A stretch of 63,761 nucleotides of DNA, filler included, from Choristocarpus tenellus KU-1152 (Eukaryota; Protista; Phaeophyceae): NCBI GenBank assembly GCA_964200185.2. It is 11 parts of 11 records of this genome, joined end to end, with 100 filler letters (N's around TTAATTAATTAA, not from the genome) between each part and the next. Parts side by side here need not be neighbours in the genome. Positions count along the whole stretch, not along the records: positions 12,234 to 17,139 come from CAXNAD020012582.1; 10 more parts are not named here. One strand, written 5' to 3'. Under the pieces are notes generated by a model. That model was not told the origin of the DNA. It made no database searches and saw only the letters and a program-made list of their open reading frames with translations. Both the position numbers and the translations under genes were made by a program. Each line of letters begins with the position of its first letter. Positions within the stretch are counted from its first letter, which is position 1. Below are positions 1 through 63,761 of this stretch, piece by piece.

Positions 1-55
1 TAAAAAACGAACAAAAATACATGAAAAAGCCCTTCGTCGCCTAAATATTCAAGGC

Positions 56-106
56 CTCAAATGGACAAACAGGGCAAATACTGTACCCTCTCAGATACTT
101 TCACTC
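56..106 (-). mobile_element. MITE family 1, one terminus (partial copy)
   Basis: Reverse complement GAGTGAAAGTATCTGAGAGGGTACAGTATTTGCCCTGTTTGTCCAT matches the left end of the full copy at 14225. Confidence 0.85.
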
Positions 107-377
107 AAAGTTGAGGAAGAGATGGAAACAGTGTCGGTGCGGAGGATGCAGATGATGAAGATTGAACAAGTAGAGGGAGAGATGGGTTTCAGCGCAGAGG
201 GAAAGGAAGAAGAAGAAGCAAGGAAGAGGATCGAAGGCGACTCCAGTCAAGCCCAAGACTAGACGAATGAGATGCCCAAACTAACGGAAAGGATGGACCA
301 CATGATGGAGATCCTGTAGGAGCTATGTCAGGCCAATAACCTCAGCGACACTCGTAGAAAGGATAAAAGAGAAAGTC

Positions 378-1238
378 ATGATCCAAGCATGGAACAGGGT
401 CAAAGTGAGGAACTATTTCGTACTCCTCGGATTCATCCCCCTGTTTATTCAGGTAGGGAACGCGAGAGCAACAAGGGACGGGTTACAGCGGATCGTGGAC
501 GAGAAAGTGGACGCGACTGAAGAGGTGGCAAAGCATCTGGAAAACTTGATAGCCTTCATGATAAAGGACTACATACCAAGAGGGGAGTTGGGGAGAAAAA
601 CCTACAGAGGAGACTACGATTTGCCAGACAATTTCAACTGCTTCATGAGAGCAATGGGAAAGATATGCAGGTATGGGGAAGGGTGGAAACCGAGGAAGAG
701 GAGGCCAGCGAGTGTGAGAGAGGAATTGGAAACGGCAAGGTGCATGGTACGGACGGTTAACGGAGCAAACAAATCCACGTTGTTTGAAAATCCACGGATT
801 GTTGACTTGATTTTCAGAGCAGTGGGGGAGGATCTCCAGTGTTGGGCCAAACAGATTGCAGCAGCGGCAGACATCATTGGCTATAAGTTTAACGCCCTCC
901 CACTCCCTGAAATGTGGGTACCAGACCCTCCAAGCCCCCGCTTCACACGATTAGAGACAACCTTGAGCCAGGAAAATAATATGCTACCCACCTTTTACAG
1001 CACTGATTCCAGTTCCCGACCGATGAAGAGGGCGGCAACATGGGGGGAAACAAGAGCTTCAAAGTTACCCAGACCAGATGAAAGAAACAGGGGTGGAGTC
1101 TCGAGTGGGAGGGGAAGGACGTACAACCCATGTTTTGCATGGAAGGCAGGGCAGGGATGTGAATTCCTGAAAAGAAAAACTTCTACAAATTCCACCACTT
1201 CCAAGAAGGAGAAGAGGAAAAAGAGAAGGGAGACCTGA
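378..1238 (+). pseudogene. Retroelement gag/ORF1-like protein (possibly DIRS/Ngaro type) with degenerate CCCH finger
   Basis: Intronless 286-aa ORF among TE debris. C-terminal PCFAWKAGQGCEF, with YKFHH in a shifted frame, resembles a CCCH finger. The upstream in-frame sequence is broken by a stop. Confidence 0.4.
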
Positions 1239-1329
1239 CTAAAGTCAACGCTACCAAGAAAGATTCCTTAAGGTGCGGCAGGGCAGGACCAGTGGACGTC
1301 AGTGCTACCACAACCAAACCAACCAGAAA

Positions 1330-2236
1330 TCGCGATATGAACAAATTGATGCCAGATGGACAGCTGCCACCCTCCCCCAAATACGTTGAGCCTTGCACTT
1401 CTGCAAACCTAGCATCGAGGAGGAGGCCTTTAAGGGCGAAGATGTCAGTGAAGACGAAGTCACCAAGGCCAAGAAGGCATATGACGTCCTGCCGAGGAGC
1501 ACCAGCAGAATTTACCGGTGTATAGTCCGGAATGCTGCCTCACCTTCAGGAGCCTGGAAACAACTACGTGAACACTTTCTTATTCAATCAGATGAGGAAA
1601 TAGCCAGACTCCAAAGGAAGGTCATGACGGTCAAGATGCCTAGGGAATCAGATCCCCAAATCACCTTCACTATGATGCTGGACTGGGTTGGCCAGATGGC
1701 CATGATGGGGCATGTAATGTCCGAGCAAGTCCTAGAAATCGCCATGCTGGATTGTTTGGAAGAGGACTATCAAATTACCAAACATTATCTGCAGCACCAT
1801 AACAAGGCCAAGCGTTCGAGGACTATGATTCAACAAGCCGCTCATTCATGTTGTTTCTCACTCAAGCGAGAAGTGGGAGACCGCGGAAAGCCTGGGAGCA
1901 CTCTAGCCGCGAGGAATACAAGAAGGGCTAGCCTAGGTGGCAGCCGAAGTACGACTGATCACCGTACATACCCTGGGATGAAAGGATCTCATCACAGAAG
2001 ACACGAAAAACACGAAGATTCCTATGAATACAAAGGACTGTGTTACAGCTGCAGAAGAAAAGGACACCAGAACAAAGCACGTTGATGTCCGACATCATTT
2101 TCTGAGGGATTTGTCTAGAAAAGGAGATATTCGTGTTGTTTTTGTTGGTACTGCAAATCAGAGGCCAGATATATTGACCAAGAATTTGCCAGTTCGAGGT
2201 TTTAGATAACATGTGAATTTTTTGATGAACATGTGA
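1330..2236 (+). mobile_element. Ty1/Copia internal-deletion derivative: gag (UBN2-like plus zinc knuckle) joined to the RNase H C-terminus
   Basis: SPSGAWKQLREHF...LEEDY gag, then CYSCRRKGH knuckle, then directly RTKHVDVRHHFLRD...NQRPDILTKNL. Confidence 0.9.
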
Positions 2237-2314
2237 CACAAAATTGGTGTTTGATTTTATTTTTTTGTTTTATGATTGTTTGAGAGTTAATACTTGTTTT
2301 CAGCTAGGGGAGGA

Positions 2315-2547
2315 TGTCGAATAACCTATTGTTATCCTTACGTTATCTGTGCTGATACAAGTAAACAACATAGCTTATATGTACGTTGATCTTTAGTTTA
2401 GTACAATACAAGGTAGTAACGTACACAGCGGTATGTTTAGTGGACCAACGGGATATTACAAATGGTATAACGGGACAATAGCATCAAGTGGACAATACCC
2501 TGTGGATAATTAATAATTCAGTATGTGTGTTACCATGTAATTCAACT
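2315..2547 (+). mobile_element. Copia 3' LTR (3' boundary approximate)
   Basis: Starts TGTCGA immediately after the polypurine tract AGGGGAGGA (2306-2314), downstream of RNase H. Confidence 0.75.
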
Positions 2548-2549
2548 GC

Positions 2550-2870
2550 TAGCTTCCGGCGACGAGCCTCATGTGGTCAAGCTTCTCAACAAGGCCAGTA
2601 TTGTGGGGCTTGTACGTACGGCCTGTGAGAAGGACTCGCCATGAGGCCCTTGCTGCTTTGCTAGGAGGGTGGGGAGGGTAGCCACCAGTGATCCTACAAA
2701 AGCTGCATGCTGGCGGTGTTTCATGGAGGAGAGGCCTAGACTCCCCGCACTTGTAGGCATCTGTGCCTGTACTTGTTGGTGGGTCTCCAGGCGGAGAGAC
2801 CTATTGTTGCACCCTTCCTTGAAGAAGTCTGTCATCTCTGTCGCATCAGTTATCTCCATTATCCTCTCTA
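2550..2870 (-). mobile_element. CRE-like non-LTR retrotransposon fragment (post-RT region)
   Basis: QAQMPTSAGSLGLSS...AAFVGS resembles the LPxxxGGLGL...AAF motif that follows the RT in RLE-type non-LTR elements. Confidence 0.7.
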
Positions 2871-2894
2871 GTGTCCACAGTGAGGTGTTGTCTG

Positions 2895-2988
2895 CCTTGT
2901 ATTGTACTAAAGATCAACGTACCTATTAGCTATGTTGTTTACTTGTATCAGCAGAGATAACGTAAGCATAATACTAGGTTATTCGACA
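2895..2988 (-). mobile_element. Second, inverted partial copy of the same Copia LTR
   Basis: Reverse complement TGTCGAATAACCTAGTATTATGCTTACGTTATC... aligns with 2315-2413. Confidence 0.9.
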
Positions 2989-3160
2989 AATGTTTCGGAG
3001 TAGGTAGAATGTATACGTTATGAAAATGTGTGTCCAGAACATGGATATTGACACTTCCTAANNNNNNNNNNAACACGATAGCCAAAATTACATCAAAATC
3101 GCAACATTTGATTTTTGTCCCCAAATGGACACAGCTCTACCCTCTAAGATAGTTTGACTC
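2989..3160 (+). mobile_element. MITE family 1, left-truncated copy (contains a 10-N gap)
   Basis: Aligns with the right two-thirds of 14225-14483 and ends TACCCTCTAAGATAGTTTGACTC. Confidence 0.9.
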
Positions 3161-3914
3161 CACCCCGGTTCTCTCTTCACCTACCGAGACCAGGATTCCC
3201 CACAGACTTCGTCACCGTCCCACCTGGTGAAGGACTCGTTGCTCTCTTCCTGCTTTCCCGAGGTGACAAAGACTGCAGAGCGGTGCTCCGACATGGTTGA
3301 AGATCCAACCACTTTTGTGCGGTAATGCTTTCAATGCATCTTCTCTCAGCATCGGCGTCGCAGCCCTGTGATTCATTTCGTGATTTGATTATGCTACTTT
3401 CTGTACGACACTATTCATTCACACTATCTCATCACCTAACATAGCACTGAGTGTCACACGGTACTTGCTTTCCGTCGCCTCTGGACAAACCGGGTGCCAA
3501 AGTTAGATCTAGGGGGCAGAGTGGCTCTCCTTGTCTCACCGCCGTGGTTCTTGTTGCTGTGTTGGTCACGTGTGTTTGTGCTCACAGCCTATCTGCAAAT
3601 GGCGCTGAAAAGATGTCTGAAACTCTTGGGGGGGTTTTCAGTATCACCACACGAACCAAACTTGGGCAGCGGCCTATTCCGCATCAGGTTTTGGGGGGAG
3701 TTCAGCCAACCACTTCATTCTTGTCCGTTTTGAAGTCGTGACCTTCAAAATTGCCACAGAGATATTCCACCACGTTTTTGATCGGGATAATAGCTCCCAT
3801 TCCTCTAAGCCTGAACATTCGTGGATACAAATCTTCAAAAGATCATGTCAAACTCTTTCATTTGATATATATGCTAGCGCGCCACTAGAGTCAGTGTGAA
3901 CAAGGGACAAACGC

Positions 3915-4708
3915 ATGGGCCTCGATACAACCTCTGGAACCAGCATGCCAGATCTCCCCTCAGGAATTCCAGCTCACAGTCAGCAGATCCCTGGGGGGGG
4001 AGGAGGCCCTATCCAACAGGTGACCAGCCGTAGGGTGCAGGAGGCAAACGTGGATACCAGACATGCCCGTACCTGTCCCCCTGCCCTGGGGCAGGTACGA
4101 CAACACACTCCCGTGGTAAAACACCTGCACCAACTATGTAAGGGTATGGGCATCCCTTGCACTATGGAGGACGGTAGCCCTTTCACTGTGGACAGGAAAT
4201 TCTGCATGGACCTGGTGTTCCATGCAGGGGCACTAGCAGATGCCGGAACTGCTCCCTAGAGGGACAAAGGTCTTCTGCTAGACATCACCTTCGCAGAGGT
4301 ACAGGCAATCTCTCACCTAACCCACTCACCCACTCATCCGCCAGCAATGGTGTAGCTGCTGCTGCAGCAGAGGCGCAAAAGCGCACCCACTACAAGGGCT
4401 CCCTTGATCCTCGTAATTATGACCTCAACACCTTTGTGATTGAACGTTTTGGGCACCTCGGCAAGTAAGCGGAATGCTTCCTGGACGAGCTGGCTACTCA
4501 CATGGTAGGGGGGAGAGGAACTGGAGGATATTGCAAGAAAGGAGTGGTTAAATCCCAGCTACGCCAAATTGTTTCGGTGACTAAGCTAGTGGCATTGTCT
4601 CGACATGTCATGCACTTCAAGCTAGAGTCATCAGGGAGATGGGCACAGAGGGGTTTAATGGATTCTGAGGATGCCTCCCTAGCTCCCCCCTCCAGGGCAC
4701 AGGAGTAG
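3915..4708 (+). mobile_element. CRE-like non-LTR retrotransposon 3' end: zinc knuckle plus restriction-like endonuclease (disrupted)
   Basis: DTRHARTC, QH..VV, MDLVF, LLLDITF, AEAQKRTHY, FVIERFGHLGK in the canonical RLE order, with stops and frameshifts. Confidence 0.85.
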
Positions 4709-4837
4709 TAGGAAGCACAGGAAGACAGTACAATATTGATAATGGTGAAGTAACAGGAAGATTAGTGTTTTCACACTTTTAGTGTTTTATAGTGTTTTTA
4801 CATTTATGGCATTTTATTCCCTTACAGCTTACACTGA

Positions 4838-4912
4838 CATGCATATAGTTTTCATTTGTTTTCCCCCTGACACATCTGCAAAATGTCGAGGACATAATAA
4901 TATATAATATAT
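4838..4912 (-). repeat. Isolated copy of the ~55-bp unit clustered at 11470-12133
   Basis: TTTCCCCCTGACACATCTGCAAAATGTC is the reverse complement of the cluster core. Confidence 0.8.
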
Positions 4913-5309
4913 ACTTAGTTGTGTACCTGTTACGTCATTCTGGTGAGAGTTTCTACGATTGCCACAGAGGGCGAAGCTATCGGTACCACGTTAGTCAGGA
5001 TTTTCCATTGGGAATACCTGAATATATCAAAAAGAAAAACGAAACGGGTCTTAAAACCTGCGGAAGAGATGGGGTTAGGGGGAAATTATATCATGCTTGC
5101 AAATTTTATGCTCACTCATCCATCCATAATAGTATGTGAATTTTAGAAAGTCTACCAGGTTTTGGATAACAAACGGTGCAGTCATATTCTATTCAACAAG
5201 GTTGCAATAGGACAAGGAACGGACCAGCCTCGTCACAACCAACAGTAGAAAATTGCTAAGGGATGAAAATGGAGAAGTATTAAGTGCTTTTGAATTCTGG
5301 GAAGGAAGT

Positions 5310-5531
5310 TTCTGCACACTTTTCTACAATTTGTCGGACATTTCCATGATATGCCCGTTTTTCATCTCTCAATTTACTTATTTATTCTGTTTAATGAACT
5401 TCTCAGACCGATTTGAACGTTTTCACCACAATTCGGAAACCATTCTGAACGCTTTTGAAAAAAGCACGATCCTTTCCCATTTCTCCTTGTATCACTAGAA
5501 TGCAGAACGTACCTCTCATTTACTTTGACTC
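5310..5531. mobile_element. MITE family 3, partial (left boundary uncertain)
   Basis: Ends GTACCTCTCATTTACTTTGACTC; the body resembles the reverse complement of 53284-53420. Confidence 0.55.
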
Positions 5532-7527
5532 TCGTTCAGAAAGAATCAATCCTCTACTGGAAACAAATGCGCTTTTGCAGAAACTCATTAGATGATGTCG
5601 TGTGAAGCTTTGCCAATCTGTACACACTAAGAGAACCTACACTCAATCTTCACTTACTTGAGACTTCATTCTGGTCCTATGAATATGCCATCTTTAAACA
5701 AAGGACCAAATACTTTGCCACAATCCCTTTGTATTTGTACACATTTTCGCGGCTCCAGGATTGCGATACCTTCGATGTTCAGAGTGAATAACCTGTTACA
5801 TCACTTTGAATGTTAAACTTTATCACAGGTCCCACTTCCTGGTACATCATTAATTACCTCATTGATTTAGTAAGAATGTAATCAGAGACGATGTTGACAA
5901 CAATTATCCTCCTCAACAAAGTGTACAAAAGAAATTTCTTCCTGCTAGGTGCAGGTGTAGAGGTGGTGTTCCTCTTTTTGGTACCAATGCTGCTTGTCAC
6001 CAGACCAAAAATGATTACGAGAGATCTCCCACCCGTTCTACTTCCATTTCAGTAACGTTAATAATGAAACTGGAGGCTTGCTTGGAGTTGGTTGGGTTGT
6101 GAGTGAGGGCAATAACAGTGGCGTTTGGAATGTGCTTCACCGCATGCAGGTTAGCTAATAACAAATGCGGAGATCTATATCTGCATAAATAAGAGTCGCT
6201 ATTTCAATGATACCCTATTCCAGAATTTCATTCCCATCTTCATACAACTTCTTTCCTTTATTTTTGCACTCACTACTTTTCCACATGCACACACAATCAT
6301 CGTTGTTCTTCAATGGTTGAAGGTCAGTGTTTCCTTGCAGTAATGTGTTGGGTTCATGTGGATTTATGCCAGACATGTCTTCAAGGATATCTAACTTCCA
6401 TGATCCGAAGTCCATGCTGCAAGTACCTCTATACATTGTGCACCTGTACTATCCTATCCTGTCCATCACTTTATCACAATAATCAAGGAAAACAAACGAG
6501 TTGAGGGTTTATCATGCTATTGGCACTGAAACGAGTATCGCATGATATTAAAAAAGCGGAGCTTCAAAGGATAGCTGAACACCAGGACTGAAAAGCAAGA
6601 AGGAAGTGCAATCTGTTCTATTGCAAGAGTGGTTAGGACGAAAAGTAATGCAGTCCGTAGTGCCTCTGACAACAGCTCAAAATAATCTCAACGCCGCAGT
6701 GTCAATCAGAAAAATATGGAGACATTGAAATTGTGGTGGGTCCAGAAAAAGAGACACGAAAATGCGTGAACAGGTGGTTACTGGGTCAAAAAGCAGCGTG
6801 GGCACAAGGTGGCTAGGGTAGAGGAATCAACCACAGACTTTCACATTTTAGGCTGCAAATGATAGTGTAAATGCAATTCATACCTCTGTGGCGGTAAAAA
6901 ATATGGTTCACTACATCAACAAGAGGGGTCTCATTGAGCGTGTTCAACTTTTTTTCTTTTATCTGTTTATTTTTGGGTCGTAACAAAATCCAATACTGTA
7001 AAAATAATAATAGTAGTAAGTTTGATAGGCAGAGGGAGACACATGCCAATAAAAATACTTCAAATTCCGCAATTATTCTAGAACCAACTGCCAACGTGAA
7101 ACCAGCAACACCAAAGCAAGGCCATCCCTTGCCTGTATGTCATAGCAGAACACAAAAACCAAGTGCACGAATACTCTTGAGACACTATATTCTAGTGTAC
7201 ATTAGTCTTGAGGGTCCCAAACTCCAGGTCAAAAGGAATCCAAGGAATCAGTACATGCAATACTATGAGAAAGGGAGGAGAGAACAAGCAGGTAGAAATT
7301 GAATGCTCTAAAAGAGGGAAAACAAATCACTTGACAAACCTTGTCTTGCCAACAAAGGACGGGAGTTAAGAATTTATAATACATACTCAACGCAAGTGAA
7401 ACACCCACTACACAAGTACGCATGCACTAATATATCAAGGGGATAACCAAACTCTGACCCTTTCGTCCCCTGAGTTCATACTGGACAAGCTAATGATGCT
7501 GAGGGTAGTGGCAAGAATGTGAAGTTG

Positions 7528-10500
7528 TCACTTGGGAAGAACCATGGGCGACTCTTCCTTGGTCTCCTTCACTCGATCCTTCACAGAAATAATACTGTAG
7601 CGCGTGCTTGCCAACATCACTATCACTATTCCCCAGAAGTTAATGTTGGAAATTCTTGTCTTGAAAATGATTGTACTACTTGTCATCAACATCACCTTTT
7701 TTTTGTAGGAGACACAAGCAGCACAAAAACCACCACAAGGATTTGCAGGAGCAGTGACGGTGAGCAGGTTCAGGGCAGTGGAATCAAGGCAAAATGCACA
7801 GTATTCGACACATAGCAAGAGCAAAAGTTGGCAATGGAATCACGTGGGTGGGAGGTGCATATAAGGAGCACTTGAGAGAGGAAACAGGGTAGAATCCACC
7901 GATTCTATCTTATGTCTAAGGTACACCTTTTGAAGATTACTTTGTGCATTATTTAAATAAATATGAAACAGAGTCAAAATAAACAAGTAAATGAGAGGTG
8001 TCCAAGTTTGTATTTGAGGATGCTGATAATTAGATTTTTATAATTGGCATATTTTTACGGATGCGTGTAGGATATTTTCTGAAATTCTGTCAAGGAGTCT
8101 CAAACAATGTAGGCATCGACACTCTCAAGTCAACTTAGCATTTCATCCATAGAAATATGGGTAACTTTAAGAGACTGAACTCTGACCTGAAATGCAAAAC
8201 AGCCGACACATGGTTACCTATCATTTACTTTGGTTCACATCCATTTTCTTATCTCTGCAACACAAACTCTCTCCACAGGTTCTGTTTCTAACCCTCGGAA
8301 TTATTCGCACCTTGTTCCTCTTTTAACTACAGAACCCTCCAACAGAATCATCCGCCATTGTTTTCATCTAAAATTCAGTCCTTCATGAGGATCTTTAAAT
8401 GCTATCGAACCCCTCAGTCTTGTTTTTGCAAGACAAAACATTGAGCCACCAAACATTGCACTATTACATCTTCGTCAAACAAGTGAACGGCCTACAACGT
8501 CACCAAGAACACACACACACACATCATCATCATCATCTGTCTGCACTGCACCTGTTTGACGTTGGCTATTATGCTCAGTGTCAAGGGGGAGGTGACTTTG
8601 TTGGCCTGAAGAGAGGTTAGGTTGAGGGTGATGGACGCCAATCCACTTAACCCAACAACATATAGCGAGGTCTTTTCTTCTAACAGGGCCATCCTGCTAT
8701 CCCAAGCTGCCAGTGCCTCCCCACTAAAGACTGCAAAGCTGGTGATTTGTACAAGAGCCAAAGGGGCCATACAGGCCAAAAGTTCAACAGGGGGCAGCTG
8801 TGGGCAGGAGGAAAGATGGGGTGGGGAAGTGAGTGAGTGATTTTGAAACACTCCTGTGGTTGTTCCACTACATCGAGACGTTAAGTGCTAGGGAATTGAA
8901 TACAAATCGGCCATTAAGTTAGGAGTAACTCATTGAGAAGGAGAGTGGGTAGCAGGTGCACAACTCAAGTGTGTGGATGTCATGGGAAGACTTATCTTCA
9001 ATGTGAATTGAAACAACAGGGTGTGGAAATGTGCCATCCTTTCATTCATCACTACACACAACCTACCTACGTTCAACTAACTCTACACAAGAAGCTACCA
9101 CAAAAACACTTCATCATAAATTGGACAGCCATCCTTCACAGATGTCGGACAAGAGAATCCAGAGAAAGGCTCTGAGAAAGGTACTCCTGAGACTATGAAA
9201 ATCGCCTGTCAAAGTGTGGCCATTAGCTACTCATGTGTCCATAAACATTTTACAACTAGAGACATACCCCATTTTTCTAGGCGGAGAAAGGCCAACAAAA
9301 CCCCATTCCTCCTTAGAATCCATAGCAACCCACATAATGCAACGAATCGTGCAACGAACCCACCTTTGCCTCCCCAGTGAGAATTTCACTTGATAGAACC
9401 ACCTTGAAAGCTGCCAAAAAAACGCATAATAGTGTAACCTGCATGCCCAGAGCGCTGAATTGCATGTCCCCATAGCATGAAAACGCCACACCGATCACGA
9501 TCGGTATCACTGCCAACTATTATCAGATGGAAAACGATATATTCAAGACAGGGAGCGGTCTGAAACGTCACATGGTAAGCTCAAGAGAGGCTGCATCTCG
9601 AGTCCACGATTCATTAGGTGCCACAGAAGATCGAACATCTTTCGCCTTCAACTGCCAAAATCCCAATGTCTAAAATGTGAGCGCAGAGCAGTGCACTGTG
9701 AAGTAAAATGTACAGCACGGACAAGTGATGCAAAGGTAAGGGATTACGATGAGATTTGTCTTTTGTAGTCACCAGATGAGATTCGTGCCTATTCCATACT
9801 TCTAGTCAATCAGCAACAAAATGTAAATGCATAATCTCACCTTCCCTCTGCTTCTTCCTCCACCCGATCTCATCTACACCAACTACACGCAAATAAATAT
9901 GAGCAATAAAAGGTGAGATCACCTCACTGGCAGGCAACTTGACCAACTCAAGGCATTAAGGAACGAGTAAGACTAACCCGTTGACCCGAAAGAAACAATA
10001 CCCAGTTTGACATATCAACATCCTCACCTTCCGTGCCGAGGAATACTTCTTTCTAAAGCCGCATGTTCCCACGACCATGACCAGAGGTGGAACCAGTGCT
10101 CGCAGGACCTGATTGAAGTTCACGGACACAAGGCTCGCGCTAATGTTACCGATAGCAATATTAAGTGAGAAGATAGCGCTGAATAGCAGTAGCGTGCGGT
10201 AGTCTTGTCTTTTTATCTGCTTTCGTCCCACCCCTCGAAGAAGGAAGTAAAGCGATGTCCCCAACCAGTTACATGCCATGTGAAAAGCTGATACCTGTCG
10301 GATTGCAAAACAAGGAGGCCGAACAAAACAAGTAGGCTTTAGCGGAAGCTTTAGAATTGGGTCTTGATGAAACCTCTAAACGACTAGTGGCATTGACACG
10401 AGAAAAAGCCAAGGGGAGAAACGACAGATGGGCGAGTCATAATATGAATCCCGCGAAAAATTTGTCAAGGTAGCATTGAGAAAGGAAGACGCTATGACAC

Positions 10501-10665
10501 ACCGTGAGCGGGTAGTGGAAGTCCGTGTAAGAAAAGGCGTACTTGTTGATCATGGTAAGGCCCATGTTGTTCAAGATCCACAAAATAACCCACCATATTT
10601 GGGTGGGTAAAGAGATCACACCAGGTTCTTCCTTGACGCCATGAGGCGGCTTCACTACTTTGTTC
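7528..10665 (-). CDS. Triose-phosphate-translocator/nucleotide-sugar transporter family (DMT) protein. Exons 10665-10503, 10294-10028, 9516-9364, 8797-8552, 7695-7528; possible 6-nt first exon 10886-10881
   Basis: GT-AG splicing gives a continuous frame: LTMINKYAF..FHYPLTVSAFHM, GNISASLVSVNFNQVLRALVP, GDMQFS, NKVTSPLTLSIIANVKQV. Confidence 0.92.
7971..8236. mobile_element. MITE family 3 in the last intron of the transporter gene
   Basis: Termini GAGTCAAA...AGTAAATGAGAGGT and ACCTATCATTTACTTTGGTTC, flanked by ACA/ACA. Confidence 0.65.
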
Positions 10666-11469
10666 TGGGAGGTTTGATACAAAGAGGAACGAACAGTTGT
10701 GGACAACAGTGCGCATGGGGAAGAAAGCCAAAAGGTGTAGGTAATGTTGGTAAGTAGGAGTAGGTAAGAATGGGGTGAAGACAGTTAGTCCATACGACAG
10801 GTTGTCCTAAAACACGTCATGAAATTTTGCACTTCACTTGGAACCTCACACCACCCTACACGGTAAGTAACACCCCTCACATTCATGTCACAAGAAAGGT
10901 TGGAATACAACCACTTCTTGACCCGTATGCGGGTTCAATCCTCTTGGATATAGTTGAGTTGTGTGTTCATCTATCAATAATATTGTACTAATTGAGGAAT
11001 GATAGAACAAAGTAGTGAGGAACCTATGAGACCAACCGAGTTAGAACAGAATGAAAGCTGTGCATGATGAAAATCAAAGTAATCCCATCAATATCAATAG
11101 ATAAGAAATAGAAAAGAAATGACATCAAACAACAAGAGTTAAAAAACTCAAAAGTTCCATCAACTTCAGTGACATCACGAAGTGTTTTGAAATGAACATT
11201 CAGAATAATATATATATTATTTTGTACTTGACACAATCGAAGTGTTAGAAATTGGAAAGAACAAGAGAATGGAAAATGTGAGGTGGACCTCTCAAGTATT
11301 TCAACATCTAAAATGGTGTCTCTTCACATCTGATTTATGTGATTTAATGTAAATTTAGTGTAATGGAAAGGGGAAAAAATGATGTGATGAAACTTCAAGG
11401 AGGGTTCTTGTCGAGATGTACCCAGATGTTTAAAAGTCTTGAGGGTATAATAATAGTAAGGGCTGAAAA

Positions 11470-12133
11470 TTGATGCAAAATGTCAGAGCGGATAATAATA
11501 AAACTAATATACTAAATATACCTTATGATAGTAAGGGCATATAAAAATATAATAAAGGCATACTAATAACAATAATAAACAATATTCCAATGATACCGTT
11601 ATTGCCGAATAGAGTATACCGCTATACCGATTAAGGTTGTGTTCTGAGAACTTTGGTTCGATTGTGTGGAAGATATTTTATTTCATTTGGGCTAATAAGA
11701 CATGTATTATTATTATCCCTCTGACATTTTGCAGAATATTTAATATATTTTATTATTATACCCTTTGACATTTTGCAGATGTGTCAGGGGGAAACCAATG
11801 AAAACTATATGATCAGTGGTTTCCACATTTACAATGTTTTATAGTGTTCTTATTTATATTATTATGCCCTCTGACATTTTGCAGATGTGTCAGGGGAAAA
11901 CCAATGAAAACTATGGAAACCAATGAAAACTATATACATATGTGTATATAAAATTGTCCTAAACGACATAAATAGTTTTAATTGGTTTCCCCCCATACAC
12001 ACCTGCAAAATGTCAGAGAGCATAATAATAATATATATATTTAGGACATTTTATGTATATGTATTATATTATTATGCCCTCTGACATTTTGCAGATGTGT
12101 CAGGGGAAAACCAATCAAAATTATATACGTATG
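11470..12133. repeat. Cluster of at least 6 full or partial ~55-bp units (ATTATGCCCTCTGACATTTTGCAGATGTGTCAGGGGAAAACCAATGAAAACTATA) in both orientations
   Basis: Forward copies near 11708, 11755, 11860 and 12068; inverted copies near 11475 and 11972. Confidence 0.85.
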
Positions 12134-12233
12134 NNNNNNNNNNNNNNNNNNNNNNNNNNNNNNNNNNNNNNNNNNNNTTAATTAATTAANNNNNNNNNNN
12201 NNNNNNNNNNNNNNNNNNNNNNNNNNNNNNNNN
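12134..12233. other. Artificial contig linker N44-TTAATTAATTAA-N44. Also at 17140, 24490, 29569, 36683, 39869, 45400, 51257, 58006 and 61091 (each 100 bp)
   Basis: Ten identical 100-bp spacers with stop codons in all six frames. Confidence 0.99.
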
Positions 12234-12259
12234 GGTACAAATAACACTATGTATTTACA

Positions 12260-12748
12260 TCAAACCCACCTCTCCACGCCGGAGGATACTCTTGCGTTGT
12301 TAGGTGTACCTTTGCAAGCGTCGATGACATGATTGGATATTCCGAATGATGCCTTGAAAAACTGCATACAAACAGGAATGCCGGCCGCGAGCATAGATCC
12401 GCCTCCAGGTCCCAACTTAATGACAGGTACATGGTCACCAACAAAGTGCTTGCGATCGCGGTGGCTCTCACACGCCCGGATGGTGTCCTGCTCTTTGGCC
12501 AACGTACGTGCAAGGAAGGACTCGCTATCTGCCGCGAACTTCTTCACACAGGCTAAGCGCTTGCAGCAGTCACCTTGTTCGTTGACCGGGATGGGTTGAG
12601 CCCATTCTCGGCGAAGCTTGGCGCCGGTCGCTGAAGCGTCATCGGTAGAAAGCTCCAGTGCATCATTGTTGGCGGGCTGATGACGGTGCAACGCAGGGGG
12701 CGGTGCAGGTGACAAAGCCACCCCCTTGCTGTGGGAGCAACTGTCATG
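12260..12748 (-). mobile_element. Sola-like DNA transposase, N-terminal exon (probably frameshifted near the start; the remainder lies beyond the contig end)
   Basis: CCKRLACVKKF followed by GIPVCMQFFKASFGISNHVI resembles the Cys-rich plus VCxxFFxxxxGIS N-terminal pattern of Sola transposases. Putative donor AG|GTGGGT near 12268. Confidence 0.6.
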
Positions 12749-12774
12749 GTGTTTTCGGGCAAGATGTGGTCTTT

Positions 12775-14085
12775 GGTCTTGGGCAGTGAGAAGGTCTAGG
12801 AGTGAATTGAATTTGAAGCTGGGGGTACGATGTTTGAGTTTGAAGAGATCCATCAAACCAAAATGAAATCCGTGTTCTGGAAAACGCGTTTATTCTCGCT
12901 GTGATGAAATAAAAACTAGATTCTAATCTGGTTTCAGGCAACAGTCGGTCTTGGGCACAATAGAAGTGAATTTGAAGCCGGGCGTATGAATGATGTTTGA
13001 GTTTCGGGCGATCTGTCGGATCACCATGAAATCCATGATCCGGAAAATACATGCATTATGGTTTTTAGAAATTATAAATTCGATTATATTCGTAATTTCA
13101 ATTAAAAAAAATACAAAGCACATACTTAATTGAACTTGTACGTTTCAAATGTTCCGAAACTAAAAGGTCACAATAAACTGATACCCTTTAATTGTTTTAA
13201 ATACAAAATCTTAGATTGTTCGACATTTGTATTTATATATTATTTATATATATATAAATACAAATGTCGAACAATAGCGAACTTTGAGTTTCGTGCGATC
13301 CATCGGACCACCCGAAACCCATGAACCCGAAAATACGTGCAGTATGGTTTTTAGAAATTATAAATTCGATTTTATCCGTAATTTCAATTCTTAAAAGTAC
13401 AAAGCACATACTTAATTGATCTTGTACGTTTCAAATGTTCCGAAACTAAAAGGTCACAAAAAACTGATACCCTCTAATTGTTTTAAATACAAAATCTTAT
13501 ATTGTTCGACATTTGTATTTATATTTATAAAAATAAATATAAATACAAATGTCGAACAATAGCGAACTTTGAGTTTCGTGCGATCCATCGGACCACCCAA
13601 AACCCATGAACGGGAAAATACGTGCATTATGGTTTTTAGAAATTATAAATTCGATTTCATCCGTAATTTCAATTCTTAAAAGTACAAAGCACATACTTAA
13701 TTGATCTTGTACGTTTCAAATGTTCTGAAACTAAAAGGTCACAAAAAACTGATACCCTCTAATTGTTCTAAATACAAAATCTTATATTGTTCGACATTTG
13801 TATTTATATATATATATATACAAATACAAATGTCGACAAAAAGCGAACTTTGAGTTTCGTGCGATCCGTCGGACCACCTGAAATCCATGAACCGGAAAAT
13901 ACGTGCATTTTGGTTTTTATGAAATAAAAATTATATTCTATTCTTAATATCAACAAATATAAATACAAAGCACATAATTCGTTGATCTAATACGTTGAAA
14001 TGTTCCGAAACGAAAAGGTCACAAAAAACTGATACTCTCTATCTGTTTCAAATATTAAATCGTAGACTGTTCGATATTTATATCT
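12775..14085. repeat. Tandem array of ~285-bp units (about 4.5 copies) with long hairpins at 13215-13275, 13501-13560 and 13786-13839
   Basis: Unit recurs at 285-286 bp spacing; hairpin arms ATTGTTCGACATTTGTATTTATATA / TATATAAATACAAATGTCGAACAAT. Confidence 0.95.
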
Positions 14086-14224
14086 TTAAGAACACATTTA
14101 TCAACGGAAAGAGAAATCTGGGTTCTTTGGGCACCGACCGACCAGATGAAATAAAGCAGCACCTCCCAGCCCTTACTCCTCATTTCCATTCCTTCCCTTC
14201 TGCACATACCACCAGCAGTTCTTT

Positions 14225-14483
14225 GAGTGAAAGTATCTTAGAGGGTACGAGTTTTGCCCTGTTTGTCCATTTGGGGCTTGACTTCCCATGGGTTTTTTAT
14301 GACATTTTCTTACTCCAAAGTGTTTAGGAAGTAGGTAAAATGTATACGTCATGAAAACGCGTGCCCGAAACATAGATATTAACACCTCCTACCAAACACG
14401 ATAGCCAAAATTACATCAAAATCGCAACATTGGATTTTGACCCCCAAATGGACACGGCTCTACCCTCTAAGATACTTTGGCTC
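14225..14483 (+). mobile_element. MITE family 1, complete (259 bp)
   Basis: ~23-bp TIRs GAGTGAAAGTATCTTAGAGGGTA / TACCCTCTAAGATACTTTGGCTC; 4-bp TSD CTTT. Confidence 0.95.
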
Positions 14484-14523
14484 CTTTCTTATCTATCCCC
14501 ATCATACCTTCCCAATCTTTGCC

Positions 14524-17041
14524 ATGTCCAACATTCGCTCAGCAACAACCCCCCTGGTGTCACTGTCAAGTTTGACGCATGCCAGACCCATGCACTCGCT
14601 CCCACCTTCTCTTCACTCAGGGGCTCTTATAGCATCGAAGGTGGGCTTGGTTGTGGAAGATCATCCCCTGCTTATAATGTACAAGATGAGGAGGGGGGGG
14701 CGCCCTCTTGCTGGCACTGATAACCATCTCAGATGCCACCAGGACATTATTCTTCTCGCGCACAACAATGGGACAGAGTTCACGTGCAACAAGCGAGTCA
14801 CTGTCGACGACATCTTTGGCCACGGGAGTGATCCATCTCCTCCGGTGCTCCAAACCATGTTTGACGTTGAGTACCAAGGTGCTGCGACGGACATCCCCAT
14901 TAGGGTCCTCCACTTCCTCGTTAACAGGTTTGTTAATTACGCCACAAACGCCCTTCTTCATGGGAGCAACGACTTTTTTTGTATAGGTGTAGATCATCGT
15001 TAAACAGTAACGCAACAAGCTGGGTGACGGTTGAGGAGCATCAAACCATACCATGAGTGTGTTTCCCTGAATCAGTACGTTACGCGTCAAACCGCACCAT
15101 GAGTGTGTTGCCCTGAATCAGTACGTTACTCGTACAGTGCCATATGATGAATCCGTGCGCAATACAATGTACTCCTCGGGATAATTTACGACCTGCCCTC
15201 CTATGATAGGTACATGAATCCTGGGGACACCGTCATCTCCTTCAGCGCAGAGAGGCACAACGTGACAGAGGCGGCCCTTGAACGGAGCAGGAGGGTGGAG
15301 GTGTTCGTGTCTAACGTGGCATCAAAGGACGATGTGAAAGAGAAGATGGAGACCTCCTTCGGCCGAGCCTACAAGGATGGCAAGTGGAAGGTAATAAGGG
15401 TGTGCTGGCTTTTTTCCATTTCTTTCCAACTTATTGTCTATCTTTGTTCGCTATGGATAGGTGTCGGGCGTGCGATTGTGGTAGTGATGTTTCCTTGTCT
15501 ATGTTTACACATTGCTAACATGGTGCACGCAGTGACCCACACCACAAACGGAAATCACGAGACCCCAAGACTTTGTGTGTGAGTGTTGGTATGTCGTAAT
15601 GTCTTCCTTCCCCACACGAAAAAACAAACGTGCTGCGGTACACCTCAAGATCTTGAACCAGCGCCGGAATAACCCCTATGTACGTGATGTAACCTTATCG
15701 CATAGCAAACACTTCAATGCCACATGGTTGGGCTGTCACATGTACGCACATGATGTTGCAGGTATCCACGTCTCTCGTTCAAGAACGCGTGATAGGTCCT
15801 TCCTGCCTGCCGGAAGCCTTGGGGCAGACCCTCGTCCCAATTGAGATGCAGTGATGTTTTGCTGAGGCCGTCAATCCTCAGGGAAAGGCAATGGGACGCG
15901 ATGAGGCGACTATTTTCGTTGCGAAGATGGTGGCGGCGGACTTCGGCTACCAGATCGAGGTGAATCTGGCATAGAATGCACTTCGTAACATATTTGTGAA
16001 GAATGAACGGCAGAGTCACGCTCTTGGCACGCAGTAGACACGTTTTTTTTCTTCCCGAGTCTGAAATTATCTAATGCGGCACCCAAATACGTTGCGTAGA
16101 AGACTATGGGCCTTGCAGAGAAGTGTTGGATCCGTCGTTTGTTCAACGTTTGCCACAATAAGGTTACCGTTTTTGCACCACCTTCGGTTGCGCACCTCCA
16201 AATCAAATCCATTCATGAATGATCGAACTCTAGCCCCCCCCTCCAACACCCCTCCACCCCCCCCAATCCTACCGCCGTCTTTGTCTTCCGCAATGCTCAG
16301 CCGTGTGCAAGCTCGTCCTCGAATCCCGCCGAAATGGCCTTATTCGCGCTTGACGGGAAAGACTACAAAGTTGGTGGAAATGACCTCCCTTCGTGGGGTG
16401 ATCTCCAAGTGTGCAACTCTCGATCAGAGGCCTTCCGTTCGATCTCTCTTGACGACCAAGAAGAACAGTGCATTCGACTGCTTCATGTGGCCAACAACAA
16501 CCAGCTCAAGCACATGCTTTCGCCTGGAACGGAGGTGTGTGGGCCGCGCGCAGAGCTCTACTTGCGCGTGGCAGCCACTTGCCCTCTCTACTACATGCGT
16601 TGGACCGAGAAGGCAGACGATGCCATCATTGAATTCACGTCAAACGTTCCGCAGAGCGGAAGCCATGATGAGGTCCTCCTCCCCTTCTCCCAAGTTGGCC
16701 CTGGGCAGATGTTCGTCACGCCCGTAGTCAGGAGGGTGTGCAAACCCCGGGCAAAGAATGACACAAGATCACCGTTCAACATGCTCCCGGGTCTTACGAT
16801 AGTGCATTCTCGTGGGTTCAAAGTGCGGGATTCGGACTCGGACTTGACGCCAATCACCATTAGAAAGCGCAAGTGTCCCTCTTCCCGCACAGGTGGAAAG
16901 GGGAAAGGTCGCAAGGTGCGGAGGGTCGCCGGTGATTTTGCGCCGGAAGACGAGCCAGAGTATGTCAGCGACACGGAGGAGGACGAGGGGGAAGAAGAGG
17001 AGGATGAACAGGAGGATGAAGGGGATAACGAAGAGGAGTAA
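14524..17041 (+). pseudogene. Four-exon gene (14524-14927, 15210-15390, 15762-15959, 16301-17041; ~507 codons, one premature TGA at 15852): degenerate N6/N4 DNA methyltransferase-like domain, SET-like domain, basic NLS-like patch and acidic tail
   Basis: Phase-consistent GT-AG introns. TDIPIRVLHFLVNRYMNPGDTVISFSAERHNVTEAALERSRRV aligns without gaps to the TQKP..LL..LI...NPGDxVLDPFAGSGTT..AA.ELGR pattern. GYQIEP...MALFA..KDYKVG...WGDL...CPLYYMRW...MLPGLTIVHSRG follows SET motif order. Confidence 0.65.
15041..15133. repeat. 46-bp tandem duplication in intron 1
   Basis: TCAAACC..ACCATGAGTGTGTT.CCCTGAATCAGTACGTTAC occurs twice. Confidence 0.9.
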
Positions 17042-17244
17042 GAAGAGGATTGAGACAGGGGGCGGGGAGGAGGGGAGGGGGGGAGCGGCAGGGGGGCACA
17101 CACGTTGGCAAATGAATGATTGACCAATGGCAAACAGAGNNNNNNNNNNNNNNNNNNNNNNNNNNNNNNNNNNNNNNNNNNNNTTAATTAATTAANNNNN
17201 NNNNNNNNNNNNNNNNNNNNNNNNNNNNNNNNNNNNNNNGAGAG

Positions 17245-17688
17245 TGTTACAGGCGCCCCTCAATGCTCACCTTTCCAGGATGTACAAGTCAAATCCAATT
17301 CATAGACCAACGCACGTCAGCTCAGCAGAACAGTAGTACTCTCAGGTGAATCAAGTAGCACAAGAAAAGTGTGTAAAAATGGTATCAGTTAAGAGAGAAC
17401 TGAATAGGTAGGGCTCTCTGGGTCAGAAGAACTGAGCCGTTTGGAGCTGTTTTTAGGATCTCTTATCTTCATTTACCGTTGGGGCTTCTTTGGTTTACAA
17501 ACATTGGAATATATTTGAGAACCTTTGCGACCTTTCCATCTGGGACCCTTTGCAACTACCAGAATTCAGACTTTATTCTACAACTTTTTGGCAAATTGGA
17601 GTTCGCCCTTTTGGGGTTCCCCATGCGCGTAAACTGCTCGCGCTGGTTAAAGTGCGGGAATAAATACTCGCGCTATTCGCCTGTAACA
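17245..17688 (-). mobile_element. Gypsy solo LTR (inverted) with AGAG flanks
   Basis: TGTTACAGGC...GCCTGTAACA termini; reverse complement aligns with the LTR at 43221-43652; AGAG on both sides. Confidence 0.9.
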
Positions 17689-19904
17689 AGAGAGCTAACG
17701 TTTTGATTGCCAGGTCTTCCCCAGAACTAGGATCGAAACCAGGTGACCAAGTTTTAGTGAAGGAAGCAGATAGCTCTATCCATGGGGAAAAACTAGGTGA
17801 GACAAGAGTGGGCAGGAAGCTAGTCCATGAAAGATGGACGAGACCGTGAACTGTAAGGGAAATTTCACGTCAGGGTAGTAGCATAACAGTCGAATCACTG
17901 GGTAGGCAAACACGCACACGTAATATCCATGCTTCTCATGTGAAACAATTCCACGTAAGACCCATTCATTCGAAACATAGTTTCCAAGACGAATATGCCC
18001 AACTGGTGTGGGAATCGTACCTAGGTCCAACAGAAGAATCCACGATAGCAACCCCTATTTACACCCTCACTGATAGAAAAGCAGTATTGTCGCCATCCAA
18101 TGAATGGCACTGGGAGTACAAGGAGAAGTATCAGAATGGAGAATTGTCAGATTGGTAACCGAAAAAGAACCTATGGATAGCTTCACCCCACTACAATTGG
18201 ATGTCTTCCATGCCTTCTGAGACCTCTACAATCCAGACACGAGCCCACGTCCAATTGACACCTCTCGCCAAGGAAACCCTTGTCCCGAGAGGATGCATTA
18301 CGCCTTTTCTCCACAGGTAGTACCACTGTCATAAAGTCGTGGAAAGACGAGAAAGGAAGAGATAAGTGGTACACAGGTACAGTTTTTGACTTCAAGTCAT
18401 CTTACTGGAGGGTACAGTTTTATGATGGGGATTGGGAGGAATTGAACAAAAGTGAAACGAGTCGCTTCTCTCAAAAATGATCCAACAAGTAACCACTGTA
18501 CATCCAGAAGACAAGGTACGTGAGGACTAACCGATTCATGTAAGAACACAGGAATCAAACATTGATAGTCACAGTCCCTGCATAGTACGTAAGGCAGCAG
18601 AAGTCAGAAACAGGAAGTAACCCACATCAGATGCACTTTTTATTCTTATTTCTATTTCTTTGTCATATTTTTTTGCCTGTAGATGAGGTACCTGACCCCC
18701 TTTACTCCCTATTTTGTTCTATTTTCCTTTTTATTTTTGTTTATATTTTTTCTCTATATCCCTTGCTTCATATATTTTTTCTTCTCTTTTTGTCAGACCA
18801 GGTACCTAATCCTCCTAAGTCCTTTTTTTGTTCGATCTTTCTTCAGTGATTTCTTTTCTGTCCTTTGTCTCATTTTTTTTTGCTGTCGCTGATATTGATT
18901 TTATTGCCTGGTTTACGCACTAGCAGCCGTCAGTATGCTTCGTGCTTGGGGGGCATGAGACAGGGAATAATCAGATGATACTTGGCACCTTAGGGAAGCT
19001 GTACTTTAGAAAGAGTAAATGTATACTCAGATTAGGCTAGATGCAGACAGATTTTTCCAAGTAAATTAGGATATTTGTTGTTAGACTTACTAGGAGTTAT
19101 GTTTTTTTTCCCTTCTCTGCCACCACACGATCTGAGTGAAGGATGATATCTATCGCCGTCACCGATGACAATCGCCAGTTGTAAGCGTGAAACAAGTTTC
19201 CTAGTTCACGGTGGGGGGCATGTTACAGGCGAATATCGCGAGCATTTCTTCTCGTGTTGTAGAAAGCGCGAGCAGTATACGAGATTAGTAGCACATAGGT
19301 GGCCTTACAGAATAAATGCTGATTTCTTGGAAGATGCAGAGTAAGATTCGAAATGCATACGTAACCTTTCAGAAGAAACGTCAATTCCTAGAAGTTACAG
19401 AATAAAGGTTTATGATTGGAGTAGACCCAAAGTATCGGGTGTGTGTGTGTGTGTGTGTGTTACACCAGGGTGTCCATTTGGGCCATAATAACCAGGAAAA
19501 ATCCACTTACATTATCCATCCGACATGTGCAACCAAATCACACAAAAATTGCGACATGAAAAAATTGACCCCAAACGGATAGCCGCCACCCCCCCCAAAT
19601 TCTTTGACCCGTATGTATATAGCAGTTTGCAGTTGTCCTTTCACTTGTAGTCTGTAGAAACTGGGTGAGTGATGCAAATAAAGAATACTTTGGGCGCAAC
19701 TAAAGTACCTCTTGCTCCACTCTTTTGTCGCGATTAAAACATTAAGTCAGCTTTGAGCTAAGCATTGAGTGAATCATCGAGAGAAGAGTAGCTGGCACCC
19801 ATGCGTGTCTATCAACTGTGGAAATACCCCCGTAGCGTCGTTTTGAGGTCATTGGATTAGAGTTACACATCCTGCGGAGGTGAGTTCTGGAGCGTGTTGT
19901 AACA
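17689..19904 (+). mobile_element. Ty3/Gypsy 3' portion: integrase C-terminus (17689-18480), 3' UTR, PPT, 3' LTR (19221-19904)
   Basis: Homologous to 41215-41950; GGTGGGGGGCA PPT followed by TGTTACAGGC...TGTAACA. Confidence 0.9.
19424..19610 (+). mobile_element. MITE family 2 inserted in the Gypsy LTR
   Basis: GACCCAAAGTATC...TTCTTTGACCC termini; body matches 60915-61090; GTA/GTA flanks. Confidence 0.85.
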
Positions 19905-20967
19905 CATTTTACTTCGGGTCAATTGAAGAGGGAGGCTATGTGCACTGGACCACATCTACAAACTGACTGATAAGGTTGTTTACCTTGGGAAAACCATCAG
20001 TGATAATGCCGCTATCATAAAACCCCTAAGATTGGCGAAAGGATTCAGAAACCTCGGAGTTGTTTTCGCAATAACGACAGCCAAGTCGTTTATGACTGTA
20101 GGACCTCAGGTGTTTCACTTGAGCTTGAGATTCGAGTCCTCAAACTCGAAGTACTTGATATTCTGTTACAGGTTTATGATTGAGACACTTCTCCATGCCC
20201 ACTGTTGAAGCTCCAGTCACATTATCATCATAAAAAATTCCTCGTCCATCTAACAGGCTTCCGCAAATAAATGGGAATGTACAGATCATCATGTCCAAGC
20301 GGCTCAACAATGAGGTTCTTGTATGACTGAAAGGCTTTCCAAGGAATGTAACTCACACCGAAGCAGCAAGGTAGGTCGCCCCATTCACTAATACCACCAT
20401 CGCTGTCTGCTCAATGAACCTTGTTTTTGTGGGTTCATTCTCGATCCATTGTTTGCCTTCACTTCTTTTTTTGAGTAATATTTTTGTGTTGTAGGTTCTG
20501 TTTTATCTTTTTAATTCCTATTTTCGTTTTTTTTTTTTCCCCTGTTTTGTTTTTCTATCTTAATCATTGTTTTGTTTTTTGAAGGAGTGTTGTAACTGCA
20601 CATATATAGGTGTGTATTACGCTGTCTCCATCACCTTGTTTGAACTACTTTGTTGATAATGAGATTGGTGATTACAAAGATGATTATAATAAAAACCTTT
20701 GTGATATTGATTTGCCTTTTTCCCTGACATATCTCCAAAATGTTAGAGCGCACAATAATACAATAGTAATATTGAAAGTAACTCAAAATAGAGCAGAAAT
20801 ATTTATAATTATAATATCGATAACTATAATATAATTAAGAACAATTGAAAGAATAATAATAAAAATATCTAAATTGTACTATTTATGTATTTTTTTCTTT
20901 ACAGAACATGCCATAGTAAATTGAGGAGAGACCAACTCAAGGAACACCTGTCCCAGAAAAGCCCACA

Positions 20968-23900
20968 ATGATGGCGGACTATGAACCCGAGCGCAACCAT
21001 GGCGCGGGAGAGAATAAAAACAACCGATCAGCTCCACTGAATAGTGGAAGTGGTTCCACTGAGCGTAAGGGTTCAATAAAGGGCGCGCATCCGAACAGGC
21101 TCTTGGCCTCGAAAGTCAATTTCATGGGGAGGGTCAAGAGCTCAGTCAGGGCAGATCAGGTTTACCGTGAAGAGATCGTCCGGAGCATTTTTGGAGATGT
21201 TGGTACCGTACTCGAAGGTGCGGTTCCAGCTGGACGTGCTCGACCTCTTTCTGTGTTATGTACACAGGAAATGCATGGCTCTTTGCATTTGTGGTTAGTG
21301 TCTGCGACCCTTGAAACTATCTCTTGGAGGGATCATAGAGGTTTACATATCGATCTGCAGCTAGCGTACGGTACTATGATATGCCGTAGAATTGCGATTG
21401 TGTGGCAACTGCTGCAAGTGAACTGATCAAGAGTTGCGGGAATCCGCCCTTACTTTGCAGTTCGATTGTTGAAGCTCCTATCATGTGGTAATCACACCGT
21501 TTCAGCTCCGAGGGGAGACTATGGTGTTACAAGGCGTGACAATGGTGGAGGTAGACGCTCGCCCATACCTGAAGAGCTTGGTATGAAGTACTTATGGTGT
21601 CAAAATCCTCTGTAGCTCACGCCTCAACGAAAAACATTTCCTTACCTCCACGCAGACTTTTCGTGTGCGGTTGAAGGGCGCCTCTTGCTGCACGGGCGAA
21701 TGTACGTGACGAGCTTTTGTGTATGCTTCTACTCCAATCTGTTCGGCTTCGAGAAGACCATGAAGATACCCTTCAGGTAGGCTTGTTGTCAGCAATGACG
21801 CGTGTAGATCAGAAAATGGTGACCTGTCCAAGTCAATGATACTGTGTGCTTCGAAGTACACAGCATCCTTCCAGAATAATTCCGTTGGAAGATTGATTGA
21901 TCTTGATCTATTTCACTTTCCCTATTTCAGTAGTGCCATCAACTCACCCTCTCCTGGACACTTAACTAGAGCTGCATCACCTCCAACCTTGATAAATCAC
22001 GTACTAACGGTTCGTGGATCCAGTTTGTACATGTGAGGTCAAATTTGACTCAACCACTTGTGACAGAGTTTTCTACTCCACTCTCTCACCTCCCCCTTTG
22101 ACCATCTTGATCGTACATTCCTTTCCATTTTCTTCAAGTCAAACACCCACACAAACACACAGACACACATTGCACTCACGGAGGTCAGTTGTCCCTTCCC
22201 CCTTCCCCGCTATTATTGATATTCCAAACTCACTACCGTCGAATGTACCAACGGCTCCCCCTCCTGTCCCCGTGTCTGTTCCTGTCCTTACGCATAGCCA
22301 CATGCATTGCATCACGAAAGAGAAGACTGCTCTGTTCATCCCCAATGCTATCGCCATCATCACCTCCAAGAATGAGTACATATTCAGGTCATTCTGGGAC
22401 CGAGAAGATGCCTTCCGCACTCTCAAGGCCTGTCACCTGGCGAGTGAAGAGAAACATGCTACTCCCAACCCTCCTACCAAGGAGTGCAATGCAAGGTGCT
22501 TGCCCCTAATTGGCTCCTGTTCAATCCTGTGTGTCCATAGCATATATTTTGAGTGAGAGTCAAGGGTTGTTTTTGTTGAGCTTGTTAGTTGCTTTTTAAA
22601 TGATTAAATCAGCAGCCAATGAATGCCCATCAACACTTGGTTTGATGGGCTGATACATTTACTACAAAATTATTCAATTGCAAAGTCCATGTGTTGAATT
22701 TGTGCAATGGCAGGGTATGCACCATTTTGTTGGCTCCTACTTGCGGCTGGCTAGTTTCATATGTTCCAACATTTATTTTGTTAAAAGTTCTTGAACTCTG
22801 CTCTTCTGTTCAAATTAAGTCCTAGGTGCTATGGGCTTGGTGTAGTTGTGAAAACCGTCCCTCACTTGCAGGTTCTTCAATCTGTCAGTTGGCAGACAAT
22901 ATTCTGTCAAGTAAGGGTTAGGGTTAGTTCCGAGGTTCCTCACAATTGTGTTATGGTCAGTAAAGACTTGAGAAAGTATTTTCAGGTTTGTGAGGTGTCC
23001 TTACACTGCTTGTAAAATTTTCCCTTTGGTTGGGTGGGTGCAGATTGACCACAATAGCTGTAGTTTGCTGATGATGTTTGTAACAGGCAGTATCTCAATG
23101 TTTTAAATAGCTGTGCGACATACTGGATTGAACAAGCTTTTGCCAACTCCCTAACCCACATTGCCCACGCCTCTCTTGTTCAACCAACCCACCACTGTAT
23201 TGCAGAGGGGAGGATGAGCTGCTATGGAACCGAGACCAACCAGTAAAGGAGAGGGCAATTGATACTCGAGGTGCAACTCCATCAGTTGTACAGATGAAAA
23301 TTGCGTCCCAACCCATCTTACACGTTTGAACAACAGTACAGTAAAATCCCTCCATTGTGTATCTTCTCATTGCTTGTTGTTCATGTGCTTCTGTGGGTTC
23401 TGACCCCATGCTGCTGAATGGTTTCACAGAAAACAGCGGTGATTTCCGACACGGCAGGGGGATAGCTGTAAGCAGTTCTGTGAGGAGGGATGGAGGTGGA
23501 GAGAGAGGAGGTACGATAAATTTTAATAATTGGTTCTTGGGGAAAATTATCTTTAGTATGTATGTTGGGGGGTAGGGAATGCTGTGCCAAAAACATTTAG
23601 ATCTGTGGAAATGCCCACATGCCATGCCAGGTAATGCCAGGTTGAGGCAAAAACCCTGCACAACTTGCCCAACCTCATCAACTTTGATGTCAATCAGGTG
23701 GTGTGTGGGAGAGAGTACTGGTGCGGTTCAGGCAAGTGTTACGTGCATGAGCTTTTTGGTGTTTACAGTTTCACAACGAACGGTACTATATCCTTCCGCC
23801 CGCCCCTGCTATATCCTGTACGCCTGCTATATCCTGTACGCCTGCTATATCCTGTCCCTCTCGACTTCTCCCGACAGAAACACATCCATCGGGTGAAAGC

Positions 23901-24317
23901 CTGGGGCCACTTGAGAGAAATGATATGGAGCTTGTTAATGATGACAGGGGGGAAGGGGGCAATAGGGAAAGTAGAGAGCGAGGTGGGCATGTAGTTGGTG
24001 ATGTGGGGGAGGGGGGAGAGATGGAACAGAAGGAGGAAGCGGGGTCAGTTGGAGTTGGCAGCAAAGAGGAAAGGGTACAGCATATACGCTTGCCTGTGCG
24101 AGGTGTTCGTGACTCCAGCTTCAATGTTGAAGTTTCTCCTGTTAATAGTATGTGTGAAAGGGAAGGTGAGGGAGGTGAGGCGAGTGTCAGTGACGGTGGA
24201 CAGGATGGACAGGATGGACAGGATGGACAGGGTGAACAGGTTGGACAGGTTGGACAGAGAGGGTTTCTGGCTACAGCCATGAGAGAGGAAAATGAGACAG
24301 AAGTGGATCTGCTAGAG
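20968..24317 (+). CDS. GRAM-domain protein (GRAMD1/VAD1/LAM-like), 5' part. Exons 20968-21217, 21656-21776, 22298-22495 and later low-complexity exons ending at 24317
   Basis: Spliced DFSCAVEGRLLLHGRMYVT..CVCFYSNLFGFEKTMKIPFSHMHCITKEKTALFIPNAIAIITSKNEYIFRSFWDREDAF is a canonical GRAM domain. The later exons are less certain. Confidence 0.9.
23805..23856. repeat. 18-bp tandem repeat, 3 copies (CCTGCTATATCCTGTACG)
   Basis: Directly visible. Confidence 0.9.
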
Positions 24318-24589
24318 GTGAGTCTGTGTTTGTGAAGGTCCGGTGTGTACATTCCGAACAAATGCGTGCAGCTGCAAGACCATTCAGAGGCGTTTTGTTT
24401 TCCAATTGAGTTTTTTTTTTTTTCTTTTTTTTTGTGATAGTGGGGGGAAAGAAGGAAAGCCCTTGAAGGGGGTTGTTCTTGGTATTGTTNNNNNNNNNNN
24501 NNNNNNNNNNNNNNNNNNNNNNNNNNNNNNNNNTTAATTAATTAANNNNNNNNNNNNNNNNNNNNNNNNNNNNNNNNNNNNNNNNNNNN

Positions 24590-27500
24590 CACTCCAACCC
24601 TACTTCGCCCCCCCTTTTGCCCCCCGGCCCCACCCCCTCCTCCGGTCTTCCTCTGCTCCCCCCCCCCCTGCCCCCACGCTCATTCTCTGAGTCTACGTTC
24701 CCCACAGTGGAAGACATCGGCCGTGACGGCAACGCCTTCTTTCTCAGGACACCACCAAACCCCTCTTTCCTTGTCAAAACCGCATCCTCCCTCACAAATT
24801 CACAGCGACCCTCCTGGTCCAGGGCCGGTGGTCCAAAGGCAGAGCCTGACCTTCTGTTCTCCTGATCTTCATCATCATCTGAAAGAAGCTGTAGAGTAAT
24901 GACATTGGTGTACAAGAAAGAAGGGAGATGTATGGGAGACGACAAGCAGGAAAGGGGAGGTTTGTGGGGAGGAGTGGAGATNNNNNNNNNNAAAAAAGGA
25001 GGGGGGGGGGGGGGGGAAGGAAAGGGGGAAGGGGGGGGTTTGGGGGGGGGGGGGGGGGGGGGGGGGGAACAAGGCAGAGAGACGATTTTAAGCAGTCAGA
25101 GCAGTGGGTATGTGTTTGTACAGATAACTCCACAAGAGATGAAGAATCACCAATTATTTTGAAAGAGGGACAGGCAGGGAGGGTTACTATTACTCCCCAA
25201 ACAAAAAGGTGCATCTGTTTCAAAACTCAAGTGGAATATCAGTGGCTAGCTGTTCGTAAGCAAGGCTTTGCACCAGACCGGAAGGCAGACTAGGGTTTCG
25301 AAAAAAAAAATCTCTCACAGCCCTGGACCAGCCCCATAAGAAAGCTTTTAGGCACCGAGCCTGGTCCCCTCCTCCTGACTCAGCATCTACTCAACCTCAA
25401 ACACGATACCACTCAACACATCACGACAATCAATAGCTATGCAAATTTACTCCTGATCCATTGACCCAATTGCACTTTTGTGCAACACAACAAGTCAACA
25501 ATAGAGTACCACTCACAACTCCTTAGTGCAAGAATTACTACTAACCCTATCCATCTATCATGGCAATGTAGGTAGGGGAAAAAACAGAGCAAAGCTACTG
25601 CTGACAAACACCTCATTATTCTTTCTGTATGATACACCTCTCAGCAAGGAGCGTGATCTACACAGCACACTCACATACATACTCCACTTTTTTTTATCCT
25701 TTGTATCATAGTGCTGACTTTAGCAACACAACTGGAGGGTTAAGGACAATCGAGAGACTGTACCCGTATGATTTTTTTTTTAACTGGAAACCAACCAACC
25801 TACCCCGGAGTAAAGCTTCAGAGGGGGTCTCCACGTACTCAAAAACAAAAATAAGGGTTAGGGTTAAGAGAATGTATTGTCTCCCACATAAAAGAAAAAA
25901 AAACCCTAATCCATGTGATGTTGGACATGCATACACCATGCCAAAAGACTGGTTCGACCTGTCAAACAGCAATCTCCTACTTCAAAAAGCATTGGGAAAA
26001 TACAGATCTTGGTGTAGATCATAACATTATCTCTAAAAAGCACCGCGAAGCAAGCCTCAAAATTCCATCTCCAAAACCAAGAAGTTGGAGAGGAAAACTT
26101 TCAAGGCCTATTTATTGACGCACGCTCTTTTCCCTTTCAACCAACCAACATTCAAATGGATCACCTTGCACAGGCTCTCAACAGAAGAGGAAGAGATCTG
26201 AGATGCAAATTTCAAACGACGACCAAAAACTATTGAGCGGTTACACCTTTTTTTTTAAACAAACAAACAAACAAACAAACAAAAGATTTTAAAAAAAATT
26301 AGTCACCACCACCCCACCACGCACGCGCAGCCGCAAAAAAAAAATAATCCGTCCTCGTCGTCAAAATTTCCAATCTTCACAATGATAAAGAACTTTGTGG
26401 GAGAGGATGTGATCCATCCATTCGCGTTTACAAAAATCAAATGCAGCAAAAAGAGGAGGCATTTGCAACGGCGAGAGCAAGGCTTCATCTAGTAGCAGAC
26501 CTTGGCGGAGTATCCGACCATCGACGACCCGACAACACAACAGACCCTCAAATACTTCATTCAACCTTGAGCATTCAAGGAGTAAGAAGGTTAATTGATT
26601 TATTCATTGCTATTGTCGGGGTGAGAATTAAGAAGCATTCACCCATTGACCTAGTAGAGGATGCATCTTCCAAAAAGGAAGGATTACCACGGCCTTACCT
26701 CTTTCAAAAAAAATTTCAAAAAACTAATTATCGAGTATCGGCCAGACAACCTCCAGACACAGTTGCGCCTACCATATACTGTATCCTGTTGATACTTCAT
26801 TCTGACCCTTCACTCAACAATCATTTGGAACAACAAAAAAAACTTGGTAGTGTGTCTCACATACAGATGTACCAACCTTGATACCTATATATATATCCCG
26901 AAATGCATCAAACAATTTAGCAATAAACTGGCATCAAGAATGAATGCTCTTTTCAGTCAAAACATCCAACAACACATAGAGCCAGTCGAGCAAGCAGTAC
27001 AACTGCGTTGTTGAACTCTTGCTTTCTAACTTAACAAACCTCTACCGCTGCTTATAAAGGTCTCTGCGCTATAACCCTCAACACCCAATCCCCCACCACA
27101 ACAACAGCCCAAATGAACAACCGGGCCTAGTACAACACTTTTGCAACATCACCAATCTCTCAGAAAGATTCAACACATACAACAGTCTCACACACATCCG
27201 CCACATACTCCAGACGAGAAAACCATCAGAACGCAGTTTCTACAATAACACACACCATCGCCTTCATTCTACACGACATCATCAGACTATGCTACATCCT
27301 ACCGGCATCACAATCCTTCCACACACATCTACCAACCCTACACAGCAGACACACCTGTGAGTCATCAAAGATGGTGAAGTTTAAGGATGACCCCTGTGGC
27401 CGACCTCTCCCCTCTACTTCCGCCTCATCTTCTCCTCCACCAAACCCAACTTGCCCCTCCCCCCTCCAACCTCCCCGCCGCCCCCCTCCCCCAACAGGGC

Positions 27501-28215
27501 TATCCGCAGAAAGGGTGTCCCCAAGAGCACCATCTTCAAAAATGCTGAACCCAATCCCTCGCTCATCCAAATGTTTCCCTTCAACATCACATCCAGTAGC
27601 CCCAGGGCTATTCAATGCCGCTCTGGGGCTATCCTCGTGGATAACAAAACTCAGGCCAGCTGAACCGCCAACAGGTTGAACCGGAGCTACAGTCACACCT
27701 GACGCCAAGCCCTCCTCCACATCTTCTTCTTCACCAAGTCCCGTAGCTCCACCTCCTAACCCAGACTGGCTCATCCCCTTTGCTGCCAATCCCCGTTTCT
27801 CCTCACCCCACATAGGTAAAACACCCTCCTCTGCCCTTAGCCGTGCCGCAATGATATCCCCATTCGTTAGGCGCTTGACATGGGACGCTTCAGCCACCTC
27901 TCCTCGCCCGTGACAACGCTCCCCAACCTCCGAGAGGATCTTACCAAACCCCCTCCCTCCAGTTGGGTCGCCCCTTCCAGCATCAGGCCCACGGCTGACT
28001 TGAAGACGACCCTCATCTCCCGAACCGCCCAATGGACACCCATCCTCTTTGTACATGCCCATTGCACCCCCCCCACCACAGTTCTCATCACCTGGACCAG
28101 TATCTCCTTCCTGCTCATCATCACTGCTGGAACTTCCATCATCACCCAACGGGACATCCAACTCCCTCAAAACCAACTCCTCTACTCCTTCGCCGTGGAT
28201 GTCACGTCTGCGCAT
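24590..28215 (-). CDS. Internal fragment of a probable Bub1/Mad3 (MadBub) spindle-checkpoint gene; large exon ~28215-27355 and exon ~24888-24590
   Basis: Disordered acidic region with three ABBA motifs (FVIHED, FSIFED, FTIFDD) and a downstream DQEN. No TPR or kinase domain is visible. Confidence 0.5.
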
Positions 28216-29229
28216 GAAAGAGCATGAAAGAGTGTTACCGACGGGAGATACACCAAGACAACCACTATACCAGGAGAGGGATATTTATGTATGTATATAT
28301 ACATATATATATAGTCATTGCACATAGCACAAACGAACAAACATCGAACCGCTATCCAATACACCTACAGTTCACAATGAGGCAAAAAAAAAAACACAAT
28401 ACAAACGTTCACCTTCGCTGTCTGTTCCCTCAACACACGTAACACAATACCACGGCTTCGATCTCGACTACCTTGGAACAACTCAGGGGTATACATTAGG
28501 CAATGCAAGGAAGGGGATGACTGCAGTAGCTCAATGATTAACTCTAGGAAAAGGTATCTGGAGGAAGCCAGGGCTGTAGTGTACAGATTGAGGACAAGGA
28601 CCATCGCAGGAACATAAAACAACAATGAAAATAATAAAAATGTGACAATGTAGACACAAAAAACGGCATATTTTACTTTTTAAAAAATGAAACAAACCTG
28701 ATTGAGTTGGCTCTTTAAACTTCAGTGATGAAGTTGAGTGTGCACACACCAAGTCACCTGTTCCATACTACATAAATCAGATCAAGTGCTACACGTCCAT
28801 CTATTCACCAACGCTAATCCTAACCTAACGGCTTTTATTCATAAAATAAAATAAAATAAGTCCAATACATATAAACATACGTATGTACCAGTGTCTGAAC
28901 CATTTCGTAGTGAATGCGACCACCCGCCCACCCACACCCTAACCCTCAAAAACCCTTAACATAAAAAAGCAATACAACTACTATAAAAATAAAATTTTCA
29001 AGCCAAAAAATAGAGCAACAAATAAATGAAGAAATAAAACTTCCAGAAGTAGAACACCCTGCAAATCAGTTACAAATATTTTTATTTGTACAAAAGAATA
29101 GAGCGCAAGTACACCCCACACTAAAAAAACACAACAGGCACACAAAAGGCCCATAAAAAAAAGTAAGTTTCAGAGAGAGGCACTACTTCCCATTAATCCC
29201 CTCTCGTCTCATTGTCTTTCAAATGATGA

Positions 29230-29340
29230 GGCTCAAAGTATCTCCATCCGACACATGCAACCAAATTCACCCAAAAATTGCGACATGGAAAAATGGGCCC
29301 CAACTGGACAGCCGCCACCCCCCCCCAGATACTTTGAACC
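29230..29340 (+). mobile_element. MITE family 2, internally deleted (111 bp)
   Basis: GGCTCAAAGTATCT...AGATACTTTGAACC; TSD ATGA/ATGA. Confidence 0.9.
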
Positions 29341-32122
29341 ATGAGGATAACCTGTTCTTTGACAACTATTGCACAATCACAAGGTGACAGTTTCAGTCTC
29401 ACACCCCAACCCTCCCCCACACAAAATAAACCGACAAAATGGGCAAATCTCAACCTCTTCCGATAAAATCAACCACATCATGTGCCCCCTCCTCCCCCCC
29501 CCCCCCCCCCCAAAAGACCTCTACACTAACCAATCTTCTCTCAAACATCACGCCTAATGTGTTGACAANNNNNNNNNNNNNNNNNNNNNNNNNNNNNNNN
29601 NNNNNNNNNNNNTTAATTAATTAANNNNNNNNNNNNNNNNNNNNNNNNNNNNNNNNNNNNNNNNNNNNCCCTTTTCAAAATAAACAGACCCTTCCTGCCT
29701 CCCCCCCCCCCCCCCCCCCCCTAGATACTTTGACTCCTTGGTACAGTGGTATCCAACATTTTTCCGTCGACAATGAGTACAACGTTCGTCAAATCACACA
29801 TCCTTCCACCTTTTCTTCTCCACTCCTTGCCTACTATTGATACGCTCTACCATATATTAGTGGATGGCGACATGGGAATTTTCTTGGTCGGAGAGGGTGG
29901 GTTGGAGAGTGTGATTCATCAAGGAAACGTTACTCCCCCAAAAGGCTGCATTGTTGTTCGGGAGGAGAATAGCCAATGTTTATCTCACCAACAACGACTA
30001 CTTCGTGACCTAATTGCACAGAAGGTTCGGATTTAGACCTCACTCTGTGAAAGCGCTGCTTAAGTACTCATTGAAATGTCCAGCTAGAGAATGCAGGTCA
30101 AGCTGATGATAGTTGAGATATAGCGCATGAGACTGGGGCAGGGGCCAATATTGACGATGTAATGAGTGAGGAGGAGAGGGATGAGGTGGCACGGGATCTC
30201 TCAATCCATCCACTACTAATAAAAGGAAGACAGCACGGGAGCTATTAATTCCCTACGTTTCTGCAAAGAAGTCCTGGCCTGCTCAACACTATCAGCAAGC
30301 GCAGCAAGGGCATTAAGGGCAGACCATCTAAGGTCTACAGAGCCTATTTGATGCGCCTCCATCATCGCATAGAAAGCAAGGGGGAAACGTTAATATGCCT
30401 CAGCAACATATGGACCAGGTGTCGAAGTAGAATATGATGTATGATCTTGCTTGTTGGTACAAGCATACACAACGAGTTGCAGTTCCGTGTACGGTTTCGT
30501 GTTGACGTTAGGACAAGCAGTGAAACGTATTGTGTCATGCAAAGTATGTTGAGTCAGATGTATGTATGTACGGCTGTCATATCTTACTCAACAGAGTGAT
30601 GAGTGGTCGAGGGGTGCGTCATTTTACTTGTTGTCATAAACATAATAATTTGGAAAAATGTCGAATCTATCCCCCTTTTTGGAGCTCACCAAAGAGTACG
30701 ACTCCACGCGAGCTTTCAACACCAAGACGTGGCCTCCAGGGAAGATGGCAGTGGTGCTGATAATGTATGCGATGAAGGAGACATGTGGACGGGGGGATCG
30801 AGACAGAAGACAAGACGAAGAGATTACCTATGGGATGAGAAATTCTTACACGATTGTGAGGCTTGCCTCTTAGGATTCAACCTCGGAAGCAGGATGGAAG
30901 AGATAATGGGAAAAAAAGACCAACAAGAGTGTAACCACTAATATCCTTATACTGGTGATTCTCGAACATGGATTCGTTAAGGAGGACATCAGCTCTAAGG
31001 TCAAGGAACTTGTACAAGTCCTCAATGCTAATTGTTGGGTGCACCGACGAATATTGACGGCATGAACGGATATCACCACCAAGACTTTGCCGGCTACCGA
31101 CTTGCAGATTTTGATTGAGAGAGTGGAGCAATGTTTCGTAAAGAAAGTCATCACAAAGAAACACAGCCAGCATTCCTCATCCCATAACCTATGGTAAATG
31201 CTAAGGAAGAAGTACGATTTATCTGTGCCTAAAGTGTTGGTGGAAGAACGAAAAGGTACTACTTCTACTAGTGGTTCAACATGTTGATGTTTACAAAATA
31301 GTTTGATCTCGTAAAATTAGTGGTCAGAGGTTTTGAAGCAGTAAACGGTACCTAGTTTGACAACAGAAGAAAGAAATGCAAAGAAGAAAAGAGCCAAACC
31401 AATTGAGAGGTAGGCAAGTTTGGATCCTTCATTATTCTAAGCCATCTTTCCTACCCTGCGCAATACACTCTATTTCTTTGCTTATATGTACAATAGTATA
31501 AGCACAGTTGGTATTCCCCTTTTTCAGATGCACTATGACGCCACAACTCAGCAAAGGATATTTCTGCAATTGTACAAAATGTCATCTATTTCTCCTTTCT
31601 CGGATACTTTATTCGCAACTCTGCCTAGTTGGTTTGACTAAAAATTGGCATGAGGACTCGGGCGCGGCGGCAACGGAAATTCAGCCATGAAGAGCATGTA
31701 TTTGTTCCGCAGAACACCAATATTCAGTTCCGTTAAAAAAGAAAAACAATTCCGACGCCTTCTTCACTCACTCAAATGCAACAAGTAGGAAGTCTGCCTG
31801 CACAATAGCGGAAAAACGAAAGAGCAGTAAGAAATAAGGCACGGACAATACGAACATGCACATCTCTATTCCACGGTACACACCAGCATCATTACGAAGG
31901 AGTTGTGATCGTGGAAATTTCATGTAATATTAATGATGTCTATCATCCATCCATAAAGTTGTGAGAATAGTTGAACTGCTTCTTCCTGCTATTCTTACAA
32001 GTTCTGCACCTTGAACAAGGAGGTAGTCGTCATACTGGGCACAAGAAGTGATCTAACTGGCTGTGTAGGCGAGTAGGCGAGTAGGCGAGTAGTACAACAT
32101 GAATCCTGGGAGGAAAAAAGTA

Positions 32123-32196
32123 AGCTCGAGGCGAGATTTGAACTCGCGAATCTCCTCTTTACAAGAGAGGCGCCTTAACCACTGGGCCACTCGAGC
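32123..32196 (-). tRNA. tRNA-Thr (anticodon UGU)
   Basis: GCTCGAG acceptor stem, TGGCCCAGTGG box A, CCTCT-CTTGTAA-AGAGG anticodon arm, GTTCAAATC box B, and a downstream T6 Pol III terminator. Confidence 0.96.
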
Positions 32197-32339
32197 TGAT
32201 TTCAAAATATATATCACCTAATTACATATCTACTCAAACTGTTGAATATAACTTTATGTAACTTGATACAGCCTCCCAATCCTTGAAAATTCTTGACACA
32301 CCGTATTCCAAGTCCCAGCGTTCCTTGCGCCAACACACC

Positions 32340-33440
32340 ATGGCAGACACAGGAAGACAGCTGAAGATCAAGGTCGGGGTATGCAAAAGGTACCCACCCT
32401 ACTTTGTTGGATGCCGCAATTCGCCTCCTTCAACATATTTCCTTCCTGGGAATTGGCAACCAGGGCATCCAACACACGTCTTCATAGTCGACCTTTCGAA
32501 ATCCCCAACTCCCGCACCTTTTTCACACTAACCTCCATCGAAAGTAGGCTAACTGCATCGAAATTACGAGGTTCAATCTTAGAGTACCCCTCTTTGCTGT
32601 TGTATTTCTCTTGAAAAATTCCGTTGCTTGATATGGGTATATGGTAAGGCGATGAAGGGTTCAAATCTGACTGTTCTGTTTGGATGTTGTTGTGTCGTCG
32701 GAAACGCACCCTTTGCCTGGCGCTGATATTGCCCAAAGAATGTTAAAAGAAGTTGCAGGCTACGAAAAAGAGGCCAAGACTAACGAAGCAAGGATTAAGA
32801 AAATGAGGGAAGATGGAAGGGATGAGTACGATATCCGCAAGCAAGAGGAGGTGAGAGTTTTCGATGCCACGAGGAACAAGACTAAAGGACTTCGTGGTAC
32901 TTGAAAATATGACTGATCTTTTATTCTCTCCATTTTTTCACACCCGTCACCTTTGTAGCACAGACCCGCAACCAGAGGTTGAGGCGGTCTTTCAAGCGAA
33001 CAAGGCAGCGCCTGATATGTAGCACTAAATTCCATAACCGCAGTCCTCAAGGGTTGTTATTTTGGAAGCTCTCCAACCAATGCACATGAATTCGTGGCAT
33101 TTTTTCTTCTCTGGCATATAGTTCCTATTTTCTGCCCCTTACATAGGGTTACAAACTCTCGTGTTCATCCCATTGAAGTTCACTTATCGTCACAACCCAA
33201 GTGTATGCCCTCTTCTCCGTTTATGTGCGTCTCCCACGTTTGGCAATACTTCCTTCTTTCCCTATCCCATGTTCCCTCCAGGTTCTTCAAGAAAGCTACA
33301 TGATGATTCCTGATAGCAAAGCCCGCCTGCAGAAAGCCCTAGAAGATTTGCAGATATTCTTGGAGGCAAACACGGGTGGTGATGGCCTTGAGGACCAGGA
33401 AGAGGAGGCGAGGAACATCCTCGCACAGGCTAGCGTGTAA
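32340..33440 (+). CDS. TBCA: Tubulin-specific chaperone A, 106 aa. Exons 32340-32389, 32739-32850, 33282-33440
   Basis: RQLKIKVGVCKRMLKEV..YEKEA...DEYDIRKQEEVLQESYMMIPDSKARLQKALEDL; complete ORF after splicing. Confidence 0.96.
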
Positions 33441-36400
33441 AGCTTGCTGCGGGTTGGCAACGAAGTATTGCCTTGCAGGAGTGATATAGAGTAATGTTTC
33501 GGCCTTGGTACTTGCAGTTCATCAGGAGGGAATTGAGAGTGTCCTGACAAGTTTTATACCTGATCCCATCATTGTGTGTACTACAGCTCTCTGGCTTCCC
33601 AGCACTTCTATTTTTCTCTCTCGGAAACCTTTTTACAGATAGGGTACACTTCCATTGTATTGATAGAGTAGTCTTCGCACATAGATTAATGTTGCATATA
33701 TATTGGCTTTGAATGTATGCTGTTGCTCTTTCAGACTGCTGTGTTCAGCTAAATGGGTCCTGCACGTGGGGTATGCTGTGCACTTCTCGTTGGGCCATTC
33801 TGAGTTCTGCTGAGTGTGGAGGAGGACTTCATTCAATGAAAATTCTGGACTTCTGAGGACTTTTCTTTCTGGAGCATGAAACTGCAATAATCCTTTTCAT
33901 GATGACTGTTTTCACTGTGTATTTGTTGCTAGACTTGACCATGCAACAGGCAGCTTCGGAAAGTTCAAAAGGCAGCACATTTTGTCATTTTGACTGTATA
34001 TGAAAAACTAATAACAGGGTATGTGTACAGTCTCGTGAACCTTTTGTGCTCGATTGAACCAAACTAGCTGTTGTTTCCCATTCTCAACTGGCTCCACAAA
34101 ATTGAGCTGTATGTGGCCTGGGATCCTGACTCTTCCTTCCGAAAAGTGCCCAGGAAAAAAATTCTTTAAAAGATGAACTTATTTCCCAATTTTTGTTGAG
34201 GACCTGTGGAATGTTTGTAACACATTCTCTTCCTTGTATTGTTACGCTGTATGGGTGTACATCGACACCTCTCATTCGTTGGTAATAAGTGAGATGATTG
34301 ACACTTGTGGGTGCTTCAGCACCTCTGATTTCTAGTCATTGTAAGGTTATAGAGGGTTGCGATCCAGCCAAGTGTTTGTAGTAGGGTGGTGGGGTAGTTG
34401 GGGTTTATCTTGCTCTCTCTGCTGCATTGTACCCATTTGAGATATGTAGATTCTGCACAGTATTTTGTCATATACCCTGAAGTAGCAGGAAATGATTTAA
34501 TAGGGAAAACATAATTTTTGGATACTGCAGAAAGAAATATAAAAGGCAAGCAGCAGTGGACGTAATGTAGTGCATACTGTCTACAAGTTGAAGGAGAATA
34601 GGACAGGGAGGCTTCTACAATGAATGGGTCGATGGGTGACTGAAAAGGACAAAACACCAGGAAATAGGGGGAGAACAATGCATCACAATAATTCGGTATC
34701 CTCCCACTAGTTGCATTCTCAGGTTTGGTAGTAATAGTAGAAATAGTGGCAGCAGAGCCCATTTGATCTTGAGCTGTGATATTCCCAGTCCTTGAGATTC
34801 CAGGCCATTCTTGACTTGAGATTCCAGAATATGGGATGGAATAAACGTCGAGTTTTTGCAATCACCCCTCCACTCAACTCCAAGCTAGTGCGAAGATCAA
34901 CTCCTACGTAGTGTGAAGATCAATCCCTGGGTGGTTTTTGGTCGATTATTCTTGCACTGCATCTTAGAAATCCTCTTTCTTTGCTCTCTATTCAAGTGTA
35001 GGGGCCATGTAGTTTGGAGTAAAGGGCCCTTCAACATCCTGTTGGAAGGTAAACTGTGTTAAAAAAATTAGAGGTGAGGATGGACCCAGTCTATAGGGGA
35101 AGAGGTCTCTGGTTGCTTCATCTTTTGGAAGTCTATTGTTTTCATTAAATTAAACAGCGGATGGGCCGGCTCTTTGTTCATACAAACTCTTGGAAAGTTC
35201 CTTGTGAAAGAGGAAACGAAGAGGGTAGATCATCAAAGTTTAAGAAAAAGACTTCAAACATCTCACTGTCCATCCAAAACAAGCCACCTATGTCAAAGGA
35301 AATGGGTCTTCATCGTGGTTCCAAAAACACCATTATAAGGTTGTGGTCCTATATTTTATTTGTTGTGCTTCCTGCCTGTTTATTACTCTGTAGTCATTGT
35401 CAGACCATTCAATGCCCATGACTCAGTACTTTCTATACCTCAATCAAATCAAAAATTGAACAATCAATGCGAGAGATTCAGAATATTTTATAATATTTCC
35501 TTGATGGCACCGTTTGTGAGCCTCGTCATCAGCTTACAGGCTTTTGGGTTGGAGCTACGTATCCCATCATGGTAAGCTGTGGGAGCGTTTTGTAACACCT
35601 AACATTCCACTCCTTTGTTCAAATAGTCGAGAAAATGGGGAGATGGTCACGATTTGATGATTGGTGATGCTCTCATCAGCGACTATCAAGCAAGATGAAG
35701 CAGCGTCCCAGAGGTCACAGCTGAACTCAAGAGTAATCCAAATATTTGAGTGGAGGCTGCTGCGAAATGTTGGAGTAGGGACAATAGTGAACTTCATGCT
35801 TGAGGTGCGTGCGTGTGTGGATGTGTGCTAGTTTGTTGCAGGTTTGTAGTGTGGTGGACTAATGTAGACACCTAGGATATCTTGGTGTCAACAAGGGACA
35901 GGAATGCTAACCACTACAAACGGAGAATCCCTCCCATGTGAATTTTCAGGGGAGTCCACATGTGGTGAACACGTGTGGGTGTGTAGTATGATGGGTAGTT
36001 CGTGTTAATGATGGAAAGGGCATCGTGGTGGACAGGGTATGATAGTGAGAACTTATGGTGGAGAATATAGTGTTTTGTTTGAGTCGGGATCATAGGGTCC
36101 GTAGATCTTGAAACTCAGGGGGGGTGCGTACTATTAAATAGTTTTTGCGAAGTGGTGCGGTGTGATGGTTGAATCGAGGTTTGCGTGTGAAGGGTGGTAA
36201 TGTATTGCGGAAGGGACAGAAGTATGGATATAGGGTGAAGGGTGCAGTGCGATTTTGGAGTATGGAATTAACTTGTGTGTAGTGTGATGGTTAAGTTGCG
36301 TGGACTGTGTAGGAGGATTGCCTAATGTATTTGGTAGGAGGGTGCATTGTGGATCTAGGGGCTACTGTGTGATGTAAATCAAGGCACTGATGTGAACCTA

Positions 36401-36619
36401 TTGCTTAAAGTGCACTGAATGACTGAAGTGAACTGCCAGCTAAGAACATATACTGTACCATATGACCGTAACATCTAAGCTCTGCAACACTCAACAGCAG
36501 CCAGTTCACGGTTTTGGGAAGAGTTGGCCTATTCCTCTAGTTGGCCAAAGTCCCTTTCAGTGGCAACAACGGTGCTATTAGATATGGCAGTCGAGCCTAA
36601 TTGCGTATTTGTCTATACT

Positions 36620-36682
36620 GTGTTAAAGTATCCCCAAAATCATCAAGGAACATAAAGGTGATAAACCTGGCGAGATTGCTTG
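36620..36682. mobile_element. LTR-like terminus shared with 59399 onward
   Basis: TGTTA.AGTATCCCCAAAATCATC...AAAGGTGATAAACC.GGCGA.ATTGCTTG occurs at both sites. Confidence 0.7.
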
Positions 36683-37921
36683 NNNNNNNNNNNNNNNNNN
36701 NNNNNNNNNNNNNNNNNNNNNNNNNNTTAATTAATTAANNNNNNNNNNNNNNNNNNNNNNNNNNNNNNNNNNNNNNNNNNNNACACACACACACACACAC
36801 ACACACAGGGAGAGAGGGAGATAGAGAGGTAAAGTAGAGCAAACAGTATCAACGGGGAAGATTTGAGGGTGGGGAGACAATGAGCGGGGGCTGGTGGTGG
36901 GGGCCAAACTGCTGTCATTGTTCATGGAATTTGTGTTGAGAGGCACAATAACAAAACACACACACACACACAGGGAGCAGTTTTAAGACCAAAAACAAAA
37001 AAACTTTACCATTAAAAAGGAGTTAACAAAAAAATAATTTGAAAAATACTTTTTCCCCTTGGTGTTGTATCAATACTACATGTGATAAAAATGTGTAGAT
37101 AGACAGCAGTACTACGTTGCAGCACACTCGGAAAAAAAAGCAAATAACTTCACCAGGAGGTTTCATTTTGGACGGAAAAATATATATATTCTAAAATGAA
37201 AGAGCATCGAACGGTCGGAAAGCAGTAAGAACAAAAAAAGAATAATAATGGCGATAAAAAACTAAAATTATCTTTGCTGTGTGCTGTTCACAGGAGGTTT
37301 CCTACTCTATATATTTAACAGACGTATCACTGCCCAGCGCGGATAACTGACTCCCCCCTGCCCCCACACTAACCGCATAGCAATGTAAGGAAATATCCTA
37401 TAACCCTACAAGCCGCACACAACGCCTTCCATCTAAGTCACTGCTCCAAATAGACAACACCGATAGATACAAGGCAGTACAACCATCACCAACTTCAACC
37501 AAAATAAATGAACAACGTAAGAGACGCTTATGTACACTACCACAGAACTAAAAAAGAGACCAACCCAAACCCAAACCCAAATACACACACACACCACACA
37601 CTACCTTCCCCCCCCCCCTTCCCTCGCCCTTCTGCCAAGCTATATCCTCATCCCCAATATGACTAAAGCCCAAACCATCCACTCCTCTACCCACCTCGCC
37701 CCAAGCCTCTGCCTCTGCATCTGAGACAAGGTGTTGACTCAGGGCGAATCGAACTGCCCTGGTTGCTGGGTCCTCCACAGGTGATGATGACCTCCCCCCC
37801 TCCCCTCCACCCCAGTTAACTAGCACACTTCTACCCGTGGTCCACAGCTTTAGTATACACAGGACAAACATTACAGCCCTATCAAGATCAATACAAATCA
37901 AGTAAGAGGATCGATAATGAT

Positions 37922-38352
37922 AATGATACAAGTGAAGTAATAGTATCCATAATAATAATGATACAAGTGAAGAAATAGCATCAATAACAAGAATGCTACA
38001 AGTGAGGTAATAATATCAATAATAATAATGATACAAGTGAAGTAATAGCATCAATAATAAAAATGTTACAAGCCAAGTTATGGTATCAATAATAAAAATG
38101 ATACCAAATCAAGTAATGATATCAATAATAATAATGATACAAGTGAAGTAATAGTATCAATAATAAGAATGATACAAGTGAAGTAATAGTATCAATAACA
38201 AAAATGATACAAGTGAAGTAATAGTATCAATAATAATAATGATACAAGTGAAGTAATAGTATCAATAATTAAAATCATACCAAATCAAGTAATGATATCA
38301 ATAATAAGAATGATACAAGCCAAGTAATAGTATCAATAATAAGAATGATACA
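37922..38352. repeat. Minisatellite, 35-bp unit, about 12 copies (AATGATACAAGTGAAGTAATAGTATCAATAATAAT)
   Basis: Directly visible head-to-tail repeats. Confidence 0.95.
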
Positions 38353-39088
38353 AATTAGAGCGAACAATGGAGACGATAGGGTGGCATGAGTGATAACAAC
38401 CAAGTCAAACTACAACAGCAACAAACATGTGTTCTACTCTCATTGGCTCAATATTACACATACCTACATTCCGCTTGCGTGCAGATGCTACTGTCATACA
38501 TACTACATACTATTTACTACAAACTTGTTTAATCAAATTTTGCACCCTTGTCCAGCACACACATCCCTAACCCTTACTTAGCACAAAACAAACGTATGTG
38601 AATATAATCATACTAAAAATAATAATAAATAAAAAACTCAACAACGCGAACAAAAAAAAAAAAAGTATCTATCTATCTATTATGGTAATACAAACAGTCT
38701 TTACGGTACAGGGGCTGCCACCAGACGCAGTAGATGGTTCAGAATATAACTAATATTATTTTATTATTGTTACTTCTTTTTTTTTCTTTTTTGAATGCAT
38801 TGCTCATTGTTATTGTTATTGTTATCGTTATTATTATTGTCTTGCATTATCCAACAAATAGTTAAAGGGGGGACTGGGGATTCCATTGCGAGCCGAGGAG
38901 AGAGGGAGAGGAACAATTGAAGAGTAAGAAGTCAGGAGGAGGAGGAGAATAATAATAATAATAGCAACAGATAATATTCTGTTAAGTGGCCGTGTTGATT
39001 TTCTGAAAAAATAAAATCGCTTCATAACTAGGAAAATCAATGCACGTGTGCATACGTGCATCGAAGGGAAAGGGGGGGGAAGGAGTCG

Positions 39089-39135
<47 letters not shown>

Positions 39136-39968
39136 TTTTGAAAGTGCTTGTTCGTGTTCACTTGTTATTAGCACAGGCAAAGGGGGTAAAAAAAAAGAAA
39201 AAGAATAAACCCCTCCAAACTGTAACCTTCCGGACAACATCACCACGAACAAACAAAATTAACAACTAAAATAACGCCTCCGCAAAAGCAACGAGAACCA
39301 ACACACCATATCCTTGATGACAACTCCCATCATCTTCCCGAACGAATCCGGGCATTCATTCACACGAGAGACCCTCTTAAAAATAAAATAAAATGCCCTC
39401 GAACAGAACACCGCCCGCCCACCCGCCTTTCCCCGGCGAGCCCCCCAATAAAAAAAAAAAAAAACCCCCCGACAACAACCCCCCCCCCCCCCCCCCCCCA
39501 CCTTTGGAAAACATAGTGTAATAGTACTACAAAATATCCACAACACTATTCTGGGAAAATGCTATGGACGGATGTGTACGAGTTGGACTCGATAATTACG
39601 CGATGCAACGTGACATTCACGTGACTTATCTTCTGGAGTACCGTAATGAGAGCGTAACACAGCTTTGACTGTCAAACACCATCTGAAGCGTCCACACAAT
39701 GCACACACCACAAGACCCAACAGACTACGTTTCTGGCACAATATTAAAATAGTTTCATTATTTATATAGTGTATTTGAAACAGGAAAAAAAAGAAAAGTG
39801 CCCCCCTTCCCCTCTCCCCCCCCCCCAAAAAAAAAAAAAAAAAACAAAAAAAAAAAAAAAAAAAAAAANNNNNNNNNNNNNNNNNNNNNNNNNNNNNNNN
39901 NNNNNNNNNNNNTTAATTAATTAANNNNNNNNNNNNNNNNNNNNNNNNNNNNNNNNNNNNNNNNNNNN

Positions 39969-42900
39969 CTTAACGGTACTAACACTTTTGGCTGGCAACC
40001 TTTAGACCCCACCCTCGAAGACAGGGTAGAAATAAAGGGAACAGCAGGAGAAGAGAAGTCACCATTCAAGAAGAGGCCCTAAAGTACACCGAGGCTAACG
40101 AACAAGAAGGGAGTGACAGACCAGTCCGAATGAATGAGATGGTTAAACACCACCCCACTCTCAAGAGAGCAATGACCACTCTCTCATACATACCAGAGCT
40201 AGTGGAAAGACAGAAGAAAGACCCCTTCTTGGGCAGCATATGGGGTGTACTCGAAGGCCAAGAACACTGGAAGTCATCACTTGAGTGGGAAATAGGGAGT
40301 ATGGATGTAGAGTCATATTCCCTAGATGATAAGGAGTTACTCTGGTACAGTTCTGGATAGTATACACCTAGGCTAGCAGTTCCTCGTTTACTAGTGTCAG
40401 ACATCATAGCACTAGTACACATGCAGACTAGCCAAAAGGGAGTTGGACGCACAGTAGCCCTAACCCATCGATAGTTCTTTTGGCCCTCACTCCACAAAGA
40501 CACGCAGGATTAAGATTTATCCTGTGACTGTCGCAGACGAAAGAGGACTAGGAGCGCACAAGTGGCAATGCTGCCAGCCAAGTTCCTGGAACCATGGGAT
40601 GTACTCGAGATGGATCCACAAGATGTAGGACACATCTCAGTGAAAGGCAACAAGTATCTATTAATTGTGATTGATAGAGCTTCGAGATTCTCTTTTGCAT
40701 TCCCGATGACGTCAAAGGAAGCAACTGGAGTAGCAACAAACGTTTTGGAATTACGTCTTATATTTGGGATCCCACTGTCATTTCGTAGTGATGCAGTAGC
40801 GGAGTTCACAGGAGACATAATGAATCGCCTTTGTCGTTGGCTGAAAGTCCCTACCAATTATGGACCCACTGGCAACTCAAGAGGACAAGGGGGAGTAGAA
40901 ACGATGAGAGGATGGCTTCTAGAAGTCCTGTCGGAACTATGTTTGAATTGGCCAGATAGATGGGATGAGTATGTATCTCCGGCATGTTGGGCACAACGCA
41001 CTACTCTAGACTCATCCTACCCCCTCAACCCCACCCCCTTCCGAGTCTTCTTTGGCCGTGATCCCCGCACACAGCTAGACACCGTCATACCCAAGTTGGA
41101 TGGGGACATAGAGGTTGGAGGATTAGATTCCTTCATTTAGCAATGCAGACAGAACTTCAGGGAGGAACGAGAAGTCCTGGAGAGACGGATGTCTACAAGA
41201 CAGAAATACAGAGAAAGAGCCAGTCTCTTGATTGCTAGGTCTTCCCCAGGACTAAGATCCAAACCAGGTGACCTAGCTCTAGTGAAAGAAGCGGACAGCT
41301 CTATCAATAGGGAAAAACTAGGTGAGATAAGAGTAGGCAGAAAGCTAGTCCATGAAAGATGGACGGGACCGTGAACTGTGAAGGAAATTTCACATCAGAG
41401 TATTAATAGCATGACGGTTGAACTGCAAGATAGGCAAACGCGCACTCGTACTGTTCATGCTTTTTATGTGAAACCCTTCCACGTAAGGCCCATCCATCTT
41501 AGACATAGCTTCCAAGAAGAATACGCCCAACTAATGTTGGAATCGGACCTGGGTCTATCAGAGCAATCCGTGGTATCAACCCCCACGTGCACTCTTACTG
41601 ATAGGAAAGCAGTATTGTCACCATCCAATGTATGGCACTGGGGTTACCGAGGGAAGTATCAGAATGGACAGTTGTCAGACAGGGTAACCGAGAAAGAGGC
41701 TATGGATATCTTCCCCCCACTACAGTTAGACGTCTTCCATGTCTAACTAATCCAGACACGAGCCCACGTCCTATTGACACCTCTCGCCAAGGAAACCCCT
41801 TGTCTAGAGAGGATGCATTATGCCTTTTTCCCACAGTGGTACACAGGTACAGTTTTTGACTTCAAGTCACCTTACTGGAGGGTACGGTTTAATGATGGGG
41901 ATTGGGAGGAAATGAACAAAAGCGAAATGAGTCGCTTTTCTCAAAAACGATGATCCAACAAAATAACCACGGTGACCCATATCAGACCAAACAATTTTAA
42001 TAGGATGCTTTCATTTTTATTTTTTATTTCCTTTTATTTTTAGTTATTATTGTTTTTTTCTTGTTATTTTTTTTCGTTTTTCTTTCTCCCTGTCAGACAA
42101 GGTATCCCCTTAGGTCCTTACCTGGCCCTACCTCCAATTCTTATCCCCCATCTCCTCTATTTTTATTTATATATATATATATTTGGCACTGATGTTGATT
42201 TTATTGCCTGTTTTACGCACTAGCAATCGCCAGTATGCTTCGCGCTGGGGGGCAGGAGGCAGGCAATAATCAGATGATACTTAGCACCTTAAGGAAGCTG
42301 CAATTTAGAAAGAGCAAATTTATGCTCAGAATAGGCTAGATGCAGACAGATTTCCCCAAGTAAGATAGGGATACATGTTTAGGCCTAGCAGGAGTTCGGC
42401 ATATTTTTGCTCTTCCTTCTCCCTGCTACGGGATGATCTGAGGCGATTGATGATGTCTATTGTCTTCACCGATGACAGTCACTTGTAGTAAACGTTTTTA
42501 TATAGGATACATTATTTTGTTTTATTTTTTATTTTTTCATTTTGTTACTTTGAAGTCCCAGTTCAGAAGGAACATGTATATTTAGATTAGGCAGACACAA
42601 TTTGAATAAGAGTATATCATGTGACCTTTTAGACGGACCCTCTTTAAAGAATCGTGGAGATGAATTAATCACATTTGTGATCAGGGTGATCGGAACTGGG
42701 GTCCCATTTATTCTAGGCCATGTCAGAGATGTATATTTTGCAACTTTTGAAGGTGTTTCAGAAGGAGCAAGTATATACTCAGATTAGCCCAGATTCAAAC
42801 TGTTTCTCATAGTATTCTGTGCCTCTTGGGATAAAATCCCAAGAAAAACAAGGATATATGTTGATCGATTCTGGACCTAGTCGAAGTTATATATTTTTAA

Positions 42901-43652
42901 TAAGAATATAATCTCTGATTAGGTCAGAAATTTATTGATTCTGACTGTGTCTTAAGACTTTTGAGGATTTATTCTCAAAAAGAAACTGGGAGATATGTAA
43001 TAATAATAATATATGTCGATCATTTGTTGGAAATATCTGAATAATTTGGAACCGAAGTCCCTGTGTTGGTTTGAAACTGGAGCCCCTCTTTTGTTTGATG
43101 GCAACCAACTCATGCTGCTATAGCGTGATCTGAGGTGATCGATGATATCTATTGTCTTAACCGGTGACAGTCGCTTGTGGTAAGCGTGAGACATGTACAC
43201 CTAGTTCACGCTGGGGGGCATGTTACAGGCGAATAGTGCGAGTATTTCTTCCCGCGCTTTAACCGGCGCGAGTAGTGTACGCGCGTGGGGAACCCCAAAA
43301 GGAGGAACTCCGATTTGCTAAAAAGTTGCAGAACAAAATCTGTAACTCGGGAAAGTCGCCAGGGTTCCCAGATGATAAGGTCGAAAAGGTTCTCAGATGT
43401 ATTCCAATGTCTGTAAACCGAAGAAGCCCCAACGATAAATGATGATAAGAGATCCTAAAAACGGCTCCAAACAGCTCAGTTCTTCTGACCTAGAGACCCT
43501 ACTTAAACACTCTTACTGATATCGCAGAACATACATTGTCTTTTGCTAATTGGTTCATTGAGAGTACCCCTGCTCTGCTGAGCTGACGTTCATTAATCTG
43601 TGAATTGGAGCTACCTATCCTGTGGAGGTAAGTTCTGGAGCGTGCCTGTAAC
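39969..43652 (+). mobile_element. Ty3/Gypsy 3' half: degenerate integrase (H2C2, DDE core, WTGP, chromo/Tudor-like tail) to 41952, 3' UTR, 3' LTR 43221-43652
   Basis: EPWDVLEMD...GNKYLLIVIDRASRF...FRSDAVAEFT...GGVE...WDEYV; PPT GCTGGGGGGCA; TGTTACAGGC...GCCTGTAACA. Confidence 0.95.
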
Positions 43653-43831
43653 ATATCTGGGAACCCTTGCGACCTTTTCATCTGGGAACCCTTGCGACTT
43701 TCCCGAGTTACAGATTTTATTCTGCAACTTTTTAGCAAATTGGAGTTCCCCCTTTTGGGGTTCCCCACGCGCGTACACTGCTCGCGCCGGTTAAAGCGTG
43801 AGAAGAAATACTCGCACTATTCGTCTGTATC
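43653..43831 (-). mobile_element. Inverted partial copy of the same Gypsy LTR 5' end
   Basis: Reverse complement aligns with 43221-43390. Confidence 0.9.
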
Positions 43832-44020
43832 ACTTTATCCAGGTAGGGGACTGACCTGGCGTCCCCAAGGGTCCCAGCATGGAAGACCAGATCCACGCGG
43901 AAATTTCGATCCACTGCGAATGGTCTACCGTCGTCGATAGTCCAAGGGATGTATGTGTGGAGCAGTTACGGGTCGGATGGCATGCCACTCTACAAGAAGA
44001 CACAACTTCCACAGATTGCA
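43832..44020 (-). mobile_element. CRE-like RLE fragment, same family as 3915-4708
   Basis: DRNFRVDLVFHAGTLGDA versus DRKFCMDLVFHAGALADA. Confidence 0.8.
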
Positions 44021-44901
44021 AGCATGTATTTCTTGGGCATGTGGTTTGATCCCCACATACACAGGGATGACCTAGAAAACCCTAAGTCTGTCGCCAGGCC
44101 AGCAAATTAAAATGGTCTTGTCCACTTGCCGGACAGGTCCCACGATTTATTTGACGTGTCTTGGTCCATGTCCACTATATGCTGAACCGGTCAAAGTCTG
44201 CCAGGTGGACCAACCCAAACATTTTCTAACATGTCTGTCCCGGTCATGCGGACTGGATCTTGTACCAGTCCATGTCCCCTGCTGGAACCGGGTCTGGCAT
44301 CTCTAACATGTGCAGACCACATCCAGTACGTGTTATACTAATCCAACCGTGAAAAATTTGTGCATCTACATTTTGAAGGTCAAGTTATACTCCACTATGT
44401 TCGTAATAGATAGTAATCGTTCAAAAATAATCCATAAACTTCTTTCGATAATAATGTAAAACGAAGGGAGGATTATGGGGAGGGATTTATACGTGGAATT
44501 TGGATTAATTTACATATATACTATTTACTCGTTTGACGCTTGACGAATGAGTGTCGAGATACAGTGCATAGTGTCAAAATACACCTTGCAAGTCAAAAAT
44601 CACCTTAGCCAGCCAAACGATAAACACGAAACGACGTACATATATTCAACTTCGAATTATTAATAGTCTAATATATATATATACATAGGAAAATCCATAC
44701 TCAGTACATACTTTACATTTAGTACTTACAGCATCAGGAAAGGATACAAGATAAAAGTAGAGAGGATTGTAAATAGATAGGCATGGCCATGACTTGGGCA
44801 GTCTGAGTGTAAAAAAAATTACCTGGCCAGCCATATATAAAATGTTCTAACATGGTTCGGTAACAGTAGGCAGGGAAGGGAACTTGATTTGACTCAATTC
44901 T

Positions 44902-45161
44902 GAGGGACAGTATCTTAGAGGGTACGGTTTATGCCCTGTTTGTCCATTTGGTGCTTGACTTCCTACGTTTTTTCTTATGACATTTTCCTACTCCAAAGTG
45001 TATCGGAGTAGGTATAATGTATACATTATGAAAAGGTCTGTCGAGAACAAGGATATTGACACTTCCTAACAAACACGATAGCCAAAATTACATCAAAATC
45101 GCAATATTGGATTTTTGACCCCCAAATGGACGCGGCCCTACCTTTTAAGATACTTTGACTC
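44902..45161 (+). mobile_element. MITE family 1, complete
   Basis: TIRs present; TSD TTCT/TTCT. Confidence 0.93.
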
Positions 45162-47814
45162 TTCTAGGTTTACCTCAAGAAAGTATTTATCAGACAGTGA
45201 CTGAGCTCATTGTAGAACTTCTTGATAGCACTACACCAGTCAATGAGGAGACATATCAAGAAAGTTGAGTAAGACCTGGTCGACTTGATGCTGTTATCCC
45301 GTATCAAAATAACGATACACAGAGAGGCATCGGCTACTCTGACCTTTTGATCCAGTCTGGCACCATGCAGTTGTATATGTCGCACAAAGGTCCGCTACAN
45401 NNNNNNNNNNNNNNNNNNNNNNNNNNNNNNNNNNNNNNNNNNNTTAATTAATTAANNNNNNNNNNNNNNNNNNNNNNNNNNNNNNNNNNNNNNNNNNNNC
45501 CCCCCCCAGATATTTTGACCCAAAAAGAAACTCTCTCTATCCGTACATGCCAGCACCAGATCTATAGATAGAGAGAACTCTTTATTGGCAAGTTGATTTT
45601 CTACTTCATCGAACTAGTCTGAGGTGGTGACCCATGGTTAAAATGGAGCCTAAAGAAGGCAATACACATTATTGGAGAAAAGGGAGCAAGGACCATACAT
45701 AAGAGAAAATCAAACCGCTGGAAGACAAAAAGAATAGAATCCTTGAACCCAAAAACGTAAGGGGAAAAGAATTAAAGAAATGAACAATGATGCAAGAGAA
45801 GTCAGCCCAAAATGAAAACAGCAGCAAACAATATTACAGTGGTGGTGTTGGTAGCTTAGGCGACCTTATCAAATAGCTGCTGCCTTGGTATGGCGTACAT
45901 TATTAGCTATTACATCTTCCTTGAATGTCATTCGACAATAGAGTTTGGTGTGCCATCAGCCTCGAACTTACACCACTCCCTCTCCTGTTGGTTAGTCATG
46001 TTGACAGTGTCGGATCTCGTCCTTATGTGAAGTACATAGGAGCAATACCAAGCAGCAGTAGGTAGTTGACTCGAAGAGATTGAAATTTCAGATCCGTCAA
46101 GAATAGGAGTTGATATTATTCTAGCCTTCCTATACCCTCAAAAGCCTCAGCCCAGAGATGTCATTTTGGTGATTTAACGCAGTGATAGCCCTAAGCCCAC
46201 CCTCACCCACGCCCCCTCCAACCCCAAAAGAAATATAGATAGCCTTGCCCCTAAAAGCCTAATCCATGTCCCCTGGTCGCCTAACCCCAGAATGTATACA
46301 GAGATATCCTGACCCCGTCCCCTATCTCAATCCCATTCCCCTCGTAATTCCAAACAATTGTATAGACCCATGCCTAACCTCATCTCTAACCCTCACCCTA
46401 ATCCATGCCTCAACTAACGCCAAAGTAAGTCAGATAACTCCACCCCCACTCCCAACCCCCACCCCAACAAAGCATAGTCTCACCCCTAACTTCACATACG
46501 CTCTCCTCTACCTGATGACCACTACAGGTTTGGGACCCCTTAACAAAAACTGTGAAAATAGTATTATACTTTTCACAACATAGAAGAATAGTTGCTACAT
46601 CCTGCCTGAAATATCTAGTAAGTCGTGTTCCAAGTAAAAATGGTGTTGACAACAACAATAAACAGGAATTTAGTGAGTAGGCGTAGCAATCTGTTTCGGA
46701 TGCATTTTCTGTACACAAAAACACCATATTGACGCGAAATGTACCAAAAAAGCATGTTCATAGAACGACTCAAAAGATGTGTACACTAAAAGAAAAACGC
46801 GGCTAAGTAATGGAGGGATGAAGTTGTATTGTGGTCATAGGTGTCAATACACATTAGCAAGAGTAGTGCTCAATTATCAGGTTGTATTAACTGCTGTATG
46901 TATGACCTCTCCATTTTGACCCGCACTATAGTTGTGCTCAACAGATTGCTGACCTTAACAGGTCCAACAGGACCTATTCTTCAAGAGGAACCTATTGGTG
47001 TCTACACCCCCACATTGATTCGCCTAGTAGGAGGATACCATTTTAGCGAGTTTACACGTTGTCACCATTGTTTTGAATGGTGTTAAATAATATTACTAAG
47101 CAAAATAGCAGTATCCACAGATCTACCTCAATTTCTTTTGATATTTACTTCAAAATAGTGTTGTGACACAATGGTAGCGATTCTTACAATTTATCGTGAA
47201 TAATCGCAACCGAAAATGGGGAGGTAACCTTCCATTAGATACTTTCTCACGCTTATGGTGAGGGCTGCACACTCTGCTTGTGGAGCCCCTTGTCACTCCC
47301 TTGGGTTTGTCTTAGTAGTGCGGAAAGATTATTTAGCTGGCTGTCACCATCAACACTACCTACAAGCAGGACAACCACGAAAGGAGAGATAAAAAAAAAA
47401 TCAGAAAGCACACAGAATTACATCACCCTAGAGTAGACAGGGGTTGTGATGCAGTATCGCCACAATAGACTGATTACATGGACAGCTTTACAATTGGAGA
47501 GGTAGGGTCCACACAGTCCAACTAAGTATATATATGTTGTATATCACTGGGGCTTCTACTAATCAAATTGCAACTAGCTCATGCATGTCACAACGACACA
47601 GGGGACTATTGATCCGACAATTCAATTCATGATAGCATGAGATACTGTTGGACAAGATTTTTTTACCACAGGAGTGGTAGTAGTGACAAAGTGTGAGGAA
47701 CCAAGAAATATGCCAGCACAGATGCAAAATCTGCAGGAAGAGTATTTTCCCTCATGATACCTCTTCCACATTTCGCAACATTACCATATATACTTCTGCA
47801 GAGGGGGGGAGCTT

Positions 47815-50800
47815 CTAAAATAGGCCCCCAAAAGGGTCATCATCAGAAGCCCCACTTGGCCTCATGCCTTTGCCCCCCATTCCCTGTTGTCCCTGCTCAG
47901 GCCAATTCGGAGGAAGCAATGTTCCAGGCTGTTGTTGCGGCTTCTGATGTACTGCTGGCATGCTGGCATGACCAAGTACTGAAGGTGCACTGTTTGTTGA
48001 CTGAGATATCTCAGCCGCTGGCAATCCCATGGATGTCGTGTTCCAGTCCATAGATAGTGGAATTGTTGAGGACAGGTCACTCCACGTCTGTGTGATAGGG
48101 GGGGGCAGGGGAAAGGAATTGGGTTTTGTATCGAAGTTCAGAGTTAGACAGATGACTTGAGCAATATGCTTGACTAGAGAGAAAAATAACTCAAGCCATA
48201 GGTATATGTTTATGTCAGATGGTAGTTTGTAGAACAGGGAGAACACCAAGTCAATTCCACCCTTGCGGAAGGCTTCACACATGGAATAATGGGTGTACAC
48301 CAGAACAAACGACTAACCAGTACCTGGAGAGGGTACCAAGATTGCATCCCTGCCCAAGTCATACATGGTCCCCCTCCCATACAGATACTGACAAGTCTCT
48401 GTGAGTGCACAATTTTTCCAACACCTTGTCACCAAATGACAAAAAGGAATTACTAGTACAGCATAACAAAACACTAGTATCTGAAAAATAACGAGAAAAA
48501 GAAGAGAATGGTAGAACAACATTGAGGGCAATGGAGAATCCCTACCCTGGCACCCAAGTCATGGTCCTTGACGTCAAACACAGCAAAATATTGCCCACCA
48601 TCAACATACAGCAAACATCGAAAGATAAATCCGAACACCTGTTCTGTATTTGGTAAAACTTGAGTTTCCCCTGTCCCAGCTACAGCTCCCTCCTTTGCTG
48701 TCTCTGCTGGCCAGAGTGCTGGCACACCTTGCCCCCCCCCCCCTCCCATTCCCCGAGATGATCCTAGACTTGACAAGTCTGAGAGACCAAACCCCAAGCC
48801 TGCAGTCCCCTCTCCCAATCCGTCCTCCTGCTTCATCAAATTTGGAGTAGGCACTGAGCTTAGTCCCAGTAGGTCATCCATCTCTTGGTATGATGTGGGA
48901 GTGGTGACAGAAGTAGTACTAGGTCCTGGTGTGGGAGAAGAGAAGCCAAGGAAATCCTGAGGGAGGGAGGAACATGGGGGGAGGGGGGTACATCAACCCT
49001 TGCATAATTGTAGTCTATATGAAGACCTAACCCTAAGGTGAGACAACTTCTGTAATGGGACCTATTTCCACATCCCGGAAAATGTCAGGGCTCTACATCA
49101 GACTGGAAGTTAACAAGACTGGCCTGCGACTTGCTCCCTTCACAGGTTCTGAGGGCCCAGCCAGAACCCGTCAAAAGATTCACCACCTAGGCTGGGGTGC
49201 TATCCAGTCCAAGCATATTTTTTTACATCCACCCAACCCAGTTCATATCACTTTTTTCCCGACTGACCCTGTAAAAAAAAAAGTATTTTTTCTCAGCCAC
49301 AATCTATTGATCTGAAACACGCTATTACTAGATATTATAGTATACTTTATTAAACTACTCAGTATGAATTGCTTAAACTACTATCCACAAATGATAGTAA
49401 TTTCATAGTTTCATGTTTCTTGTTCATATTTTATTTGTCAACACCTAATGTCATACTCAATGTCAAGAAGAAGTACCACGCATTATTGTACCATTTGTTT
49501 GATTATACTACACACATACAAACATGCGCCAAGACACTTTCCAAATACTACATAGTACTTCATACAGCATATATTTAGCAGAACAAACAAGAGTCAAAAG
49601 TTCAGAACACACTGCATTTCATTACTAGTATATGCATACAAGCTGTGGTTGTTTTTAATGTCTCCTTATTTCATGCGAGAAACTAATGGTTGCATACATC
49701 ATAAAAAAAAATTCTTTCAAATTGATTATGTATTGGTTCTGTTCTTGTTCTGGAAGTAGTACATATTTAAATCCCAATTGCTTACACTTTGAATCAGCCC
49801 ATTCAGAAAAAATGGTAGAGCTTGCAACATTTTGGGCTCGCCTATTATAAAATTTCAAGTATATTGAGAAAAAGAAAGCTCATATACACATCGGTTCGAA
49901 ATATACATTGTTGTGCTCCCTACATTAGTGCATTAAATAAAAGAAAATTTAGGCTCTTCCGAAAATTTAATTTCATCAAACCAAAAATCAAGAATTTCCC
50001 AAAACAACAATTCCACACAATAGACAAATCATTATTTAGCCCATTTGTGCTTCACAAATCATTTTTTTTTTGTACAAATATTTGTGTGTAAAGGTTGAAG
50101 GAGTATTGAAGATGTACAAATCCTGATTTGTCGATATAACCTTGGTTAATATGTGGAATATGATTTGACCGAATGCATCAAGAGAAGATAATTATGTATC
50201 GCTTATCTGTCTCTACCATGTCTTGATCTACAAACTCACACTTTCAAAATATATGATGTGTTTTGCAAGGGAAAAAAATTGTGCAGAAAACTTAGGTTTT
50301 AGCTAACACTGTCATTGCATAAAGTCAGTAGCTGGTTTTCTTATTGTTCTATGATAGCATAAACAATATCATCCCGTTCTACTAGCTGGAACGTTGTGGA
50401 AGCCTCAGTGGGGTTCTGGAAGATATGATGCATCTAATGTGTCATATTGGATTCCCTCAACTCTTTAAAGTTGAAAATGTCAACAAATACTTGTACCACT
50501 CAGGAGGGCAAGTTGGAAATATGACAGAAAGAAATGTCTGTTACACAATACATACTCCGCAAAACAGCACAGTCCCTTTTTCAGTACCATGTGAAAAACA
50601 ACACATCAGAGTTGAGGCGCACCTCTGAAAGAAGATTTTTAAATCTCAAGCACAAAACAGTTCAATGGAAACTAAAGGACACCACTACCTAACTGCCTTA
50701 GCTGTATGTACATACCCAAAACATTATAAACTGACTACTATAAAAGGTGTAAGCGGTTACTCTCCCATACGGTGTTGCATGGAGTTACAAAACAGAGAAC

Positions 50801-51256
50801 ATTCTAAGAAAAAGAAGAAAAACAGGGAAAGACCCATGCAAGACTCTAACAGCACCCACAAAATTGTCAAGGCAATGTGGACAGTGAAGTGGGAATACTT
50901 CAATATGTGCATTTTACACCTAGAAAAAAAAAAGCACTGATATCCTCTCCCTTTCCCTCTGCCCTGCTAGAAGTAATAACTCAAAGGTCCATCTCACCAC
51001 AGGTTTGCTGGATGGAAAATTTGTGCAAGGCAAGCCGCCCCCGCCTATGGCTGGGTCTCCTCCTCCCAATCCCTCCATCCCTGCTTCAACACCAGCGCCT
51101 GCTTTCGCTACTGTCTCTGCACCAGTGAACTTTCCTTCCCCTTCAATCACTCCACTGCCATCACCTGCGCTGTTGCTGCTTGCACCCTCATCACTTGCGA
51201 CTGGAGATGTGGTTATCTTTGGAGATGGGGGAACTGGCTGCTTGATACGTGTACGG
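47815..51256 (-). CDS. 3' exons of a low-complexity protein resembling a clathrin/AP-2 endocytic accessory tail. Exons ~51256-50997, ~48956-48640, ~48087-47815
   Basis: Splice-bounded open frames with DFLGF, DDLLGL and terminal DDDPFGGLF*; no folded domain visible. Confidence 0.5.
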
Positions 51257-51650
51257 NNNNNNNNNNNNNNNNNNNNNNNNNNNNNNNNNNNNNNNNNNNN
51301 TTAATTAATTAANNNNNNNNNNNNNNNNNNNNNNNNNNNNNNNNNNNNNNNNNNNNCTCCCAGATACTTTGGGTCATCTTCTCAATCAAACAATACAAGT
51401 GTTTGATAAAAGGTAGACCTTATCCATTTCAAACACATAAACTACAAGAACAGGAACTTGCAGACCGCTCTCCTTACACTGCTCAAAGAAACGAATAGGT
51501 CCACTCCCTTGCCCGTCTACTTTCAAAAACCATGCTTGTGAGGGACTCAAAGATTGCAAGGTGCAAATGGAATGGGAAATGAAAAAAGCGAGTTATGAGT
51601 ATTTGGATCTCTCTTCATCACATACTCCACAGTAATGAGTCTCAACTCAC

Positions 51651-54600
51651 ATGAAGTCATTTGCTCTAGGTCTGCCAGTGAAGGGTGCGACCTCAGACTC
51701 ATCGCTGCCTATATAGGAGTAAATGGCATAAAATTTGGTGTTGAAGACATCATTGTCGGATATCTGTAACATTGTGCAATCAGAGGAAAGAAACGCGAGC
51801 AAGAGGCTTCAGTTAGGACTCGCATTCAGGCTCAGGGAATCAGCAAAGGAGCAAGCCCAGTTCAAGTAATGGCTTCGTAATATGTGCATTTGGGTGAAAA
51901 ATGTGTTTCATGTTATGTGACGGGCTGAAAAATAACGTGTTTGCGTTAGGTCTCTGAGCTATAGGGTGTGCACGGTGATGGTATTCACAAGGAGACTATT
52001 TCTCCGGGATTACTAACCTATCAGGAAAAACCACATGTTCCTCTACTTCATTGGATCATATCTGATGTTATGAATTGAAGTATCAGAAAAAGAATCAAAG
52101 AAGTGATCCAGAAAAACATTGTTGTTGACTGAGCAGCAAAGCAAAGCACCATCTATTGCTCATGGTATTGAATGTTGTGACCACATCCTTGAAACAAGTT
52201 GAGCCAACTCGGCTCTGTAACGTGTATACACATTTCCATGCATGTGTCACTGCTGAATGGTGCTTTAATCAGAAGGAACAGGACTTAGCCCTGGGTAATT
52301 TCAGCTTCAGACACACTCCTTACTTTTCCAGAGGAACGACCTTAGTGCTGTGTTATGACAGTAATCCTACAATCTTGCCAGTCCCAAGAGTATTGTTTGC
52401 TGATGAGGGAATACGGACACTAAGCCGTACTTGGACCAACTCATCACAAATTACTGACTTAGGACGCTGAACTATTTTCCATCAGAGCTGGAATAGGAGG
52501 AGGCAGAAGATGAAATTTTTATGGTACTTTGTCAATCACACGTGACCACCACAATATGTGCAGTTCGAATCCATCCTGCCCAGTATTCAAGAGTGCTTTG
52601 AGGCAAACCATTGCAGTAGCATCTCTTTGGGAGGTAATCAGTAGTGAACATCAAGGTTGTCCAATAACTCCCTTCCGACTGTACAATGTTTGGACCAGAG
52701 GTATTATTCAGGTGGGTGACTGGACTATAGGAGAAAAGTAACAGAGGCAAGTTGAACCCTTAATGCCTATCTACTTCCCCTCCCTTTCCCTTTGTACGTA
52801 TCTGTATACGTATATGTCGCGTTATGATGCAATTTCAAATGTGTAACGATCTTGTTGCAAACCTACTGTTGTGACACCTTATGGCAACAGGCTCCGGTCT
52901 AACAGATTTGTAGATGTTCCCAAACGCGAATCGATTGTCTTTCAACCTACCCATGATCTGGACACGCAACAAGAAGAAGGTATACTCCATCCCATCTAAC
53001 CAAACTCGGCCCATTCCATCCCTACTTTACCTCCTCATAGAACATACTCCATACCCAAGGCTTCCCTTCCACCATCATCACACATGATGCTTCACCAACA
53101 TCTTCAGCACCCTCACTTACGGTGTTAGCGGCAGAGCCTGAAGTAGTCCGTATACCAAGAGAGTTCCCCCGAAAGACATTCCTGGAGATATTTGAGTGGA
53201 AAGTCTCCATGATGGCTACTCCGGCACCTTCATTATCCCACACAGTGTTGTCTTCATTGACATTCGGGGCAGAAAAACAGAATGAGTCAGAGTAAGTGAG
53301 AGGTACCCAGAGTTGCACTTTAAGGATCTCGGCAAATATGTGCAAAATTCGACTTCTTTTTCCAAAAATGTGCAAGATATTTTCAGAATAATGTTGAAAT
53401 ATTGCAAAACGGTCAAACACTGGGGGCCCCTCGTTTACTTTGGCTCAATGCAGGTTGTTGATTGATGTAGGATGAAATACAACTCAGCTATTACTGTTAT
53501 CTATTTGAAGTTGCACTGTTGCTAAACTTCAGTGTTGATAGAGTTTTTTACTTGCTCAATACTGAGCCTCACTTGAGAAAATAGAATGAACGAGTGAAGT
53601 CAGGTCTGAGAGAACTGTGTTAGGATGATGATTTGACAGCACGGTGTTTTGTTGTGCTGCAAGGTGGGCTAGTTGTGTATGTGGAGTATTCGGTTTGTGG
53701 GGTGCATTTAGAGCTCTCTCCTACTGTATACATGGCGAGATTGGTTGTTTGGTATGTCTGTTTCCCGAAGACCAATGTGAGGAGGGCATCATGAGGTGTT
53801 GAGGTTCCATCTTCTGTTACATATTATGTACTGTCATTGATATGGTAATGTGGTATCTGGCGAGCTCTGTAGATAGTGCTGGTTCGTGGGCAGTACTTCT
53901 TCTGCTGAGTCAGTTCGTGCTTGAAGTATGATGGCTCCAGGCACATAATGCCTCTCCCATCAAAGCATTATAATTCTCTGAAGCAAGAGGTAACCGAAAG
54001 TACTGCAGTGCTTTTCAATCGCTCATCGGGTGCCTACCCTTTATGTGTGCATAAAATGTGTAGTGAATGTCTATAGAAAAGATGTCCTTGGATAGCTGTA
54101 GGCTTTGTTGGCGATGCTACTTGCACCAAGTCAGTAAACAATAAAGCCCATGATTGCTGAATAAGTCTCAAATGCAGCCAGATGTGGGCCTACATGAGGG
54201 TGCCCACAGAGGTTCAAACTCTGCGAAAACCTAAAGAGTTATATTGAGATGGGGCGTACATGCACTGAACCAACATGAGAGCTAGTGGGAAAGAAGGTTA
54301 AGATCAGAGGAAGTTGGTGATGACTTACTGATGACTTTGGAGTAGTTGCAGCTGCGATGGAGCATGATGCCATGATAATCGCCTCCCCACACCAGGTTGT
54401 TCTGGATGCTCACATGGTCACAACGCTTCGAGGCAATGATGTTGTGCTTTCCTGGAGACGGAACATTAAAAAACGTTTAGTTACAACAATATCACTGTCC
54501 ATACCTCCATATAGGTTCCCAGTTCACACACAAGTCTCTGCCTATGTCAGAATATCCCTCTCCCACCTGAACCTGTGTTGTTCCCAGGCCTATGATGGAT

Positions 54601-54763
54601 TCAGCAGAGCTCCAACCGAGTTTACTGTGTATTTGAAGACCTGAATTCACACATGGTGATACACTTGCATCAAAAACTCTCTACTTCCTTTCCATTCATT
54701 TTTTTTCCCACCAGCTACATCCTACCTCACCACTATTTCGCCAGCAAAGTTCAGCATATCATT

Positions 54764-54807
<44 letters not shown>

Positions 54808-57461
54808 CATCCCTTTTCCCCCCCCCCCCCCCCCAAGGCACCCACCCCTTCCCTGCCTCCCTAACAAGCTCTCGACTTACGGTTGCCCCAAACAAGGTTG
54901 TTGTGGATAGTGAGGTAGTCGCTGTCATCATGAGGATCAAAGCCATAGACCCAGTTGTCTTGAAGTAGGTGGTCCCAATTCCCCCCCCGGCAAACACATG
55001 TGCACATACACACACAAGCATACATTGAGAGATGAAGATGTATGATCAACTGATGTGGAATTGGGGTTGGAGTAAGAAGGAAACAGCAAAAATATTCCAA
55101 TGCATATATATATATTGCTTCTGCTTTTGCTTTTTACTTTCAAAAGTTCTGCCCCTTTGTCGAACGTAGATCAACGGACGGATGGAGGGATCAAAAAACG
55201 ATCCAAGAATGACTCTTTCTTTTCAAAGTCGTGAATGTGCCCAAAGTACACGTTTGTTGGCAGAGATGCCAAATTCAAGCTGAAAAGAGTGACATTGATA
55301 GGTGAGGTCAAGGTCAAAAGGCCAAGCGAACTTCTTTGTGCTAAATTGAAATTTGTGCCAATGCCACATGCGAGCAAATTTTGTACTATTGAATTTGGTC
55401 AACGTGATGCATTCGTCCTGCAGTAATGCCTGTCAATTGCATTAAGATCAATCGTGTCATTGATCAAATCTCTGCTCCGAAACCTATACCCTGGTTGGAG
55501 ACCTATATGAGTAAATCTGCATCACAACCAAACCCAAGCACTGTGCAGAGTTGGACTCTGGACTTGAACTTCACAGTTTTCTCAACATCAATGTAGGTAC
55601 GATACCTTCGCCTCATTCCGATTGCACTCTCCTGGTCAGGTTCTAGAGGAGGTGGTGAGTCAAAACATTTAAGAGAGTAAGACAGCGTCCGGTTTGGGGT
55701 CCAAAATCCAATTTTGCGATTTTGATGTAATTTTGGCGATCGTGTTTGTTCGCAAGTGTCAACATCCTTGCTCCAGACACTCCTTTCATAGTTGTACATA
55801 TTTTAGGTAACTGTATTACACAGAAATCCGAAAAAGGGGGGAAAAAAAAGAAGTGGGAAGCCAAGCCCCAAACAAACAGGGCAAAACTCGTTCCCTCTTA
55901 AATGCTTTACCTCAGTGCACGTCTCGAACATTGAGGCAGTCATATTTCAACAGCTATTGTCCCCCGTCCCCTCAAACCACATTGCCAACACAAGGTCAAC
56001 AGAGACACCAGTATCTCACCATGCATTTGGTTGTAGGACCAGTCACCACCCTGATGACCATAACTGTAGCAGGGGGAAATGAAAGCACGGTGGATGTGGT
56101 CAGAATGTTTAAGATTGGTCGCCAGAGAGAAGTGACTTTGCTAGCAATTCGGGTACATAGCGTGAGCGAAAATAATCACAACAAATTGCTTAGGAAACAC
56201 AGAGTTCAGTTTCGTAGAGAGGGGGAACAAGAATCAGGGCTGGACATTTTTTTGTTTGTTCTAGAACTCTATTCTCGTTGTTAGGAAGCTCGTCTACGAG
56301 CCAAAAAATGGACCTGTTGGTGACTTTACAATCTAGTACTCCAGAAAATACTGTTATACATGTAAAGATCTTGGTATATACTGTGCTGTAATGAGTTGAA
56401 GTAAATAAGAGATACCTACGTTTTGTTTGTTTTGCATTATACAAGTCAATTTATTCTTTCGGAATTATTACTATGTATTGTAGTAGTAGTAGTAGTATTA
56501 TTAGTATTATTATATTCATATTTCTACAACACCAAGTTTGTCTTGGAGAACGTAGATTTCTCTACTGTTAAAAAAAAGTTAAAAAAAAAGAATAGACTTG
56601 AATTTTTTAGCATATTTTTCAGCATCGCATCCTCAAAATACAACTTCTGGTTTCAAGGTGCCCTCTCATTAACTTCGACTCACTTGAATATATCTTCAAG
56701 ACCAAGTACACATTTCGAGTTCATCCCCTTCGTACCTGTACATTCCGTACCACATATGGTGGATATCGGAGTACAAGATATCGCCGTAGACATTCACTCG
56801 GTCGAAAATGTCAACGTTGCTCAGGTCCTTACATAGCCCGCGAACCTGCACAAGGAAAAAAATCGTCCGTGAAGGGGCGCAACACCCCCCGAATTGTAGA
56901 GGTGTGTGTGGGGAGTTAGGACAGAATAGCTACGAGGGGGTAGAGAACAGGTAGGCAATGGGAACCTGATGTGAATATTATTATTCTTTTTTCTATGGAC
57001 CATCATTGAAAGAACTCATCCTGAAATATGTCAAACAACTTTGCAAAGAAAATAAAAAAAGAATATATATATATATTTACGCAGTACATCACGTACCTCT
57101 TGAAAGGAAAAAAATATCTATATCTATATCTATATCTATATATTTTGGTGGTCTTGGTGACGATGGGTTCTAAAAAGAGAATCGCACAAGGGGCATTGTA
57201 CTATTGCTCTTCCTAGAAGGAACAAAATAGGCGACACCTCACGTAAAAAAAGGTGAATGAGACCGTCAGCAGTGAGTGGGTGGGTACGCATCGACAGCCA
57301 GAGTTCTTGCTATTTTGTCGCCCATAACTCGCCTTCCAGGAAACTCCGTACGATTCCGACCCCTGATATCCCAGGTAGCCCAGCTCACTCCTCACCACAT
57401 CCATCCGACACTCGCCCTTGTCTTTCTTGGGACGGTTTTCGCAGGTTTCGTCATCGAGTAC
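51651..57461 (-). CDS. Mannuronan C5-epimerase (alginate-modifying, right-handed beta-helix), internal part. Exons 57461-57333, 56845-56736, 56063-56020, 54958-54881, 54451-54329, 53251-53121, 51763-51651
   Basis: Spliced SELGYLGYQGSESYGVSWKVRGLCKDLSN...YGHQGG...YGFDPHDDSDYLTIHNN...IIASKRCDHVSIQNN...GIMLHRS; catalytic DPHD motif intact. Confidence 0.95.
53284..53446. mobile_element. MITE family 3, intronic
   Basis: GAGTCAGAGTAAGTGAGAGG...CCCCTCGTTTACTTTGGCTC; AAT/AAT flanks. Confidence 0.75.
55657..55913 (-). mobile_element. MITE family 1, diverged and inverted, intronic
   Basis: Reverse complement aligns with 14225-14483. Confidence 0.85.
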
Positions 57462-57497
57462 CTGGTGGGCAACGGGTGGGGGGGTGGGGGCATTTTT

Positions 57498-57756
57498 GAG
57501 TGAAAGTATCTTAGAGGGTAGGAATTTTGCCCTGTTCGTCCATATGGGGCTTGGCTTCCCACTGGGTTTTCTATGACATTTTCCTACTCCAAAATGTTTC
57601 AAAGTAGCCAAAATGTGTATGTTATGAAAAGGTATGCTCGGAATAAGGATATTGACACGTCCTAACAAACACAATATCCAAAATTGCATCAAAATCGCAA
57701 CAATAGATTTTGGACCCCGAACGGACGCAGCTCTACCCTCTAAGATACTTTGACCC
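57498..57756 (+). mobile_element. MITE family 1, complete
   Basis: TIRs present; TSD TTTT/TTTT. Confidence 0.93.
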
Positions 57757-58105
57757 TTTTGCTTGTATTTATGCAATTGTGGTAGGGGGTGGTGTAGGGT
57801 TTTTTTGGCGAGGGGGGATGAGAAGACTCCATAGTGATGCCAAGCACGTCAAGGCATAAATATATATACATATATTTTAACTTCAGAGGTGCCACCCCTA
57901 GCAAAGGGGGTATTGTTTGTGCATGTGGGTACGAGTACGTAGTTGTGACCGGCCACATGATATGTCCACATGTGTGTGTGAATGCACACACCATTCCTAC
58001 CCTCANNNNNNNNNNNNNNNNNNNNNNNNNNNNNNNNNNNNNNNNNNNNTTAATTAATTAANNNNNNNNNNNNNNNNNNNNNNNNNNNNNNNNNNNNNNN
58101 NNNNN

Positions 58106-58316
58106 AGACCCCCCCCCCCACAGATACTTTGGGTCAATGACATTTCCTACTCTAATTTTTTCGGAGTAGGTAAATTGTTATGTTATGAACAGGTGTGACA
58201 GGAACAAGGACATTGACACTTCCTAACAACACGATAGCCAAAAGTACATCAAAATCACAACGTTGGAATTTGGCCCTCAAATGGACGCGGCTCTTCCCTC
58301 TAAGATGCTTTGGTTC
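58106..58316. mobile_element. MITE family 2 end (58106-58135) abutting a truncated MITE family 1 copy (58136-58316)
   Basis: CAGATACTTTGGGTC followed by the internal-to-right part of family 1. Confidence 0.85.
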
Positions 58317-59359
58317 CGAAGCTCTTCCAGGTGGTTTAAAGTCAGGATCGGGTTCGACCCCTTCTCAACCTTTGCAGTGAAAAACTCATGGAACAAATGT
58401 TGGCTATTACCCACTGTATTGGCCATGAACCAATCATCTATTGCTCGGAAAAGATCGCTCGGGCTTTGGGGCGTATAGCACACTGCCCTGGTAGTGGGTG
58501 CAACGAGAGCAACAGTGAGTGCGTGGTAGGCCTCTTCGGCCATCAAAGAGTGAAGGTATCTTAGAGGGTATGAGTTTTTCCCTTTTTGTCCATTTGGGGC
58601 TTGGCTTCCCATGGGTTTTTTATTACATTTTCCTACTCCAAAATGTTTCGTAGTAGGTATAATGTATCCATTATGAAAAATTGTGTCCAGAAGAAGGATA
58701 TTGACACTTCCTAACAAATACGATAGTCAAAATTACATCAAAATCGTAAAGTTGAATTTTGGCTCCGAAATGGACGCGACTCTACCCTCTAAGATACATT
58801 GGCTCAGAATATCATTCGTACTGAAGCCGTCCGAGAGAAGTTCCTCGTAGGAGCGTTCTTGATTGACTGGTCTTTCACTTGTCAACGCATCCAAATAGTG
58901 AGTATATCGTCAATGCACGATGAAACGCCTCCGCCAGTCCCGGTAGTCCGAGTCGTCCAACAGCTTCGGTGGTTGGGTTCTTGATCTCTTCGTCGTAGGG
59001 CGAACAATATGTGCGCCTGTCCCCAAGCTCTCCGAAGAACCGGAACCCTGGCTTGCACCACTTCTGATGCTCGCAGCATCCAAACTGTTTCGCCTCTCTG
59101 GGAAATTTTCCCTCAACATGGGTTCCATAGGACCCACTTCGACTGGTACGCCCCCAGTCGGAGGCCGTGTGCTGGGCACAGCGGCCTGGAGGACGGGATG
59201 ATTTCTGTCACCGACTCTTTGAGACTGAACAGTGAGATTGCCAACGCTTCTTGACAACTCCACTACCGACGCCATAAGCTGTCTGAATTCTTGGACAGAT
59301 GGAACCTCGGAAGGGACAGGTTCCCGCAATTCTTGAATCGCATCTCCTTGTGTAGACAT
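58317..59359 (-). mobile_element. Ty1/Copia gag (UBN2-like), disrupted by a stop and two MITE insertions
   Basis: PPKLLDDSDYRDWRRRF...EAYHAL...SPSDLFRAIDDWF...KVEKGSNPI. Confidence 0.8.
58548..58805 (+). mobile_element. MITE family 1, complete, inside Copia gag
   Basis: TIRs present; flanks AAA/AGA. Confidence 0.92.
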
Positions 59360-59398
59360 GATGAAATGATGGGTGAACACCTAAGGTCCAATATATTG

Positions 59399-59663
59399 TG
59401 TTAGAGTATCCCCAAAATCATCTAAGAGGGTAAAGGTGATAAACCCGGCGATATTGCTTGGTGTCTGTAGAGTGATTGATTAAATTTAGGTGGGGCATGC
59501 AAGTCCCCATAATATCAGAAATATTTCCTTTTATACGAGAAAGATTATCCTTCAACTAATCACTAGTAAAAGGTTCTGATAACTCAACCACTAATTGATT
59601 GTTCCGTTACTCTGTAACTGTCCGCGTAACTGTCCGATATAGTTGGAAGAGTCTAATCGAACA
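59399..59663 (-). mobile_element. Probable 5' LTR of the adjacent Copia (boundaries tentative)
   Basis: TGTT...AACA ends, directly upstream of gag; one end is repeated at 36620. Confidence 0.5.
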
Positions 59664-59789
59664 TGATTATCACTGTTTTATTCTCTTTTTCTAGCATATG
59701 TATCGGCTGAACCTCACCTTGTTTTCCAGGCATACAGTTGTTACCTGCTGGGAGGTTTTCTGGAGGAGGTACTCATCTCTCTTGTTCCT

Positions 59790-60170
59790 GCTGAATTCCT
59801 CCTTAACTTCATCCTTCATTCGTACCCTCTAATAGAGTGACTTGAAGTCAAAACTGGACCCTATGTCCTACATGTCTCTTCTGCTTTCATCCTTCCACAA
59901 TGTTTGACACTTGTACCTATACGGATGAGAAGTAGCACATCCTCTTGGGGCAAGAGCTGTGCTTGGGTGGGAACATTGGTTGGGCATGGTCTTGTGTTAG
60001 GATTGTGAATGTTCTAAAAGGCATGATAAATACCCAGCTGTAGTAAGGTAAAGCTGTTCATTACTTCTGTATTATTACCTAGTCTTACAACTAACTATCC
60101 ATCTTAGAACTTTCCTTTGTACTACAATACCATTTGCTAAGGCCTGACAAGGGTACATTGTTACTGCTCG
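59790..60170 (-). mobile_element. Highly diverged Gypsy integrase C-terminus (chromo/Tudor-like tail)
   Basis: Reverse complement contains CAGTTTTGACTTCAAGTCAC...GAGGGTAC, homologous to 18380-18415. Confidence 0.7.
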
Positions 60171-60181
60171 ATCTGAGTGTT

Positions 60182-60437
60182 GAGTGAAAGTGTTTCAGAG
60201 GGTACAAGTTTTGCCCTGTTTGTCCATTTGGGGTTTGGCTTCTCAAGGTTTTTTAATGATATTTCTTCTACTTTGAAATGTTTTGGAGTAGGTAAAATGT
60301 CTACACTATAAATTTGTCTGGAACAAGGATATTTGACTCTTCGTGACAAACACACTGGTCGAAATTGCATCAAAACCGCAACAATGGATTTTGGACCCCA
60401 AACGGACACAGCTCTACCCTCTAAGATACTTGGACTC
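60182..60437 (+). mobile_element. MITE family 1, complete
   Basis: TIRs present; TSD TGTT/TGTT. Confidence 0.93.
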
Positions 60438-60524
60438 TGTTGGAATCCTGACAAAAGGTACCCATGGTGGTGACAGTGGGGGTGGTTGGAAACCCTGACC
60501 TTCTCTAAATGACACAGTATGTGC

Positions 60525-60880
60525 TTATAGTGTTGTCTTCGAAAATGTTGTTCCTAAAATAATTTCGTAAGGCAGCCCCATCACTATCCTAAATGCCACA
60601 TTGCACACGTTATCCTCTGGGGAAAACGCTATTGGAAGTTTGCATGACCTCAATACCAGCATTGGTGGAAAATTGCACGCTCTGGGGTTTGCTCCATTTA
60701 AGGCATCTTTGCCTGCCATGTTGAGCTGTGGTAAGCAATTTTCACAAAAATAGATGAGATGTAATTTCCCCTTCTGCACCTGTGTCAAGGAGTACCTGGA
60801 CAAGCATTCTCGAGTGGACTCTGCATGGGTGATATAGCAGGGCATATGTCGATACTTGACTAGTACAATGGTCAGTGTCA
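60525..60880 (-). mobile_element. Degenerate Gypsy aspartic protease-like fragment
   Basis: LNGAN...FRIVMGLPYEIILGTTF resembles a retropepsin C-terminus; the DTG motif is not intact. Confidence 0.45.
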
Positions 60881-60914
60881 TGGTGAATATTATTGAGATG
60901 GAAATGAAAGTCTT

Positions 60915-61090
60915 GACACAAAATATCTGGGGGGGGGGGGGAGTGTTACACCAGGGCGTCAATTTGGGCCATAACCAGGAAAAATCCACTTACAGTATCC
61001 ATCCGATATATGCAACCAAATCACACAAAAATTGCGACATGAAAAAATTGACCCCAAATGGACAGCCACCCCACCCCCCCCCCCCCCCCC
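60915..61090 (+). mobile_element. MITE family 2, cut by the contig end
   Basis: Matches 19424-19610. Confidence 0.9.
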
Positions 61091-61484
61091 NNNNNNNNNN
61101 NNNNNNNNNNNNNNNNNNNNNNNNNNNNNNNNNNTTAATTAATTAANNNNNNNNNNNNNNNNNNNNNNNNNNNNNNNNNNNNNNNNNNNNGGTCTTCGTC
61201 GCGTTCAACTTTGAGGGTATACGTGGCCCCCCAATTATAGATCCCTTCCTGACCTGGAGCAACGTAGTTGGCCCTGGCAAATTCCACGACCCGCCAGTAT
61301 TTTAGTCTCCACTTGGTGCAGTTGCGTAACTTCAGCGTCCCCATGTTGTGTCTTTCTGGCTGCTGCACGCGTCCAAGCAAACGAGACAGGGTTTGGAAAG
61401 GCCGCCGTTAGAAGAGCCCTCCGACGCTTATCAAAGGAAACTGGAGATGGTGGGCAAGCAGATAGGACCAGTAAAGAGAGAATT

Positions 61485-63390
61485 TGTTACAGGCGCCCCT
61501 CAGAACTCACCTACACAGGATATATATGTACAACTCTAACCCAACGACCTTAAAACGACGCTATGGGAACGTTGCCCTAGATAACAGTTTGTATAGGGTG
61601 TCAGATAGCCTTCTCTTCATACTCCATTCAGTGCTTCTTACCTCAAAGCTTCACTCAATGTTTCGTTCAAAATATAAGACTTGTGCATAGGTGGCGTGAT
61701 GGATTGACCAAATGTCCTCTTATTATTATTTCCATCATCACCCAATTTCCTTGATCTTCTATCAACTGCTTGCTCTATAGGTGTACTCCAATCATGAACC
61801 TTTATTCTGCAACTTCTTAGTGACTTTGACATTTTCTTCTGTAATGCTACGCGGGTATTTCCGAATCCTACTCTGCATCTTCTACGAAATCATAATTTAT
61901 TCTGTAAGGCTACCTACCTATTGTGTTACTAATATCGTATATTGTTCGCAATTGTTAGAACGCGAGGAACAATCCTAACACTATACGTCTGTCACAAATG
62001 TTGGTATTTGCTAAAACATGAGGAGAAAATGCTCGCGCTATTCGCGTATAACAAATGCTCGCAGTTCGTTGGAACACAAGAAGAAACGCTCGCGCTATTC
62101 GACTGTAACGTGCCCCCCAGCGTGAGCTAGCAGCACATGTTTCACGCTTACCACAGACCATTGTCACCGGTGAAGACAATAGATATCATCAATTACCTCA
62201 GATCATCCTGTTGCAAAAAAAAGTAAACAGTTCACGATCACTTTGGACGGGCGTTGCTTGGTCAAGGTTAGAAGCAGACAACTCATCTTCCTTTTGAACA
62301 CGTGTGGTAAATGCACGACTACTTTCAGGCACATTACGACAGATTGGTGCCAGCATTGGAGCAACGGATTTCTCCTGTTTCTTAAACTTGAAAATACGAG
62401 ATAGAGTATCAGGTATAACATTGAGCTTACCGGGCTTGTGTTTGACAGTGAAATCATAAGCTTGAAGAGCAATAGCCCAACGAGTAAGCACGTTACTGGT
62501 ATCCTGCATTCTATACAAGTAACACAATGCGGCATGATACAAGTAACACAATGCGGCATGATCTGTGATGCAGGTAAAGTGTCTACCCCAAAGATACGGT
62601 CACCAATGAGTGATAGCTGTAGCGACTGCATAACACTCTCTTTTAATGTAGCTGAAGAACAATGACGTTGAGCTTCATTAATTTTCTTGCTGAAGTATGC
62701 AAATGGTACCTAGGTCTGCAGGATTATCGGATCGAGGTTGTGCTAAAACCCCTCCAGCACCACTCTCACTGGCATCAACATGGACGATGAATTCTTTGGT
62801 AAAGTCAGGGAGAATATGAGAACCGGGGTGGCATTGAGTAATTGTTTTACTTTAAAAAATGCCGCATCCTTGTCCACTCGCCATTCTTTATCCACTCTCT
62901 TACTGACACCTTTCTTAGTTAGATGAACAAACGGTTCGATTACTGTGGCTAAGTTGGGTATGAATCTACGCACAAAATTAACCATACCTAGGACAGATCG
63001 AAGTTCTTTGATGGTGGTGGGTTTGGGTAATTCAGTCGTTGCACCAACACGATCTTCACCGATACGAATTCCTTCAGACGATAAAATGCGACCCAGGTAA
63101 CGTACTTCTTTGGATCCAAATTGGATCTTTTTGACGGTTTCAAAGTTAAACCTGCTGCTTGTAAAGCTTTGAATTGCTGTTCTAGTAAGTGTATATGTCC
63201 TTCCCGTGTGGGAGAACAAGCAATCAGATCATCTATATAAACTAGCAACCCACTCAGTGGACCTAAGTTTGCAAATGCTAAGGACATGATTCTTTGAAAT
63301 TGCCAAGGGGCATTTGATATCCCAAAGGGCATCCTCTTAATAACGTATTTGCCTCTGGACGTGACAAGGCAGTTTTATCAATGTCATCCT
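61485..63390 (-). mobile_element. Ty3/Gypsy: RT-RNase H (63390-62225), integrase deleted, PPT and 3' LTR (62110-61485)
   Basis: MPFGISNAP, YIDD, YLG, LRSVLGMVNF, VDAS, TDH, RWAIALQAYDFTVKHKPGKLNVIPDTLSR; LTR termini related to 19221 and 43221. Confidence 0.95.
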
Positions 63391-63761
63391 CAGCAACAGG
63401 AATCTGTCAATAACAGTGGATCTGGAGAATTGAGGAAGGAACGGGGCGTTGAGGATGGGTTCTGATCGAAAACGGTGCGAAAAACGTACCGATAGTTGTT
63501 TTTTTTTACTGTTTCTGCACTTTTAACGGCCCAGGATGTATTTTTTCTAAAATATGTTTCGGCACTTTTTAAGGGCCCAGATATATTTTTATTCAAAAGT
63601 ATTTCGGTACTTGTGGAGGGCACCGCTACGATTTGGAAGCGACCTCGACCAAGCCTAAGGTATAAGGACAGACGGCCCCCCCCCAAGGGGGCGCCGGTAA
63701 CGGTTTTGGTATTCTTATAATAATATGTATGGTACACTACAGATTGTATTATACAGTACAT

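Follow-up and report, generated by a model that had tools for sequence, protein, structure and literature searches.

The 4.9-kb contig analyzed here is most probably what remains, dead and rearranged, of a giant Sola-1 DNA transposon of the cut-and-paste type from the brown alga Choristocarpus tenellus. It corresponds to CAXNAD020012582.1, positions 12234-17139 of the window (a stretch of 63,761 nt from strain KU-1152, assembly GCA_964200185.2, along which all window coordinates are counted), and belongs to an assembly of high-copy repeats that is very fragmented. Word depth in three runs showed that all segments of the contig are highly repeated. The fragment contains transposase exon 1, a local 285-bp array, a nested MITE and the last four exons of a ParB-like accessory gene on the opposite strand.

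This content represents a type of element that is already known rather than a new system. The initial annotation was aware of no description of such an architecture, but a Sola-1 transposase accompanied by an opposite-strand ParB-like/methyltransferase gene has already been reported in Sola1-1_Ec32, a 21.5-kb giant Sola-1 DNA transposon of Ectocarpus, in which the accessory gene encodes a 1104-aa protein with ParB-like and DNA-methyltransferase parts; the protein was proposed, as a hypothesis, to bind and modify its own element (Di Natale et al. 2025, Genome Biol 26:320; PMC12477816). The overall value of our result is modest: the two-gene element recently described in Ectocarpus is now also found in an early-diverging brown alga, which suggests that the pairing of the two genes is old within the brown algae.

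The transposase exon

Judging from its homologues, motif and BLASTP matches, the minus-strand ORF (12270..12747) represents exon 1 of a Sola-1 transposase, in agreement with the Sola-like 5' exon initially annotated here. An exhaustive HMMER search retrieved 63 homologues, every one of which, where a source was recorded, came from a brown alga, and BLASTP against the gene-model protein P0053 gave 8e-15. The family alignment (A1) is characterized by the motif CC..L.C..F...EQ...DRK.FV..VP...GSM.AAG.PVC..FF..FG[VI]S, and its invariant and near-invariant residues are common to the curated Sola1-1_Ec32 transposase (N-terminal exon only, compared by eye with the supplement), including the block CC..C..F, EQ, DRKxFV and GSMxAAGxPVC. 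In gene models P0052 and P0053, the exon-1 homologue continues into a GDFMxCxxC region, and in loci L004 and L009 this region shares its strand with exons that match Pfam DUF7869 (E 6e-22 and 1.5e-21), the downstream transposase exons of both loci carrying DNCxxENKNN...GHTHxKIDQ. The curated Sola1-1_Ec32 transposase unites the exon-1 motif, the GDFMxCxxC region and the DUF7869-type core within one protein, and its GDFMxCxxC and DNxxxENKNN...GHTHxxIDQ signatures are thus matched downstream in relatives of the window copy. A PDB sequence search with the minus-strand ORF yielded chance-level matches only. Ankyrin-repeat matches (P0020, P0067 and P0068) to residues 81-104 of the ORF were dismissed as spurious.

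The exon terminates at a good splice donor (AG/GTGGGT at 12270/12269), at the same ...ASSxxxR position at which the exon-1 products of family members stop in the alignment; the beginning of intron 1 (12234..12269, minus strand) then runs off the piece. The exon is a pseudogene. Its conserved start, MTVAPTARGWL (ATG at 12747-12745), is out of frame with the remaining exon, and other copies have one additional base at 12713/12714 relative to the window, so that the frameshift suspected earlier is real and corresponds to a 1-bp deletion near 12713.

The accessory gene and its linkage to the transposase

On the opposite strand, head-to-head with the transposase exon, lie four exons that we assign to the ParB-like accessory gene of Sola-1; the assignment is a probable one, based on position, strand, the length estimate and the ParB-like first exon of relatives. 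Exon n-3 (14621..14927, plus strand; tblastn, alignment A2 and a spliced joint), which is exon 1 of the initial annotation minus its unconserved 5' part, is 57-81% identical to L001, L002, L003 and L008 by tblastn. Exon n-2 (15210..15390, plus), with NPGDTVISFSAERH, shows 63-83% identity in alignment A3, and is followed by exon n-1 (15762..15959, plus). The last exon (16301..17041, plus) encodes a conserved domain of ~190 aa, a basic RKRK stretch and an acidic tail, and has 12 homologues, in Choristocarpus, Ectocarpus and further assemblies. The 3' flank (17042..17139, plus) is still within the repeated element, with blastn similarity to L003 continuing until the end of the piece.

Exons were analyzed one by one, and the NCBI gene models of two paralogues (P0011 and P0012) provided the junction-spanning sequence. 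All three junctions (14927/15210, 15390/15762 and 15959/16301) are the same in these models, and contigs of run X3 lack exactly the introns 14928-15209 and 15960-16300, giving spliced joints at 14927/15210 and 15959/16301. All four exons have conserved counterparts in Ectocarpus (L001) and ENA assembly L002, and intron positions are conserved between Choristocarpus and Ectocarpus. The divergent four-exon gene described earlier is accordingly correct in its junctions, but not complete: relatives possess at least 8 more conserved upstream exons that are missing from the window, the whole gene having at least 12, and the window ATG at 14524 is therefore fortuitous. The in-frame TGA recognized earlier is present in exon n-1, at 15852-15854, where P0011 and P0012 have R (CGA).

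Paralogues L003 and L008 are 84-88% identical to the window copy, in introns as well as exons, and are themselves decayed, L008 having a stop codon as well as a frameshift, and L003 a MITE within an exon. A second word-based protein search with P0012:1-150 returned P0012 and P0011 only. Between paralogues, exons 2-4 are somewhat better conserved than introns (90-94% vs 80-89%), although exon 1 is not (83-85%), and this pattern, together with the conserved intron positions, would fit an ordinary host gene lying beside a transposon fragment. We consider this extremely unlikely, given that each genome holds several decayed paralogues on short repeat contigs and that the Ectocarpus copy sits within an element bounded by inverted repeats and containing a transposase remnant.

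In that Ectocarpus locus, L005, imperfect inverted repeats of ~350-420 bp (at 5437-5792 and 11528-11855 of the locus) surround both the transposase remnant and the final two accessory-gene exons, the right repeat lying ~1 kb past the accessory-gene stop. In three other loci (L010, L006 and L011), the transposase 5' exon is observed head-to-head with the ParB-like first exon at a distance of 650-675 bp (675 bp in L010), and exons lying further upstream in L001 have collinear counterparts in L010, which lead to the opposite-strand ParB-like ORF. The proposal that both genes travel in one transposon is upheld by these loci. As for conserved divergent linkage together with the array, the linkage recurs in L010, L006 and L011, but the array does not occur in the relatives. 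The accessory gene in L001, L002 and L008 has no transposase exon within 2-8 kb upstream, and L012 (Ectocarpus) is a solo ParB-like fragment without linked downstream exons.

We propose that, in intact family members, long terminal inverted repeats enclose two genes transcribed divergently. The transposase would consist of an N-terminal CC..C/HTH-like exon, the GDFMxCxxC region and a DUF7869-type catalytic core, whereas the multi-exon accessory gene would encode ~1,100 aa with a ParB-like start followed by a methyltransferase-like region and then a C-terminal domain with an acidic tail. In the window copy, the transposase is reduced, on the contig, to the frameshifted exon 1, and the accessory gene has lost the ParB-like exon, which tblastn did not find in the window, along with at least 8 further 5' exons, its second-to-last exon bearing the CGA>TGA stop. 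The gap between the genes is occupied by the MITE-like 285-bp units of the lineage-specific array, by a short stretch of unique spacer and by the nested MITE, which is present in high copy. The copy probably originated by internal deletion of a two-gene element, and both of its genes are presumably nonfunctional. Because its transposase catalytic exons, inverted repeats and target site duplications (TSDs) are off the contig, its placement inside one element is presumptive. Dead and truncated, this copy offers little for learning how the accessory protein serves the element.

The region between the two genes

The 5' flank of the transposase exon (12748..12953; repeat families D3, D4 and D6) includes a short, degenerate proto-unit (u0, 12791-12953) that aligns with the units of the adjoining tandem array. 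The array itself (12954..14090) comprises four AT-rich 285-bp units, identified as in-register copies by repeat search; Tandem Repeats Finder reported a period of 285, 3.8 copies, 89% matches and a score of 1623 over 12996-14083, and GC content is ~0.29-0.32 vs ~0.5 in the flanks. The unit ends are inverted over ~25 nt each and the units are arranged head to tail, thereby creating a palindrome at each unit junction, as exemplified by the 26-nt perfect arms at 13215-13240 and 13250-13275. Folded as DNA, a single unit scored z = -5.3 vs shuffles. Thus, the tandem hairpin array of the initial annotation and its junction palindromes are real, but its length is ~1.1 kb rather than 1.3 kb. In having inverted ends, head-to-tail order and palindromic junctions, the units resemble MITE-derived tandem arrays and satellites, a likeness limited to the four copies at one site from which the unit is known.

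The homologous intergenic regions of L010, L006, L009 and L004 lack the tandem array, as does the region upstream of the accessory gene in L001. It is a lineage-specific feature, not a conserved part of the element, and appears to have grown out of the transposase's own 5' flank. A CCGGAAAA..CG motif supposedly common to the array units and the L006 intergenic repeats was dropped after a pattern count. Rfam and tRNA scans were empty.

Between the array and the accessory exons lies a spacer (14091..14224), which was contiguous with 14484-14557 before a 259-bp MITE (14225..14483) inserted; the spacer showed no similarity to the fetched loci and no blastn match to the paralogues. The MITE, which had been overlooked in the initial annotation, has 23-nt terminal inverted repeats (I11 and I12) and a 4-bp TSD, CTTT (14221-14224 and 14484-14487). 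Its word depth is ~100-fold above that of its neighbours, with sharp ends at 14224/14225 and 14483 in three runs, and further copies, each with its own 4-bp TSD, are found in L003 (in the second-to-last exon) and in L008 (in reverse orientation). Next to the spacer is a remnant of the intron preceding the fourth-from-last accessory exon (14558..14620, plus), recognizable by a polypyrimidine tract and a CAG acceptor (14604-14620). By blastn, window positions 14558-16598 match L008 1983-4006, and since similarity to this paralogue starts at 14558, this position is a rearrangement breakpoint.

The abrupt onset of L008 similarity, the small size of the contig, the high repetition of each segment and the far deeper MITE between the two parts could all be accommodated if the transposase exon with the array and the accessory 3' exons came from different copies, joined by ectopic recombination or by mis-assembly, in which case the head-to-head layout in the window would be uninformative about the unit. 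We regard this as unlikely, since the matching CTTT duplication around the MITE is expected for insertion into continuous DNA, and both parts derive from one element family whose intact members share their orientation. Joins other than the TSD-flanked MITE site could nevertheless be assembly chimeras.

Domains of the accessory protein and comparison with known systems

The ParB-like ORF of the relatives carries the motif VRP...SIxxVGW...DGxHR, and its protein-atlas features point to ParB_N (0.95). The relatives' exons gave no significant Pfam match to a ParB domain and only chance-level matches in a PDB profile search, and tblastn against plasmids, with the ParB-like exon and with P0012:1-90 as queries, returned nothing significant. 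Across the window ORFs and exons, P0011, P0012 and the relatives' upstream exons, Pfam detected nothing but DUF7869 on the transposase core exons of L004 and L009. AlphaFold2 models of the last-exon domain (12-row alignment, pLDDT 36.6) and of the ParB-like exon (8 rows, pLDDT 41.4) were both unusable.

For the central region, we built a methyltransferase profile from YhdJ and 7 phage methylases. It aligns three exons in collinear order, exon h with motif IV/post-IV, exon n-3 with motif VIII and exon n-2 with motif I, at non-significant scores near 0 bits; about one third of the methyltransferase-like domain lies in an exon missing from the window. Substitutions affect both the catalytic and the SAM-loop residues in every copy seen (SI[GA]A in place of DPPY and S[FL]SAE[RK]H in place of FxGSG). 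PDB searches with the exon n-3 and n-2 alignments gave chance-level matches only. The pseudo-DNA-methyltransferase annotated earlier is thereby weakly suggested, by motif matches that are collinear but weak and non-significant. The SET-like fold annotated earlier could not be substantiated, the last exon having no Pfam match at E<=1, no PDB sequence match and no usable AlphaFold model; its atlas features point weakly (0.86-0.88) toward fungal proteins, some with HNH_2, not SET.

Arabidopsis VANDAL elements are Mutator-like DNA transposons with VANC anti-silencing accessory proteins and tandem repeats inside the element. The window was initially interpreted as an analogous new two-gene system, in which a cargo of two epigenetic-writer folds, pseudo-DNA-methyltransferase and SET-like, targets its own hairpin array. 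Consistent with this, the two genes are parts of a single transposon family, the array exists and has palindromes, ParB-type proteins are textbook binders of palindromic sites, and the collinear beta-class methyltransferase matches with replaced catalytic and SAM-binding motifs fit a pseudo-enzyme. However, the array is missing between the two genes in each relative examined (L010, L006, L009 and L004), which speaks against a cargo acting on it; the accessory gene in the window is a 5'-truncated pseudogene without its only recognizable DNA-binding part, the ParB-like one; the SET signal is absent; and both the architecture and the idea of action on the own element have already been published (PMC12477816). 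We therefore judge the self-targeting interpretation to be very improbable. The resemblance to VANDAL/VANC consists of an accessory gene besides the transposase and of internal tandem repeats, but the superfamily differs, there is no evidence of homology, the array is not a conserved element part, and no VANC-like protein-array link was found for it.

A different role for the same parts is conceivable, if still quite unlikely: the accessory protein, in which both DPPY and FxGSG are replaced, may be a pseudo-methyltransferase conserved under purifying selection across Ectocarpus, L002 and Choristocarpus and may act not as a writer but as a DNA-binding or reader module guided by ParB, and the palindromic 285-bp units by the bidirectional promoter may be a parS-like landing pad amplified in the Choristocarpus lineage.

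Bacterial, phage and plasmid fusions of ParB-like and N6_N4 methyltransferase domains (PF02195 + PF01555) share the domain order predicted for the full-length accessory protein, but show no significant sequence match to it, and the accessory gene differs in its many introns, extra C-terminal domain and acidic tail. The closest counterpart of the Sola-1 fragment described here is Sola1-1_Ec32, with which the window family further shares an opposite-strand accessory gene with a ParB-like start, long imperfect inverted repeats, and copies that are often pseudogenized, deleted or invaded by nested insertions. In contrast, the window copy comes from an early-diverging brown alga, retains only transposase exon 1 and the last four accessory exons, and has the 285-bp tandem array and the MITE between the genes, and the N4/N6 DNA-methyltransferase domain, reported to be recognizable in the published accessory protein, is statistically undetectable here. 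In the annotation of brown algae, first exons of the transposase and pieces of the accessory gene account for many short "unnamed protein products".

Minus-strand transposase exon

Searched exhaustively with HMMER, a set of 1.84 billion representatives yielded 63 relatives of the minus-strand ORF, nearly all of them short predicted proteins, and all those with a checked source came from the brown algae Ectocarpus, Pylaiella or Cladosiphon. The aligned relatives share a sharp block of motifs (CC..L.C...F, L..EQ, DRK.FV, VP, GSM.AAG.PVC..FF...FG[VI]S and KGTP.ARASS...R), and most of their products end at the position that in the window (12270/12269) forms a good donor site, AG|GTGGGT. Two gene models among them, P0052 (Ectocarpus) and P0053 (Cladosiphon), extend past exon 1 into a second region ending in GDFM.C..C, which matches exons located on the same strand and in order in the comparison loci L004 (Ectocarpus) and L009 (Pylaiella). 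These exons run on to DNCxxENKNN...GHTHxKIDQ and score as DUF7869 in Pfam (E 6e-22 and 1.5e-21). All three blocks are found in one protein, the curated "Sola1-1_Ec32_tpase #DNA/Sola-1" printed in the supplementary material to Di Natale et al. 2025 (PMC12477816), as ...LRCCRLNCIELF..., ...EDRKRFVTEHVPLAKLSQGSMIAAGTPVCNRAF..., ...GDFMLCKICTLLK... and ...DNTVAENKNN...MVGHTHIQIDQIFS.... Their union in this protein, with which the window family was compared by eye, identifies the minus-strand ORF as the first exon of a Sola-1 transposase; the "Sola-like" label of the initial annotation holds.

The probable frameshift noted initially was also borne out: the conserved start MTVAPTARGWL (ATG at 12747) lies in a different frame from the remainder of the exon, and contigs of other copies carry one extra base at 12713/12714. 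The window's copy of the transposase exon is broken.

Tail of the opposite-strand accessory gene

The plus-strand gene (exons at 14621-17041) had been annotated with the correct splice junctions. P0011 and P0012, the NCBI models of its Choristocarpus paralogues, make the same joins (...LVNR|Y..., ...KWK|VSTS... and ...QIE|.RASSS...), and contigs from sequencing run X3 lack exactly 14928-15209 and 15960-16300, with GT..AG ends. The in-frame TGA is likewise real (15852-15854); both models have R at this codon, indicating a CGA>TGA change. Between the window and the Choristocarpus contigs L003 and L008, identity is 84-88% in introns and exons alike; the L008 copy carries a frameshift and a stop codon, and an exon of the L003 copy is interrupted by a MITE. 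Every segment of the piece was highly repeated in three sequencing runs. The plus-strand gene is multi-copy and decaying. The first intron of the piece contains two tandem copies (91% identity) of a 46-bp unit at 15038-15129.

What did not survive is the view of these four exons as the whole gene. On the plus strand of the Ectocarpus locus L001, upstream of the annotated "exon 1", additional conserved blocks were found at ~1080, 1729, 2249, 2727, 2916, 3252-3500, 3737-3993 and 4303-4632, collinear with L002 and L008 and, for the first six, with the minus strand of L010. In L010, the exon series is headed by an ORF with a ParB-type signature (3070 to 2450; VRPLS...SIREVGW...LDGAHRISAL). At a distance of 675 bp and on the other strand is P0014, which of all relatives comes closest to the window's transposase exon (61% identity). 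L006 and L011 have the same pairing of the ParB-like exon with a facing transposase exon. By atlas features the ParB-like exon neighbours ParB_N clusters (score 0.95), and nothing usable for it came out of Pfam, AlphaFold or a profile search against PDB. The summed exons encode roughly 1,100-1,200 aa, in agreement with the 1104-aa ParB-like and DNA-methyltransferase protein encoded opposite the transposase strand of the 21.5-kb Sola1-1_Ec32 (PMC12477816). None of the upstream exons is present in the window, and similarity to L008 begins abruptly at 14558, ~60 bp ahead of the CAG acceptor at 14620. Thus, the window carries only the last four accessory exons, and an ATG occurs at 14524 by chance. 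One of the missing exons (L001 3737-3993, L008 110-481) encodes a Cys-rich stretch, C..CSITHMG.CA...C.KCP, resembling a small zinc-binding module. A solo ParB-like exon fragment occurs in L012, from Ectocarpus sp. CCAP 1310/34, 9 kb from an unrelated DDE_1 (pogo/Tc1-like) transposase gene (1-1139).

The exons were compared singly, with junction-spanning sequence taken only from the natural gene models P0011 and P0012, and none of the window's accessory exons had a Pfam or PDB sequence match. A methylase profile built from YhdJ of E. coli and seven phage-encoded N6/N4 enzymes gave no accessory exon a significant score, yet it placed four pieces of the gene in the correct order and spacing. Two weak matches lie in exon h, an upstream exon absent from the window (KL[AV]IVSI[GA]AE to the consensus DLIVTDPPY, and ...HGRLYPDGTIAL to krvLkdeGalyl), one in exon n-3 of the window (HLRCHQDIILLAHN to ryeskfeiillfsK) and one in exon n-2 (NPGDTVISFSAERH to negdivlDpfaGsgT). 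Should this alignment hold, all species seen would carry replacements of both the catalytic tetrad and the SAM loop. Such replacements would fit the "pseudo-methyltransferase" of the initial annotation, a tentative reading of weak matches. Nothing was found in favour of the "SET-like" assignment: besides the missing Pfam and PDB matches, the atlas leads were sub-threshold and pointed to proteins of fungi, a few of which contain HNH_2. For the domain in the last exon, AlphaFold reached a pLDDT of 36.6. The C-terminus of the accessory protein (16870-17041), encoded by GGA/GAA-rich simple repeats and conserved in Ectocarpus homologues, consists of a basic RKRK...GKGKGRK stretch and a long acidic D/E tail, resembling a nuclear-localisation signal followed by an acidic tail.

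A two-gene Sola-1 element and its derivatives

The Ectocarpus locus L005 has a pair of imperfect inverted repeats (5437-5792 and 11528-11855); between them lie a transposase remnant and, on the opposite strand, the last two accessory exons. L004 shows the arrangement in a longer form, and L001 has the same right end. Combined with the head-to-head 5' exons of L010, L006 and L011, these loci yield an intact layout of inverted repeat, leftward transposase, ~0.7 kb, rightward accessory gene, ~1 kb and inverted repeat. Deletion derivatives are the usual state for DNA transposons, and all examinable copies are such derivatives, of varied kinds. The window would be one more, having lost the region between the transposase 5' flank and the intron ahead of the fourth-from-last accessory exon. 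The proposal that the two genes travel as one TE therefore stands for the family (L005, L010, L006 and L011) but not for the array, which lies between the two genes in no relative examined.

The architecture, which the initial annotation took to be undescribed, is known from a 2025 paper on Ectocarpus, where a Sola-1 transposase is accompanied by an opposite-strand accessory gene with DNA-binding and DNA-modifying domains (Di Natale et al. 2025, PMC12477816); an accessory gene beginning with the ParB-like exon, opposite the transposase, is shared by L010, L006 and L011. To this, the window contributes a decayed copy in a brown alga of an early-diverging lineage, a palindromic array specific to that copy and a MITE compatible with Sola.

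Palindromic array and nested MITE

Both ends of the piece (12234-17139) have a coding-like GC content of ~50-57%, and the block at 12950-14100 has 27-33%. Tandem Repeats Finder resolved this AT-rich block as an array of period 285 (3.8 copies, 89% matches, score 1623), with four in-register copies at 12954-14090 in a repeat search of the piece. The ~25 nt at the start and end of each unit are mutual inverted copies, so that a palindrome forms at every unit junction; perfect 26-nt arms lie at 13215-13240 and 13250-13275. As single-stranded DNA, a unit folds much more stably than its shuffles (z = -5.3). The annotated "hairpin repeat array" is thus real, at ~1.1 kb rather than 1.3 kb. Its absence from the relatives makes it lineage- or copy-specific, and a degenerate, shorter proto-unit (12791-12953) lies immediately upstream of the minus-strand gene; the array was apparently amplified from the 5' flank of the transposase itself. 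We regard it as very improbable that the accessory protein is a conserved ParB-guided pseudo-methyltransferase and the array its amplified binding platform. In L005, the long inverted repeats of the Ectocarpus element have outer ends (5428-5470 and 11822-11889) that are themselves palindromic (TGTTCGATAAAG...CTTTATCGAACA), and a similar core, TTGTTCGA, is present in the window's palindrome arms, maybe by coincidence.

Between the array and the accessory gene lies a 259-bp MITE (14225-14483), absent from the initial annotation, with 23-nt terminal inverted repeats (GAGTGAAAGTATCTTAGAGGGTA) and a 4-bp duplication, CTTT. It also occurs in L003 (~1283-1540) and L008 (1659-1919), and the target-site duplications at the three independent sites are CTTT, A[C/T]TT and ATTG. 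Sola elements generate a 4-bp duplication, and the MITE may therefore be a Sola-mobilised non-autonomous element. The MITE is very high-copy; its depth in three runs was ~100x that of neighbouring sequence, and tandem MITE-MITE joints were present. In contigs from runs X1 and X2, the left end of the MITE abuts 12919 and its right end 12927, so the same MITE is inserted there in a further copy of the 5' flank of the transposase. In the window, the matching CTTT duplication speaks for an unbroken contig at the MITE, a reading that applies to this site alone among the joins of a short repeat contig.
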